From positions 889,823-953,822 of the forward strand of contig CAWKKR010000001.1 in assembly GCA_963850305.1 (NCBI GenBank): a stretch of 64,000 bases of DNA. Direction: 5' to 3'. This document shows, piece by piece, positions 1 through 64,000 of this stretch (position 1 is the first letter of the stretch; each line of letters starts with the position of its first letter). The notes under the pieces were generated by a model. The model was not told where the DNA came from and ran no database searches. It worked only from the letters and a program-made list of their open reading frames with translations. The stretch comes from an uncultured delta proteobacterium. Lineage in GTDB: Bacteria; Myxococcota_A; Polyangia; Polyangiales; Polyangiaceae. The translations under genes were made by a program, and so were the position numbers.

Positions 1-70
1 GCATTTTTTCGGAGCGTTTGCTCCACGGGTGGACCGTCATTAGCCGACTACCGGCTCCGTCGTTTCCAAA

Positions 71-87
71 ATGTTTCGGTGAAACAT
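71..87. promoter_or_regulatory. Inverted repeat ATGTTTC-GGT-GAAACAT, possible protein-binding site (parS-like arms, non-canonical spacer)
   Basis: Perfect 7-bp arms in AT-richer non-coding DNA; canonical parS is TGTTTC-ACGT-GAAACA, whereas this site has a 3-nt spacer. Confidence 0.3.
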
Positions 88-183
88 CAATACCGCGCGT
101 CGCGCCTTTCGATGTCTCGAAGCAGCGGATGGTGTCGACCCAGCCAATCAGGAACGCATAGGCATTGGGAATCATGAATGAAT

Positions 184-468
184 TTAGCCATAATCCGAAG
201 ATCGAAATTCGCGGGTGGGGACAACGAGCGAATTCAGGACCCTGCCGGCTGGCTCGTCGCCGAAGCAGATGCGCAGACCGCGCCCCGTTCGCAGCATTAC
301 CGGATCCAGGGGCACGGTCCAGATGCCGCGGCCGCCTCGGCGAAAGGGAACCAATCGAACCGTCTGCCCGCTCAGCGCTACCGTGCCGCTCGCGGCATCG
401 TCCGTCTCCGCGAGAATCCGGGCGGGGTCGCGGCCGAGTCGCAGAGCGGGTAGTCGATCCGCGGTCAT
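184..468 (-). CDS. Hypothetical protein (uncertain)
   Basis: ORF MTADRLPALRLG... with moderately GC-rich third positions; no recognisable motif. Confidence 0.25.
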   Translation of the reverse strand: MTADRLPALRLGRDPARILAETDDAASGTVALSGQTVRLVPFRRGGRGIWTVPLDPVMLRTGRGLRICFGDEPAGRVLNSLVVPTREFRSSDYG

Positions 469-896
469 GGGCGCGTCGCGGCACTGAATGTGCCCAAGCA
501 CGAGGAACTTACTACCCAGAACTCCGCCTCACATGGGGAGCCCGCGAAACTGCATCGCGATCGCGCCTCAAGATCAGACCGGGATCGTCTTCGATGAGCG
601 AGCGATATTCCACCCGTGCCAGGTGGCGCTCAGCGTCACCGCCCGGATCCATGGCGTTCGGGCCCACCGTCGCCCCTCGTGTTGACTGCGATTTTGCGGA
701 CCATTCTGGCTCGAACCTTCCAGCGACGCATCCCACGCAAAAATCAGCCTGCAACCATCCCGCCTAGCCCCATCTTGGCATACTCTCTCGTTCCGCGTCG
801 CCGATTCGGACAGCTGGCCGGCAGCGGCGCCGAGCCCTCCGTGATACCGGGGTTCTCGCACCAGCTTTCCCCGAACGAATTTTCGCCCGCGCGTCG

Positions 897-3473
897 ATGT
901 CCGCCGAAAAGACTCACCCGCTTCCAGTCGGCGCGATCCTCGACGGAAAGTTTCGCGTCACGAAGGAAATAGGCCGCGGCGGTATGGCGGCGGTTTACGA
1001 AGCAGAGAACATCGACATCGGGAAGAGGGTGGCGGTGAAGGTACTGGCCGCAGAGCTGGTCTCTTCGAAGACTGTGACGGAGCGGTTCTTGCGTGAGGCG
1101 AGGGCAGCCGCCGCCATTCGAAGCCCGTACATCTGCGATGTCTACGACGTCGGCATGTTCGACAACCGACCCTTCCTGGTGATGGAGCTGCTCGAGGGCG
1201 AAAGCCTCTACGATCGCCTCTCGCGGGTCCGGCGTCTCGACAATCAACCGACGATTCGCATCGCCACGCAGGTCGCCAAGGGCCTGGTGAAAGCGCACGA
1301 CGCGAATATCGTCCATCGCGATCTAAAGCCGGAGAACATCTTCCTGACCAAGAACGAGGACGGCGAGGTCGTCGCCAAGATCGTCGATTTCGGGCTCGCA
1401 AAGTTCTACGAACCCGCGCTCGAGGGGGGACCGGCCGCGCGCCTCACGAAAGAGGGCGCTCTCTTCGGAACGCCTGCCTACATGAGCCCCGAGCAAGCGA
1501 AAGCCCAGGGCGAGGTGGACCAGCGCGCCGATCTCTGGGCCCTCGCCTGCATCGTTTACGAGTGCCTCACGGGCCGCACGGTGTGGAATGTCGATCAGGG
1601 CGTCGCCATGATCCTCGCGCAAATCGCCGGCGCGCCAATTCCGCGCCCGACTCGGGTTCGGGAGGATCTACCCAAGACCTTCGACGATTGGTTCCTCCGC
1701 GCGCTCGATCGCAATCCGGACAAGCGATTTCAGACCGCCAAGGAATTCGCGGACTCGCTGCTCTTTGCCCTCGATCCGCCGGAAGGCTCGATCAAGCTCG
1801 CTCCCATCCACACGGAGGAAGAAGCGGGGGCCGTCGACGAGCTCGTGAGCCGCGACGCCGCGACCGCTGCCCCTTCGGTTCCTTCCTCGCAAAAGGCGGC
1901 TACCCTCGCCGTCACACCCGAGCCCGTCGCGAGCGACGACACGGCTGCGCTCGCGCCCTCGATACCGCCCGCGAGCGCCCGGGGGTCCGGACTCGCGATC
2001 GGGATGCTGGTCACGACTAGCGTGCTTGCGCTTGGCGGGTACGCCGGATGGTTCTACGTGCTGCACCCTCCCGAGCGAGGACACCCGAGACACCCTCATC
2101 AGATCGCGCCCACTCCGGTGGCGAGCGTCGAGCGACGACGGACGGATCTCGCGGAAACGGACCCCTATGCGCTGCAGATATCGACGGCTCAGGAGCATCT
2201 GGCTCGTGGAGAAACGGACGTCGCAGTGCAGCTTTTCAAGGGTGCCTTCGACGCGAGCCCGCAGAGCAACGCTGCCCGGTCCTTTTACAACCACGCGGAG
2301 GTCATCGGCGAAAACCAGGCAACGGCGCCGTGCCGCGTGACGGGCCTCGGCCGCCCGCGACCGTTCGCCGGAAGCCCGGACGCAAGCTCCCTGCCAACCG
2401 TCGCGCTGGCGCCAAACGGGGTCGTCGTGAGCTGGGCAGAGACGGATCCTGCGACGCGGCGCCGATTCGCTTACACGACCACACTCGATACATCGTTCCG
2501 GCGAGTGACGCAGATCATCGTGGCGACCCCCGAGGGCAAGCTGGTTCAGCAGCCTACGCTCGACCCCATCGACGACGGACTCGTACTTCTCTACTGGGAC
2601 AGCGCTTCCGACGGCGATGGTGTCTTCGCCCGCAAGCTCGACGCAACAGGCAGCATCTCGGGCCCTCCCGTGGTCGTCTCGCCGAGCAGCGACAAGCAGT
2701 CGTACCCCGCCGTGACTCGAGAACCCTCGGGACGCATCTGGGTGGCCTGGAGCGAGAAAGATGGCGCGCGTGTCGCCGACATCCTCGCGCGCCCGCTAGG
2801 GCCGGATCTGAAACCAACGAGCATCTCTGCGCGCCTCACGCGCTACGTTGCACCGCAGCGGAGCACGTCCACGGCCTCACATCCGGCGATCGCCGTCGCG
2901 CATGGCTACCTGAACGTCGCTTACTCGCTCGAGCGCGGCGTCGAGCATCACGTCTATGCGCTTCGAGTGCCGCTCACGGATCCTCAGCTGTTCCACGGCG
3001 GGCTCCCCGCCCCGCCCGACAACCCCGCGCCGCGCGAGCCTGATCGCTTCCTCGGCCAGATCGTGCCGGTCAGCTCCGGGCCCGGGCAGCACACGGAGCC
3101 CAGAATCGCCTGCGTGGAGGCCGGATGCTTCGTCGCGTGGGACGACCAGAAGGCGGGAGCCCACGTTGCGTTTCTGGCGGGGACGAACGGCGAGGTGATC
3201 TGGCGGCGAGACCTGGGGCAGAGAGCGCAGGGGCCCTCTCTCGCAATGGCATCGAACAACGTCGCCATCGCCTGGTACGAAGCGAGCCGTGTGCGACTCG
3301 CGAAACTCGGACGCGACGGAGTCGGCGAACCGACGCTCCTGGGTCACGTGAGCGGCTATCAGCCTCCACCGAGCCTCACGCCCGGCGCTCGACCCGGCGA
3401 GTGGATCGTGGGCTGGCGGGATTTCGAATCCGGCCAGTACGAAGGATTCGTCGCGCGTGCGGACTGCAAGTAG
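897..3473 (+). CDS. Membrane-anchored Hanks-type Ser/Thr protein kinase with extracellular C-terminal domain
   Basis: GRGGMAAVY, VAVK, HRDLKPEN, DFG and YMSPE motifs; TM segment LAIGMLVTTSVLALGGYAGWFYV; beta-rich repetitive C-terminus. Confidence 0.95.
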   Translation: MSAEKTHPLPVGAILDGKFRVTKEIGRGGMAAVYEAENIDIGKRVAVKVLAAELVSSKTVTERFLREARAAAAIRSPYICDVYDVGMFDNRPFLVMELLEGESLYDRLSRVRRLDNQPTIRIATQVAKGLVKAHDANIVHRDLKPENIFLTKNEDGEVVAKIVDFGLAKFYEPALEGGPAARLTKEGALFGTPAYMSPEQAKAQGEVDQRADLWALACIVYECLTGRTVWNVDQGVAMILAQIAGAPIPRPTRVREDLPKTFDDWFLRALDRNPDKRFQTAKEFADSLLFALDPPEGSIKLAPIHTEEEAGAVDELVSRDAATAAPSVPSSQKAATLAVTPEPVASDDTAALAPSIPPASARGSGLAIGMLVTTSVLALGGYAGWFYVLHPPERGHPRHPHQIAPTPVASVERRRTDLAETDPYALQISTAQEHLARGETDVAVQLFKGAFDASPQSNAARSFYNHAEVIGENQATAPCRVTGLGRPRPFAGSPDASSLPTVALAPNGVVVSWAETDPATRRRFAYTTTLDTSFRRVTQIIVATPEGKLVQQPTLDPIDDGLVLLYWDSASDGDGVFARKLDATGSISGPPVVVSPSSDKQSYPAVTREPSGRIWVAWSEKDGARVADILARPLGPDLKPTSISARLTRYVAPQRSTSTASHPAIAVAHGYLNVAYSLERGVEHHVYALRVPLTDPQLFHGGLPAPPDNPAPREPDRFLGQIVPVSSGPGQHTEPRIACVEAGCFVAWDDQKAGAHVAFLAGTNGEVIWRRDLGQRAQGPSLAMASNNVAIAWYEASRVRLAKLGRDGVGEPTLLGHVSGYQPPPSLTPGARPGEWIVGWRDFESGQYEGFVARADCK

Positions 3474-3489
3474 GCCGATACACTAGTCC

Positions 3490-4089
3490 ATGGCGAGCCG
3501 CGCACCTGCTGCAGGAAATTACCTGACGATCCCGTCCCGGAGCGCGGTACGGGCCCATCCCGTCGAAACCGAGCGTCTATTTCTCACTCCGATCGATCCT
3601 GCGGACGGACCTGAGCTCTGGGCCGTCGTGGATCAGTCGCGCTGGCATCTCGAACGATGGCTGCCCTGGGTTCCCTTCAACAACACGAAAGAGGCCAGCC
3701 AGCGCTACGCAGAGGCGTGCGCCGCAGACTGGGACGCAGGCCGCGCGGTGCGATTCGGAATCCGGGAGCGAGCGACGCAGGCACTCATGGGCGTGGTCGG
3801 GCTGGATTCGTGCGTCCACCTTCATCGGTCATGCGAGCTCGGATACTGGCTCCGCCTCGATGCGACGGGGCGCGGCCTGATGACGGAAGCAGCACGCGCT
3901 GCCGTCGGATTCGCGCTCGAACGCCTCGGCGTCCACCGCGTACGCTGCGCCGCTGCCACGGACAACTACGCGAGTCTCCGCGTCATCGCGCGGCTCGGCT
4001 TGCGCTTCGAAGGCATTGCACGACAGGCAGAGTTCGTCGGCGGCCGCTGGGTGGACCACGCCGTTTTTTCCCGGCTATCGACGGACTGA
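3490..4089 (+). CDS. GNAT N-acetyltransferase, RimJ/RimL family
   Basis: ETERLFL, ELGYWL, GRGLMTEAA and NYASLRVIARLG motifs. Confidence 0.92.
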   Translation: MASRAPAAGNYLTIPSRSAVRAHPVETERLFLTPIDPADGPELWAVVDQSRWHLERWLPWVPFNNTKEASQRYAEACAADWDAGRAVRFGIRERATQALMGVVGLDSCVHLHRSCELGYWLRLDATGRGLMTEAARAAVGFALERLGVHRVRCAAATDNYASLRVIARLGLRFEGIARQAEFVGGRWVDHAVFSRLSTD

Positions 4090-4139
4090 CGCCCGGACCC
4101 GGGGGCGGCGCGCGGGCGTGTGCTAGCCTCGCTTTCGGC

Positions 4140-5618
4140 ATGCTGCGGCGGAGCCTGCTCTCGCTCGCGCCGAGGCTCGTCGTCGTCCTCGGCATCACGG
4201 TAGCGACCGTCGTTGGCTTGCTGGGATTTTTCCGGCTGAGATCGCACGGGGACGAGGCGATCGCACTTCGTAGCGAGCTCCTCGGGCTCACGCTGGCAGC
4301 ACGGCTTCGCGCCACCGCGGCCCCGGACCGTCCCGCCGTCGTCGAGAAGGCGGCGCGCCGCGCCGGCGCGGAGTTGTTGCTCGTCGACCAGCGCGGCCGC
4401 GTGGTGGTCGACGGCTCTCTGGGTCCGCCGCCGAAGCGGGCGCTGCTGGACCTGTTGATCGCCGGCGCCGGGGAGGCCACGACGCGCATCGGCCGCACGC
4501 GATTCTTCGCGGCGCCGCTCGGCCCTCCAGTCGACGACCTGGTGCTCCTGACGTTCGTGCCGGCGCCGGAGGTGCCGTTCGCGACGCGGTCACTTCTCGG
4601 TTCGGTGGCAGCGCTCACGGCGTTCCTCGTCGGCGCGGCGGCGTTCGTGACGTTCGCGTTCGCCCGGGACGTCCATTCCGACGTCGCGTATGTGCGAGAA
4701 CGCATCGTGGAGATGGCGCGCGAAGGAGCCGGCCCGAGCGGCAAATCGATCGCCGTTCGGGACTCGGACCAGGTGGGTATGCTGACCAGCGCGTTCAATC
4801 TACTCGTCGAACGATTCACGGCGGCCGAGCACGCTTATCAACACGATCTCGCTGGCGCCCTCGCATTCGACCGCGACCGGAGCGCGTTTCTCGCCGCGCT
4901 GTCGCACGAACTCCGCACACCACTCAATGCAATCCTCGGCTTTTCCGACGTCCTGCTCGCGGAAGTGGATGGCCCGCTCAGCGCCGACGCTCATGAGAAT
5001 CTCACCGTATTGCGAAAGAGCGCCGACCACCTGCGCGCGCTCATCGACGACATCCTGGACCTCTCGGCGCTCGAGTCCGGCGAGCTGCGGCTCGAGACCG
5101 GTCCGATCGACGTCTTCGTGCTCGCGGCGGACGTCGTTCGCGAAGCCCGCGTCACAGCCGTCGCAAAGGCGCTGTCGGTGACTCTCTCCGGCGAGCCTGC
5201 TACGGCCTGGGTCGACGGGCGGCGAGTGCGGCAGATCCTCGGCAATCTCGTCGGCAACGCGGTCAAGTTCACGCACAGTGGCAGCGTCGGGGTCGCTGTT
5301 CATCTCCGGCAGGATCAGGTCGTCCTTAGTGTGTCCGACACCGGTCCTGGCATTCCCCCCGAGCAGCGCGCCGCCATCTTCGAGGAATACTGGCAAGCGC
5401 CGGCCTCGCGTCAGATGCGCGTCGGTGCTGGGTTGGGACTGGCGATCACTCGCCGTCTCGTGCGGATGCACGGCGGCACCATCGAGCTGGAGAGCGAGCT
5501 CTCACGCGGCTCGAGGTTCACGGTGAACTTGCCGATCAACCCTCCAGTGACGAGGCCATCCCGATTCATCAGCAGCGCGCCACCACCCGGCGAAAGTGCG
5601 ACACTGGAGGCGACTTGA
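4140..5618 (+). CDS. Membrane sensor histidine kinase (HAMP-like, HisKA, HATPase)
   Basis: Two TM regions; H-box SHELRTPLNAI, N-box NLVGNAVKFT, G1 DTGPGI, G2 GAGLGLAI; start placed at ATG 4140 within the 3657 frame. Confidence 0.92.
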   Translation: MLRRSLLSLAPRLVVVLGITVATVVGLLGFFRLRSHGDEAIALRSELLGLTLAARLRATAAPDRPAVVEKAARRAGAELLLVDQRGRVVVDGSLGPPPKRALLDLLIAGAGEATTRIGRTRFFAAPLGPPVDDLVLLTFVPAPEVPFATRSLLGSVAALTAFLVGAAAFVTFAFARDVHSDVAYVRERIVEMAREGAGPSGKSIAVRDSDQVGMLTSAFNLLVERFTAAEHAYQHDLAGALAFDRDRSAFLAALSHELRTPLNAILGFSDVLLAEVDGPLSADAHENLTVLRKSADHLRALIDDILDLSALESGELRLETGPIDVFVLAADVVREARVTAVAKALSVTLSGEPATAWVDGRRVRQILGNLVGNAVKFTHSGSVGVAVHLRQDQVVLSVSDTGPGIPPEQRAAIFEEYWQAPASRQMRVGAGLGLAITRRLVRMHGGTIELESELSRGSRFTVNLPINPPVTRPSRFISSAPPPGESATLEAT

Positions 5619-7489
5619 ACGAAGCCGCCGCCAAGCTCTCGTCGCGAGTGGTCAGATGGGTGGTCGGGGCCTCTCTGGTCACGACACTACTCCTTGTCGC
5701 CCTGCTCCCGGATCTGCTCCTCTTGGACCCTGCCGTCGCGCTTGCGGCCGCCGAGCGGGAGTTCGTCATCCTGAGCGCTGCGGGCATCGCCGCGGTCGGT
5801 CTCGTCGCCACGCGCGTCGGAAGGTATAGGTACCTGCTCCGGGCGCTCGCGCTCGGCTCCCGGTCGATCGAACCGATCGAGATGGAGGAGCTCGGAAAGG
5901 AACCCGGACGTCTCTCGCGGCGCTGGCTCATTCCTCATCTCGTCGGGCTCGTCGTGCTCGTCACGCCCGGGCGTCCGGACGAGGTCGACCTTCCGACGGG
6001 GACGAGTCTCGCGATGCTCGGCGCGATCATCGCCGCAGCGATCTCTCTGCTGCTCTACGTCGTCATTCGCTCCCTCTTTCTGGCCGCCGCGGAGCTCGCC
6101 CCGGCGGAGGTCATGCGCGAGTTGATCGAGGGCGCGGAGCGACGCGGAAGCGCCCAGTGGCGCATACAGAGGCGCTTGCGTACGGCCGTTGCCACCCCGG
6201 TCGCGCTGGTCGCGGTCGGGACCGCGTTGATCGCGAGCGCTCACGTGCGGCGCGCGGACGAGGTCGCGCGGGAAGCGACCGCGCGCGCGACGGGCCGGGC
6301 TGCGTTCGACTTCGGACCAGGTGTGGTCGAGTCCGCAGGGCTCGGCGCGGCTGCCGCCCGCGCTGCTGAGCTCGGATTCGTGCCGACGTTGTCGGACGAA
6401 ACGCAACCGTACCGCGCGCAACGCGAGGACGGCGGACTCACCGTGGTCACCGTCCCGCTCGATGTCGGCTCGGCCCAGCTCCGCTTTTATGGAACGACGG
6501 TGCCCATCCTCAGCCCGGCCTCGCTACTGGTCACTCTCCTCATCGTGGCGCTCGCGTGGGCTCTCGGGGGAGCGCTCGGTCGCGCGCACACGCTCGACTT
6601 ACAGCATGCCACCGAAGGGATCCGGCTCCTCGGTACCGAAGCCGTGATCCGAGGGGGTCGACTTCCGGTGCGTCCTCCTCGATTCCTCGTCGTGGCGGAG
6701 CTCGAGGAAGCAATCGAGCACCTCGCAAAACGCTTCAGCGTGTTTGCGCAAGCGCAAGAGCGAGCGATCCTGGCCCGAGAGGCCGCGACGCGGATGCGCG
6801 GCCTGTTCTTTGCGAGCGTCAGCCACGACCTGAAGAGCCCCTTGAATGCGATTCTCGGCTTCGCGGAACTCGTCCGCATGGAACCGCTCACGACGGGACA
6901 AGCCGAGAGTCTGGACGTGATCGATCGTCGCGGCCGTGAGCTCCTGGCGCTCATCGAAACGATTCTCGACGCGGCGCGGGTGGAGGCGAAACAACTCGCG
7001 CTGGTCGTCGAACGAACGAACCTCTGGGACCTCTTCGACGAAACGACGGCCAAGGCCCGGGACCTGGGCAATGACCCCTCGGTCGCGATGTCCTTCGACA
7101 TCGAAGGCGGCGGGATCGAACTCGTCGTGGATCGCATGCGGATGACGCGCGTGCTCGCTACCCTGATCGCGTTTGCAATTCGCCAGCAGCACCCGGGCCC
7201 CGTGCGCGTTGGCGCTCGCGCCGAGTCGAAGGGCGTGGCTCTGATCGAGGTGTCGGTACCCGGTCGTCGCACGGCGAAGGACCTGGCGCGACTCCTGACC
7301 GCAGCGGGTCAGCCAGGCGCAGGAGAACATCGCGGGCTGGCGCTGGGCCTCTCCCTCGCAAGATCCATCGTCGAGCTCCACGGTGGCACGCTCACGGCCG
7401 TCGAGTCCGGAGGCGCCCCAGCCTTCGTCCTACGGCTGCCGACACCTCACGATGGGGACAAGGCAACGAGTCGGACGACGATCACTTGA
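5615..7489 (+). CDS. Multi-TM histidine kinase-like protein with degenerate HATPase domain
   Basis: TTG start overlapping the upstream stop; H-box SHDLKSPLNAI intact; N-box and G1 box degenerate; G2-like GLALGLSLA. Confidence 0.85.
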   Translation: MNEAAAKLSSRVVRWVVGASLVTTLLLVALLPDLLLLDPAVALAAAEREFVILSAAGIAAVGLVATRVGRYRYLLRALALGSRSIEPIEMEELGKEPGRLSRRWLIPHLVGLVVLVTPGRPDEVDLPTGTSLAMLGAIIAAAISLLLYVVIRSLFLAAAELAPAEVMRELIEGAERRGSAQWRIQRRLRTAVATPVALVAVGTALIASAHVRRADEVAREATARATGRAAFDFGPGVVESAGLGAAAARAAELGFVPTLSDETQPYRAQREDGGLTVVTVPLDVGSAQLRFYGTTVPILSPASLLVTLLIVALAWALGGALGRAHTLDLQHATEGIRLLGTEAVIRGGRLPVRPPRFLVVAELEEAIEHLAKRFSVFAQAQERAILAREAATRMRGLFFASVSHDLKSPLNAILGFAELVRMEPLTTGQAESLDVIDRRGRELLALIETILDAARVEAKQLALVVERTNLWDLFDETTAKARDLGNDPSVAMSFDIEGGGIELVVDRMRMTRVLATLIAFAIRQQHPGPVRVGARAESKGVALIEVSVPGRRTAKDLARLLTAAGQPGAGEHRGLALGLSLARSIVELHGGTLTAVESGGAPAFVLRLPTPHDGDKATSRTTIT

Positions 7490-8021
7490 CCGCCTCGAGA
7501 ACGTCGGTCGCGTGGGTCAGTGGATCCACCTCCTGCCAGACGTGTTCGATGCGTCCATCCCGGCCGACCAGGAACGAAACTCGTGCGGCGTGGCCGAAGC
7601 GCGAAGGCACGCCATAGGCTTGCTGGACTGCGCCGGATTCGTCCGCAACCAGCGGGAACGGTAGGAAGTGTCTCTTGCGAAATGCGTCGTGGCTCGCCGC
7701 CGAATCGCGCGAGACACCGAATACGACCACACCCCGCACCTTGAACTTATCGTAAGCGTCGCGAAACGCGCACGCCTCCTTCGTGCAGCCAGGGGTCTCA
7801 TCCTTCGGGTAGAAGTACACGACTCGCGGGATGCCCCCCAGCCTCGACAGCCGAATCGTGCTCCCTTTCGCATCCTGAGCGGCGAAATCCGGCGCCGCCG
7901 CCCCCACGGGTAGGAGCCCGCTCCCTCCGTCCGGGCGACGCGCGGAGCACGCCACCAGCGCGAGCCCATAAAGCGCGATCCCGATCACGGCGCGCCCCAC
8001 TCTCTGCGTTTTTTGCAACAC
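7482..8021 (-). CDS. bcp: Peroxiredoxin, BCP/PrxQ type, probable lipoprotein
   Basis: YFYPKDETPGCTKEACAFRD motif; N-terminal hydrophobic stretch ending LVAC; start approximate (GTG 8021 or 8000). Confidence 0.88.
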   Translation of the reverse strand: MLQKTQRVGRAVIGIALYGLALVACSARRPDGGSGLLPVGAAAPDFAAQDAKGSTIRLSRLGGIPRVVYFYPKDETPGCTKEACAFRDAYDKFKVRGVVVFGVSRDSAASHDAFRKRHFLPFPLVADESGAVQQAYGVPSRFGHAARVSFLVGRDGRIEHVWQEVDPLTHATDVLEAVK

Positions 8022-8132
8022 CGCTGAGATAGGGTACCGAAAGGACTCGTCAACAGGCAAAATGACAGAATGGGCCGGTCTGGGGAACCGATGCTGGCGC
8101 TCCTTGGTGTAGAGTTCCAGGCCCCGTCGCTC

Positions 8133-9203
8133 ATGGTTGCTCGAAAAAAAAAGGACGCTGACGCTCCAGACGATTCGCCCGAGTCTTCTCGGATTGTCAC
8201 GCCCACGAGCGGCGGCGAGGACGATCGCTTCGATCGCCTGTTCCGGCCCAGGGCGCTCGACGACTTCGTCGGGCAGCAAAAGCATAAGGATAACCTCCGC
8301 GTCTATGTGAAGGCTGCGCGCAAGCGCGGCGAGCCGCTCGACCACATCCTCCTGAGCGGGCCACCTGGGCTGGGCAAGACGACGCTGGCGCACATCCTCG
8401 CGCACGAGCTCGGCGTGCAACTCTTCGTTACGAGCGGCCCCGCGATCGAGCACAAGGGCGCGCTCACGGGGGTGCTCACCCGCCTCGGACGGAACGACAT
8501 CCTTTTCATAGACGAGATTCATCGCTTGAGCGCGCCGGTCGAAGAAACGCTGTACCCGGCGATCGAAGACTTCCGCATCGACGTCGTCACGGGCGACGGT
8601 CCGTATGCCGAGAGCATCCGCATCGACGTGAAGCCGTTCACGCTCATCGGTGCCACGACGCGTGAAGGCCTGCTCACGCAACCGATGCATGAACGGTTCG
8701 GTGTCACGATGCGACTCGACTTCTACCCCGTCGCCGATCTGGAACGCATCATCTTGCGGAATGCGGGACTGCTCGGCATTCCGTGCGCACCCGAGGGGGC
8801 CCGAGAACTCGCCGCGCGCTCGCGCGGTACGCCCCGCGTCGCGAATCGTCTGCTCCGGCGCGTGCGCGACTTCGCGGAAGTCGAGGGCGACGGCAGCATC
8901 GACTCGAAGATCGTGAAACTCACCTGCGAACGACTCGAAGTGGACGCCAGTGGACTCGACGAGATGGACCGGCGATTGCTCCGGATCCTCGTCGAGCACT
9001 ATCGTGGCGGCCCGGTTGGCGTCGAGACGCTCGCGGCTGCGCTCGCCGAGCCGCGCGACACAATCGAGGACGTCTACGAACCGTATCTCTTGCAGCAAGG
9101 CTTCCTCGGCCGTACGCCGCGCGGCCGGGTCGCCAACAAGAAGGCCTACGACCACCTCGGCGTCCCATTCGAGGAGCCGGCACGGCAGGCGAAGCTCTTC
9201 TGA
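8133..9203 (+). CDS. ruvB: Holliday junction branch migration helicase RuvB
   Basis: RPRALDDFVGQ, Walker A GPPGLGKTT, FIDEIHR, SRGTPRVANRLLRRVRD, YEPYLLQQG. Confidence 0.97.
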   Translation: MVARKKKDADAPDDSPESSRIVTPTSGGEDDRFDRLFRPRALDDFVGQQKHKDNLRVYVKAARKRGEPLDHILLSGPPGLGKTTLAHILAHELGVQLFVTSGPAIEHKGALTGVLTRLGRNDILFIDEIHRLSAPVEETLYPAIEDFRIDVVTGDGPYAESIRIDVKPFTLIGATTREGLLTQPMHERFGVTMRLDFYPVADLERIILRNAGLLGIPCAPEGARELAARSRGTPRVANRLLRRVRDFAEVEGDGSIDSKIVKLTCERLEVDASGLDEMDRRLLRILVEHYRGGPVGVETLAAALAEPRDTIEDVYEPYLLQQGFLGRTPRGRVANKKAYDHLGVPFEEPARQAKLF

Positions 9204-9246
9204 AATCCGTGTGATCGCCGGTGCGCCGTGCGTCGGGGCTAGCCCC

Positions 9247-10176
9247 TTACCGTTTACTCCGTGACGGAGAGGATGAGCGGCGCGCGGCCGAGCTGGAAGA
9301 CCGAGAAGTCGTCGGTGCACGCGCAGGTGCTGCGTGGGACTCGAGCGGCGCGGGGTGATCCGTCGCGCGGCCCGCCGTCGGATTCGAGGTCGCGACATGC
9401 GTCGGCTCGGTCGACTCTGGGGCATGTCGCTCGACGGCCCCGGCTTCGCTCGAGCCGCGCGGCGCGGACGTCGTGGGTTCGTAGACGCCGCGCGGTTCAG
9501 GAGTTCCGGCGCGACGCACCATTCCCGGTTCTTCCCTGCCCGCCGCCTGGCTTCGCGCCGAAGGCTCCGCACGCTCACCCTCGACACGGCCCGGTGGCCC
9601 CCCTCGCTCGGCCGAGACGCGCTGCGCGCGCGGGGGCTCGCCACGATAGCCGCCCGCGGGGGCGCCGGGCGCGGTGCGCCACCTCGTGTTATGGGCGGGC
9701 TCCGCACGCCAAGCGCGTGGCTCGTATGCCGGTCGAGCGCGATACGCCGCCGGGGCCTCCGTTCTGCCCCCATATCCGTAGCCGTACTCGCGGCGCCCGT
9801 CCGGCGCGTTGTAATAGCCCCTGTAATAAACTGCGCGATCCCCTTCCCAGACGAACCGAGGCCCCACATAGGCGTATCCCGGCCGGGCTGGGTACCAGTA
9901 GCCGCTTACCCAGGCCCAGTCGGTCGCGTTCCAATCCCAGTAGCCCGGTGCCCATGCGTAGCCGTAGCCAGGGGTCGGCGGTTGCTGTTCCGGGATCGGG
10001 TCCGGCGGCGGCGAATTCGGATAGGCCGTACCTTCATCGGCGACGGGTGCGGCTGCGGGCGCCTCGACGGGCTGCGGTGGCGGCTGCGCGGGCTCGGTAT
10101 ACACGACGCATCCGGTGGCGAGCCACGCCATCGACACCAGGGACCATGAAAGACCTCGATTGATCATCTGCATCAC
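9247..10176 (-). CDS. YXWGXW-repeat lipoprotein with disordered C-terminus
   Basis: Lipobox ATGC; repeats YAWAPGYWDW and WAWVSGYW; Pro/Ala/Ser-rich tail. Confidence 0.8.
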   Translation of the reverse strand: MMQMINRGLSWSLVSMAWLATGCVVYTEPAQPPPQPVEAPAAAPVADEGTAYPNSPPPDPIPEQQPPTPGYGYAWAPGYWDWNATDWAWVSGYWYPARPGYAYVGPRFVWEGDRAVYYRGYYNAPDGRREYGYGYGGRTEAPAAYRARPAYEPRAWRAEPAHNTRWRTAPGAPAGGYRGEPPRAQRVSAERGGPPGRVEGERAEPSARSQAAGREEPGMVRRAGTPEPRGVYEPTTSAPRGSSEAGAVERHAPESTEPTHVATSNPTAGRATDHPAPLESHAAPARAPTTSRSSSSAARRSSSPSRSKR

Positions 10177-10393
10177 CCGTTGAAGGTCAAGTTCGGAGCG
10201 ACGAGCGCCGTTCGACCTTGCGATAGACCTACCTTGGGACCAGTAACGCTCGTATCAGCGCCGCTCGGTAGACGTCAAGGACGCCGCCTGCATTCACTGA
10301 AATGGGACCATCGACGCCCCAGGGAGACGATCCCTTGGCGGGGGATGACGCGCAGGCGTCGTCTCGACGCATTTTTGGGTACGATTCGGTACG

Positions 10394-12148
10394 ATGAGAA
10401 CCCGCGCCGTGGCCGTCGCTAGCGAGCGCAGCAACGCCGTGGGCGTAATGGAGCTCGAGTGCACGCCCCTCGGTTTGCTCATCGTGCACCACGGCGTCGG
10501 CTCATTCCACGACGGCTACGCTCCCGGCGCGGTCACGACCGGCACCCGGGTGCTGATCCCGTGGGATGCCGTCCGCGAATCGAATCTCGAGGGGGACAGG
10601 CTGTACCTCAGCGTGGACCCGGCGCTCACGCCGCATCATCACCTCGTGCTGGCGGGGTTCTCGGTTGGCGATCCGCCCAATCCGAGCGAGGTCTCCCGCC
10701 AGCGGCTCGTCGTGCGGATCGGCACGGGCGCCACGATGGCCGTCGCCGGCTTACTCGCGGCCCTGACGGTGTTTCGTGGCAGCCCGGAAATGGGGGGCGC
10801 CGCAGCCCTGTTCGTTGGCGTTCTGTCCGCGGGCACGGTGCTCGCCCTCGGCGTCGTCATGGAGCAGCGACTCGGCCTCGGGCGCGTCGATACCGACGGC
10901 GCGCGCCTCGCGTTCGCGACGGAACTGTCCGCGTTCGTGCCTAGCCTCGCGCGCTCGCTACGCCCCGACACGCCCGAACCGCTGCCGGCGGAGCCGCTCC
11001 CGCTTCCATCTTTCCAGGCGCTCCTCCCACGTTCGACCACCGCGGTGGTCATTACGATGTCGGCGGCGCTGCTCGGCGCGGTACTGACCGCGGCATGGGT
11101 ATCGAGAACACCGATCCGGACGGACGACGCTCGGGCAGAGACGGAACGGGTCGCGCCCGCTGACCGGCACGCGGCGGAAACGCCCGCGGCCGCTCCGATG
11201 CCACCGACACCTGCGATATCCCCACCCACCGCGAGCGCTCTGGCTACGAGCCCCGTGGCACCGGCAGCGAGCGGCGATTCCGCGACGTTGACCGGAGCCT
11301 GTACATGCAAGCGGAGCGATTCGCTGCTGTGGCGGGCGGGCATCCCCCGCATGAGCACGGTCATCATCGACCGGCGACCCCTCGAACGTCACGGCCATAC
11401 GCATCTCGAGGTCGACCTCGGCGTGGTGAACAACTGGGATCAGCCGATCCCGGAGGTCGCCCTGCTCGTGCAATTCTACGATCGCGACCCACCTCCATCG
11501 ACGAAGCGGACGCCCACGTATTCACGGCCGCTCTATTTCGAAGGGCCTCTCATGCCCGGCCAGGCGATCATGTGGCACGTGGAGGCGCGCGGCGACGATT
11601 TCGACGTGACGCTCCCACCGGGACCCTTGCTGGACGCGTCCGGCGCGGATGCGGCCCCGACGAACGAGCTTGCGGAACTCCTGAAGGCCATTCACCGTCC
11701 GATCCGACTTCATGGTGCGATGATGCTCGCGTTCCTCGGAGATCCACGAGCGAAGGAAGCTACGCTCGGTCTGCGCGAGGCGCTCCGGGAAGACGAGGGA
11801 CCGTTCCTCGATCGCCTCGCGTGGACTCTTTCCGACGTACGGACCTGCGCGGTAGAAGCAGCGAAGGGCGGAAATCCCCGGACCGTTCGCGCCTGCGTGT
11901 TCAACGCGGGTGGCGCGGCGCGTGACGATCTGGGACTCAAGGTGCGCGCACTCGACCGACTCGTTTCCGCGGACGCGCCGCTCGAGGCACCGCCGCTCGT
12001 CGTGGCCGAACACGCATTCCGTCTGGCGGGGCAGCTTGCTCCCGGGCAGGGTGCGCTGACCTCGATCGCCCTCGACACGACGAACGCCGATGGCCTCATG
12101 GCGCAATCCTTCGAAGCGTACGCAGATCGCCGAGACGTCGTCTTTTGA
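10394..12148 (+). CDS. Hypothetical membrane protein (3 TM, Pro-rich linker, large C-terminal domain)
   Basis: 584-aa ORF with GC3-rich codons and three hydrophobic helices. Confidence 0.8.
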   Translation: MRTRAVAVASERSNAVGVMELECTPLGLLIVHHGVGSFHDGYAPGAVTTGTRVLIPWDAVRESNLEGDRLYLSVDPALTPHHHLVLAGFSVGDPPNPSEVSRQRLVVRIGTGATMAVAGLLAALTVFRGSPEMGGAAALFVGVLSAGTVLALGVVMEQRLGLGRVDTDGARLAFATELSAFVPSLARSLRPDTPEPLPAEPLPLPSFQALLPRSTTAVVITMSAALLGAVLTAAWVSRTPIRTDDARAETERVAPADRHAAETPAAAPMPPTPAISPPTASALATSPVAPAASGDSATLTGACTCKRSDSLLWRAGIPRMSTVIIDRRPLERHGHTHLEVDLGVVNNWDQPIPEVALLVQFYDRDPPPSTKRTPTYSRPLYFEGPLMPGQAIMWHVEARGDDFDVTLPPGPLLDASGADAAPTNELAELLKAIHRPIRLHGAMMLAFLGDPRAKEATLGLREALREDEGPFLDRLAWTLSDVRTCAVEAAKGGNPRTVRACVFNAGGAARDDLGLKVRALDRLVSADAPLEAPPLVVAEHAFRLAGQLAPGQGALTSIALDTTNADGLMAQSFEAYADRRDVVF

Positions 12149-12247
12149 TGGGCCAGCTCTGCAACGCGCCGGAGCAACGACCCGCGCCGGACATGCGACG
12201 ATTACCGTCCGTAATGTGGCATAGTCGCCGGACCCGTTGCGGCGGGG

Positions 12248-15200
12248 ATGCCCGCGATGAACAGACAGCAGCCGCGATCGACTCGCCTCCTCGATTTCCT
12301 GGCTCGAGGGATCCTGGCGCTGGCAGTCTGGGCGGGCGCCCCGCATTCCGTAGCCAGAGCCGATGATGCCGGAGCAAACTCCGCCGATGGCGGGGAAGGC
12401 GACCCCGACATCCAAGCGCTGAACGAGGAATCACAGCGGATAGAAGCGCTGCTGCGGGGGAAGCTCGATATCGCGGTCGACCCCGCGACCCTGTTCGATG
12501 TCGACCTCGATGACCCGGCAGCGGTTCGAGTGGACGCCGCTCGGCTCGGCGCCATCGTCGCCGCGGCAAACGAGACGTCCTCGGTCACCAAAGGGCGCAA
12601 GCCAAGGGTCTTCAGGACGGGTGTCGCGCGAGGTTCGTCGCCTCAGGATGCCGGAGAGCCTCGCGCGGATCCCGCTCTCTTTGCCGCACGGATCGCCCTC
12701 GACCGCACGCGTCTCGAGTTCTACGATCTCCGCGACGCGCGCCGGCGGACCCTCCTCGCCACGCATGCCGAACGTCAGCAGGCGGCGCGCCAGAAGGGCC
12801 CGGCCCTCGGTGAATCCGAAAGGCGGGCTCGCAACGCCGAAGCGCAGCGCGAGCAGGCGCTCAAAGAAGCCGAGAGCGCCAGAACCGAGGCCGAGAAGAC
12901 CGTGGCCGAGGAGTACGCAAAGGTCCTCGAGGTCACGCAGAAGCAAGCCGACTTCGAGTCCAAGCTGGCCCTGGCGCGCGAAAACCTGAAGGCTCGAGCG
13001 GAAGAAGCCCTCGCGCTCGATCGTCGTGTGCGAGAGACGCTCGACGGAGCTCATTCGGACCCTTCCGTGGCGGACTCTCTGTACGACGACCTCAGGGCGT
13101 CGCTACGTGGCGCGCGCAAGGAGCTTGCCCGCGCCCTGTCGGCGACGTCACCGGACGGCCGCGCCGTCTCGGCCCCACCCGACGACCCGCTCGGCCGGCT
13201 ACCAGTAGGCGTCAATCACGCGGCCTACGATCATGCGCGGGAGGCCGCGATCATCGCGGCGGGCCGTCTCTCGGAGAGCGCGATTGCGCTGAACGAGCAG
13301 CGCATCGATCAGCTCGGCGAAGAGATTCACGTCCAGAACGAGAGCAGACTTTCGCTCCTTCCGCTCTTGACCAGCTCGAAACGTGTCGCGATCACCGGCT
13401 TCGGTCCATCGGGGTTCGATCAGGCGTCGGCCGAGATCCGACAGGTGGTCCTCATCGTCCGTTACCACCTTCACAAGGCGCGAGACTGGCTCATAGCGAC
13501 GTCGTCGCGCGACAAGGGGGGCTCGTCGGTCAGCGCCGCATTTCTCATCGCCAAGTGGTTGTTCGCGTCGGTCGTCTACATCTGGTGGCGGCGGCGCGCG
13601 GTGGTCGTGCTTTCGGTGTGGCGGTCGCGCGTGCAAGAGCAGGAGCGGCGCGCGAGGATGGTGGAGCCCAGCCCGCTCTACAAGGCGCTGGGCCTCGTTT
13701 TGCAGGTCCGCAAACCGCTCGAGTGGCTCGTGTTCGGCTGGGCGCTACTCGCCCTGGCGCCCGAAGACGCTGCTCAGCTCCTCGAGGTGAATCTCGGTCG
13801 GACCATCTTTATCTGGATGCTGGGCGGCGCACTCGGCGTCTCTACCATCGACGCCCTATCCGGGCGTGAGCACGATGAAGGGGAGACGGGGAATTCATCA
13901 CAGATCGCGCAGCTGCGGCTCCGATCGCTGCGGCTGGTGGGGCGCACGATCGTGGCCTTCGGATTGACGCTATCGCTCACGGCTCGACTCGTCGGGCAGG
14001 GTACAATCTATAGTTGGGTTTTTTCGACGTGCTGGTTCGCTGCGGCACCGGTGTTTTTGGTCATCGTGCGATGGTGGCGCGAGGAGATCTATCGGCGCAT
14101 CGGCCGCATGCGCAAGAAGCGCGCGTTCGAGCTCTGGATCGAACGAAACCAGACTGGCTCGGCGAGCTTCTTCACGGCGGCGGTCGGCGGCGCCTATCTC
14201 TTCGGCGTCGGAGCCCTTCGTGCGACGCGCACCTGGGCGAGTCGCTTCGACGTCACTCGGAGAGCGCTTGCGTACCTGTTTCTTCGCGATCTCGACCGGC
14301 TCGCGGAGGAGAACACCGCCGTTGCGTTCGAGGCTCTTCCCGAGGCTGTCTTCGCCGCCCTGGGCCCCGATGTGCCCTCGGCGGAGCTCGTGATCACGCG
14401 CTCCATCGAGGACACCGAGAATCTGCTGGAGCGCATGGCGGAGTCAGGCGGCGTCATCGCCATCGTCGGCGAACGCGGCGCCGGCAAGACGACGTTGCTT
14501 CATCGGATCGAGGAAGCGAACGCCGGCATGGTCTCCATCGAGTGTCCGTTCGGCGGCTTCGAGACTCTGGAACGCGCGCTGAACACGCGGCTCGATCTTC
14601 GCGGCGAGCGGACGCTGAGCGATGCCGTCGATACACTGAAGAGCTCGCATCACACCGGGCTGCTGATCGATGATGCCCATCGCCTGATCCACCCGGTGAT
14701 GGGCGGACTCGCTGCATTCGATCGTCTCCTCGAGACCGCCCGCAGCCACGCCTCGAATTTTACCTGGGTGTTCGCGATGGATGAGGTCGTGTGGCCCTTT
14801 TTTCGACAAGCACGCGGGGTTCGGCCTCTGTTCGACGAGGTGATTCTGCTCGAGGGGTGGCCGGAAGAACACATCGCCAGGTTGATCGAAGCGAGGTGTC
14901 GTCAAGCGGACGTGAAGCCGAGCTTTCGACACGTGCTCCCGAAGATGCCTCTGGACGCGGACGAAACCGATATTGGCGAGGCGACGCGTCGAACGACCGG
15001 CAACTACCATCGGCTCCTCTGGGACTACTCCGCCGGCTGCCCGGGCGTCGCCCTTCACATGTGGCGCCAGTCGCTCGGTGTGGACGCGACGGGACAAAGC
15101 TACGTGAAGCCGTTTCGCCCTCCAGACCCGGCCGACCTCGAGCGCTTGCCCGACCCGGCCGTGTTCGTATTGCGGACAATCATTCAGCTGGAGGAGGCGA

Positions 15201-15385
15201 CGCGCGACGAAATCGCCGCCGCGACCATGTTGCGGCTCTCGCCCATCGAGGACGCCCTCAGATACTGCACGGCCCGTGGCTACCTCGAGCGAGTCGGTGA
15301 CCGGTATCACATGAGCTGGGCGTGGTTTCGGGCGGTCACGCGATTTCTCCAGAGACGGCATCTCCTGGGCCGCGTGCTCGATTAG
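12248..15385 (+). CDS. Large multi-TM P-loop NTPase (signal peptide, coiled coil, TM bundle, AAA/STAND-like domain)
   Basis: Signal-like ILALAVWAGAPHSVARA; heptad-rich region; several TM helices; Walker A GERGAGKTT; Walker B LLIDD. Confidence 0.88.
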   Translation: MPAMNRQQPRSTRLLDFLARGILALAVWAGAPHSVARADDAGANSADGGEGDPDIQALNEESQRIEALLRGKLDIAVDPATLFDVDLDDPAAVRVDAARLGAIVAAANETSSVTKGRKPRVFRTGVARGSSPQDAGEPRADPALFAARIALDRTRLEFYDLRDARRRTLLATHAERQQAARQKGPALGESERRARNAEAQREQALKEAESARTEAEKTVAEEYAKVLEVTQKQADFESKLALARENLKARAEEALALDRRVRETLDGAHSDPSVADSLYDDLRASLRGARKELARALSATSPDGRAVSAPPDDPLGRLPVGVNHAAYDHAREAAIIAAGRLSESAIALNEQRIDQLGEEIHVQNESRLSLLPLLTSSKRVAITGFGPSGFDQASAEIRQVVLIVRYHLHKARDWLIATSSRDKGGSSVSAAFLIAKWLFASVVYIWWRRRAVVVLSVWRSRVQEQERRARMVEPSPLYKALGLVLQVRKPLEWLVFGWALLALAPEDAAQLLEVNLGRTIFIWMLGGALGVSTIDALSGREHDEGETGNSSQIAQLRLRSLRLVGRTIVAFGLTLSLTARLVGQGTIYSWVFSTCWFAAAPVFLVIVRWWREEIYRRIGRMRKKRAFELWIERNQTGSASFFTAAVGGAYLFGVGALRATRTWASRFDVTRRALAYLFLRDLDRLAEENTAVAFEALPEAVFAALGPDVPSAELVITRSIEDTENLLERMAESGGVIAIVGERGAGKTTLLHRIEEANAGMVSIECPFGGFETLERALNTRLDLRGERTLSDAVDTLKSSHHTGLLIDDAHRLIHPVMGGLAAFDRLLETARSHASNFTWVFAMDEVVWPFFRQARGVRPLFDEVILLEGWPEEHIARLIEARCRQADVKPSFRHVLPKMPLDADETDIGEATRRTTGNYHRLLWDYSAGCPGVALHMWRQSLGVDATGQSYVKPFRPPDPADLERLPDPAVFVLRTIIQLEEATRDEIAAATMLRLSPIEDALRYCTARGYLERVGDRYHMSWAWFRAVTRFLQRRHLLGRVLD

Positions 15386-15396
15386 GAAGCAAGTCG

Positions 15397-16314
15397 ATGA
15401 CACCGAGATTCCGCCACGGCAAACTCGTGCTTTTCACGCTCCTGCTCGCGTCCACGGCGTGGGCCGACGACGCACCCGACATCGGGAAGCTGGCCGGCAT
15501 CGTCCGCTGGGGCGGTGTGCTCCTTTCGATGTTCGTGGTCGTCGGCAGCACGGTCGTGGTCCGGCTGATCGGGAATGTGGCGACCCGATTGACCTCGCGG
15601 TTCGCCAATCGTCGTCCCTTCATTCAGCAGACGGAATCGATCGCGCGATTCTTGATCTACATCGTCGCCGCGATCATCTGTCTCGGGCTCAGTGTGCGAC
15701 TCGACCCGACGGCGGTCACCCTCATCGGCGGCAGCCTTGCGTTCGCGGTCGGCTTCGCCATGCGCGATCTGGTGGCCGCCTTCATCGCCGGGATCACGAT
15801 CATGTTCGATCGGCCGTTCCAGGTCGGTGACCGTGTCATGTATGCGGGTGAGTATGGGGACATCGTGAAGATCGGCCTCCGCAGCGTGCAGATGAACACG
15901 CTCGATCACAACATCGTGACGATCCCGAACAACAAGGTGCTCACGGACGTCACCTCGAGCGGCAACTACGGGGCTCTCGACATGCAGGTGGCGATGACCT
16001 TTTACGTGGGCATCGATCAGGACCTGGAGCTAGCATCCGAGCTCGTCCGCGAGGCATGCCTCACGAGTCCTTACGTGTTCCTGGATCGGGCGGTACCAGT
16101 GCTCGCCCGACAGGTGATGCAGGAGAGCTACGTGGCCGTGGAGCTCAAGGCGCGTCCGTACGTTTTCGATTGTCGGTACGAGAAGCCGTTCGAGACCGAC
16201 GTCCATCTGCGCGTCCTCAAGGCGTTTCGCGAAGCCGGGATCAAACCTCCGGCCGTTCTCGTCCGTCGCACCGACGGCGAGCGTGACCCGGCAGAGAGCC
16301 CGGCGTCCCCCTGA
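15397..16314 (+). CDS. Small-conductance mechanosensitive channel, MscS family
   Basis: GGSLAFAVGFAMRDLVAAFIAGITIMFDRPFQVGDRV, GDIVKIGLRS and IVTIPNN motifs. Confidence 0.92.
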   Translation: MTPRFRHGKLVLFTLLLASTAWADDAPDIGKLAGIVRWGGVLLSMFVVVGSTVVVRLIGNVATRLTSRFANRRPFIQQTESIARFLIYIVAAIICLGLSVRLDPTAVTLIGGSLAFAVGFAMRDLVAAFIAGITIMFDRPFQVGDRVMYAGEYGDIVKIGLRSVQMNTLDHNIVTIPNNKVLTDVTSSGNYGALDMQVAMTFYVGIDQDLELASELVREACLTSPYVFLDRAVPVLARQVMQESYVAVELKARPYVFDCRYEKPFETDVHLRVLKAFREAGIKPPAVLVRRTDGERDPAESPASP

Positions 16315-16417
16315 TTTCGGACGCGGCGACGACCGATGGCATTGCGGGACGCGCCTTCGAGGCTTACGCCGACGGAACGTTGCCCTCCGAACGGCCGACT
16401 CTCGCGAAAGAGCACCA

Positions 16418-17002
16418 ATGACGCTCGCCGGGCTCCTCGCTCGTTACGGGTACCTCGCGGTGCTCGGCGGTTCGTTCCTCGAAGGAGAAACCATCGTGCT
16501 GATGGGCGGGTTCTCGGCGCACGGAGGCTACCTCGGGCTCCCGGGCGTCATCGCGGCGGCGTTCGTCGGAAGCCTCGTGGGCGACCAACTCGCCTACTTC
16601 CTGGGCCGAGAATACGGCGACCGCTTGCTCGCGCGACGACCGAAGTGGCGCCCCACGATCGAGCTGGTCCGCGACCGACTTCATCGACATAGCACGTGGC
16701 TGCTCGTCGGCTTTCGTTTCCTGTACGGGTTGCGGAACGCCGTGCCGTTCGCCGCGGGAATGACCGGCATCGCACCGCGCAAATTCGCGCCGCTGAACAT
16801 TCTCGGCGCGGCGCTCTGGGCCCCGTCGATCACCTTGCTCGGATACGCCTTCGGAAGCGCCTTCGAGGCGTTCCTCGACCGCGCACGGCACCTCGAAGTG
16901 CGAGCGTTCCTGAGCCTGACGCTCGTGGGGGTCGTATTGTTCACGTGGCGTCGGGTTCAGCGAGCGCACGCGTTGCGCAGGGCCCGGCTCAAGAATGAAT
17001 GA
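16418..17002 (+). CDS. DedA family membrane protein
   Basis: FLEGETIVLMGG, GSLVGDQLAYFLGR, GFRFLYGLR motifs. Confidence 0.92.
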   Translation: MTLAGLLARYGYLAVLGGSFLEGETIVLMGGFSAHGGYLGLPGVIAAAFVGSLVGDQLAYFLGREYGDRLLARRPKWRPTIELVRDRLHRHSTWLLVGFRFLYGLRNAVPFAAGMTGIAPRKFAPLNILGAALWAPSITLLGYAFGSAFEAFLDRARHLEVRAFLSLTLVGVVLFTWRRVQRAHALRRARLKNE

Positions 17003-18545
17003 CGATCGGCGTTCCGCGTTCTTTGTTGATCACGCCGTGCCATCCGCCCGGAACCTGTGGATCGGTCCACTCGAAGAGCCACGCGGCGTCGCGCGGAGAC
17101 AGGTTGATGCACCCATGGCTCCGGACCTTGCCGAACTGGTCGTGCCAGTAAGCGCCGTGAAGCGCGTATCCCTTGTGGAAATACTGCACGAACGGCACGT
17201 CTCGAAGACTGTATGAGTCGCTCACGTCGTCATCCGCGTCCATCGTCGCGGAGACGTGCTTCGTGTGGATCATGAAGGTGCCCCGGACGGTCGCCGGCGC
17301 CTTGTCTGGGTCTGCCAGGCCGGCGATTCCCGTGCTCACGAGCGTCACGTACACGGCCTTCGTGCCCTCGTAACCGACGAGGCTCTGATCGCGGATCGAC
17401 ACGTCGATCCACTTTCGGTCCCCTTCAGCGACGCTCGGGTATGACTTCCGCTTTTCGATGATGAGCGCGCTCGATGCTGGCACGAAAACGTCGGGGGCAC
17501 CGCCCTCGCCCGGCTTGCCCTCCCAGAAGCGCACTCCCTGGTATTCGACAGTTCGCCCGGTCAGCTTGATCGCCTCCCTGAAGTCGAAAGTCCCTGCCGG
17601 CTTCAGTTGCCCTGGGTGTATTTCCTGGTAACGGAACGCAGCACGCTTCGTGACGATGGCGACCGGCAGATCTTCGTCCGCCGCCAGCGCTACGCCGTGA
17701 AAGGCGCTCGGGCGCACGATTCTCGTGCGATCCATCGGGATGAGGTCGAGCTCCGTCGTGAGCCCGAATGCCCGCTTGTGCCACTCGAAGATACGCTCCA
17801 GCGCGAAGCCGGCGTCCGGATCCGACTGTCCCGCCTGCACCGATCTGTGGAGCCCCTTTTCTGTTCCATATGGCTTGATCAAAGACTGACCGTTCGCACG
17901 CGGGACGAACGCCGGCGGGTCGCCCAGATCGCCGACGAGCGCCGAGAGTCCCTCGGTCCGGTACTCGTTCATCCATTCGGCGGCGCGCTCGGCATAAGCG
18001 GAACCCTCGACGGTCGTCATCTCCGCGTCGGTCGGCAGGCGAAAATAGAAGTGCGGGCCCGGACTCTTCGCCATCGCGTAGACGTACGGCAGAGCGTCGC
18101 CACGCTTCGGCGGCACGTCGGACTCGACGACGACCGGATTCGACGGATCGAGCGTCGCGCCCCGTCCGACGCAGACGAACCCGCGCGGGTTGATGCGATA
18201 CCAGCCGCCCGGGCATCCCTCGTTTCGAATCTCCGGGCCGCGGCGAGGCACGATCGCCCCCGCCCGCAGATAGCCGAAGCGGGTGCGCTTCGGTCCCGTG
18301 TCGGAGTAGACCCAGGTACGCCAGGCGATGCTCGCGATGTTCTCGCCGGTGGGTGAAAAGGGCAGGTTGTCCAACTCGGTGCCGAGCGCCGCAACCCGCT
18401 GAGCACCGACCTTGCTTTCGACCCTGGCGTCCGGTGCACCTCCCAGCACATTTGCCGAGGTGCCCACCCCCGCCGCGCTCCCGGGCGGGGCGCTCGACGA
18501 ACACGCGACGACGAGCGCTCCCAGGGCCAAGATCGAGCCGCGCAT
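16989..18545 (-). CDS. L,D-transpeptidase (YkuD domain) lipoprotein
   Basis: Lipobox VVAC; C-terminal HGAYWH...SHGCINL catalytic motif. Confidence 0.92.
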   Translation of the reverse strand: MRGSILALGALVVACSSSAPPGSAAGVGTSANVLGGAPDARVESKVGAQRVAALGTELDNLPFSPTGENIASIAWRTWVYSDTGPKRTRFGYLRAGAIVPRRGPEIRNEGCPGGWYRINPRGFVCVGRGATLDPSNPVVVESDVPPKRGDALPYVYAMAKSPGPHFYFRLPTDAEMTTVEGSAYAERAAEWMNEYRTEGLSALVGDLGDPPAFVPRANGQSLIKPYGTEKGLHRSVQAGQSDPDAGFALERIFEWHKRAFGLTTELDLIPMDRTRIVRPSAFHGVALAADEDLPVAIVTKRAAFRYQEIHPGQLKPAGTFDFREAIKLTGRTVEYQGVRFWEGKPGEGGAPDVFVPASSALIIEKRKSYPSVAEGDRKWIDVSIRDQSLVGYEGTKAVYVTLVSTGIAGLADPDKAPATVRGTFMIHTKHVSATMDADDDVSDSYSLRDVPFVQYFHKGYALHGAYWHDQFGKVRSHGCINLSPRDAAWLFEWTDPQVPGGWHGVINKERGTPIVIHS

Positions 18546-18596
18546 CGCTTCGGCGCGACCGTTAACACGTTTCGGCGCTAGAAATGGGGGCAGACT

Positions 18597-19074
18597 ATGC
18601 TCGCGCTCATGCGAATCCCCTCCGCCGCGTGGCGACTCGTTCGCGAGGCCTCCCGGCATTTACTCCGGCGCCCCGTGATCGGCATTGCAGCCGCGGCGCG
18701 CACCAAGGACGGACGCTGGCTCCTGATCCGGCGGGGGGACACGGGAGAATGGGCTCTACCGGGCGGCACCCTCGAGTGGGGGGAAACGCTGCGCAACGGC
18801 ATCGTTCGGGAAATCATCGAAGAGACGGGAGCCCGCGTCGCCGCGCTCGGGGGCCTCAGCGGCGTTTATTCCCGAAGCGATCGCGACGTCCGCTTCCACG
18901 CCGTGACGGTCGTCGTCCACGCGGAGGTCACCGAACCTACCGCGCCCCCGTCGAAATCCCATGGAAATCCTCGATGTTCAGCTCTTCGCAGACGATGCCC
19001 TGCCCCCGAACCTCGGGATGGGGATGACCGACATGCTCGAAAACGCACGTCGCGGAGGCGTCTCTTGGGAATGA
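18597..19074 (+). pseudogene. NUDIX hydrolase with a +1 frameshift at about 18954-18956 (pseudogene or sequencing error)
   Basis: Nudix box PGGTLEWGETLRNGIVREIIEETG; removing one A from TCGAAATCCC restores ...PPSNPMEILDVQLFADDALP...SWE*, with TGA at 19072-19074. Confidence 0.8.
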
Positions 19075-19106
19075 TCGGCCACCACTCGTACGTTGCAGGC
19101 TCGCCC

Positions 19107-20246
19107 ATGAAGCTCCTAGCAAAGGTCTCGATCGCCGTCTCGCTTTCCACGTCTGGGTGCGGGCTATTCGGGGGACTCCGGGTCGACTCCGTCGCAACGT
19201 CGATTCAGAAGCCGAGCAACGTCGCGTTCTACGTGTCCGTACGCCACGGGGACCACGCTGCGCTGGGCCTCTTCGAGAAGAATTTCCTCATCTCGGAGGA
19301 CGGGAAGGACCTGTCGACGGAGGAGACGCGCCAGACCTTGCTCCCTCGCGACATGGCAGCCGTGCACCGCGCGCTTCTGCTCGTCGACATGAGCGGCCCG
19401 ATTGCCGACGGCGACACGCGACAGCGCATCGCCGAGGCCGTCGCGCGATTCGTTTCTCGCGCGCACGTGGCCGAGCCCGTGACGGTGTACGCGTTCGACG
19501 GAGGGGCGGCACTGCATCTCGTCGGCGAGTATCCGCAGGGAACGGAGGAGATCACCGACGTCCCGGCGCTCGCGACATACTCGCCCTCCGATCCCTCGAG
19601 CAATCTCGACGGCGCGGTCATCGAGGCGATGACACAACTCGACGCGCGGTTGATGATGGCCGAGAAGCCCGTGCGAGTCGGCTCGCTCATCGTGTTCGCG
19701 CGGGGACCCGATCTTGCCGGACGCGTGCCGGAGAGCAAAATGCGGGATGCGCTCGACGAGTCAAAGGCACTCGTCTTCGCGATCTCGATCAAGGACACAC
19801 CTGGCTTCCGGGCGAGCCGGATCGGCCGCGACGGCGCGTTCGAAGCGGAGTCGAGCGAGTCAATCCTCCACGCGTTCGACAATGCAGGCGGACGGGTCGC
19901 CGAAGCTGTCGGACGTTATTACCTGCTCTCGTATTGCACGCCTGCCCGCGCCGGCATGCGGCACGTCCGTATCGAGGTCGTGACGAACGACGACGAGGGC
20001 AAGCAGATCAGCGGCACTATGTCAGCGGACTTCGACGCCTCGGGATTCACGTCCGGCTGCGACCCCACGCAGCGCCCGAGATTCGTCGTGCAACCGGATC
20101 CCGAAGCACACGACAGAGGTGCTTCACGTGCCACGCAACCCGAGGACAGGACCCGGAAGCCCTCCGCACCGAAGTCCGCGACACCGGCGCCGGACGACGG
20201 CGATGGCGTCGTGCCCCCACCCTCCAAACCCGGCTATGCGCAGTGA
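19107..20246 (+). CDS. VWA-like domain lipoprotein
   Basis: Signal peptide MKLLAKVSIAVSLSTSGC; MIDAS-like LLLVDMSG; alternative start ATG 19071 overlaps the restored NUDIX stop. Confidence 0.8.
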   Translation: MKLLAKVSIAVSLSTSGCGLFGGLRVDSVATSIQKPSNVAFYVSVRHGDHAALGLFEKNFLISEDGKDLSTEETRQTLLPRDMAAVHRALLLVDMSGPIADGDTRQRIAEAVARFVSRAHVAEPVTVYAFDGGAALHLVGEYPQGTEEITDVPALATYSPSDPSSNLDGAVIEAMTQLDARLMMAEKPVRVGSLIVFARGPDLAGRVPESKMRDALDESKALVFAISIKDTPGFRASRIGRDGAFEAESSESILHAFDNAGGRVAEAVGRYYLLSYCTPARAGMRHVRIEVVTNDDEGKQISGTMSADFDASGFTSGCDPTQRPRFVVQPDPEAHDRGASRATQPEDRTRKPSAPKSATPAPDDGDGVVPPPSKPGYAQ

Positions 20247-20605
20247 CCGAGCCGACCGGCGCGCTCGTCGAGCTCGTCGATGACGAACGCATCGTCGAGC
20301 GGGGGGCGATGCGAACGACGTGGTTCGTTCGACAGGGAGAGTCCTGGACCCGGGCCGCGGAATGGCCCGGCGCGGCGACCGAGCGCCGGGATACCGGGCC
20401 GGGAACCGTCTGGGAGCGTGCCACTCGGGTTACCCTGCCGGCAGGAACGAAGCTCATGCGCGTCGAGACGCGTCCGCGCAAAGAGACCAGCCGGGACCCA
20501 CTTTCATATCTGACGAGCGAGATCCGGCGGCCTCCTCGCGCGACCCGCCGAACCTACTTTCGAGTCGGACCAGGTGGACGCCTCCATGCGCTCGCGCGAG
20601 ACTGA
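20243..20605 (+). CDS. Hypothetical protein
   Basis: GTG start overlapping the upstream stop (GTGA); protein-like 120-aa sequence. Confidence 0.65.
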   Translation: MTEPTGALVELVDDERIVERGAMRTTWFVRQGESWTRAAEWPGAATERRDTGPGTVWERATRVTLPAGTKLMRVETRPRKETSRDPLSYLTSEIRRPPRATRRTYFRVGPGGRLHALARD

Positions 20606-20689
20606 GCGCCGACTGTTGCCGAATCGCGATCGTTCATCTACGTTTCGCGGGAGGCCGCGTGACCGCGGATCGATCAGAGGAAAAGCACC

Positions 20690-20902
20690 TTGGCGATTGA
20701 AGTGGAGTCTCTGAAATCCGAGCGGGAGCGACTGAAAGGTCAGCTTCGTGAACTCGAGGCCGAACAACGCAAGGCCGAGGCGGACTTGAAGGTTCTCCGG
20801 CAGAAGGAAATCCGCGGGAAGCGAGAGCTGGAGGCACTCTCCACTCTCATCGAGCTCCACGAGGCCAAGGTCGAGCACGTGGAGACGCCGGCGACCGGCT
20901 GA
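20690..20902 (+). CDS. Small coiled-coil protein (70 aa)
   Basis: AGAGGA Shine-Dalgarno upstream of TTG; heptad-rich E/K/R/L sequence. Confidence 0.75.
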   Translation: MAIEVESLKSERERLKGQLRELEAEQRKAEADLKVLRQKEIRGKRELEALSTLIELHEAKVEHVETPATG

Positions 20903-20906
20903 GGCA

Positions 20907-21323
20907 TCACAGCTTCGTCTTCCCGAGCGACAGAATCCGCTTGAAGTGGGCTGCGGATGCGGGAACGACCGACAGCCGAGATTTCTTCAGCAGCGCGAAA
21001 TCGGCGAGCGCGGCATCGGTCTTCATCTCCGCGAGCGAGACCGGCCGGGTCAGGGCCTTCACCGGTTCGAGGTCCACGGACGACCAATCCCCGTTCTTGG
21101 CGGTCCGATCGGGATAGGCCTCCCGGACGACCCGGGCGACGCCCACTACGGCCTTGTCCTCGTTCGAATGGTAGTAAAGGACGAGATCTCCGGTCTTCAT
21201 TGAGCGCAAATTATTGCGTGCCTCGAAATTTCGGACCCCGTCCCACCCCGTGCGGCCGTCGGCGACGAAACGATCCCACGAGTAAACACTGGGCTCGCTC
21301 TTCGCCAAAAAATACTGCGTCAT
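20907..21323 (-). CDS. EVE domain protein (PUA-like)
   Basis: YFLAKSEP, WDGVRNFEARNNL, GDLVLYYHSN and RLSVVP motifs. Confidence 0.93.
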   Translation of the reverse strand: MTQYFLAKSEPSVYSWDRFVADGRTGWDGVRNFEARNNLRSMKTGDLVLYYHSNEDKAVVGVARVVREAYPDRTAKNGDWSSVDLEPVKALTRPVSLAEMKTDAALADFALLKKSRLSVVPASAAHFKRILSLGKTKL

Positions 21324-21453
21324 CCGGATAGCCTGGGTTCGTAGCTCGCTTGCCTGCCGGGGTGAACCCGTCTCGTGTTGGGTGGACGGGCGACGCGGGT
21401 TATGCTCAGAAACGCTAGCTTGGGATGCTTTCTCGCGATCCCCGGAGGTTTGG

Positions 21454-23847
21454 ATGCTTCGGCTCAGAGCAATCGGCAGCCTCGGTTCTGCACTGATCTT
21501 GTCGGCGGCCGCGGCAGGGTGCAGCAGCCCGGCGTCGACCCCCAGTTCGCAAGACTCCGGCGTTTCGGACGCGTCCATCGCCGCTGGCGGGGCGAGTGCC
21601 GACGCGGCCGTCGTCGACGCGGGACCGCCAAGCCTCTGTGGCAACGGGCGGCTCGATCCCGGCGAGCAGTGCGACGACGGTAACGAGAAGAACAAGGACG
21701 GCTGTGACGACACGTGTGTCTTCTCGTGCGTCCACGGCGTGAGCGACGACGTGTGCAGCGACGGGAACTATTGCAACGGCCCCGAGGTCTGTAACGCGGA
21801 CCACACCTGCGGCCCCTCGACGGGACCCCTCGCCGACGGCACGATCTGCGGCCAGGCCAACAAGTGTCAGGCCGGCGTGTGCCAGACCGCCGCGGCCGAT
21901 TGCGGGGATTCCCTGGTCGAGCCCCCGGAGGAATGTGACAACGGCAGCGCGGGCGATTCCGCGGGCTGCGTCGCCTGCCGCTTCACGTGCGTATCATCGG
22001 ACCCCACACGTAACTGCATTCCCGCGGATTCGTGCGCCGGCAAGGGATCGTGCGACGACGGCACTCACGTGTGCACGCCGGGAACGCCCCTGAAGGACCT
22101 GACGCCGTGCGGCTCGGGAGAAGCGTGCATATCGGGAGCGTGCACGAGCCACTACTGCTCGAACGGACAAGTCGACCCAGGCGAGGAATGTGATGACGGC
22201 AATCTCGTCGCTGGCGACGGCTGCGAACCCGATTGCAAGTTCACGTGCCTGGCGTCCGACACCACGCGAAACTGCCACTCTTCCAACACGTGCATCAACT
22301 CGGGGCTGTGTAGCTCGAGCACGCATCTGTGCTCTCCGCTCCTGCCCAAAACCGCAGGCACGGCGTGCGGCACCAAGGACGACTGCGTCGCGGGCAACTG
22401 CGTCCAGCCAATCTGTGGGGACGGAATCGTCGCTCAAGGGATCGAGGAGTGCGACGACGGCAACTCCGTCGACGGCGACGGCTGCGATACCAACTGCACC
22501 TTCAGCTGCCACGCAGCCACGGCCGCGACCGACTGCGCGGCGAAGACGCCGAGCTGCCGGAGCGCGACGTGCTCCGCCGGGCACGTGTGCTCGAGCGTCG
22601 CGGATAACGCCAACACCGCGGCTTGCACATTTGGAGCGATGGGGTCTACCACGACGAGCACGTGCGCCGGCGGGAACTGCGGGACGTGCGGCAACGGCAC
22701 CGTCGACACCGGAGAGCAATGCGACGACGGCAACGCCGTCTCCGGTGACGGCTGCGAGCCGAACTGCACCTTCTCTTGCACGGCCAGCGCCAGCTGCGAC
22801 GACGGGGATCCTTGCAACGGAGCGGAGACCTGCAACACGACGACGCACCAGTGCGCGCTGGGGACGAGCGAGGCAACGGGGACGACCTGCGGGACCGGTA
22901 AGGTCTGCATCGACGCTTCGTGCCGGCCGAGCATCTGCGGGGACGGCTACACGGACGCCACAAAGAACGAAACGTGTGATCCACCGAACACCGTCGGCTG
23001 TGACGCCTCCTGCAAGGCCCTCACCCTTTGCGACATCAGCGGCGACTGGGCCCTCAAGGTGACCGAGTCCGTCAGCTGGGGAGACGGCCAGGTGCTGCTC
23101 CAGGCCACCGGCCAGATCTATCAGTGGGCGAAGCTCAGCATCACGCAGACTGGCACGGCCTTCACGGCCACCCTGCGCGCCTGCGGCCTCACGATCCCCG
23201 ACTTTCACACGTCCGTCGCGCTCGGCGACGAGTGGTACGGCACGGCATTCCCGAACGCCATGTTCGATAAATCCACGATGCCGACGTTCTCGCTCACAGG
23301 CTCACTCAGCAACGTCGCGCCGGGAGCCGACGTCGAGATCCGGCAATCCGCGGTTCTGCTCGGACTCACGATCCCGACGACGGAGGCCGCCTCCGTGCTG
23401 TGGCCCGACGACCCGGCGGATCTGCTCCCGGCCAACGGTTTCACCATCGTCGACCAGGACAGTGACGGCAATCCGGGGATCACCGCTCTCGCCAAGACGG
23501 GAACGATCCCTGCGGGGTCCCCCGGCGCGGGAGCGACGTACCGGGATCCGATCGAGGATCTCTCGAACGGGCTCGATGACCCCGGGCGCGCGAATGAGCT
23601 CTACCTGGTCATCCGGCAAATAACGTCCCAGTCCGGCACGCTGAACTCGTGCACGTCGATGAGCGGCACCTCGACGGCGTCGATCGACAACCACATCATC
23701 GGGTGCCAGGTGGACGGCGGCGGCACCTGCTCCCTTGCGCTGCTCGACGGCGCGAGGCCGCTGTACACGGTCAGCCAGGCATTGTTCAGCGCGAGCAAGG
23801 TGACGACCGGCGCGGCCTGCGCCGCGGTGAGGGCGGCGCAGCCATGA
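21454..23847 (+). CDS. Cys-rich lipoprotein with Myxococcus cysteine-rich (DUF4215-type) repeats
   Basis: Lipobox AAGC; repeated CGNG..D.GEQCDDGN...GDGC...C units; Cys-poor C-terminal domain. Confidence 0.9.
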   Translation: MLRLRAIGSLGSALILSAAAAGCSSPASTPSSQDSGVSDASIAAGGASADAAVVDAGPPSLCGNGRLDPGEQCDDGNEKNKDGCDDTCVFSCVHGVSDDVCSDGNYCNGPEVCNADHTCGPSTGPLADGTICGQANKCQAGVCQTAAADCGDSLVEPPEECDNGSAGDSAGCVACRFTCVSSDPTRNCIPADSCAGKGSCDDGTHVCTPGTPLKDLTPCGSGEACISGACTSHYCSNGQVDPGEECDDGNLVAGDGCEPDCKFTCLASDTTRNCHSSNTCINSGLCSSSTHLCSPLLPKTAGTACGTKDDCVAGNCVQPICGDGIVAQGIEECDDGNSVDGDGCDTNCTFSCHAATAATDCAAKTPSCRSATCSAGHVCSSVADNANTAACTFGAMGSTTTSTCAGGNCGTCGNGTVDTGEQCDDGNAVSGDGCEPNCTFSCTASASCDDGDPCNGAETCNTTTHQCALGTSEATGTTCGTGKVCIDASCRPSICGDGYTDATKNETCDPPNTVGCDASCKALTLCDISGDWALKVTESVSWGDGQVLLQATGQIYQWAKLSITQTGTAFTATLRACGLTIPDFHTSVALGDEWYGTAFPNAMFDKSTMPTFSLTGSLSNVAPGADVEIRQSAVLLGLTIPTTEAASVLWPDDPADLLPANGFTIVDQDSDGNPGITALAKTGTIPAGSPGAGATYRDPIEDLSNGLDDPGRANELYLVIRQITSQSGTLNSCTSMSGTSTASIDNHIIGCQVDGGGTCSLALLDGARPLYTVSQALFSASKVTTGAACAAVRAAQP

Positions 23848-25298
23848 GACTCGAACTGACCCTCTCGGCTGGGATGGCGGCGCGCCGCGCGCCTCATGTT
23901 ATGTTTCAGGTCGTGCTTCGATCGGCCCTGTTCGCCCTTCCCTTTCTCGGCCTGTCGCTCTCCCTCGTCGGATGCGACGTCTATAATTCGTCGCTCCTGA
24001 CGTCAAAGCCTGGCACCGGCGGTGCCGCGGGCTCGACCGGCGGCGTCTCGAACGAAGCTGGCCCGGTGTGCGACCACATCACGTATCCGCCGAAGGTGAA
24101 TGCCTCCGGAGATTCCGGAACCGGCGGGGATATCGAGATCGTCACGGTGCAGAGCAACGTCGATCTCGGAGACAGCACTCCCAACCCGACGGTGGAACCC
24201 ACCGCGTACCGAACCATCGGGTTCGATCTCGACGACACGTGCACCACGGCCGCAAACCCGAAAGCCGGGCAGTGCGTCGTGACCGGACCCGGCGTCATTG
24301 ATGGCCCCGAAGGGCAGGACAACGCGCTCGGCGCGATCACGCAATTCGTCCGGGACCGGATCACGACATTCAGCTCGGCGCTCTACACGGAGCAGCTTCA
24401 CGATCAGGGCTCGGCGAACGCCATCGTCCATATCAGCGGGTACAACGGCCAGGCGAATGACGATCAGGTTCGGGCCGAGGTCATGGTGACGGCGCCCTTC
24501 GACGCGTTCAACCCGGGCTCGAAGCCGAAATGGGACGGTACCGACGTCTGGCCGATCGCATCCGACTCGGTGCTCAACAAGAACCGGGCAACCCCGCTCT
24601 TCGTCGACACGAACGCATACGTCACTAACTACCACGTCGTCGTCAGCCTCAAGCAGGCGTCGCTGCGGCTCCTCGTGGCGCTCGAGGGCAACCAGAATCC
24701 CGTCAACCTCTCGCTGAACCTCTGGGGCGCTTTCACGGTCTGCACACTGGTCCCCTCCACCGTCGGCCACTGGGGCTGGACCGCGCAGGACTGCACGCTC
24801 GCCGGCCGCTGGCAGGCTGATGATCTGGTGCACCAGCTCTCCCATTTCCCCGATCCTCTATCGCCCGCGACCGCGCCCACGCCGCTCTGCGACAAGCCCG
24901 GCTCGTATCCTGCATTCAAGGACGCGATCTGCAGTCTGATGGACGTCTACACGTTCGGCGTCCCCGGGCCCGGGATCCCGTGCGATGCGCTCTCCGTCGG
25001 GGTGAAGTTCGACATGGCGCCGGCAAATCTCGGCGACGTGTACGACGTGAGCCCCGTCGGCGAACTGTGCCCGCCGGGCGAACAGCCCAGCCAGGACTCG
25101 TGCGAGGGCTCTCCCGACGCCGGCAGTGGCGGCGCGACCGGCTCCGGCGGCGCGACCGGCTCCGGCGGCGCGAGCGGCTCCGGCGGCGCGAGCGGGGGAA
25201 CCGGAGGAACCCGGGAGCGCGACGCTAGCACGACGCATGACGCCGGCTCGCACGACGCGAGCGTGACGGACGCTTCGAAAGACGCTAGCCGCGAGTGA
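23844..25298 (+). CDS. Hypothetical lipoprotein with Gly-rich linkers
   Basis: ATGA coupling to the upstream gene; lipobox LVGC; IGFDLDDTCT..DGPEGQDN motif. Confidence 0.82.
   Translation: MRLELTLSAGMAARRAPHVMFQVVLRSALFALPFLGLSLSLVGCDVYNSSLLTSKPGTGGAAGSTGGVSNEAGPVCDHITYPPKVNASGDSGTGGDIEIVTVQSNVDLGDSTPNPTVEPTAYRTIGFDLDDTCTTAANPKAGQCVVTGPGVIDGPEGQDNALGAITQFVRDRITTFSSALYTEQLHDQGSANAIVHISGYNGQANDDQVRAEVMVTAPFDAFNPGSKPKWDGTDVWPIASDSVLNKNRATPLFVDTNAYVTNYHVVVSLKQASLRLLVALEGNQNPVNLSLNLWGAFTVCTLVPSTVGHWGWTAQDCTLAGRWQADDLVHQLSHFPDPLSPATAPTPLCDKPGSYPAFKDAICSLMDVYTFGVPGPGIPCDALSVGVKFDMAPANLGDVYDVSPVGELCPPGEQPSQDSCEGSPDAGSGGATGSGGATGSGGASGSGGASGGTGGTRERDASTTHDAGSHDASVTDASKDASRE
25128..25198 (+). repeat. 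In-frame 18-bp tandem repeat (GGCGGCGCGA(C/G)CGGCTCC, about 4 copies) encoding GGATGS/GGASGS
   Basis: Directly visible tandem units within the lipoprotein tail. Confidence 0.85.
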
Positions 25299-26007
25299 GT
25301 CCGACCGCCGCAGCGACGTCGTCTCGATAGGCGCTCCACGCAGCGAGCGCGCTCTCCATCACTTCGAGCACGCCTGGTCGCGCCTCGTCGGAGACGTGGT
25401 CCAGCAGAATACGCCATGCCGCTTGCCGATGATGCCCCTCGACACTCCTGTGAGCCTTCGTCAGGGCGAGCGACTCGAGCGGCAACCCATAGTGGACGAC
25501 GAGCGGATGCCGTTCGAGCGGCGCGACCGGGCGCTTCGCGGCGTGCACGTCGACCTCCCCGCGCTCGTACTCCGTGCCTTCGACGAAGATCGTCGTGACG
25601 GCGGCCGCCGCTTCCCAGCCATGCCGCTCCGTCGACTCATCCAGCACCGCGCGATACGCCCTCGCCCCGGGCAGCAACTCGACGCGGTCGAATCGCGACA
25701 GATCCATACCGAGTCCGCGCGGGTACTCGAGGAACAGCTCCGGATGCGGCCGCTTCGCGACGAGCCCGCCCGTCTCTTCCTCGTACAGATTCTCGGCGAG
25801 CTCGCGTCGCACCGCGGGGATGGGACAGGCCACGTAGGCCCGTCCGACCATGACCGGAAAGTCCCGCACGTAGGTCGCGTACTCTTGCTCGAAGTGAACG
25901 TTGAGTTTTGCCCTGGGAACCGTACCGTCGCCGAAGGAACGCCACGCCCAGTGCGTTTTTCGTTCCATGACTCGGAGCAGCCGCTCCTGAAAATCGTCGC
26001 GCGTCAT
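25285..26007 (-). CDS. Heme-oxygenase-like iron-containing redox enzyme (PqqC/TenA/CADD superfamily)
   Basis: ENLYEEETGG...HPELF, FVEG and AHRSVEGHH candidate metal ligands. Confidence 0.82.
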   Translation of the reverse strand: MTRDDFQERLLRVMERKTHWAWRSFGDGTVPRAKLNVHFEQEYATYVRDFPVMVGRAYVACPIPAVRRELAENLYEEETGGLVAKRPHPELFLEYPRGLGMDLSRFDRVELLPGARAYRAVLDESTERHGWEAAAAVTTIFVEGTEYERGEVDVHAAKRPVAPLERHPLVVHYGLPLESLALTKAHRSVEGHHRQAAWRILLDHVSDEARPGVLEVMESALAAWSAYRDDVAAAVGLTRG

Positions 26008-26070
26008 GCGTGCTCGATTGGACCACGCGCAACGCTTTTCGGACAATTCCCGGGAGGGACCGCGGCTCGC

Positions 26071-27205
26071 TCAGCCCGCCTTGGCGGCCCGGAATCCGCT
26101 CTGCCTCGGGGTCACCTCGGATTTCGGCAGCAGCTCCAGGTGAACCCGGTCGCCCCCCGCTTGCTTTGCCCGATAGGCACCCTCATCCGCCGCGGAAAGC
26201 AACATCGTCAGACTGTCTTCGGGCTGCGCGATCGCGAGCCCGAGGCTGGCGGTCACCGGGCGTCGCGGATCGGCCTCCGTGCCGACCTGATGGACCGTCC
26301 GCACGAGACGCTCCGCGACGACCAGCGCCTGCTCGGTATCCGTATCCGGAAGCAGCGCCACGAACTCGTCCCCGCCAAAGCGGCCGACCACGTCGATGGC
26401 GCGCGTACACTCCTGAATCGCAACGGCGATGCGACGCAAGAGCTCATCTCCGGCTAGGTGACCCTGTTCGTCATTGACGTGCTTGAAGCGGTCGAGATCC
26501 ATCATGAGGATGGCCATCGGGTGACCGCGGTGCATGCGGAGCAACTCTTCTTCCGCGCGCCGGACGAAGTAGCGGCGGTTGTAGAGCTGCGTCAGCGGAT
26601 CTCTCTGACTCAGATGCTCGAGTTGCGCGTTCGCGTCCCGGAACTGTTGCTCACGGAACCGGAGCGCGCGCGCGATCCGAATCGGAGACCCACGTCGAGA
26701 CCGAGACGAGCGTCGCGACGACGACAGCGGCGCGCAAGGCGCTGGCGACCGAGGGAACGAAGCTCGTGAACTCGGGCACGTCCGGCGCGTAAGGCAACCA
26801 GCGAAGCGCCTCGGCGCAGGAAACCGCGGTGTACGCGACGACCCCGAGAGCCCCGAGCACGCGCGCGGCCCAGGGCGCCACGACGAGCGCGTTGAACATC
26901 GCGGCGAGGACGTACGACGCGACGAGTGGCGTCGACTGCGTGCCGAGCCGATGCACGAGGAAGGTGATGAACGCGACGTCCATGCTGCCGCCCAAGAGCA
27001 CCCGCGCGACGCCGCCGAATCGCCTCTGGATCGCGATCTGGAAACCGACGGCGCACGCGGCGTAAGCAACCAGCACCCACTCGAACCGGAGCAGTGGGGG
27101 CGCAAACAGGGGGAGCGCGACGGCGGAGAAGAGCCCGAGAGCGACGCGTACTGACGATGCGCGCAGGCTGTCTTCCTGATTTTCCGCGAACCCGATGGTA
27201 ACCAT
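26071..27205 (-). pseudogene. Membrane diguanylate cyclase (GGDEF) split by a +1 frameshift at about 26680
   Basis: N-terminal multi-TM part in one frame; DPLTQLYNRRYF, RAID I-site and RFGGDEF in another; removing one base in GATTCGG restores WVSD-RIARAL. Confidence 0.85.
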
Positions 27206-27305
27206 GGAGTCCCGCGGCGCCGTCTTCGAACCCGGCAGGCCGCTCCGTGTTCGTTTCAATAGCAGCATGTACCGCTTCTGGCCCAGCGCGCAATTCCCCT
27301 GCCTG

Positions 27306-27320
27306 GCGGTTTTTTTGCCA
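27306..27320 (-). promoter_or_regulatory. Possible sigma-54 -24/-12 promoter for the GGDEF gene
   Basis: Minus strand TGGCAAAAAAACCGC has GG-N10-GC spacing; -12 box is imperfect (CCGC rather than TTGC). Confidence 0.25.
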
Positions 27321-27564
27321 CAGGCATGTATGGAAACCAGCGCCAGCGACTCACCTTCCCCGTCACCACCATACGGGACAAGCTATCAACTCTTTCGCGT
27401 CACCCGTTCGACGCCAGGGAGAAACGAGCGCGGTACTGACGATACCGTGATCACGGGCACTGGCCGACCGGGTCACGCCTCGCCGACAGGAATCGCGCGC
27501 TCGAGTGATCGAGACTCGGGGCGACGCACGGGCACGCACGGGGCGAAGCAATCTCGACGCGCAT

Positions 27565-27590
27565 AAAGTGACCACCTCGGTAGTCACTTT
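27565..27590. promoter_or_regulatory. 26-bp near-perfect palindrome, probable operator
   Basis: AAAGTGACcACC-TC-GGTaGTCACTTT in the intergenic region between the GGDEF gene and the tRNA. Confidence 0.5.
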
Positions 27591-27734
27591 CACGCCCAAG
27601 GCACGCCCGCAGGATGCGCCGGAGTTCCGCTTCCGGCTACGACCCGGGACGCGAGGTCAGCACACGAGCCCGAGCCCTGCGGACGGCGAACCTCTTGCGA
27701 CAGCGCCGCGCGCGTGTCACCTTCCCGCGCTGCC

Positions 27735-27808
27735 GCCCCCGTAGCTCAGTTGGATAGAGCAGGGCTTTCCTAAAGCCAAGGTCGCAAGTTCGACTCTTGC
27801 CGGGGGCG
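27735..27808 (+). tRNA. tRNA-Arg(CCT)
   Basis: Acceptor stem GCCCCCG/CGGGGGC, D-arm TAGCTCAGTTGGATAGAGC, anticodon loop TTCCTAA, T-loop GTTCGAC; CCA not encoded. Confidence 0.95.
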
Positions 27809-27905
27809 CCCGGAGAAATGGCGAGCGGCCAGTGAGTCCACTCGTCGCGCTCGCAATGACGTACCCGCGGTGGCCCGGCCTCGACGCCAATGGTACCGCT
27901 TCGTC

Positions 27906-28241
27906 ATGACTGCACGTCTTCTCATGATGTCGGGCTTCGGACTCGTCGCGTGTGCCTGCGCGCTCTCGGGTTGTTATGCCGAAGCGGACGGTACCATCCC
28001 GCCGCCGGAGTACGCCTATGGCTATGCGCCGGTGTACGATAACGGTTACGTCGTCTACTACGACGATGTGGGTCGGCCCTTCTATTATGGGGACCACGGT
28101 GCCGTCTGGGTGTTCCCGAACGATCCGCTGTACCCGGGGCTCGTCGCGCACTGGCACACGTTCGGACCCGCGTATCACCGCTGGTACGCACACGGCGGCG
28201 ACCGCTTCAGGGCGTATCACTTTCACGGTCACCGGCGCTGA
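27906..28241 (+). CDS. Small Tyr/His-rich lipoprotein
   Basis: Lipobox LSGC; aromatic-rich mature part (YAYGYAPVYDNGYVVYYDD). Confidence 0.72.
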   Translation: MTARLLMMSGFGLVACACALSGCYAEADGTIPPPEYAYGYAPVYDNGYVVYYDDVGRPFYYGDHGAVWVFPNDPLYPGLVAHWHTFGPAYHRWYAHGGDRFRAYHFHGHRR

Positions 28242-28273
28242 CATACTCAGCCGGGTCTGCCCGCAGCGCCCAC

Positions 28274-30040
28274 CTAAAACCAGAGCATCATCACGACAGC
28301 CACCGTGACGGCGCCGACCAGGATTTGCATGGGTACGCCAAACCGGAGAAAGTCCGTGAAGCGGTAGTGCCCTGGCCCGTACACCATGAGATTGGTCTGA
28401 TAGCCGATGGGCGTCGAAAAACTCGCGGAGGCCGCCATCATAAGGACGAGGAGCAGCGGCTTCGCCGGGAGCGACGCGACCCGGGCCGTTTCCAGGCAGA
28501 GCGGGAACATCAGTGCTGCGGCCGAGTTGTTCGTGATGAGCTCGGTGAGCAACGCCGTGGAGAGGTAGACGCCCGCGACGATTGCCGCCGTCCCGAAGTG
28601 ACCGGCGAAACCGACGAGCCCCATCGCGAACGTGGAAGCGACGCCGGTCTTGTCGAGCGCGGTGCCCAGGGCGAACGACCCGGCGATCGTGAGGAGTACC
28701 CTCGGTTCGATGGCCTCAAGGGCGTCGGCCGCGGTCAGACAGCCGAACAGCAAGACCAGGAACGCCGCGAGGAAGCTCGCCGTCACGATGGGCATGAAGC
28801 CGAGCGCGTTCACCAGGATCATGCCGACGGCCACCGCCGACGCGATCCAGGCACGGTCATAGCGGGGAGCGGCGCTGTGCGCGACCTCGCGAAAAAGCGC
28901 GAAGTCCTTGTCATGCCTGTTGCGGATCGAGAAGGACGGGTGCGCCTCGACGAGCAGCACGTCACCGGGTCTGAGGACGATGTCGCCCACCTTGGAACGG
29001 AGGCGCTCCCCGCCGCGGTGCACCGCGATCACCGCGGCATCGTACTTGGTGCGAAAGCGTATTTCGCGGATCGTCATGCCAGAGAACGTGGAGCGCGCGG
29101 AAACGACGGCCTCGACGAGCTGTCGATCCGGGCGCGGCGCCAGCAGCTTGTCGAGCTGGTCCGTCGCGGGAACGAGGCCGCGGATCCGGAGCAAATCGAC
29201 GACGCTCTCGATCACGCCCGCGAACAGGAGCTGATCGCCTTCGAGGAGCCGGGTCTTCGGATCCACGGCGGGCAGGACCTCGTCGTTGCGGTGGATCTCG
29301 ACCAGGAAGAGGCCGGGCAGATGGCGGAGTCCGGCAGACTCGATGGATTTCCCGACGATGGACGACCCACCCTCGACCCGGGTAGCCACCATGTACTCGC
29401 GGGCGCCCGGACTCCCCTCCTCGACGACTCCCCGAGACGGCAACAGCCAGCGCGAGGCAGCGAACACGTAGAGGAAGCCGACGACGGTGATCGACAGACC
29501 GAGCTTCAGCGGATCGAACAGGGAGAAGGCGATCGGCGGATTCGCGTGCGCCGCGAGGCCGCTCACGACGAGGTTGGTGCTGGTCCCGATGAGCGTGCAG
29601 GCGCCGCTCAACACCGCCGCGTAGGAGAGCGGGATCATCAGCTTGGAAGGCGGCACGCGGATCTGTTTTGCCCAGTCGGACACGATGGGCACCATGAGCG
29701 CGACGAGCGGCGTGTTGTTGACGAACGCCGACACGCCCGCCACCGGAAACATCAACCGCATCTGCGCGGCGAGCACGGTCTTCGGTCGCCCCAGGAGCGA
29801 CCGCACCACGGCGTCGAGCGCGCCGGTCTCGCGCAGCGCCGCCGTCACGACGAAGAGCGCCGCCACCGTGAGCATGCCTTCGTTCGAGAACCCCGAGAGC
29901 GCCTCCTCGGGTGTCAGGATCCGAACGCCCATGAGCAGCGTGATGGCCGCGAGCAGCGTGAGGTCCGACGGCCGCCCGCGCACCATCGCGGCGACCGCGC
30001 CTGCGACCACGGCGAGGACCAGCCAGGCTTGGAGGGTCAT
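28274..30040 (-). CDS. SLC13-family anion permease with TrkA-C (RCK_C) domains
   Basis: SAFVNNTP, GACTLIGTSTNL, TPIGYQTNLMVYGPG; two soluble RCK_C-like segments. Confidence 0.92.
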   Translation of the reverse strand: MTLQAWLVLAVVAGAVAAMVRGRPSDLTLLAAITLLMGVRILTPEEALSGFSNEGMLTVAALFVVTAALRETGALDAVVRSLLGRPKTVLAAQMRLMFPVAGVSAFVNNTPLVALMVPIVSDWAKQIRVPPSKLMIPLSYAAVLSGACTLIGTSTNLVVSGLAAHANPPIAFSLFDPLKLGLSITVVGFLYVFAASRWLLPSRGVVEEGSPGAREYMVATRVEGGSSIVGKSIESAGLRHLPGLFLVEIHRNDEVLPAVDPKTRLLEGDQLLFAGVIESVVDLLRIRGLVPATDQLDKLLAPRPDRQLVEAVVSARSTFSGMTIREIRFRTKYDAAVIAVHRGGERLRSKVGDIVLRPGDVLLVEAHPSFSIRNRHDKDFALFREVAHSAAPRYDRAWIASAVAVGMILVNALGFMPIVTASFLAAFLVLLFGCLTAADALEAIEPRVLLTIAGSFALGTALDKTGVASTFAMGLVGFAGHFGTAAIVAGVYLSTALLTELITNNSAAALMFPLCLETARVASLPAKPLLLVLMMAASASFSTPIGYQTNLMVYGPGHYRFTDFLRFGVPMQILVGAVTVAVVMMLWF

Positions 30041-30220
30041 GAGGGCCGGACGCTATATTCAGTGCCATCGGGCGGCGAGCCGAACGACACGTCAATGCGT
30101 CCTGAGCTCAGGTTCTTTCGGGACAAACACGGCCCCGGGAGCACTCGAGCGCCTCCCGACGGCTCATCGTGAACCACCGGGGGCACTGCACCGCTCCCGC
30201 TGGGTCGTCTGCTCCCGAAG

Positions 30221-31201
30221 CTACGAACTCTGGCCCATCACCCTGGCGCCGAGCAGAGTGGCCTGGTGGAACAGATCGCGCGCGAAGCGCACCTTCGGCG
30301 AGAGTGCGTTGCGATCGACCGGATGCAGGAAGTCGACCAGGAAGGTGTGCTGGCGCTCGGTCAATCCGTAGACGCCCTCGACACTCTCGCCCTCGGCCAG
30401 ACCTTCTTCGTCCGCCATGCGGCGCGTCACTTGCCTGTGGAGGCGCGCGACGGTCACGCCGAGCTCGCGGTGATTGATGCCGAGGGCGACGAGGTGCGGA
30501 TCGAGCATCTCCCCGCCGGCCACGGTCAGGAAAAACAGCTCGAGATTGAACCGCCAGTTGCGCACGCGTTCTAGCGCGGTGGTCTTGCCGAGGAGCCTCG
30601 GCAGGTAGAGGACGCCTAGGGCGACGTGGCGCGACTCGTCGCGCTCGATGTACGTGAGCAGGTCCGTGAGCACGGGTTCGAGCTCGGCCGCCGCGACGCG
30701 CTTGAAGATGGCGAGCGCCATGTTCTCCACCGTGAGCTGCATCCCGTAGAGCTTCTCGATGATGGAGGGAGCGCCGAGGATCTTCCGCAAGAGGCGCTCG
30801 CCGTACGGGTTGATGTGGGGGAGTTCGATGTGCGCGCGACGGAAGTATTCGCGCAGCACCGTGAAGTGACGGGCCTCGTCGAAGACCTGACCGGTCGCCG
30901 CCATCTTCGCGTCGACGTCGGGGAGCTCACGCGCGAGATCCGCAGCGATGTTCCACGCGGCAAGCTCGCCCCAGAGCAGCACCGAGAACAGGTGACCGAG
31001 CGCTTCGCGCCGCTCCTCGGGCACGTGGATTCCGCCGTGCTTCGTCTCGAGCTCATCGAGCACCACACGAGGATCCCAGGAGTGCTCGCGGGTGTTGTGG
31101 TAGAGGCGCTCGATCCGCTCGGTCTTCTCGGTGGCGCGCCCCGCCCAAAGGTCGAGGAGCTCGTACGGGGGAAACGCTTCTGTCCGGGCGTGGTCGAGCA
31201 T
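30221..31201 (-). CDS. Ferritin-like diiron protein
   Basis: LWGELAA...DEARH...ENMA...DESRH, a paired E/DExxH pattern. Confidence 0.85.
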   Translation of the reverse strand: MLDHARTEAFPPYELLDLWAGRATEKTERIERLYHNTREHSWDPRVVLDELETKHGGIHVPEERREALGHLFSVLLWGELAAWNIAADLARELPDVDAKMAATGQVFDEARHFTVLREYFRRAHIELPHINPYGERLLRKILGAPSIIEKLYGMQLTVENMALAIFKRVAAAELEPVLTDLLTYIERDESRHVALGVLYLPRLLGKTTALERVRNWRFNLELFFLTVAGGEMLDPHLVALGINHRELGVTVARLHRQVTRRMADEEGLAEGESVEGVYGLTERQHTFLVDFLHPVDRNALSPKVRFARDLFHQATLLGARVMGQSS

Positions 31202-31300
31202 GAAGTCTCCGAGGGTGAACTCACAGCCTACACCCTGCCCGTCGTTCGTGGAGAGGGCGCGTCGTTGACGGCCGCACGGAAAGCGCGGGATATTCATGGA

Positions 31301-33307
31301 ATGCTGGGACTATCACGCGCTCCGCGCTCGGCCGTCGTAGTCGTCGCTGCCCTGGGCTGTGCGAGCTGCACGAGGAAGTCGGGACTGCACCCACATCCGT
31401 CGATGACGGACGCCGGCGCCGAGTCCGGAGCCGACGTCGCAGCGCCACGACTTCCGTCGGACTGCGACCCGCTAGTCCCGACTTATTGCGGCTTTCCGTT
31501 TCCGTCCAACGTCTGGCTCGTCGATGACCCGTCCACGCCGACAGGCAAGCACGTGGCGTTCGGCGCGACGACGCTCCCGTTCTCGTCCACGGCAAACGTG
31601 CAGACCGATCCGACCGTCTGGACGCAGTCCGACGGCTTCTCGCCGGGGGTCGCTCTCCTGACGCACATGCCCGGCGCGACCGTCACGGGTTTACCCACGC
31701 CGGACACGCTCGACGCCTCGCTCGACCCGGATTGCCCGACGGTCCTCATCGAGGCCGACACAGGCGTCCGCGTGCCGCACTTCAGCGAGCTCGACGAGTC
31801 GACGACGCAAGACGACCACCGTGCGTTCATCATCCGTCCCGTCACACGCTTGAAGGACGCGACGCGCTACATCGTTGCCATCCGCAACGTGGTGGACGCG
31901 AGCGGGACGCCAATTCCGCCAGTCGCCAGCTTCCAGACGCTCCGTGATGGAACGCCGAGCGACGACCCGTCGGTCGCGATGCGGCGCCCGCTCTACGCCG
32001 ACATCTTCGCGAAGCTCGCCGCCGCTCACGTGCCGAAGGACAACCTCCAGATTGCGTGGGACTTCTCGACGGCAAGCGACACGAACAACTCGGGCCACCT
32101 CGTGAAGATGCGGGACGAAGCGCTCGCACAGGTGGGAACCGACGGTCCCGCTTACACGATCACAACCGTGACCCCGAACCCCGACGCGGACACCGCCGTC
32201 GAGATCGACGGCAACATGACCGTCCCGCTCTACCTGACGGGCCCCGACGCGGGCGCGACGATGACGCTCGATTCGAACGACATGCCGGAGCAAAACGGCA
32301 CCGCGACGTACCCGTTCCTCGTGCTGATTCCGAACAGCGCGACGAAGGGCACCCCGGGGTATCCGATGCAGTTCGGGCACGGTCTCCTCGGGGATCGAAC
32401 CCAGGCACGCAGCTTCTCCAGGTTCGCCGATCAGCTCGACTTCGTCGTCGTCGCGACGGATTGGATCGGCCTCGCGTCGAGCGATCTCCTCAACGTGGGC
32501 CAGGTCCTGTCGAACGGCGACGCGAGCCAGTTTCGCACGGTCGCCGACCGTCTCCAGCAGGGCGTGCTGAACGCGCTCCTCGCGATGAGGATGGTCACCG
32601 GCAAGTTCGCGAGCGATCCCGCGGTGCAGTTCAACGGCAAGAGCGCCATCGATCCGTCGAAGCGCTTCTACTTCGGCGGGAGTGAAGGCGGCATCATGGG
32701 AGCCACTTACATGGCGCTCTCGACAGACGTGACCCGCGGCGTGCTCGATAACCTGGGCCAACCTTACAGCCTCCTCTTGAATCGCAGTGTCGACTTCGCA
32801 CCGTACCTGAGTCTTCTGCAGAACACCTATCCGAACGCCCTCGACATCCAGCTGGGGATCGGGCTGGACCAGATGTTGTGGGACAGGTCCGAGCCGAGCG
32901 GCTTTTCGACACACATCACGTCGAACCTCTTTCCCGGAACTCCGGCCCACAGCGTCCTGATGCAGGTGAGCATCGGTGATCACCAGGTGACGACGCTCGG
33001 GGCCCACATCCTCGCGCGGGCCGCGGGTGCGGTGACCCTGACGCCCGCGAACCGCCCCATCTACGACATCTCGGAGGTCTCGCCGCCATACACGGGCCCC
33101 GCGACGCTCGTCGAATACGACTTCGGGCTTCCCCCGGTGCCGCTCACGAATATCCCCATGACGCAGGGCAACGACCCCCACGGCGAGCTCGCCGACACTC
33201 CGGGCGCGATCAGCCAGGCACAACACTTCCTGCAAACGGGTGAAGTGCAGAACTTCTGCGACGGCGGTCCGTGCAACCTGGAGACGGACGGGTTCACGGG
33301 GAATTAA
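31301..33307 (+). CDS. Secreted or lipoprotein alpha/beta-hydrolase (lipase-like) with N-terminal Ig-like region
   Basis: Hydrophobic N-terminus with Cys; FGHGLLG oxyanion region; GGSEGG nucleophile elbow; GDHQV and C-terminal DPH. Confidence 0.75.
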   Translation: MLGLSRAPRSAVVVVAALGCASCTRKSGLHPHPSMTDAGAESGADVAAPRLPSDCDPLVPTYCGFPFPSNVWLVDDPSTPTGKHVAFGATTLPFSSTANVQTDPTVWTQSDGFSPGVALLTHMPGATVTGLPTPDTLDASLDPDCPTVLIEADTGVRVPHFSELDESTTQDDHRAFIIRPVTRLKDATRYIVAIRNVVDASGTPIPPVASFQTLRDGTPSDDPSVAMRRPLYADIFAKLAAAHVPKDNLQIAWDFSTASDTNNSGHLVKMRDEALAQVGTDGPAYTITTVTPNPDADTAVEIDGNMTVPLYLTGPDAGATMTLDSNDMPEQNGTATYPFLVLIPNSATKGTPGYPMQFGHGLLGDRTQARSFSRFADQLDFVVVATDWIGLASSDLLNVGQVLSNGDASQFRTVADRLQQGVLNALLAMRMVTGKFASDPAVQFNGKSAIDPSKRFYFGGSEGGIMGATYMALSTDVTRGVLDNLGQPYSLLLNRSVDFAPYLSLLQNTYPNALDIQLGIGLDQMLWDRSEPSGFSTHITSNLFPGTPAHSVLMQVSIGDHQVTTLGAHILARAAGAVTLTPANRPIYDISEVSPPYTGPATLVEYDFGLPPVPLTNIPMTQGNDPHGELADTPGAISQAQHFLQTGEVQNFCDGGPCNLETDGFTGN

Positions 33308-33825
33308 CGCAGAAGCAGCGAGCTTCTCGGTCTCGACGGTCGCGACCTGAACGCAACCGAGAGGGTCTCCACGCCCTCGAACATCCCGTCGCGCGTCACG
33401 CCCGCGCCCGAGAGCGAGCGCAGATGGGGAGCGAGCCAGGTGACCGCTTCCGGGACATTTCCGAAGATCTTCGACGGGTGGGGCGGTGGCGCGACCATCA
33501 GGAGACCGGTGAGCACGCTCCGATGCATCGCCCCCACCAGGCCGTCCGCGAGAATCACGGTGCAGGAGGCGACCCGATGCGGCTCCCAGTGCTTGATGAG
33601 CTTCGTCATGCGCGTGCGCTCTTCGGAGGTCATCGGCGTGCTGCTCGGATACACGATGACTAGCTCCACGAGCCGCGTCCGGTGCCGTTCGAACCACGCG
33701 TCCCCCACCCGCTCCATCTCGTTCATGTCCGAAACGGTGACTTGCCCTTCGAACAGGTGAACGGCGAATGGACCTGCAACGCTCGTCCACGCGGTGGGCT
33801 TCCGGATGAGCGGCTCGAACTGCAT
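33304..33825 (-). CDS. Hypothetical protein (STAS/SEC14-like, tentative)
   Basis: Protein-like frame MQFEPLIR...KIFGNVPEAVTWL downstream of the ECF sigma. Confidence 0.65.
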   Translation of the reverse strand: MQFEPLIRKPTAWTSVAGPFAVHLFEGQVTVSDMNEMERVGDAWFERHRTRLVELVIVYPSSTPMTSEERTRMTKLIKHWEPHRVASCTVILADGLVGAMHRSVLTGLLMVAPPPHPSKIFGNVPEAVTWLAPHLRSLSGAGVTRDGMFEGVETLSVAFRSRPSRPRSSLLLR

Positions 33826-33896
33826 CGAATCTTCAGGATACACGAGGCCGCGTCGCCGCGAACGGCAAGCGGAATGCCCGGACTTGGCCCGCGGAT

Positions 33897-35138
33897 CTAC
33901 GTTGCCGCGAGCTCGCGCAGGCGGCGCTGCAGGAAGCGCCGCTCGGCGTCCGTGCCGGCCTTCGCCAGCGCTTCGCCATAGGCGCGTGCGGCTTCCTCGT
34001 GACGGCCGAGCCGGCGCAGCAGATCCGCGCGGGCCGCGGGCAACAGGTGATAGCCCGCGAGGGCCGGCTCGAGTCGTTCGATGAGTCGTAACCCGGCGGC
34101 GGGCCCTTCGCACATCGCGACGGCGACGGCGTGATTCAGCGCGATGACGGGTGACGGATGAAGCGCATGAAGTCTCGCATAGAGCGCCGCGATCTGCGCC
34201 CAGTCCGTATCCCCCGCGCCGCTCGCACGGGCGTGAACCGCGGCGATCGCAGCCTGAATTGCGTAGCCATCCGGCGCGCCCTCCGCGAGCACCCTCGCAA
34301 CCAGCTCGAGCCCTTCGGCGATCTGCGCGGCGTCCCAGAGTCGACGATCTTGTTCCTCGAGCAGCACGAGATCTCCGGCCGCGTCCGTTCGAGCCTCGCG
34401 TCGCGAATCCTGAAGAAGCATCAACGCCAGCAAGCCACGAGGCCCCCGATAGGACGGCATCAGCTCGCACAGCACGCGCGCGAGGCGGATCGCTTCGGCA
34501 GCGAGCTCGAGCCGGGTCAGCGCGTCGCCGGAAGTCGCGGAGTAACCCTCGTTGAAAACGAGATAGACGACCGCCGTGACGGCATCGATCCGCTCCGGGA
34601 GGTCGTCTGCATCGGGAACGCGGTACGGAATCCTTGCGGCCCTGATCTTCTGTTTCGCCCGGACGAGCCGCTGCGCCATCGTCGCCGGGGGAACCAGGAA
34701 GGCTCGCGCGATCTCCTCCGTGGAAAGCCCCCCGAGTGTACGGAGCGTGAGCGCCACCTGCGCGTCGACCGCCAGGGACGGATGGCAGCACGTGAAGATG
34801 AGGCTCAGACGGTCGTCCATCAGCGCGTCTCGCTCGTCCGGCGGCAGCACGCTCTTGTCTTCCGGCGCGAGATCCGCCTCGAGCGCCGCACGCTTTCGTG
34901 CGGCAATACGCTCATGGCGAGCCACATCGGCCGCTTTGTTCCGCGCCGCGCGGATCAACCACGCGCGCGGATTGTCCGGTACGCCCGCACGCGGCCACTG
35001 GGCGAGCGCAGCCTCGAGCGCCGCGGATAGCGCCTCTTCCGCGGCGTCGAAATCGCCCAGGAGCCGGATGAGCGTCGCGACGATGCGCCCTCGCTCTTCT
35101 TTGAATACGCGTTCGACCGCGACCGAGCCCGCGTCCAT
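33897..35138 (-). CDS. ECF sigma-70 factor, ECF42-type with C-terminal TPR extension (DUF6596)
   Basis: DFDAAEEA, DDRLSLIFTCCHP, YLVFNEGY, DWAQIAALY; adjacent DGPF/YciI gene. Confidence 0.93.
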   Translation of the reverse strand: MDAGSVAVERVFKEERGRIVATLIRLLGDFDAAEEALSAALEAALAQWPRAGVPDNPRAWLIRAARNKAADVARHERIAARKRAALEADLAPEDKSVLPPDERDALMDDRLSLIFTCCHPSLAVDAQVALTLRTLGGLSTEEIARAFLVPPATMAQRLVRAKQKIRAARIPYRVPDADDLPERIDAVTAVVYLVFNEGYSATSGDALTRLELAAEAIRLARVLCELMPSYRGPRGLLALMLLQDSRREARTDAAGDLVLLEEQDRRLWDAAQIAEGLELVARVLAEGAPDGYAIQAAIAAVHARASGAGDTDWAQIAALYARLHALHPSPVIALNHAVAVAMCEGPAAGLRLIERLEPALAGYHLLPAARADLLRRLGRHEEAARAYGEALAKAGTDAERRFLQRRLRELAAT

Positions 35139-35189
35139 GACCGTCCGAGCGGAGCATAGCTCGGACGGCCATCGCTCGAGCAGGCCGGA

Positions 35190-35558
35190 TCAGGGCCGCG
35201 GATAATCCGCCGGCATCACGCGAACGGGGCGCACCTCGATCGAGCCAATCTTTGCTCCCGGAATGCGGGCAGCGAGCTTGATCGCCTCGTCCAGATCCTT
35301 CGCGTCGACGAGGTAGTAACCGCCGAGCTGTTCCTTCGTCTCCGCGAACGGCCCGTCCGTCGTGAGGGTCTTCCCTTCCCTCACCCGCACCGTGGTCGCG
35401 GTCGAAGACGGTTCGAGCGCGTTGCCGCCCTTCATGTGTTTCGACTTGATGATCTCCTGCGTGAACGCGCCGTACTCCTTGAACATGGCGTTCCGATCGC
35501 CTTCGGTGGCGTTACGCATCGCGGCTTCGCTCTGATAAATCGTGAGCAGGTATTCCAT
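35190..35558 (-). CDS. YciI/DGPF family protein
   Basis: TDGPFAETKEQLGGYY and GSIEVRP motifs; GGAGGAG Shine-Dalgarno. Confidence 0.93.
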   Translation of the reverse strand: MEYLLTIYQSEAAMRNATEGDRNAMFKEYGAFTQEIIKSKHMKGGNALEPSSTATTVRVREGKTLTTDGPFAETKEQLGGYYLVDAKDLDEAIKLAARIPGAKIGSIEVRPVRVMPADYPRP

Positions 35559-35728
35559 GACTCTCTCCTCCATCGGGGTGACGTTGCGGACTTCGCGTCC
35601 ACCCCTGAGTCGATCGAAGAAGGGACTGATCGACAACCCTCCTCGATTTTCTCGTTGGGGGTCGGTCGGCGGTCCGCGCCGGCGAGGGGCCGTCCGGACC
35701 GGCGTGAAATCGCGGAATTCCCCGATAA

Positions 35729-36207
35729 CGGGCGGGATGGCTCCGGAAAGTCCAGAGCGCGGCCGCAGACTCGACCGGACGCGCAGCGGCGGGAACGGTC
35801 GTCAGTGCGCAGAGCGGCGCGGGGCAGCTCGGGAAGGCGCTCGTCTTCAGCGGCACCGACGCGCACGTCGAGGCCGGCTCGGCGAACGACATCGACGACA
35901 TCTTCGCGAAAGGCGCGACCGTGAGCGCCTGGATCGATCCGACCGGCTGGGGCGGAAACAACTTTGGCCGAGTCTTCGACGAGGAGACGGACGTCAACCC
36001 GGGGGCGCGCTGCAGCTCGACGACAGCAACAACGCTACTCCGGATCACTCGCTGCGCTTCGAGCACGGGTTTGGCACGGGCAAAGGCGGCTGGGAGTCGC
36101 CCACGAACTCGATCGCACTGAACGAGTGGACCCACGTTTCCGTAGACGCTCCCCTGAGCTCGGGCATGGAAGCTCAGCCCGGGTTTCGCGCAACGGTGAG
36201 CGTCTGA
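35729..36207 (+). pseudogene. Truncated, frameshifted LamG / concanavalin A-like domain relic
   Basis: AAADSTG..GQLGKALVFSG..TVSAWIDP in one frame; LNEWTHVSV in another after a G-run at about 36001; upstream in-frame stops and no start codon. Confidence 0.7.
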
Positions 36208-36863
36208 GCGCCGAGCACGACGCGTCTCAGCATTGGCTCGAGCGGGCGGAGCTGTGCGAAGAGGCGCGGAAAGAACACGATGTAGTCGACACGCTCCACG
36301 AGGAATCCGGCTCCAACCAGGAGCGGCCGGAGCTCCCACGGGTAGAGCAGGACGGCATCGTCGTCGAACGGACATCTGGCGACCGAGCGCCGGGTGAACG
36401 GGTTGAGCGGGTTGTGCTCGAACAGGAACAGGCGACCCCCCGGCATCAACTTCGTACGGAGCCGGGACAGGACCTCGCGACGCTCACCAACGGACACATG
36501 ATGAATGACCCCGGCGCAGACGGCCGTCGCGAAATGACCAGGCTCCAGGTCGTCTTCGGTCCCGACGCACCGCGCGTCCGGCACCCGTCGTCGTGCGTGC
36601 TCGAGGCTCACCGGCGACGGTTCGTACGCGGTGATGTCGTCGAACTCGAACGACAGGCGCTCGGTCAGGCTTCCGACGCCGGCGCCGAAATCCAGGATGG
36701 GCCGGCCGCGTGGCGCGCCGAGCCGGAGGAGGCACCTGAGCTTGTATTCCGCGAAGTACTCGGGCGGCTCGCCACTGTCGCGGAGGCTCGTCTCGAGCAG
36801 TGCGGCGTATTCTGCGGCGTAGGCGTCGAACTTCGGCGGCGGGGCGGCGGCATTCTCGCGCAT
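36174..36863 (-). CDS. Class I SAM-dependent methyltransferase
   Basis: ILDFGAGVG motif I; VIHHV; LFEHNPLNP. Confidence 0.9.
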   Translation of the reverse strand: MRENAAAPPPKFDAYAAEYAALLETSLRDSGEPPEYFAEYKLRCLLRLGAPRGRPILDFGAGVGSLTERLSFEFDDITAYEPSPVSLEHARRRVPDARCVGTEDDLEPGHFATAVCAGVIHHVSVGERREVLSRLRTKLMPGGRLFLFEHNPLNPFTRRSVARCPFDDDAVLLYPWELRPLLVGAGFLVERVDYIVFFPRLFAQLRPLEPMLRRVVLGAQTLTVARNPG

Positions 36864-36942
36864 GGGGGCCGACAGATTAGCAGAGCATTTGCCGGGAACG
36901 CGTGGAGCGACGGCCGAAACGACGTGGTATACGGGCGCGCGA

Positions 36943-38943
36943 ATGAACGCGACGGAGGTCGATCCACGGCTCGAGACGCCGGCGCTCACGACACTCTGTC
37001 GCTCGTTCGCGCTCCTCGGCGCCGAAGGCGCGGCCGTCGGACTCGGGCTCTGGAGTCTTCGCGTGGGGGACGCGTTCTCGGCCTACGTCGCGGGCAACGT
37101 CCTCACCACCGCTCAGCGCACCTTCGTCATGGCCGACCTCTTCGGGGGCGCCGCCGTCGCGATGCTCGTCGGCGCGCTGATCCTCGCGCGGCGCCGCTCC
37201 GCGGGCGTGGAGACCGTACGTCGGCTCGCGTTTCGCCTGTCCCCGCTGATCCTCGTCTGGCTCGCCCCCCTGCTCTTCAACTGGCGACTCTGGAAGGACC
37301 GGGAGCTTCAATTCCTGGCCCTTGCGGGGCTGCTCGGCGTGGGCCTGCAGCGCCTCGTTCGCGTATCGCTCCTGACGCCGAGCGTGTTCCCTCGCCTGCC
37401 GGCACCGTCGTTCGTCCGCTCGGCGGGGAGACGCATCGCGAGTGCGTTCGACGGAGTTCTGCCGACGGTGCTCGTGGTGATGGGAGCGCTGGGGTACGCC
37501 GCTTTCTTCTCCTTTTTTACCATCCGCAATCACTACCGTCTCGGCACCGCGGCGATGGACCTCGGGCTAGAGGACAACCTCATCTACAACGCGGTCCACT
37601 GGGGACCACTCTTCAAGTCTTCGCCGCTCGGAGGGCCGACCTCATCGCACGGCGGCTTTCACCAGACCTACTTCGCGTACCTCATCGCCATTCCCTATCG
37701 GTTCGCGCCCACGCCGCGGACGCTCCTCGTCATCCAGGCGTTTCTCATGGGCGCCGCGGCGGTGCCGCTCTACTTCTTCGCGCGCCGCAAGCTTTCTCGG
37801 GCCGTCGCGTGTTTGATCGCGTTTCTCTATCTCATCTACGCGCCGCTCCACGGGGCAAACCTTTACGACTTCCACTATCTACCTCTCGCGACGGTCTTTC
37901 TCTGGACCACCCTGAACCTCGTCGAGGGGAGACGCTACTGGTGGGCCTCGTTCGTCGTGCTCGTGACCTTGTCGATCCGGGAGGACGTCTCGGCGCTACT
38001 GGTCATCATCGGGGGCTATTTGCTCTTCACCGGCGACAGACCGCTCCCCGGGCTCGTCCTCGCGCTGGTGAGTACCGCGTATTTCATCGCTCTGAAGATG
38101 TTCATCATGCCGCGCTTCATGGGCGGCACGGAATCCTTCATTCATCAGTACAGCGGCTTCTTGCCGGCGGGCGAGAAGGGATACGGCGGTGTGCTGAAAA
38201 CGGTCTTCGCGAATCCGGCATTCAGCCTCGGGCTCATCCTCGAGAAGAACAAGCTCATCTACCTTCTGCAGATCATCATACCATTCGCCTTCCTTCCATG
38301 GCGGCGGCCCATCGGGCTTCTGTGCACCGTTCCGGGGTTTCTCTTCACGCTGCTCGCGACGAACTATCCACCGCTCATCCAGACGTCCTTCCAATACACG
38401 ACGTACTGGACCACGTTCCTGTTCCTCGCCGTCGTCGCGAATCTATCCTGGATGAAGGAACGCGAGCTCGCTGGCGACGCGTCGTCCGTCGAGTTCGGCG
38501 CGAGCCGCAAGGCGTGGCTCGTCGCTCTCGTCGCCGCGATGGTCGTCACGTCGTACCAGTTCGGCGGGCTCTTCCAGCAGCACACGGTGCGCGGCGGCTT
38601 TGGCGCGTATCGGTTCGACCTCACGCAGGCCGATCGCGACCGGCACGAACGCCTGTACCAGCTCATCCGCGAGGTACCGCCGGATGCGCGCATCGTATCG
38701 TCCGAACTGATCGTCCCGCACGTCTCGGAGCGGCCCAACGCTTACACACTCCGCGTCGGCATATTCGACGCAGAGTATCTGCTCATCTGGATGCCCCCGT
38801 GGGGGGACGAACGCAGAGCCGTCGTGGACGCGATCAAAGGCGGCAAGTTCGGCGTCGTGGACGAACGCGGAGAGTTCGTGCTCGCGAAGCGCGGCTACTC
38901 GACGGCGAAGAACGCCGCCGTCGTTGCCAAGTATCGCCTGTGA
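36943..38943 (+). CDS. DUF2079 membrane protein (probable GT-C-fold glycosyltransferase), paralogue 1
   Basis: MDLGLEDN, HGGFH, NLYDFHY and SIREDV motifs; many TM helices. Confidence 0.85.
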   Translation: MNATEVDPRLETPALTTLCRSFALLGAEGAAVGLGLWSLRVGDAFSAYVAGNVLTTAQRTFVMADLFGGAAVAMLVGALILARRRSAGVETVRRLAFRLSPLILVWLAPLLFNWRLWKDRELQFLALAGLLGVGLQRLVRVSLLTPSVFPRLPAPSFVRSAGRRIASAFDGVLPTVLVVMGALGYAAFFSFFTIRNHYRLGTAAMDLGLEDNLIYNAVHWGPLFKSSPLGGPTSSHGGFHQTYFAYLIAIPYRFAPTPRTLLVIQAFLMGAAAVPLYFFARRKLSRAVACLIAFLYLIYAPLHGANLYDFHYLPLATVFLWTTLNLVEGRRYWWASFVVLVTLSIREDVSALLVIIGGYLLFTGDRPLPGLVLALVSTAYFIALKMFIMPRFMGGTESFIHQYSGFLPAGEKGYGGVLKTVFANPAFSLGLILEKNKLIYLLQIIIPFAFLPWRRPIGLLCTVPGFLFTLLATNYPPLIQTSFQYTTYWTTFLFLAVVANLSWMKERELAGDASSVEFGASRKAWLVALVAAMVVTSYQFGGLFQQHTVRGGFGAYRFDLTQADRDRHERLYQLIREVPPDARIVSSELIVPHVSERPNAYTLRVGIFDAEYLLIWMPPWGDERRAVVDAIKGGKFGVVDERGEFVLAKRGYSTAKNAAVVAKYRL

Positions 38944-38982
38944 TCGAGTGACCCGGCGTGTCCGGTCGCTCGGCGGTCGTGC

Positions 38983-41355
38983 TCAGGGCGGCGGCTGCGG
39001 TCCATTCCGCGGTAACCGGACGATGGCAACGGTGCCTCCACCGTCGGCGTCGCGAAGCTCCAGGCTCCCCCCGTGCTTCCGGACGATCGAATAGGTGATG
39101 GATAGACCGAGTCCGGTCCCCTGCCCGACGGGCTTGGTCGTGAAGAACGGTTCGAACACGCGATCACGGAGCTCTGGAGAGATTCCGGATCCGGTGTCGG
39201 AAACCAGGATCGAGTAGGTCGGGCCGTCCCATTCGCTCGAGATGGTCACCGTACCGTTCCCGTCGATGGCGTCGATGGCGTTCGCGACGAGGTTCAGGAG
39301 AGCCTGGTTCAAGAGACCGGGGAAGCAGGCGAGCTGGTGTGGCTCGCTGAGCCGCAGGACGACCTCGATCCGATCGCTCAGCCGATGCCGCAGGATGGTG
39401 AGGACCGACTCGATACAATCGCCGATGTCGACGGTCTTGTACTCCCCCTCGTCGAGGCGGGAGAAGGTCCTCAGCTTGACGACGAGATCCGCGATGCGTT
39501 CGAGCCCGACGCTCATCTCCCGGAGACGGCTTTCCGCGCGGTCCCATTGAGCCTTCGCCGGTACCGAGATCGTGCCGTGGATCTCCTGCTCTATGTTGGC
39601 GAGACTGTTCCGCGCGGTCTTCAGATGACTCGTCACGAACGCGAGCGGGTTGTTGATCTCGTGCGCGACGCCCGCGACGAGTTCGCCGAGCGAGGCCATC
39701 TTCGCCGACTGCACGAGGGTGGACTGAGCGGCCTGGAGGTCGCGGTACGCGGTCCCGAGGGCGTCGGCATAGCCGCGGAGCTTTTCTTCCGCGAGCTTCT
39801 GTTCGGTTCGGTCGAGGACGAATCCGACGACCGTGTCGATTCCCTCGAGCTTCACCAGGCCGAGCACGATCGGCAATCGGCCACCGTCCTTCCGGAAGAA
39901 CTCGCACTCGAGCGGGTTCGCACTGCCCGTGACGCGGAGTTGCTCGACGGCGCGACGAGTCACATCGCGCCACTCGACCGGCGTCAGCTCGTTCCACCGC
40001 ACGGCGCCGCCGTCGAGCTCTTCGCGAGAATACCCGACCATCTGCAAGAATGCGTTGTTCGCGTCGGTGAGTTGCCCGTCGATGTGCCCGACGATGATCC
40101 CGATGATGTTGGAGTGGATGAGGCGCTGAAATCGCGCTTCCGTTTCCGTGCGAACCAGCTTTTCCCTGATGCGACGGTTCTCGTCTTCGAAATGTTTCCG
40201 ACGGAGCTGGGCGCGCAACCGGGCCTTCAGCACCTCGAAGCCCGAAGCTTTTCCGATGTAATCGTCGGCGCCTGCGTTGATGCCCACGATCATCGCCTCT
40301 CGATCGTCGCGGCTCGTGAGCATCATGAGCGGGACGCCGCGCCATTCGGCGCGTTGCTTGATGCGGCGGCATGTTTCCTCGCCGGACATCGCGGGCATCA
40401 CCAGATCGAGCAGGATGCAGTCGACCGGCTGAGCCGCGAGCAACTCGAGCGCTTCTTCGCCCGAACTGGCGAGCACGACGTCGTACCCTTCCTGTCTGAG
40501 CTCGGTCCCGAGCGCGTCAAGGAATGTCGGACTGTCGTCGACCGCCAGCAGACGTTTCGGGCCGAAGAGGCTCGGTCCGCCGTCGGCGTCGGCGGCAATC
40601 GCGCCTCGCAGCAACGCCCCCAGCCGGACGATGATCATGTCGAGGTCCTGGCTCTTTCGTGCGTGGGCATCCGCCCCGGCTTCCAGCGAGCGCAGCTCGG
40701 CGTCGGCCCCCTCGGAGGCAGTCAACAGAAGGCAAGGCGCTCGTCGCAGCGTGGCGTCGGACTTGAGTCGCCGGACCACCGTGGCGCCGTCTATCCCCGG
40801 GAGCATGCCGTCGACCACGACCGCGTCGGGCCGGACCGTGGCGGCCATGGCGAGCCCTTCCTCGCCCGTCGCGGCCTCGTGCACTTCATATCCCGCGCCT
40901 TCCAGCGCTCGCTTGAGCTCGTACCGGAACGTCGGGCTGTCGTCGATCACCAGCACGTGGTGACCCGCGGACGAGGCTCGCTCCTCCTTCGCCCGCACGA
41001 GCGCGCGAGCGCGGGCCACGACCTGCCCGACCTCGTACGGCTTACCGACGTACTCGTTTGCACCCGCGTGCATCCCGCGAACACGGTCCTTGACCTCGCC
41101 CTCGGTGGAGAGGAGCAAGACGGGAATGGTGGCCGTCTTCGGCGTGCCGCGGACCTCCTTCAGAAACTCGATCCCGTCGCCGTCGGGCAACACGAGATCG
41201 AGCACCATGAGAAAGCAGTCGTTCCTCGCGAGCGCCTCGCGAGCGCTCGCGATATCGCCGCAGAGAACGGCGTCCAGACCCGCCGCGGCGAGCGCGTCGC
41301 CGATGTCCATCCGGACCGTCAAGCTGTCGTCGACGACGAGAACGACGTGCTTCAC
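38983..41355 (-). CDS. Output hybrid kinase: three REC domains + PAS + HisKA/HATPase
   Basis: Three REC domains (LDLVLP, VDGMLP, LDLVMP); [26 protein letters not shown] start coupled to the cheB stop. Confidence 0.92.
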
Positions 41356-42428
41356 GCCCGTGTGCCCCTCCCGGCCCCGGGCGCCAGAGCATTGAGCGCG
41401 GGGGCAATCCGGTCGAGCGCGAGAACCCGCTCGGCGCCCCCGATCAGTATCGCTTCGCGAGGCATGCCGAAGACGACCGACGTCTTCTCGTCTTGAGCGA
41501 TCGTCAGGCCGCCCGCACGCCTCACGGCCAAGAGGCCGTCGGCGCCGTCGCGACCCATCCCGGTGAGCAGACAAGCAGCGCACTCGCCGCCCATCCCTTC
41601 CGCGAGCGAACCGAACAGGACGTCCACGGACGGACGGCAGGAATGGAGCTCCGGATCCTTGGTGAGTCGCAGCACGCCCCGGCGAAAAACGAGATGGCTG
41701 TCGGGAGGAGCGACGATCACCCGTCCGGTTCCGGGTGGCGGAAGGGCTTCGCCGTCGCGGGCGTACGCGACCGGAAGCGGGCTCTGCCCATCGAGCCATT
41801 CGGCGAACGCGGCAGCAAAGAGCTTCCCGATGTGAATCACGAGCAAGATGGGAAGCGGGAAGCTCGGAGGCAGCCCGCGAAGGATCTCGACGAGGGCGGC
41901 CGGGCCCCCCGTCGAGACGCCGATCCCGACCACGCGGGGCTGGCTGGCTCGCCGCGGCTCGTCGACTGGCGGAGCGTCGGTCGAACGTGGATCCACCGGT
42001 CCCAATCGCGCACGCGGGTGCGTGATGACCTTGATCCTGGAAATGAGTTTCACCGTCGAAACGAGCTGCCGTTCCCATTCGCCGTCCGGTTCGTCGCCCA
42101 GCGGCTTGTCGAGCACGTCGAGCGCGCCCGCCGCGAGCGCTTCGTAGGTCTTGTAGAGCTCCCGTCTATTCGTCGACGCCGACACGATCAGGATCGGCGT
42201 AGGGCAATAGGCCATGATGAACTCGGTGGCGGCCAGCCCGCTCATCACCGGCAAGACCATGTCCAGGGTCACGACGTCCGGCCGCAGGCTCTGACAGAGC
42301 TCGATACCTTGCTTCCCATCCCCTGCTTCGGCGATGACTTCGATGCCCGGTTCCGCCGAGAGTACGTCGACGAGGCGCTTTCGCACCGTCAACGAGTCTT
42401 CAATCACGAGAACACGAACGCTCGGCAT
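41352..42428 (-). CDS. cheB: Chemotaxis response regulator / protein-glutamate methylesterase
   Basis: REC domain plus GVSTGGP, IHIG, RPSVDVLF and LTGMGRDG. Confidence 0.96.
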   Translation of the reverse strand: MPSVRVLVIEDSLTVRKRLVDVLSAEPGIEVIAEAGDGKQGIELCQSLRPDVVTLDMVLPVMSGLAATEFIMAYCPTPILIVSASTNRRELYKTYEALAAGALDVLDKPLGDEPDGEWERQLVSTVKLISRIKVITHPRARLGPVDPRSTDAPPVDEPRRASQPRVVGIGVSTGGPAALVEILRGLPPSFPLPILLVIHIGKLFAAAFAEWLDGQSPLPVAYARDGEALPPPGTGRVIVAPPDSHLVFRRGVLRLTKDPELHSCRPSVDVLFGSLAEGMGGECAACLLTGMGRDGADGLLAVRRAGGLTIAQDEKTSVVFGMPREAILIGGAERVLALDRIAPALNALAPGAGRGTRA

Positions 42429-42431
42429 CCG

Positions 42432-44465
42432 TTACCCGATCAGCCCGCGAATGGCGGTCAAGAGCACGGCCTGATCGAATTCCCCCTTGACGATGTATCC
42501 GCGCGCGCCGGCTCGTTCGCCGCGCCGTCGATCGTCGGGGGAACTCAGGGACGTCACCAGGATGGACGGAACGTCCCGCAGGGCCGGGTCGGCGCGGGTC
42601 TCCGCGATGAACTGAAATCCGTTCATGCCAGGCATCTCGACATCCACCAGAAAAAGGCTGTACTGGCGCGTTCGGGCTTTGCCGAGCCCCTCTTCACCGG
42701 ACGCCGCGAGGTCGACCTCGTAGCCCGCCGATTCCAGGATACTCTGCTCCAGCATCCGCGTCGTCATCGAGTCGTCCACGATGAGAATCGGCACGCGCCG
42801 GGTGGCTTCCGGGTCGTCGACGGAACGCCCGGCACTCTCTGCGGCCGCAACGAGCCCGTGAGGGTCGAGCACCAGCCGCGGGTTACCCTCGGTATCCAGC
42901 GAGGCGCCGAAGACGACCTCGTCGGCCTCCACCGTGTCCGGCAGCGAGCGAACCACGACGTTCGTCGTGCCGAGGAGTCGGTCGACGCCGATGACCGCGC
43001 GCCGATGGTCGGCGTGAACGACCACTCCCGACCACCTCCGCAGCCGCGGCGACGCCGGAGTCGGCCGGCGTAGCGCCCGATCCAGCCGCAAGAACGGAAC
43101 CACGGTTCCTTCGAGATCGATCGAATCTCCGCCCGCGGACTTCGCGATATCCCGTTCTCCGATGCGAACGGTTCGTTCGATCGCGTCGAGCGGGATCGTC
43201 GCAGTGGTGCCCGCCACCTCGACCACGAGTCCCCGCAGCGAGGCGACGACGACGGGCACGACGACCTCGACCGTCGTGCCGCGACCGGCTTCGCTCCGGA
43301 CCCGCATCTCCCCCTTGAGGGCCGCGCAGGTGGCACGCACGACGTCGAGGCCGATCCCCCGCCCCGAGAGCTCCGAGACGTCGCCCATGGTCGTCAACCC
43401 GCCGGTTCCGAGAAGCGCGACGACTTGCTCCGGCGTCTTGGCTGCGGCGTCGCCCTCGGAGAGCAGTCCGCGCAGGACGGCAGCGGCCCGCACGGCCGCG
43501 ATATCGATCCCCCCTCCGTCGTCGCTACACGCGAAGAACGCGTCGCTACCACGCCGATGGACGGAAAGCCGCACGCTTGCCACCGGAGGCTTCCCTGACG
43601 CGACGCGCTCGGCCGCGCTCTCCACGCCGTGAGTCACCGCATTTCGCACGACGTGTCCGAGTGCCTCGCCGATCTGCGCGAGGGCGCTCGCGTCGAGTCG
43701 GACGTCACCTCCGCTGACATCGAAGTCGACACGCTTGCCGAGGGATTGCGCGGCATCGCGCACGGTTCGGGCCAGCGCCGGGAAGATCGTCCGCGCCGGA
43801 AGCAACCTCAGTCGATGGGCGAGATCGCTGAGCTTCGAAAGCTCCGCATCGACCCGGTCCAGGTCGACCGAGACCCCTCGCTTGAGGCGATCCAGGCCAT
43901 CGAGCACCTCGGCGACGAGTCCGAGACCGCGGATCGACGCGCGAGCGTCGCCCTCGATTCGAGCGTGAGTTTCCGCGAGCTCGTCCGCGAGCGAGGTGAC
44001 GAGCTTGCGCAGAGGGCCGGTCTCGCCCAAGGCCCGCCGCACGGCCCCGACGTGTAGCCAGGTCTCCGCGACGTCGCGCAAGAGAGCATCGACATCCTCC
44101 GTCGCCACTCGCAGCGTCTCGGGCGACTCCTCGACCGGCTTGGCCCGCTGTGCGGGTTCCGGGACGAGATCGAGTGAACGGACCTGGGCGCCGATCCGAT
44201 CCAGCAGCCCGAACAGCTCCGTGGCGCGCTCTTTCGAGAGGGGGAGGCCGCCGGGATCGGCGACGAGCGCGTCCTCGATCGCGTGCGCCAGCGTCGCGAT
44301 CTCGGGCTGCTTGACGACGCGGGCGGCGCCCTTGAGCGTGTGCGCCGAGCGAAGAAGGGCAGTGACCTCGCCTCCCCCCTTTTCGCGCTCCAGGATCCCG
44401 CGCGTGAGCGCGTCGAGGAGCTCTCGCGCTTCGATGCGGAAGTACTTGTAAGGGTCCTTCGCCAT
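42432..44465 (-). CDS. cheA: Hybrid CheA-type kinase (Hpt-HATPase-CheW-REC), WspE-like
   Basis: AHTLKGAA Hpt; RNAVTHG, DDGGGID, SGRGIGLDVV; C-terminal REC VDVEMPG. Confidence 0.93.
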   Translation of the reverse strand: MAKDPYKYFRIEARELLDALTRGILEREKGGGEVTALLRSAHTLKGAARVVKQPEIATLAHAIEDALVADPGGLPLSKERATELFGLLDRIGAQVRSLDLVPEPAQRAKPVEESPETLRVATEDVDALLRDVAETWLHVGAVRRALGETGPLRKLVTSLADELAETHARIEGDARASIRGLGLVAEVLDGLDRLKRGVSVDLDRVDAELSKLSDLAHRLRLLPARTIFPALARTVRDAAQSLGKRVDFDVSGGDVRLDASALAQIGEALGHVVRNAVTHGVESAAERVASGKPPVASVRLSVHRRGSDAFFACSDDGGGIDIAAVRAAAVLRGLLSEGDAAAKTPEQVVALLGTGGLTTMGDVSELSGRGIGLDVVRATCAALKGEMRVRSEAGRGTTVEVVVPVVVASLRGLVVEVAGTTATIPLDAIERTVRIGERDIAKSAGGDSIDLEGTVVPFLRLDRALRRPTPASPRLRRWSGVVVHADHRRAVIGVDRLLGTTNVVVRSLPDTVEADEVVFGASLDTEGNPRLVLDPHGLVAAAESAGRSVDDPEATRRVPILIVDDSMTTRMLEQSILESAGYEVDLAASGEEGLGKARTRQYSLFLVDVEMPGMNGFQFIAETRADPALRDVPSILVTSLSSPDDRRRGERAGARGYIVKGEFDQAVLLTAIRGLIG

Positions 44466-44476
44466 TCGAACAGGGG

Positions 44477-45949
44477 TTACGCGGCCGACCGTGGCTGAAC
44501 TAGCCGCTGCAGATCTCGCGACAGCCTCGTGAGCTCCGTTGCCGTCTGAAATGTCTGGTTGGAACTTGCTTCCGTCTCTCGGGTCGCCTGCGCGACGTTG
44601 GAGACCGCGACGTTCACTTGCTCGACTGCGGTCGACTGCTGTTTGGTGCTGAGCTCGATCTGTCGCGCCGCCTCGGTGGTGGTCCCGACCAGTCCTGCAA
44701 TTTCGCCGAAGGCCACGGCAACCTCGGAGAACTGGCCGGCGCCGGCGTCGACCGCCTTGGTCCCGCCCTCCGTGGTCATGACGGTCGTGTTCACCGCCGC
44801 GCGAATCTCGTCGATGAGACCCCGGATCTCCTTGGTCGAGTTCGCCACGCGGTCCGCGAGCTTGCGGATCTCGTCGGCCACGACGGCGAACCGCTTCCCC
44901 GATTCCCCGGCGCCAGCCGCCTCGATGGTCGCGTTGATGGCGAGAATGTTCGTCTGCTCGGACAGCTCGTTGATGATCTCGAGCACGGCGCCGATCTGCT
45001 GAGACTTCTTCCCGAGATCGAGCATGTTCGTCACGATCAGATCCACCTGACGTTTGATGAGCCCGATCGAATCCGTGGCCTTCGATACGGTCGTCTCCCC
45101 CGAGCGCGCGGACTTGGCCGTGTTCTCGGCGATGTGCGTGACGCGCTGAGCGCTCTCGGCGATCTGTTTCGACGTGGCGAGCAGCTCGTTGATTGTCGTC
45201 GTGATTTCGTTCATGGCGGTCGATTGTTCCTTGGCCCCGGCCGCTTGCTGATTCGCCGCCGTCTGCAGCTCGGACGACGAACTCTGGACGTGCTGAACGG
45301 CCGCGCCGATCTGAGTCGTCAGAGAGCGGGTGATCACGACGCCCGCGCCGGTCACGAGCAGGAGACACAGTAGCGTTCCGAATCCGATGGCGGCGTTCGC
45401 GCCCTCCGCGGCCGCCTCCACTTCGGCGGCGCGTCGCTCGAGGTGGCCTCGTTCCTCGTGGGCCATGTCTCCTGCGATTTGCCGGATGCTGTCCATGTAC
45501 TTCTTGCCGTCCCCTTGATCGACGAACTTCAGGACCTTGTCCACGTCACCGGTCCGACGGAGGGCTACGGACTGCTTCATGATCGCCATCTTCTCCGCGA
45601 TCAGAGGTTCCGCCTGCTCGAGCCGCTTCTGCTGGTCCGGATCGCCCTCGATCGAGCCGCGAAGGTCCGCGAGAATCTTGGGAATCGCCGAACCTGCGTC
45701 GACGTAGGGCTGGAGGTACGTGTCGTCGCCCGTGATCAGGTATCCACGCTGCCCGGTCTCCGCGTCCTTCAGCGAGCTCAGCAGGTTCGTGATTTCTTCG
45801 AGGGTCGTGTGCGCGCGAGTCACGGCGTAGCTGGTGCGCGTGAGCGTCCCGATGCTCCGGTAGGCGATCAGCCCCACGACGGCGAGGAGCACGAAGGAGA
45901 GTGCGAATCCGAGGGCGATCTTTCGCCCGAACGTCCAGGAAATAGTCAT
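44477..45949 (-). CDS. Methyl-accepting chemotaxis protein with CHASE3 sensor domain
   Basis: Two TM helices; [13 protein letters not shown] (CHASE3); [15 protein letters not shown]...[12 protein letters not shown]. Confidence 0.95.
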
Positions 45950-46485
45950 TTTTGAGATGCTCCCTTTTCAGTCTTCCGACCGCCCTTCGTCCCGGCGCGA
46001 AGATTCGCGACGACGAGCGGGATGTCGACGATGGCGCGGCTCTCCGCGTCTGTTCTCGCGAACTCGGTCAAGTATTTGCCGGTGATTTCGGCGGTCCGGA
46101 GAGCGGACTTCGGCAGACGCAGATGGCCTTCGAAGTCGGCGAACACGAGCCCGATCGGGTCCGACGGGTTGCAGAGAACGATCCAGCGCCCAGGATTGGG
46201 CGCTGGATCGTACCCGAGTATCGAGCCGAGCTCGAACGCGGGGAGCACCCTGCCTCGAACGCCGACGAGCCCGAGCAGACCCGGCGTCCCCGTCGGAATT
46301 GCCGTGACCGTCGGTCTGATGAGCACCTCGACGAGGTGACTCAACCGAATGGCGTGCGGTTCCCCTGCCAGGCGGATCGCGAGCAACGACTCCAGCTCCT
46401 CCGGCGTCGGCGCGGGGGGCTCGGCGAACGAGGCGTCGAACTGTCGCCGAAGAACGCTGGCCGTGGTCTCGGCGGGGGTGATCAT
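45946..46485 (-). CDS. cheW: CheW adaptor protein
   Basis: [11 protein letters not shown]-terminus; [15 protein letters not shown]. Confidence 0.88.
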
Positions 46486-48029
46486 TCCGCACCCCCGACG
46501 GACGCCATCTGCGCGCGACAGAACTCGAGCAGCGCCGCTCGCGAAAAGCCGCCGCCGAACAGAAGGATGCGAGAAGGCTCTTCGCAGGACAGCAACGCCG
46601 AGGCCTGAGCGAGCTCGCGACGAGCCGTCCGCCGGTCGCCCTGCCGTTTGGCGATCATCCCGAGGTGAAGGTGGGGCATCGCAAAACCTGCGTCGAGGTA
46701 GATCGCCGTCTGATCGTGCTCCACGGCTCCGGACGAATCCCCCGAGTGCTCGCGGCACAACGCCATCACGTGATGCGCGGCCGCATTGAGATCGTCCAGC
46801 GCGAGGAGACGGCTGCAGACTTCCTCGGACGCGTCGAGCCGGCCGCTGTTGGTGAGCAGGATCGCGTGGAGGAGGAGCGCATCGGGGTCTCGATTGAACT
46901 CGGATGGCAGCGAACCGATGAGCCTCAGAGCGTCGGTGAACCGCTCCCGGCGTAACGCATCGAGCACGATTTCGAGCCGGGTACTCGGCTCGGCAGCGGC
47001 CCGCTTCGGTTCGTCCGGGACCCTCGCGAGCGGCTCGGGGGGCCCGCTCTGGCCGTCCGTCAGCGCGGCGATCCGCGCCGATGCATGGCGGATAACGTCG
47101 ACCCACGAGTCCGTCGGCTCCGCGAACGAGGTCGGCAGCGGCGACGCCGTCGAGCCACGTAGCGCGAGCGACTCATCCGTGGATCCCCTCGAATCGAGCT
47201 CGGAGCGCCGCCGATAGTAGAAGGTGTCGTGCGTGTGGCAAATGTGGAACTCGTGAGTCAGCCCGCGGAGCGTCTCGGCGTGCCCGAGGAACAAGAACCC
47301 GTGCGGGGAGAGCGCTCGCGCGAGCCTCCGTACGACGCCGCGGGCCTGTTCCGGCGTGAAGTACATCAGCACGTTGCGGCAGAAGACGATGTCGTACTCT
47401 CCTTCACGCCAGAAGGAGGACCCGGCGTCGACCAGATTCCTCTCTTCGAATTTCACCATCTTCCGGATTTCCGGATCGAGGACGAAGGATTGCGCCTCCA
47501 TCCGGAAATAGCGCTGCCTGGTGACCTCCGGCGTGGCCCGTAGCGACCACGATGAATAGCGTCCGAGGGCGGCCTTATCGAGAACGGCCAGGTTGACGTC
47601 GACTCCCACGACCTCGACGTCCCAATTTGCAAGGTCGGGGAAGGACTCTCGGAGAGTGAGCGCAAGCGAGTACGGCTCCTCGCCAGACGCGCAGCCCGCG
47701 GAAAGAATGCGAAGCCGCTTCTCCCGGCTTCTGGCGCGGGTACATTCGGGGACGACCGCGCCAACGAAAGCACTAAAGCTGTCGGCGTTTCGAAAGAAGT
47801 ACGTTTCGTTGACCGTGAGCTGTTCAGCGAGCGCGCGAATTTCTCCAGAATGAGACTGAGTGACCTGCTCGAAGTACGCGTCGAAGCACGCGCTGCCGAC
47901 GGCATCCATGCGTTGCCGCAGCACGTCCGCCAGGAATTCGAGTCGATCCTCTCCGTAGTCGAGCCCGAGTTGCGAAGCGACGACGGCACGAAACCGCTGC
48001 AGAACCGCGCGTTCGACCAGCGGTATCAT
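46482..48029 (-). CDS. cheR: CheR methyltransferase with C-terminal TPR (WspC-like)
   Basis: TVNETYFFR, SAGCASGEEPYSL, FCRNVLMYF, GHAETL; TPR tail. Confidence 0.94.
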   Translation of the reverse strand: MIPLVERAVLQRFRAVVASQLGLDYGEDRLEFLADVLRQRMDAVGSACFDAYFEQVTQSHSGEIRALAEQLTVNETYFFRNADSFSAFVGAVVPECTRARSREKRLRILSAGCASGEEPYSLALTLRESFPDLANWDVEVVGVDVNLAVLDKAALGRYSSWSLRATPEVTRQRYFRMEAQSFVLDPEIRKMVKFEERNLVDAGSSFWREGEYDIVFCRNVLMYFTPEQARGVVRRLARALSPHGFLFLGHAETLRGLTHEFHICHTHDTFYYRRRSELDSRGSTDESLALRGSTASPLPTSFAEPTDSWVDVIRHASARIAALTDGQSGPPEPLARVPDEPKRAAAEPSTRLEIVLDALRRERFTDALRLIGSLPSEFNRDPDALLLHAILLTNSGRLDASEEVCSRLLALDDLNAAAHHVMALCREHSGDSSGAVEHDQTAIYLDAGFAMPHLHLGMIAKRQGDRRTARRELAQASALLSCEEPSRILLFGGGFSRAALLEFCRAQMASVGGAE

Positions 48030-48351
48030 GACGCCGCGCCGGGAGCGGCGAGAGGCACGCGGAGGCGCCCACCGCTGCCGTCGGAGACTCGAGGGCTGGC
48101 CGGGCGTTCGCGAGGGCAAGGGGCAGTGCTCCGCGTCTCTCCCGCCGAAATCGCGAGGCCGCCCGCGAGACGCCGCCACCTGTGATGCCTCGGACCTAGC
48201 CCGCGGCTGTCCATCGTTCCCTAGCCTCCGGACGAGTGTCCCCGGGGACACCGCCATGATCCAACGAGTGCACCGAAAGCACCGCACTCGTCAATGGCCG
48301 GAATCGTTGGAGTTCCAACGAGACCGCGTGACGACGAGCAGTCCACACCAA

Positions 48352-48489
48352 GTAACTGTTTTGTTACCACTAACCCATAAATGGGACGGTGCAGACGCGT
48401 ACTCGGGCGAGGGAGTACCAAAATCGGTAATCTAGCCGCACACCTTCGGTTGGATCCCTCGCCGCGGCGTAGCGTAACCGGGTCGTTAA
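48352..48489. promoter_or_regulatory. Two GTAAC-N6-GTTA(C/A) motifs in the divergent promoter region
   Basis: GTAACTGTTTTGTTAC at 48352-48367 and GTAACCGGGTCGTTAA at 48474-48489. Confidence 0.4.
48406..48463 (+). ncRNA. Candidate structured cis-regulatory RNA (three-way junction)
   Basis: 9-bp closing stem enclosing 4-bp and 8-bp hairpins; folded by hand, no known family recognised. Confidence 0.3.
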
Positions 48490-48654
48490 CGGTGTCGGAC
48501 TTGACCGGACCGTCAGGTTCTGTAACTGATTAATGTGGATCGCGTCCGAAAGGGCGTGCGAAGCGGGAGGTTCCGGCGCGACGTCACTAGGAGCCGCAGC
48601 ACACGAGATCTGGCGCCGGGCATGTCATCGGATCGGGGCGTGACGAGACAAAAC

Positions 48655-50985
48655 ATGTCGTGCTTGAAAGACCGCGTCCTGGTCGTCGACGACGAGCCCC
48701 AGGTACTGGTGGCATTGGAAGATCTGCTTTCCGACGATTTTACCGTTCTGAAAACGGAGTCCGGCGAGGAAGCGCTCCGCCTCATGGACCGCGAACGCGA
48801 GATCGCCGTGGTCATCAGCGACCAGCGTATGCCGAGGATGAGCGGAGCCGACTTCCTCGCGAAGATAGCGCCTGACACCGAATCGAGCCGGATCCTGCTC
48901 ACGGGCTACGCAGATCTCTCGGCCGTCATTCGCGCGGTGAACGAGGGCAGGATCTTCGCGTACGTGATGAAGCCGTGGAGCCCCGAGGATCTCCAGCTCA
49001 AGGTCCGAACCGCCGCCGAGCACTTTCGCCTCGTGAGGGAGCTCCACCAGGAACGGCAACTCCTCCGCGACCTGATGGATAACGTCCCGGACGGCATTTA
49101 TTTCAAGGATCCCGAGCTCCGCTTCCAGCGGGCGAATCGGGCGTTCGCGGCGATGACCGCGAGCCACGACCCCACGAGCATCGTCGGGAAGCGATTGGAG
49201 GACGTCGTCCCGACGCTCTCGGACGCGCGAGACATAGAGGCCGACGAGAGGCGGGTTCTTTCGGAAGCCAGAGCAAGCATCGACACGGTGCGAGAATGGT
49301 CGAATGGCAAGCGGCGCTGGCTCTCGGAGACCAAGGCGCCCGTCCGCGGGTGGGACGGCGGGATTGTGGGCCTCGTAGGGATCTCACGAGACGTGACGGA
49401 ACGCGTCGAAACCCAGGAGGCGCTGCGGAAGAGCGAGGAGATGCTCCGGAAGCAGACCCGCGTCCTGAACTCGATCCTCGATAGCATGGCCGATGGAGTC
49501 ATCGCGGTGGGACAGGCAGGGGACGTCCTTCTGTTCAACCGTCGCGCCCAGCAGATTCTCGGCGTGACGCCGCCCGAGGACCTGGCGTCTGACTGGCTGA
49601 AAACCTACGGCGCCTGCCACGCGGACCGCACGACGCAGATCACGCCCGACCAGGATCCGCTCCGACGCGCCATGAAAGGAGACGCCGTTTCGGACGTGGA
49701 GATCTTCGTCCGGGACGGTAAAGGTGGCGGCGCCATGGTCACCATGACCGCGTCGGCGTTGCGCGACGACGCGGGACGCCTCGCCGGCGGCATTGCTCTC
49801 CTTCGCGACGTGACGCTCCAGCGAAGCCTGGAACAGCAGCTGGTCCAATCTCAAAAAATGGACGCCATCGGGCGCCTCGCGGGCGGCATCGCGCACGACT
49901 TCAACAACCTCCTGGCCGTGATCCTGAGCTACGCAGAGCTCGGCATCGGAGGGCTCCCACGAGACAATCCCCTCCGGGAGGATCTGACGCAGCTGATCGA
50001 CGCGGTCCATCGGGCGAGCGCTCTGACGCGGCAGCTCCTTGCCTTCAGCCGTCGACAGGTGGTCCAGACAAAACTGCTGAAACTGAACGAAATCGTTTCG
50101 AACATCGAACGGATGCTGAAGCGCGTCATCGGCGAGGACATCGAACTCACCACGAAGCTGACGCCCGCACTCGGAACGATCCGCGCCGATGCAGGGCAGG
50201 TCGAGCAGATCATCCTGAACCTGACGGTGAATGCGCGCGACGCCATGCCGGATGGCGGACGGCTCACGATCGCGACGGACAACGTTTCGCTGCGCGACGC
50301 CGAGGCGGCATCGATGATGGGGCTCACCACGACGGAATTCGTCGTCCTCACCGTCGCCGATACTGGGACCGGGATGCCCCTCGAGACTCGACGCCACATC
50401 TTCGAGCCCTTTTTCACGACCAAGGAGGTCGGTAAGGGAACCGGCCTGGGGCTCTCGACGGTCTACGGGATCGTGCAGCAGATCGGCGGCCAGATCCGGG
50501 TCGACAGCGAGCTCTCACGCGGAACCTCCTTCGAGATTTTCTTCCCTCGGACGGACGGGATCGAGACCGCGCCCGAGCGAACCTCTCAAGCCCCGCCGTC
50601 CGGCAAGGGCGCCGGGACCATCCTTCTGGTCGAAGACGATGGCGCAGTCCGGCGCGTCGCGCTCAGGATCCTGCGCGAAGCGGGCTACGCCGTTCTGGAG
50701 GCCAACGGGGTCACCGATGCGAGACGTATCTGCGACGAGATGGGCTCGTCGATCGATCTCCTGCTGACGGACGTGGTCATGCCCGAGATCAATGGGCCGA
50801 AGCTGGCCGAGGAGCTCTCCAACGCGTGTCCTGGGCTGCGAGTTCTGTACATGTCCGGCTACCCCGGTGGCGCCATCGCTCAAGATCAGGTGCTAGCCCA
50901 GACGGAAGCGTACGTGGAGAAGCCGTTCTCTCCGGCATCGTTGGTCAAAAAAGTGCGACAGGCGCTGGGGGAGGACTCGTCTTGA
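48655..50985 (+). CDS. Hybrid sensor kinase REC-PAS-PAS-HisKA-HATPase-REC
   Basis: ISDQRMP; two PAS domains; [27 protein letters not shown]. Confidence 0.94.
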
Positions 50986-51467
50986 GGCCAGAACCACGCT
51001 TCCCGTCCGGCGCGGACGAGGGAGCCGTACTGATAGTCACCGCGGGCAATCGCACTTGCGCCGTGCCACTGCGACATGTCGGAGAGACCATGCGCCCGCT
51101 TCCGATCGAGCCGGTCGCCGGCACTCCGGCGTTCGTCCGGGGGCTCGCGATGGTTCGCGGAGCGCCGATTCCCGTCATCGAGCTCGGCGCGCTGCTCGGC
51201 GATGGCGTTCGTGGGCGGTTCAGTCGATTCATCACGTTGAAGACACGCGATCGGCGGCTCGCGATGGCGGTCGATGCCGTGGTCGGCACGATGGGCCTCG
51301 AACCGACGCACCTCGGCGCGCTCCCCACCTTGCTGCGCGACGCCGAAATCGATGCAGTGGAGGCCATCGGACGGCTCGACGCCGACCTCCTCGTGCTCCT
51401 TCGCGTCTCGCGCCTCGTTCCGGACGAAGTCTGGGCCGCGCTGGCGCCGAAAGACGCAAATCCTTGA
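50982..51467 (+). CDS. cheW: CheW adaptor protein (second copy, outside the che operon)
   Basis: ETMRPLPIEP..PAFVRGLAMVRGAPIPVI; TTG start coupled to the upstream stop. Confidence 0.87.
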   Translation: MRPEPRFPSGADEGAVLIVTAGNRTCAVPLRHVGETMRPLPIEPVAGTPAFVRGLAMVRGAPIPVIELGALLGDGVRGRFSRFITLKTRDRRLAMAVDAVVGTMGLEPTHLGALPTLLRDAEIDAVEAIGRLDADLLVLLRVSRLVPDEVWAALAPKDANP

Positions 51468-51536
51468 CGGTGGTCACGGGAGAGTCTCTAATTTTTCATT
51501 GATGGTCCTCATGGTTAGCTTACCCGGGTCGCGACG

Positions 51537-52709
51537 ATGACCGAGGGACCTCCGACGTCAGCGGGCGCGCGTCCACGCCTTCTGCTGGCGGACGACGAAG
51601 ACCCGTTGCGCCGCGCGATGGCGCGCGGGTTGAGCGCCGCGGGGTTCGACGTCTCCGAGGCCGCCGACGGCCGCCAGGCTGCGGAGCTCGTGGCAAACGC
51701 CTCGTTCGATGCGGTCGTCACCGATGTGTCGATGCCGGGCATGACCGGCATCGAACTCCTTCGTACGGTTCGCGAGCGGGACCTCGATTTGCCGGTGCTG
51801 CTCATCTCAGGTGCCCCTGACGTGGACTCGGCCGTGGAAGCGGTCCGCTATGGAGCCACGGACTATCTCGTCAAACCGGTCGAGATGAGCGTCCTCGATC
51901 GAAAGGTCCGACAAGCAGTTCGCCTGTATGAGCTTGCCAAAGCCAAAAGCGAAGCGCTACGGGCGATCAGCGGTAATGCCGGGACGCCAGGCGATCGCGT
52001 CGGGTTGGAGGTGATCTTCGGGCGAGCCATGGACTCGCTGTGGATCGCCTATCAGCCCATCGTCGAACTGTCTTCGGGTGTCGTGTTCGGGTACGAAGCG
52101 CTGCTCCGAAGTGCCGAGCCGGCGTTGCCGCATCCCGGCGCGGTGCTGGATGCAGCGGAGCGCCTGGGCCGGCTGGACGACATCGGACGAGCAGTACGAA
52201 GCAAGGCGCCGCAGCCAATGTCGGGCGCCCCCTCGAAGGTGCTGTTCGTCAACCTTCACGCTAGCGATCTCGACGACCAGACGCTGGCGGTCGAGGGGTC
52301 TCCGCTCGCGGCCATCGCTAGCCGGGTCGTCTTGGAAATTACGGAGCGCGCGTCCCTGGATCACGTGAAGGACGTCCGCGGTACGGTGGCGCAGCTTCGC
52401 GAAATGGGTTTTCGCTTTGCGGTCGACGACCTCGGCGCGGGCTACGCCGGTCTCACCAGCTTCGCGCAACTCGAACCCGAGTTCGTGAAGCTGGACATGA
52501 CGCTCGTTCGCGACATCCACAAGAATCCGGTCAAGCAAAAGCTCGTGCGATCCATGGCGGCGCTGTGCAAGGATATGGGCATCGTCGTGGTCGCCGAAGG
52601 GATCGAGGTGGTGGAGGAGCGAACGGCGGTCGCCGATCTCGGGTGTGATCTTGCACAGGGATTCTTGCTCGCGCGACCCGGAAAACCTTTCCCCGACATC
52701 GCGTGGTAG
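51537..52709 (+). CDS. Response regulator with EAL c-di-GMP phosphodiesterase domain
   Basis: REC TDVSMPG; YQPIV, YEALLR, EITE, DDLGAGYAG, KLD, EGIE, QGF motifs. Confidence 0.94.
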   Translation: MTEGPPTSAGARPRLLLADDEDPLRRAMARGLSAAGFDVSEAADGRQAAELVANASFDAVVTDVSMPGMTGIELLRTVRERDLDLPVLLISGAPDVDSAVEAVRYGATDYLVKPVEMSVLDRKVRQAVRLYELAKAKSEALRAISGNAGTPGDRVGLEVIFGRAMDSLWIAYQPIVELSSGVVFGYEALLRSAEPALPHPGAVLDAAERLGRLDDIGRAVRSKAPQPMSGAPSKVLFVNLHASDLDDQTLAVEGSPLAAIASRVVLEITERASLDHVKDVRGTVAQLREMGFRFAVDDLGAGYAGLTSFAQLEPEFVKLDMTLVRDIHKNPVKQKLVRSMAALCKDMGIVVVAEGIEVVEERTAVADLGCDLAQGFLLARPGKPFPDIAW

Positions 52710-52721
52710 GTCGCGCAATCA

Positions 52722-54059
52722 ATGCAAGAGGAGCTCGGAAGCGGAGACGAGCGGTTTCAAGTCGGCGCCGTCTGGGGCGGGCGCTATTTGCTCAAACGCC
52801 TTCTTGGGAGCGGCGGTGCCGCCACGGTGTTCGCGGCCGAACACGTCTTCGTCAAACGTCCGGTGGCGCTGAAGTTGCCGCACGTCGACGTGCCCGAGGC
52901 GAGCGCCGGGTTCGCGCGCCTGCGACGCGAGATGGAGACTCTCGCCCGCATTCGTCACCCGGGCGTCGTCGATATCGTGGACGGAGGCGACGTCGATGGA
53001 ATCCCCTTCATCGCGATGCATTTGCTGGACGGACGCAGCTTGTCCGGTCTGATCGCCGCCCGTGGACGCCTCGACGCGGACGAGGTCACCAAGATCGGCG
53101 CCGAGCTTGCCTGGACGATGACGGCCGTGCACGAATCTGGAGTGCTCCATCGCGACATCAAGCCGGCCAACGTCTTGATTTCTGCGGACCCGAGGAATCA
53201 ATCCAGGCTTCTGGACTTCGGAACGGCAAAGATAATCGGCCAGGGCCTGCTGCCCTCGAGAAAGCTCACGCTCGACGGGGCGTTGCTCGGCACGCTCGAG
53301 TACATGGCGCCGGAGTCGATTCTATCGCCTGCGGAGGCCGACCATCGCGCGGACATCTACGCGTTGGGGGTGACGCTCTTCGAATGTCTCACGGGTGTCG
53401 TCCCGTTCGAGGGTTCCATCGGGCAGATCCTGCTCCGCTTTTCCGCGGCCGAGTGGCCATCCCTGCACGCCCTCCGGCCTGATCTCCCTCCGCGCCTGAC
53501 GAAGGCGATCGATCGAAGCTTTCAGCGAAATGCTTCCGATCGCCAGCCGACGATGGCGGAACTTGCGGCCGAATTGTCGGCCTGCGCACCGAAGGACGCC
53601 GAGGCGCTCGACGTGCTGAACGGACGCCTTCGGACCAAGGCCCCGGCGCGAGCGGAGGATCCTCACACGGCACCACCCGCCGCGGACATCGCGTCCAAGC
53701 GAGAGCACGCCCGGGCACCTTACGTCGCGCTCGCGCTCATCCTGGTCGAAGGCGGAACTCCGAGCTACGGGCGCGTGGAGGATCTATCCGAAGGTGGCGC
53801 TCTCATCGTAGGGAACGGGATGCCAGGTGTGGGCGCCACGTCGCGCATCCGATTTGCGCTCCCCGTTTCGGGACGGGTCGTCGAATTGGATGGGCGGACA
53901 CGCTGGAGCCGAAGTACGCGAGGCGTGCGCGTCACGGGGTTCGAATTTGCCGATCTCCCCGGGGAGGCGCGTGCGGAAATTCGGGAATACGTCGTCAACG
54001 CGCAGAAACAGGGGGGTTCGACGCGCAACCGCATGCGAGCGACGAACGGCGAGACTTGA
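52722..54059 (+). CDS. Cytoplasmic Ser/Thr kinase with C-terminal PilZ domain
   Basis: GSGGAATV, HRDIKPAN, DFG, YMAPE; PilZ motifs REHAR (RxxxR) and DLSEGG (DxSxxG). Confidence 0.9.
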   Translation: MQEELGSGDERFQVGAVWGGRYLLKRLLGSGGAATVFAAEHVFVKRPVALKLPHVDVPEASAGFARLRREMETLARIRHPGVVDIVDGGDVDGIPFIAMHLLDGRSLSGLIAARGRLDADEVTKIGAELAWTMTAVHESGVLHRDIKPANVLISADPRNQSRLLDFGTAKIIGQGLLPSRKLTLDGALLGTLEYMAPESILSPAEADHRADIYALGVTLFECLTGVVPFEGSIGQILLRFSAAEWPSLHALRPDLPPRLTKAIDRSFQRNASDRQPTMAELAAELSACAPKDAEALDVLNGRLRTKAPARAEDPHTAPPAADIASKREHARAPYVALALILVEGGTPSYGRVEDLSEGGALIVGNGMPGVGATSRIRFALPVSGRVVELDGRTRWSRSTRGVRVTGFEFADLPGEARAEIREYVVNAQKQGGSTRNRMRATNGET

Positions 54060-54070
54060 CCCTGGTTCGC

Positions 54071-56071
54071 TCAACGAATCCGCTTCAGAAACGTCGCGTT
54101 CCCGGTCGTCGAATGACCGCGCTCGGCTAGCGCGAACGGCGCGTCGACCTCGACGATGCCGAATTTTCCCGTGGTCAGGAGCTCGGTAACCTTGCGTCGC
54201 TCGTCGCCGATGAAATCGGCGCGCTCGGACGGAAACAGTAGATAGTTGGCATCGTAAACGCCAAGGGTCATCGCATAAGCGTCCGCACGGCTCGACACCT
54301 GCGGCGTGGTGAACGCCGAGCACGACACCTTCGCATCGGGCGGCAGATGCCTGACCACCGCGTCCAAAGCGTGGCGTCGCCTGCGGTCCTCTCGAGTCAC
54401 GCCGAAGGTGTACGGAATGGGTCCACCGAAGGACGTATGGTGTTGAAGCACCGCGCCATACTGAAAGCTGCACGCGACGGTCGTGAGCGCGATCGCGCCG
54501 AGGCTCGCCGCGCGTCGGACGCGATCCTCGACGGCAAGTACCAGCACGAGCGCGACGAACAGGAACGTCGTGAAATGCACGTTGTACTGGTAATGGAGCG
54601 AGATCGTCGGTCCGTAACCGGTGGTGAGCAGCGTGAAGAAGAAGCCCGGCAGGACGAACAGGAGCGCGAGCGGTCGTCTGAGCGGAACGAAGGCCAGGGG
54701 GACGACCATCTGAAGCGCATATATGAGCTTCCCTTCGTCGAGCAGCGTGTCTGCGGTGAACCATGGGTTCGCGAGCACCGTCTTGAGGACGCCGCCGAAC
54801 GTCCTGTCGCCGGGTGGGAGGAGTTTCGCGTAGATGAAGGTGAAGCTCTCGCCGTTCGAGAAGCGCGGCATGATGAACATCTTCAGCGCGACGAAATACG
54901 AGAGACTGACGGCGGTGAGCGCCAAACCCACGCGTGGTCGCTTTCCGGTCACGAGCAAGTAAACGCCCCAGATGGCGAGCGACGCGGAAACGTCCTCACG
55001 GATCGACAGCGTCAGGAGGATGGAAACGATGGCGAGCCGATCTCTCTTCGACTCGAGCGCGTAGAGCGTCAGCCACAAGAAGAACGTCGAGAGCGGCTGG
55101 TAATGAAACTCGTAGAGATTCACCCCATGAACGGCGGGACACAGCAGATATACGAGGGCCACGAAGCACGACACGCCACGACTCAGATGGAGCCGCGCGA
55201 ACAGATACAATGGGATCGCCGCGAGCCCGAGCATCGCCGATTGAATGACGAGGAGGGTTTCGGGGCGTTGAGCGAACGCGTAGATGGGCGCGATCACGTA
55301 AGCAAAGAGCGTTGCATGATTGCCGAAGTGCGAGCCCTTTGGCCCGATGAACGGCGACGACTTCATGAACTCGCCCCCGTGGAGAATGTTCCAGAGGAGA
55401 TTGTTCTCGAGCGCCAGGTCCCAGCCCGAGCGGACGCCCCAGTGCCAGGCGATGGTGTAGTAGCTGAAGTAGGCCGTGTACCCGAGCGCCGCGACGGACA
55501 CGAGGACGAGGGGCAATCGATGCGACAACTTCGGAAGTCGGATCGCCAGGGCGGTGGTCACTCGGGCGACGCGCGACCGCACCCACTTCTCCGGAGCGAA
55601 CGGGCCGACTTCGATCGCAGCGCGCAGGCCGCGCTCGAAACAGATCCCGGCGAGCCCGACGAGAAACAGGAAGACCAGATCGCGGTCCTTCCAGACCGAC
55701 CACTGGAAGAGCAGAGGCAGGAAGCCGAGCACCCCGAGCGGTGACAGGCGGTGTGCGAGGTGGCGTATGGCCCCGGAAAAAGACGAGGCTCGGCGACGCC
55801 GCCAGGCGACGAACACCCCGAGGGTGTTCAGCGCGAGCAGAGTCCCGAAACCCATTGCGAGCACGAACGTTCGGAGGTCCGGCCGCATCCGGTTCTGGGT
55901 CAGATACGGGGCAAAACTGTCCTTCAGCAGCACGAGGCCGAGGCCGATTCCCGACGAGAATCCGACGCCGGATAGAATGAGCAGCGCACGGCAGACCACC
56001 GTCAGAGCCGGTATCTGGGCGGTCCGCACGACCTCCGGATCGCCGCGCAACGCGGCCTCGTGACTCACCAT
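54071..56071 (-). CDS. DUF2079 membrane protein, paralogue 2
   Basis: WDLALENN, HFGNH, NLYEFHY and SIREDV motifs; collinear with 36943..38943; start approximate. Confidence 0.85.
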   Translation of the reverse strand: MVSHEAALRGDPEVVRTAQIPALTVVCRALLILSGVGFSSGIGLGLVLLKDSFAPYLTQNRMRPDLRTFVLAMGFGTLLALNTLGVFVAWRRRRASSFSGAIRHLAHRLSPLGVLGFLPLLFQWSVWKDRDLVFLFLVGLAGICFERGLRAAIEVGPFAPEKWVRSRVARVTTALAIRLPKLSHRLPLVLVSVAALGYTAYFSYYTIAWHWGVRSGWDLALENNLLWNILHGGEFMKSSPFIGPKGSHFGNHATLFAYVIAPIYAFAQRPETLLVIQSAMLGLAAIPLYLFARLHLSRGVSCFVALVYLLCPAVHGVNLYEFHYQPLSTFFLWLTLYALESKRDRLAIVSILLTLSIREDVSASLAIWGVYLLVTGKRPRVGLALTAVSLSYFVALKMFIMPRFSNGESFTFIYAKLLPPGDRTFGGVLKTVLANPWFTADTLLDEGKLIYALQMVVPLAFVPLRRPLALLFVLPGFFFTLLTTGYGPTISLHYQYNVHFTTFLFVALVLVLAVEDRVRRAASLGAIALTTVACSFQYGAVLQHHTSFGGPIPYTFGVTREDRRRRHALDAVVRHLPPDAKVSCSAFTTPQVSSRADAYAMTLGVYDANYLLFPSERADFIGDERRKVTELLTTGKFGIVEVDAPFALAERGHSTTGNATFLKRIR

Positions 56072-56156
56072 CGTCCGGGCGGGAGCTTTGGCAAAAGTTC
56101 CGACCCGTGTAAAGGCTTCAGGGCGCCAACCCGCGGTCCGAGCGGAACGGATGAAA

Positions 56157-56528
56157 TCAGCCGCGCTCGCCTTCCCGTTCCCAAAAGCGATGAAGCGCGG
56201 CCTTGAGGCGGGGATAGAGGAGAGCAACGACCTGTTCTTCGCCCTCCCCTTCAGCCACGGTCATGAGCTCGGCACCGACGTCGCGGGCGAGCGCCTGGAA
56301 CTCCTCCGGATCGAACGCGAGCACTTCCTCACTCAGGACGATCGCGAAGGGATGAAAGCGCGCGACGCTCGTCGCCGCGCCTTTGACGTCCGACACTTCG
56401 ATGCGCGGCACTTCGTCGAGATACGGCATGAGCCGCCCGCAGACGTCACGAAGAATCCCCGTTGGGCCGATCAGCACGACGACCGGCACGGGACGGCTCG
56501 GCAATGTCGAGTCAGGGCGGCGCGCCAT
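56157..56528 (-). CDS. Hypothetical protein (possibly degenerate receiver-like fold)
   Basis: Protein-like 123-aa ORF with alternating beta/alpha pattern. Confidence 0.6.
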   Translation of the reverse strand: MARRPDSTLPSRPVPVVVLIGPTGILRDVCGRLMPYLDEVPRIEVSDVKGAATSVARFHPFAIVLSEEVLAFDPEEFQALARDVGAELMTVAEGEGEEQVVALLYPRLKAALHRFWEREGERG

Positions 56529-56596
56529 CGGACATCCATTCTGACGCCATCACGGGCGGCCCGGAACCATGGAACGACGGACGAGACGGGACGGGA

Positions 56597-58174
56597 CTAT
56601 TTCCGCGACCCGCGTCGCCTGCGTACTTGGCCCAGCGCGAGCAGAGCCCCGAGGAAAACGGCGGCGCTGCCCGGGTCACTCCGCTTCGACGTACGACACC
56701 CACACCCCAGGGGCGCGCCCGAGGTACCGGCGCCGCCGCCTCTAGCACCCGAACCGACGCCGGTGCCCGCATCGGCGTCGCGCACGGTTCCGCCCGACCC
56801 GCTCGTGCCGAAGCTCGCGCCAAAGCCGGAGAGGGCGCCGCCGATACTGCTCGCGCCGCTGCCCCCTGCCCCGGCGTCCGGTGACGGGATGCAGGCGCCA
56901 TTCGTACAGACCTGCCCTTCGGGACACACCGCGTTCGTACAAGGGTCGACGCACGTTCCGGCAACGCATTGCTCGATGCCCGAGCAGGTCACCCCGACGC
57001 AAGCCGGGTCGATGCAGAGCTCGGTCGTCGGATCGCACGCGGTGCCGGCGGCACACGGATTACAGCCGCACCCTGGAACACAGACTCCGTCGGAGCAAAC
57101 CGACCCTACCTGGCACTCGACCCCCTCGCACGGGTAGACGCACGCGCCAACGCGACAGACCGACGGAAGCGGGCACGCGATCCCGTCGCAAGGGGCTTTG
57201 CAGGTTCCGCCGACGCAGACGCTGCCGGCGGCACAGAGCACGTTCTGACACGGCGGATCGACGCAGAAGCCGTCGGAGTTACAGACCGTGTCGCCGGCGC
57301 AGGAAAACTCACTGGAGTTGCACTGCTGGACACACTTCCCGCGATCGCAGACGAACCCAGGGTCGCACAGGTCGCCTTCGTCCGTCTGGCCGTTGCAATC
57401 GTCGTCCACGCCGTTGCACTTCTCTTCGCTCGGCGTCGCGATGGGCTGACACGTGAGACCGGTCGCCGAGCAGACGTTCAATCCGGCGGCGCAGAGACCC
57501 GGCTGCCCCGTCGAGCACGGGGTACCCCCGCCGTCACACGTCAGCCCCTGGAAAAAAAACACGTCGTCGTTGAAGTCACCGTCGTTGCCAAAGCTGAATG
57601 CCGAAACGTTGCCGTCCTCGAACGCCAGATAATACGCATCGGGCGTCGTCTTGGAGGCATACGTGACCGAGAGAATCCAGGGCCCTGGCGTCGAGCAGAG
57701 TACGCACGCGACGTTCCATTTCTGCTCCGAATAGTGAATCTGCGAGCTGGTCACGAGCGCAAAACCGACGAGGCCGCCTGCATAGGCGGGGTCACCCTTG
57801 ATTGTCGATGACGTCACGACGGTCCCGACGGCGGCGCCCGCGGGGACGACGATATGTATGTCCGCGGCGGCAGGTGCGGTCGTGGCGTTCGGGTCCACGT
57901 TGTACCAGCCGACGCCGCTGTTGCCGCCCGCCTGATGAAGCACGAACGTCGCGCTGAAGTTGCAGAGCGGAGAGAACGTCGCGGGAGTCGTGTGCGCGTC
58001 CGCGAGCCAATCGACCGGATCGTTCCGGCTCTGGAAAAACGTATAGAGTTGCTCTTCGCCGTTCATCGAGTCCTTCGGAACCTGCGAACCGTCGGGCTCG
58101 TTCGTCACGGCCAGAGCAGTTCCCGTCACGAGAGACGCGAGGAACAGCTGCCGGAGGAATAGGCCAGGGCGCAC
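56597..58174 (-). CDS. MYXO-CTERM surface protein with DUF4114-like domain and Cys-rich repeats
   Basis: Signal peptide; FEDG...NDGDFNDDVF; EKCNGVDDDCNGQTDE; C-terminal GCGC + hydrophobic segment + RRRR. Confidence 0.88.
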   Translation of the reverse strand: MRPGLFLRQLFLASLVTGTALAVTNEPDGSQVPKDSMNGEEQLYTFFQSRNDPVDWLADAHTTPATFSPLCNFSATFVLHQAGGNSGVGWYNVDPNATTAPAAADIHIVVPAGAAVGTVVTSSTIKGDPAYAGGLVGFALVTSSQIHYSEQKWNVACVLCSTPGPWILSVTYASKTTPDAYYLAFEDGNVSAFSFGNDGDFNDDVFFFQGLTCDGGGTPCSTGQPGLCAAGLNVCSATGLTCQPIATPSEEKCNGVDDDCNGQTDEGDLCDPGFVCDRGKCVQQCNSSEFSCAGDTVCNSDGFCVDPPCQNVLCAAGSVCVGGTCKAPCDGIACPLPSVCRVGACVYPCEGVECQVGSVCSDGVCVPGCGCNPCAAGTACDPTTELCIDPACVGVTCSGIEQCVAGTCVDPCTNAVCPEGQVCTNGACIPSPDAGAGGSGASSIGGALSGFGASFGTSGSGGTVRDADAGTGVGSGARGGGAGTSGAPLGCGCRTSKRSDPGSAAVFLGALLALGQVRRRRGSRK

Positions 58175-58279
58175 ATGGAACGTTTACCGCGACTTTCGAT
58201 CCGCAGGCACATGCAAAGCGCCCGCAGAGGATGTCGGCTCTGCACCCACCCAGGCGTCGACTGGCGACGACGAACCGCG

Positions 58280-61200
58280 TCACCGACTGGCGAGCAGGGG
58301 CGCGCCTGGGTGCGAACGCTGGCGCTCATCCGCGTGGGAGCGCTTCTTCCGGGTGAACCGATCCATGGACAGATAGACGATGGGGGTCGTGAACAACGTC
58401 AACATCTGCGAGACGAGGAGCCCGCCGACGATGGTGATACCGAGGGGCTGGCGGAACTCCGACCCCATGCCGGTGCCGAAGGCGAGTGGTACCGCCCCGA
58501 GGAGCGCGGCGCAGGTCGTCATGAGAATCGGCCGGAAGCGCTGGAGACACGCCGTCCGGATGGCCTCGAGGGGTGAGGCGCCATGATCGCGCTCTTCTTC
58601 GATTGCGAAGTCGATCATCATGATCGCGTTCTTCTTCACGATTCCGATGAGCAAGATTATTCCGATGAGCGCGATGATGCTGAGCTCGACCTTGAAGAGC
58701 AAGAGCGCCAGCAACGCGCCCACGCCTGCGGACGGCAGGGTGGACAAGATGGTGATCGGGTGGACGTAGCTCTCGTAGAGCATGCCGAGCACGATATAGA
58801 CGGCCAGGATCGCCGAGAGGATCAGCATCGGCTGACTGGATAGGGAGTCCTTGAAAGCCTGCGCCGTCCCCTGAAACGCCGCGTGAATGCTCGCCGGCAT
58901 GCCGATCTGTCGTTCGGCGCGATGAACGGCGTCCACCGCGGGCCCGAGTGCCATGCCCGGCGCGAGGTTGAACGACAAGGTCACCGACGGAAACTGTCCT
59001 TGATGATTGATGGCGAGCGGCGCGGTCGTGACCGATTGCGTCGCGATCGCCCGGAGGGGGACCTGCGCCCCCGTGGGCGTCCCGACGTACAGATCGTCGA
59101 GCTCCTCGGGCCCGCGCGAGAACTCCGGCTTCACCTCGAGAACGACGTGGTACTGGTTGATCTCGGTGAAGGTCGTGGCCACCTGGCGCTGACCGTAAGC
59201 GTCGTAAAGGACATTGTCGAAAGCCTGCGGCGTGATGCCGAGGCGTGACGCGGTATCGCGATCGAGTGCCAGAGACAGCGTCAGTCCCGCCGTCTGCTGA
59301 TCCGACGCCACATCCTTGAGCTCGGGGACCGTCCGCAATTTCTGGAGCACGCGGGGCGCCCACGTTCTGAGCTCGTCCAGGTCGGCGTCCTGAAGGGTGT
59401 ACTGATACTGAGTGCGAGACGACCGACCGCCGACCCGGACGTCCTGGACCGATTGCAAGAAGAGACGGATCCCCGCCACCTTGGCGAGTTTGGGTCGAAG
59501 GCGATTGATGATTTCGTCCGGAGAAGCCTTCCGCGGAGGCTTCGGCGCGAGGTCGACGAACACGGTACCGTTGTTCCCCGTGGATCCGTGCGACGCTCCG
59601 ATGAAGGAGACAACGTGCGCGACGTCGGGATCGGACTTCACGACGGCATTCAACGCCATCTGCCGCTGTTTCATGGCCCGGAACGAGATGTCCTGAGGGG
59701 CGTCGGAAAAGCCGGCGATGACTCCCGTGTCCTCCTGCGGGAACAGGCCCTTCGGCACCGTGGCAAACAGAAACACGGACAGCCCGATCGTCCCGAGGGT
59801 GAGCCCGAGCGTGAATTTCCGATGCCGCAGCACCCAGTCGAGGGCGCGCTGGTATCCACGGAGAACCGCGGAGAAGCCTCGCTCGGACAGCTCGTAGAGA
59901 CGGCCGTGTCGTTCGCCGCGCGCCGTCAGGAGACGAGAGCACATCATCGGCGTCAGCGTGAGCGAGACGACGGCGGAGATTACGATCGCGATGCTGAGCG
60001 TGACGGCGAACTCGCGGAACAGTCGTCCGACGATGCCGCCCATCAGCAGGATCGGAATGAACACTGCGACGAGCGACAGCGTGATCGACACGATCGTGAA
60101 GCCGATCTGCTTCGCGCCCGCGAGCGCGGCCTCCATCGGCTTGAGGCCCCGCTCGATGTATCGCGTCACGTTTTCGGTGACGACGATCGCGTCATCCACG
60201 ACGAAGCCCGTCGAGATCGTGAGCGCCATCAGCGACAGATTGTCGATGCTGTACCCGAACAGGTACATGAGCCCGAACGTGCCGAGAAGCGACAGAGGCA
60301 CCGCGATGCTCGGAATTGCCGTGGCGCGCGCGGTACGCAGAAAGACGAACACCACTCCGATCACGAGGAGCACGCTGAGAACGAGGGCGTGTTCGACCTC
60401 GTGAACGGAGCCGCGGATGGTCTCCGTGCGATCCAGCGCTATCTCCATCTTGATCGCCGGCGGCACCGAGCTCATGAGCGACGGCAGCAGGGCCCGGATG
60501 CGTTCGTTGGTCTCGATGATGTTCGCGCCGGGTTGGCGCCGGATGATCGCGAGCACGCAGCGCTTTCCATTCATCCACGCCGCCAGGCGGTCGTCCTCCA
60601 CATCGTCGAAGACCTTGGCGACATCGGAGAGCCGGACCGGCGCCCCATCGCGATACGCGACGATCACGGGTTTGTACTTTGCGGCGTCGAAGAGCTGGTC
60701 GTTCGCGCGGACGACGACGGTCTCCGTCGGCCCCGTGAACGCACCCTTCGGCGAGTCGACGGTCGTCGCGGCGAGCGCGTTCCGGACGTCCTCGAGCCCG
60801 ATGCCACGACCCGCGAGGGCGCGCGGGTCCACCTGAACCCGCACCGCCGGCTGCTGCCCCCCGCCGATGTAGACCTGTCCGACGCCTCGAACCTGAGAGA
60901 TCTTCTGAGCGAGGACCGTGTTCGCCGCTTCGTAAACCTGGGCGAGCGGCAAGGCGTCCGAGGTCAACGACAGGATCAGGATGGGCGAATCCGCTGGATT
61001 CACCTTTCGATACGTCGGGCGAAGCGGCAAGTCCGGGGGTAACTCACCGCCCGCGGCGGCGATGGCTGCCTGAACGTCGCGAGCTGCCGCGTCCACGTCT
61101 CGATCGAGATCGAACTGAAGCGTGATGGAGGTCGCGCCGAGCGTGCTCGCGGACGTGATCTCCGAGATGCCCGCGATGCGGCCGAAGCGGCGCTCGAGCG

Positions 61201-61396
61201 GCGTGGCCACCGACGAAGCCATCGTCTCCGGGCTCGCACCCGGAAGCGCGGCGCTGACCTGGATGGTCGGGAAATCGACCCGTGGCAAGGGAGCCACGGG
61301 CAAGAGGAGATAGGCCCAGCTCCCGGACAGGATGATGGCGGCGGCCAGCAACGTGGTCGCGATGGGGCGCCGGATGAACGGCTCCGAGACGTTCAC
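58280..61396 (-). CDS. mdtC: RND efflux permease, MdtC-like
   Basis: FIRRPIATTLL, PGASPETMASSVA, GFVVDDAIVV, GIVKKNAIMMIDFA; GTG start coupled to the upstream stop. Confidence 0.9.
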   Translation of the reverse strand: MNVSEPFIRRPIATTLLAAAIILSGSWAYLLLPVAPLPRVDFPTIQVSAALPGASPETMASSVATPLERRFGRIAGISEITSASTLGATSITLQFDLDRDVDAAARDVQAAIAAAGGELPPDLPLRPTYRKVNPADSPILILSLTSDALPLAQVYEAANTVLAQKISQVRGVGQVYIGGGQQPAVRVQVDPRALAGRGIGLEDVRNALAATTVDSPKGAFTGPTETVVVRANDQLFDAAKYKPVIVAYRDGAPVRLSDVAKVFDDVEDDRLAAWMNGKRCVLAIIRRQPGANIIETNERIRALLPSLMSSVPPAIKMEIALDRTETIRGSVHEVEHALVLSVLLVIGVVFVFLRTARATAIPSIAVPLSLLGTFGLMYLFGYSIDNLSLMALTISTGFVVDDAIVVTENVTRYIERGLKPMEAALAGAKQIGFTIVSITLSLVAVFIPILLMGGIVGRLFREFAVTLSIAIVISAVVSLTLTPMMCSRLLTARGERHGRLYELSERGFSAVLRGYQRALDWVLRHRKFTLGLTLGTIGLSVFLFATVPKGLFPQEDTGVIAGFSDAPQDISFRAMKQRQMALNAVVKSDPDVAHVVSFIGASHGSTGNNGTVFVDLAPKPPRKASPDEIINRLRPKLAKVAGIRLFLQSVQDVRVGGRSSRTQYQYTLQDADLDELRTWAPRVLQKLRTVPELKDVASDQQTAGLTLSLALDRDTASRLGITPQAFDNVLYDAYGQRQVATTFTEINQYHVVLEVKPEFSRGPEELDDLYVGTPTGAQVPLRAIATQSVTTAPLAINHQGQFPSVTLSFNLAPGMALGPAVDAVHRAERQIGMPASIHAAFQGTAQAFKDSLSSQPMLILSAILAVYIVLGMLYESYVHPITILSTLPSAGVGALLALLLFKVELSIIALIGIILLIGIVKKNAIMMIDFAIEEERDHGASPLEAIRTACLQRFRPILMTTCAALLGAVPLAFGTGMGSEFRQPLGITIVGGLLVSQMLTLFTTPIVYLSMDRFTRKKRSHADERQRSHPGAPLLASR

Positions 61397-63999
61397 GGCG
61401 CCGCGACCTCGCTGCCGGTGGGCGGCATATGGCGGACCGGAGCCAGCCATCGGCCGAGGCGAGACATGTAGAGGTAGATGACGGGCGTCGTGTAGAGCGT
61501 CAGGATCTGCGAGATGAGCAGGCCCCCGACGATGGAGATGCCGAGCGGGCGCCGAAGCTCCGAGCCCGTTCCCGTACCGAGGGCGAGGGGCAGCGCGCCG
61601 AGCAGTGCGGCGAGCGTCGTCATCATGATCGGACGGAAGCGGAGCAAGCACGCCCGATGAATCGCGTCACGCGGCGACAGGTGCTGATCGCGCTCCGCCT
61701 CGAGAGCGAAATCGATCATCATGATGGCGTTCTTCTTCACGATGCCGATCAGAAGAATGATGCCGATGAGCGCGATGATGCTGAACTCGACCCTGCAGAT
61801 CATCAGCGCCAGCAGCGCGCCGACGCCGGCCGACGGCAGGGTCGACAGAATGGTCACGGGGTGGATGTAGCTCTCGTACAGAACGCCGAGCACGATGTAG
61901 ACCGTGATGAGCGCGGCCAGAATCAGCACCGGCTCGCTGGCAAGTGATTCTCCGAACGCGAGGGCCGTGCCCACGAAGCCGGCATGCACGCTCGGCGGCA
62001 AACCGATTTCGGCTTCGACGCCATGTATGGCGTCCACGGCCGCGCCGAGCGAGGATCCGGGGGCAACGTTGAAGGAAATGGTGGCCGCCGGGAACTGCCC
62101 CTGGTGATTGACGACGAGCGGCGATGGTTTCTCGGCGAACTTCACGAACGCGCTGAGCGGCACGGCCTGGCCGTTCGAGGAGTTCACGTACAGACGGCTG
62201 AGGGCGTTCGGATCGTTCCGGAACTCCGGCTTCACTTCCAGCACGACACGGTAGAGGTTGAGCTGCGTGAAGATGGTGGACACCTGCCGCTGCCCGAACG
62301 CATCGTAGAGAGTGTCGTCGATGGCTTGAGGCGACACGCCGAGCCGCGAAGCCGTGTCGCGGTCGATGGTGATGGCCATTCCGAGCCCCGACGACAGCTG
62401 GTCGCTCGCGACGTCGGCGAGCTCCGGCAATCCTCGCATCTTCTCGAGCATCCGCGCGGACCACTCCCCCAGCTCCGCGGGATCCGCGTCCTCCAGCGTG
62501 TATTGAAACTGGGTTCGGCTCACGCGGGCGTCGATCTGCAGATCCTGAACCGACTGGAGATGCGCGCGGATTCCGGCCACCTGATCCAGCTTCGGCTTCA
62601 GGCGATTGATGATCTCGTCTGCGGACCCACTCCGCTCAGCTCGCTTCTTCAGCGTGATCGAGAGTCGTCCGCTATTCACGGTGGGGTTCGTCCCGTCGGA
62701 ACCCACGGAAGACGATAGGCTCTCGACGTCTGGGTCTTTCAGAATGACGTCAGCCAGCTGCTGCTGCAGGGCCATCATCTTCGGAAACGAGATGTCCGGC
62801 GCCGCCTCGGTGATGCCGACGAGGAGCCCCGTGTCTTGCTGCGGGAAGAAGCCCTTCGGCACGAAGAGGGCCAGCAGCACGGTGAGACCCAGCGTCGCGA
62901 TGGTGACGAGCAGGACCGTCAGCTGGTGGGAGAGGACCCACTTCAGCCCGCGGTCGTAGAGCCTGACCATGCTTTCGAACGCGTCCTCCGAGATCCGGTG
63001 GAAGACGCCCCGCTGCGACGGCGGAGGTTCCGGGCGCAGCATGTACGCCGACATCGTGGGAGTGAGCGTCAGCGACAACAGCGCCGAGACACCGATGGCG
63101 ACGCTGAGGGTGACGGCGAACTCGCGGAACAGCCGTCCGATCACGCCGCCCATGAAGAGTAACGGGATGAGCACCGCGACGAGGGACACGGTGAGGGAAA
63201 TGATCGTGAACCCGATCTGCCGGCTCCCCATCAACGCCGCCTCGAAGGGCGAATGGCCCTCCTCGATGAAGCGCGAAATGTTCTCGATCATCACGATCGC
63301 ATCGTCAACGACGAACCCCGTCGAGATCGTGAGCGCCATGAGCGACAGGTTGTCGAGGCTGTAGCCGAGGAGATACATCACGCCGAAGGTGCCGACGAGC
63401 GACAGCGGCACGGCCACGCTCGGAATCGCCGTGGCGCGCAGGTTCCGCAGGAAAACGAAGATGACTCCGACGACGAGGCCGATGGTGAGCAGCAGCGTGA
63501 GCTCCACGTCTTCGACCGACGCCCGCACCGTCTCGGTGCGATCGCTCAACACTTCGACGCGAATGCCCTGCGGCAAAGACGCTTGAAGCTGCGGGAGCAA
63601 CGCCTTCACCCGGTCGGCGACCTGGATGACGTTCGCCCCGGGCTGCCGCTGGACGTTGAGAATGATGGCTCGATCGCGGTTGGCCCAGGCGGCAAGCTCC
63701 GCGTTCTCGACGGAGTCGACGACGTTCGAAACGTCCCTCAGCCGAATGGGAGCGCCGTTCTTGTACGCAATGATGAGCGGACGAAACGATGACGCAGTGA
63801 AGAGCTGGTCGTCCGCCGCGATCGTATAGTTCTGGCGCGGACCGTCGAGAGTGCCCTTCGCTTGATTGACGTTCGAGAGCACGAGCAAGTTGCGAACGTC
63901 CTCGAGTGTGAGTCCCGCCCCCGCGAGAGTCTCTGGGTCCACCTGGACGCGGACCGCCGGTTTCTGGCCGCCCGCGAGCGTGACGAGCCCCACGCCCGA
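61393..63999 (-). CDS. mdtB: RND efflux permease, MdtB-like (5' end outside the window)
   Basis: VGLVTLAGGQKPAVRVQV, DDAIVMIENI, KKNAIMMIDFAL; first of the tandem RND pair. Confidence 0.9.
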   Translation of the reverse strand, partial: SGVGLVTLAGGQKPAVRVQVDPETLAGAGLTLEDVRNLLVLSNVNQAKGTLDGPRQNYTIAADDQLFTASSFRPLIIAYKNGAPIRLRDVSNVVDSVENAELAAWANRDRAIILNVQRQPGANVIQVADRVKALLPQLQASLPQGIRVEVLSDRTETVRASVEDVELTLLLTIGLVVGVIFVFLRNLRATAIPSVAVPLSLVGTFGVMYLLGYSLDNLSLMALTISTGFVVDDAIVMIENISRFIEEGHSPFEAALMGSRQIGFTIISLTVSLVAVLIPLLFMGGVIGRLFREFAVTLSVAIGVSALLSLTLTPTMSAYMLRPEPPPSQRGVFHRISEDAFESMVRLYDRGLKWVLSHQLTVLLVTIATLGLTVLLALFVPKGFFPQQDTGLLVGITEAAPDISFPKMMALQQQLADVILKDPDVESLSSSVGSDGTNPTVNSGRLSITLKKRAERSGSADEIINRLKPKLDQVAGIRAHLQSVQDLQIDARVSRTQFQYTLEDADPAELGEWSARMLEKMRGLPELADVASDQLSSGLGMAITIDRDTASRLGVSPQAIDDTLYDAFGQRQVSTIFTQLNLYRVVLEVKPEFRNDPNALSRLYVNSSNGQAVPLSAFVKFAEKPSPLVVNHQGQFPAATISFNVAPGSSLGAAVDAIHGVEAEIGLPPSVHAGFVGTALAFGESLASEPVLILAALITVYIVLGVLYESYIHPVTILSTLPSAGVGALLALMICRVEFSIIALIGIILLIGIVKKNAIMMIDFALEAERDQHLSPRDAIHRACLLRFRPIMMTTLAALLGALPLALGTGTGSELRRPLGISIVGGLLISQILTLYTTPVIYLYMSRLGRWLAPVRHMPPTGSEVAAP

Positions 64000-64000
64000 G

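Follow-up and report, generated by a model that had tools for sequence, protein, structure and literature searches.

Why does a gene for a large, membrane-bound nucleotide-binding protein lie directly in front of a gene for a mechanosensitive channel, and do the two products work together? The mechanosensitive channels of bacteria are regarded as tension valves complete in themselves, those of the MscS family being heptamers that open under membrane tension, and to our knowledge none has a dedicated nucleotide-binding subunit; literature searches likewise revealed none. No paper on the NTPase–MscS pair was found in a search that was judged partly by title and the start of the abstract, most subscription papers and supplementary tables falling outside its scope. 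A sequence-only reading of the window (the whole 64,000-nucleotide stretch that was analysed) had proposed a split MscK carrying its own NTPase, with MscS and DedA beside it, that might be gated or energised by ATP and might act in osmotic stress, export or membrane-based defence. The reading favoured here, with a probability of roughly 0.55, is a two-component MscS-type channel for ion and turgor control, in which the NTPase is an auxiliary subunit that docks on MscS and provides an MscK-type sensor in trans, serving as a scaffold or nucleotide-dependent switch and not as a motor.

Organization of the locus

The features of the locus are listed in Table 1. The 1045-aa ORF, its Walker motifs (including LLIDD at residues 805–809) and the order of the three genes were confirmed as first read, with the ATG of the MscS gene 11 nt past the stop codon of the ORF and the dedA start 103 nt beyond the end of the MscS gene. 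The codon GC pattern of the ORF was gene-like, which rules out an alternative-frame artefact. Within the cassette region there was no Rfam match, a sigma-70-like promoter was looked for and none was found, and terminator-like sites occurred only at chance level; no informative repeats were detected at the cassette ends. The host genome contained a single copy of the NTPase gene and a few unrelated MscS genes.

Table 1. Features of the NTPase–MscS locus, with positions in the window
Feature	Position	Strand	Evidence
NTPase partner gene, 1045 aa, envelope-spanning	12248..15385	+	ORF, Pfam, homologues, AlphaFold model
Predicted Sec signal peptide, residues 1–38 (basic n-region, h-region, A-R-A site)	12248..12361	+	heuristic
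Periplasmic helical region, residues 53–420	12404..13507	+	AlphaFold model, MscK comparisons
Six hydrophobic helices, residues 427–657, spacing like MscK TM1–6	13526..14218	+	hydrophobicity and MscK comparison
AAA+/STAND-like P-loop core and helical lid, residues 695–958; lid motif G-x-P at 930–932	14330..15121	+	Pfam, fold matches
Walker A GERGAGKT, residues 741–748	14468..14491	+	translation, relatives' alignment
Walker B GLLIDD, residues 804–809	14657..14674	+	relatives' alignment
C-terminal winged-helix domain, residues 960–1040	15125..15367	+	AlphaFold model, fold matches, Pfam in relatives
Dedicated MscS-family channel gene, 305 aa	15397..16314	+	PF00924 and PF21082, paired loci
MscS pore helix, residues 105–125; gate F116/F120; D124 at E. 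coli MscS G113 position	15709..15771	+	alignment with MscM pore helix
dedA/VTT gene, 194 aa; resident at insertion site, outside the system	16418..17002	+	PF09335, E 7e-18

Upstream of the cassette, a 584-aa protein (10394–12148, plus strand) with membrane segments in its N-terminal half had no Pfam, NCBIfam or PADLOC match; four genomes of the same genus have its gene, at 55–64 % identity, in the same place between ruvB and dedA. A WXXGXW-repeat lipoprotein-like gene (9247–10176, minus strand) between ruvB and the 584-aa gene had no match at the corresponding site in these four genomes, indicating a second insertion adjoining the cassette.

Conservation and mobility of the NTPase–MscS pair

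The co-occurrence of the two genes expected from the sequence was borne out, although, as the loci include related genomes and are not independent, the figures are counts rather than statistics: MscS followed the NTPase gene directly at 78 of the best 80 of 154 genome loci (44–76 % identity) and at 74 of 80 metagenome loci (80 of 82), and in the reverse test 47 of 151 sampled genomes of the phylum had a cognate MscS, all 48 matches (E ≤ 1e-40) sitting just downstream of an NTPase match. The exceptions were a genome locus with only 77 bp left (L036), a second whose genome carries the cognate MscS on another contig (L020), five metagenome loci cut by contig ends and one with a broken gene. The closest named relatives came from Polyangiaceae and other myxobacteria, and the large gene was also present in Pendulispora rubella. 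Two of three plasmid matches were inspected and placed the pair on plasmids of Caulobacter and Novosphingobium, in Novosphingobium pentaromativorans US6-1 on pLA3. These results show that the NTPase and MscS genes form a mobile, obligate two-gene pair, which, being common in the phylum and present in named isolates, is amenable to study now.

DedA, which the sequence-only reading had included in the system, was found at none of the 160 loci (80 genome and 80 metagenome), the one VTT gene seen, upstream in L017, being unrelated. In the four same-genus genomes ruvB was followed by the 584-aa gene, dedA and an L,D-transpeptidase gene, in that order, the 584-aa gene and dedA being direct neighbours. 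This arrangement indicates that the cassette entered ahead of a dedA gene already in residence. The 584-aa gene was likewise rejected as a member, since it occurred at none of the 80 genome and none of the 80 metagenome loci and the order ruvB, 584-aa gene, dedA exists without the pair. A cognate MscS was present in two of six same-genus genomes, on contigs other than that of dedA.

At a contig end in L136 (G324:C59, 4313–5227, minus strand), a cognate-type MscS without an NTPase gene looked orphaned; the ORF beside it is presumably transposase-like, a label taken from motifs.

Likeness of the N-terminal half to MscK

The AlphaFold model of the 1045-aa protein (pLDDT 89) comprised long helices (residues 53–420), a helical membrane bundle (426–665), a P-loop core and, at the C-terminus, a winged helix. 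A simple heuristic (not SignalP) detected an N-terminal hydrophobic stretch with an AxA-like site in the query and in 149 of 176 full-length relatives, and five of 176 internal control windows passed its hydrophobicity criterion; the model and the relatives agree with the signal peptide, long helices and membrane bundle first described for this protein. The charge bias suggests five membrane crossings with a re-entrant or interfacial sixth helix.

Residues ~215–650 resembled the periplasmic bundle and TM1–6 of MscK in Foldseek, VIA, HHalign and ESM-feature comparisons, each weak to moderate, with residues ~215–420 aligning with the part of the periplasmic bundle nearest the membrane (the gating ring) in the E. 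coli protein, whereas HMMER with our own profiles found nothing between the large protein and MscK in either direction. Our MscK profile matched none of the 208 close relatives, and PF12794 (MscS_TM) and PF12795 (MscS_porin) matched none of 68 family members at E ≤ 0.1. A wide VIA search with the N-terminal model returned short helical hairpins only, MscK not being among the top 50, and single-sequence hhalign against E. coli MscK gave 0.4 %. The N-terminal half is probably a remote homologue of the periplasmic bundle and peripheral TM1–6 bundle of MscK/MscM, and to this extent the idea of a split MscK finds support.

The AAA+/STAND-like core and winged helix

The large protein had a Pfam AAA_22 match at residues 733–839 (E 7e-10) and no NCBIfam family name. 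In structure comparisons its core matched TnsC, Orc1/Cdc6 and archaeal ATPase folds, with weak matches to Avs5 and NLRs, whilst sequence searches of solved structures gave P-loop stretches only. STAND NTPases possess Walker A, an hhhhD[DE] Walker B, GxP in the helical domain and a winged helix, all of which are present here; they also have an hhGRExE motif before Walker A and a C-terminal repeat sensor, but the motif was absent from the family consensus, and the winged helix is the last domain of the protein, with no such sensor behind it. In KAP-family membrane NTPases, TM helices interrupt the stretch from Walker A to Walker B; this identity was rejected, as every hydrophobic peak precedes residue 660 and thus none lies between the two motifs.

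Classical AAA+ motors (Orc1/Cdc6, TnsC) have a catalytic Walker B Glu, a sensor-2 Arg after the lid motif and an arginine finger. Their core and lid fold is present in the large protein, but in the alignment of 208 close relatives the Glu was rare and the sensor-2 Arg was missing. Walker A was canonical in 193 of the 208, position 808 was Asp in 99 % and position 809 was Asp in 82 % and Glu in 2 %; judged from these residues, the P-loop is intact but Walker B has Asp in place of the catalytic Glu. The lid residues G930 (99 %) and P932 (97 %) were conserved, position 933 after G-x-P being G/A rather than Arg, and R854, R856 and R859 were conserved in 87, 94 and 73 %, none of them directly before F862. 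An ATP-driven motor, in which ATP hydrolysis by an AAA+ ring would drive the channel open or closed, take it apart or thread a solute or peptide through it, could build on the canonical Walker A, the conserved D808, the three arginines acting in trans and a fold shared with active ATPases such as TnsC and Orc1/Cdc6. The rarity of Glu at position 809 and the lack of Arg after the lid motif, where a sensor-2 residue is expected, argue against it, as does the fate of Walker A in more distant relatives.

Partner types and neighbouring genes among relatives

The full architecture was conserved in 101 full-length relatives in the first search, and 1262, 2612 and 3606 clusters of a 50 %-identity library were related at E ≤ 1e-30, 1e-10 and 1e-3, respectively. 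In some relatives the N-terminus was replaced by an antiporter or by nothing. Nine weaker matches were proteins of 1150–1540 aa; the PF00999 antiporter was detected in four of the seven scanned and SLC12 weakly in one, and a distant MscS was detected downstream of five of the nine. Of 201 genomes of the class of G151 (labelled Gammaproteobacteria), seven had a related MscS, comprising the seed, five behind a ~400-aa stand-alone AAA+–winged-helix gene and one orphan. The AAA+–winged-helix module was the only part common to all partner types. Walker A was canonical in only six of 17 clade-B, three of nine transporter-fused and none of five stand-alone partners, yet the pairing with MscS persisted. 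This decay of Walker motifs weakens the earlier suggestion of a channel energised by ATP and makes a motor quite unlikely.

Retention of the lid and winged-helix motifs where Walker motifs are lost, the obligate pairing and the long periplasmic helices, which in the AlphaFold model could span the periplasm, would all suit an assembly, localization or scaffold factor that folds, places or anchors MscS (for example at the cell wall or pole), with no gating role and with vestigial nucleotide binding. Strict P-loop conservation in the query's clade, however, implies selection on nucleotide binding, and signalling is a better fit both for the resemblance to the gating module of MscK and for its exchange for ion antiporters, so a pure scaffold is judged unlikely.

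In one locus (L100; G110:C646, 1753–4239, minus strand) an 829-aa ORF, P0266, ran from the winged helix in frame into the C-terminal alpha/beta domain of the cognate MscS; it possessed a signal peptide, shortened helical and TM parts and the AAA+–winged-helix module, and no pore. P0266 may be a fusion that hints at where the two proteins touch, or else the remnant of an operon in decay. A search for further NTPase–MscS fusions gave three matches, none covering the MscS part. At L087, L093 and L094 the partner ORFs, with putative starts, were 1750–1830 aa in length and were extended at the N-terminus by long regions without a Pfam family.

Of 136 flanking genes picked, 132 were scanned (four long ones being left out); 40 of these encoded ion channels or transporters, including 18 further MscS genes, and three generic Ser/Thr kinases were the only PADLOC matches, so a defence island was rejected. 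An anti-phage system, in which a STAND-like sensor would detect infection and open the MscS pore to depolarise the cell, would agree with the weak structural matches to Avs5 and NLRs, with the patchy distribution in the genus and with recent insertion and plasmid copies. Against it stand the neighbouring genes, PADLOC matches that were confined to the P-loop (best E 0.002), the missing C-terminal repeat sensor, and a mean column identity of 72 % for MscS (35–54 % for the partner), unlike that of typical arms-race genes; no relative was found among the viral contigs searched. Defence, as first suggested, is highly improbable.

The MscS-family channel subunit

The 305-aa protein matched PF00924 (beta domain; 62 bits, E 6e-17, cut-off 20.2) and PF21082 (alpha/beta domain; 23.2 bits, cut-off 21). 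In a tree of 53 MscS rows with SH-aLRT support, the partners of full-length and stand-alone NTPases formed one clade (96), which the partners of transporter fusions joined (92; long branches), and the MscK/MscM clade was separate (98). The small gene was thereby shown to encode an intact MscS from an NTPase-partnered clade of its own. An AU test in which partnered MscS were united with MscK/MscM did not reject the union (p 0.21; four long rows left out). On the free tree the MscS gene appears not to be nested in MscK/MscM, and the outer module looks like an attachable part, joined either to an MscS core or to an AAA+ module; the simple fission implied by a split MscK is weakened, with the union left unrejected.

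A signal-peptide-like start was present in the clade (A21 88 %, A23 94 %, Q24 87 %; A21-x-A23 followed by Q). The Gly/Ala-rich pore helix, GGSLAFAVGFAMRD, aligned with that of MscM, placing F116/F120 at the two-residue hydrophobic gate positions, occupied by V/F in MscM and V921/F925 in MscK. According to PMC4003192, the kink at G113 of E. coli MscS is tied to inactivation. Asp at this position would be expected, from the alignment, to give weak inactivation.

Conservation was compared in a MAFFT alignment of eight loci, with a control MscS clade from the same eight loci, and was higher in the cognate MscS for both TM1–2 (0.54 vs 0.31) and the alpha/beta cage domain (0.69 vs 0.54). These values bear on a membrane-tethered regulator whose winged helix would bind DNA in the manner of Orc1 or MalT and control ion-homeostasis genes, including the adjacent mscS, with no channel contact. 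Such a regulator would be in line with the MarR/ArsR/TrmB-like Pfam matches of the winged helix in relatives and with top fold matches to DNA-binding AAA+ proteins, but it would need no MscS clade of its own, does not account for the raised conservation of TM1–2 and cage, and leaves the in-frame fusion to the cage domain unexplained; it is very unlikely. Covariation between the two proteins (156 paired rows) gave no usable signal, the top pairs mostly reflecting phylogeny and near-invariant columns; a mirror-tree correlation of 0.88 is what linked genes would be expected to show.

Proposed mechanism and comparison with known systems

For the two-component channel favoured here, we infer docking, stoichiometry and gating effects of the partner as follows. 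The AAA+–winged-helix module would dock on the cytoplasmic cage or on the TM1–TM2 face of the MscS heptamer and keep the periplasmic helices and membrane bundle arranged about the pore, a second chain thereby reconstituting a sensor ring like that of MscK. In the query's clade, binding of ATP or ADP may shift the docking and with it the opening threshold or recovery; the partner would be a switch or scaffold and would not power transport as a motor does. If so, turgor control would be tied to the energy state, and the role of the MscK outer module would become directly testable, since a separate chain can be added, removed or mutated in its P-loop with the pore unchanged. A more specific arrangement is put forward tentatively: seven partner chains might ring the heptamer as an MscK-type gating ring in trans, with the AAA+–winged-helix domains clamping the cage and ATP/ADP setting the tension threshold, and in other lineages the same docking module might couple the channel to an antiporter or to nothing. 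This would define a modular class of nucleotide-gated mechanosensitive channels and offer a clue to the origin of the MscK sensor.

The NTPase is a real and, as far as the literature search reached, undescribed type of partner for an MscS/MscK-like channel. The architecture of E. coli MscK (KefA) and MscM (YjeP), described in PMC9653487, resembles that of the pair in its signal peptide (predicted in the pair), its periplasmic helical bundle and outer TM bundle, which are probably related, and its MscS core. Further points in common are the Phe at the lower gate and an acidic side chain at the position of MscS G113. The known proteins are single chains with a periplasmic domain, 11 TM helices and a cage, whereas here there are two chains, separated by a stop codon and the 11-nt gap and with the NTPase in between; the outer module ends in the AAA+–winged-helix part instead of TM7–11, PF12794 and PF12795 are unmatched, and the channel core falls outside the MscK/MscM clade in the free tree. 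Gating of MscK requires external K+. E. coli MscS (YggB) and other stand-alone MscS have the same three-helix membrane part, beta domain and alpha/beta cage domain, but differ in that the present channel has a predicted signal peptide, the F116/F120 gate and an obligate partner gene, and, relative to YggB, Asp at the G113 hinge. Compared with Orc1/Cdc6, TnsC/MuB and the archaeal STAND-like ATPases PAB2304 (2qen) and SSO1545 (2fna), the NTPase is membrane-anchored behind a periplasmic domain, its Walker B ends in DD and it is paired with a channel, not an origin or transposase. By analogy only, KtrAB/TrkAH, KefC-type K+ systems and K-ATP (Kir6/SUR) possess an ion pore that is tuned by a nucleotide-binding subunit, whether separate or fused; these have RCK/KTN or ABC domains and K+-selective pores, and we know of none among them with an AAA+–winged-helix module or an MscS pore.

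Additional channel genes at related loci

A Castor/Pollux-type RCK channel gene lay downstream of the pair at L020, L023, L026 and L034, the intervening MscS being missing in L020. A tandem duplicate of the cognate MscS was found right behind the first copy at L076 (9464–10321). An extra MscS match occurred within 6 kb in 21 of 80 loci, and a second, different MscS clade often adjoined the cognate MscS immediately downstream of the pair (L030, L032, L037, L047, L058, L062, L063, L068 and others; also L292), which could represent a heteromeric subunit or simple clustering.
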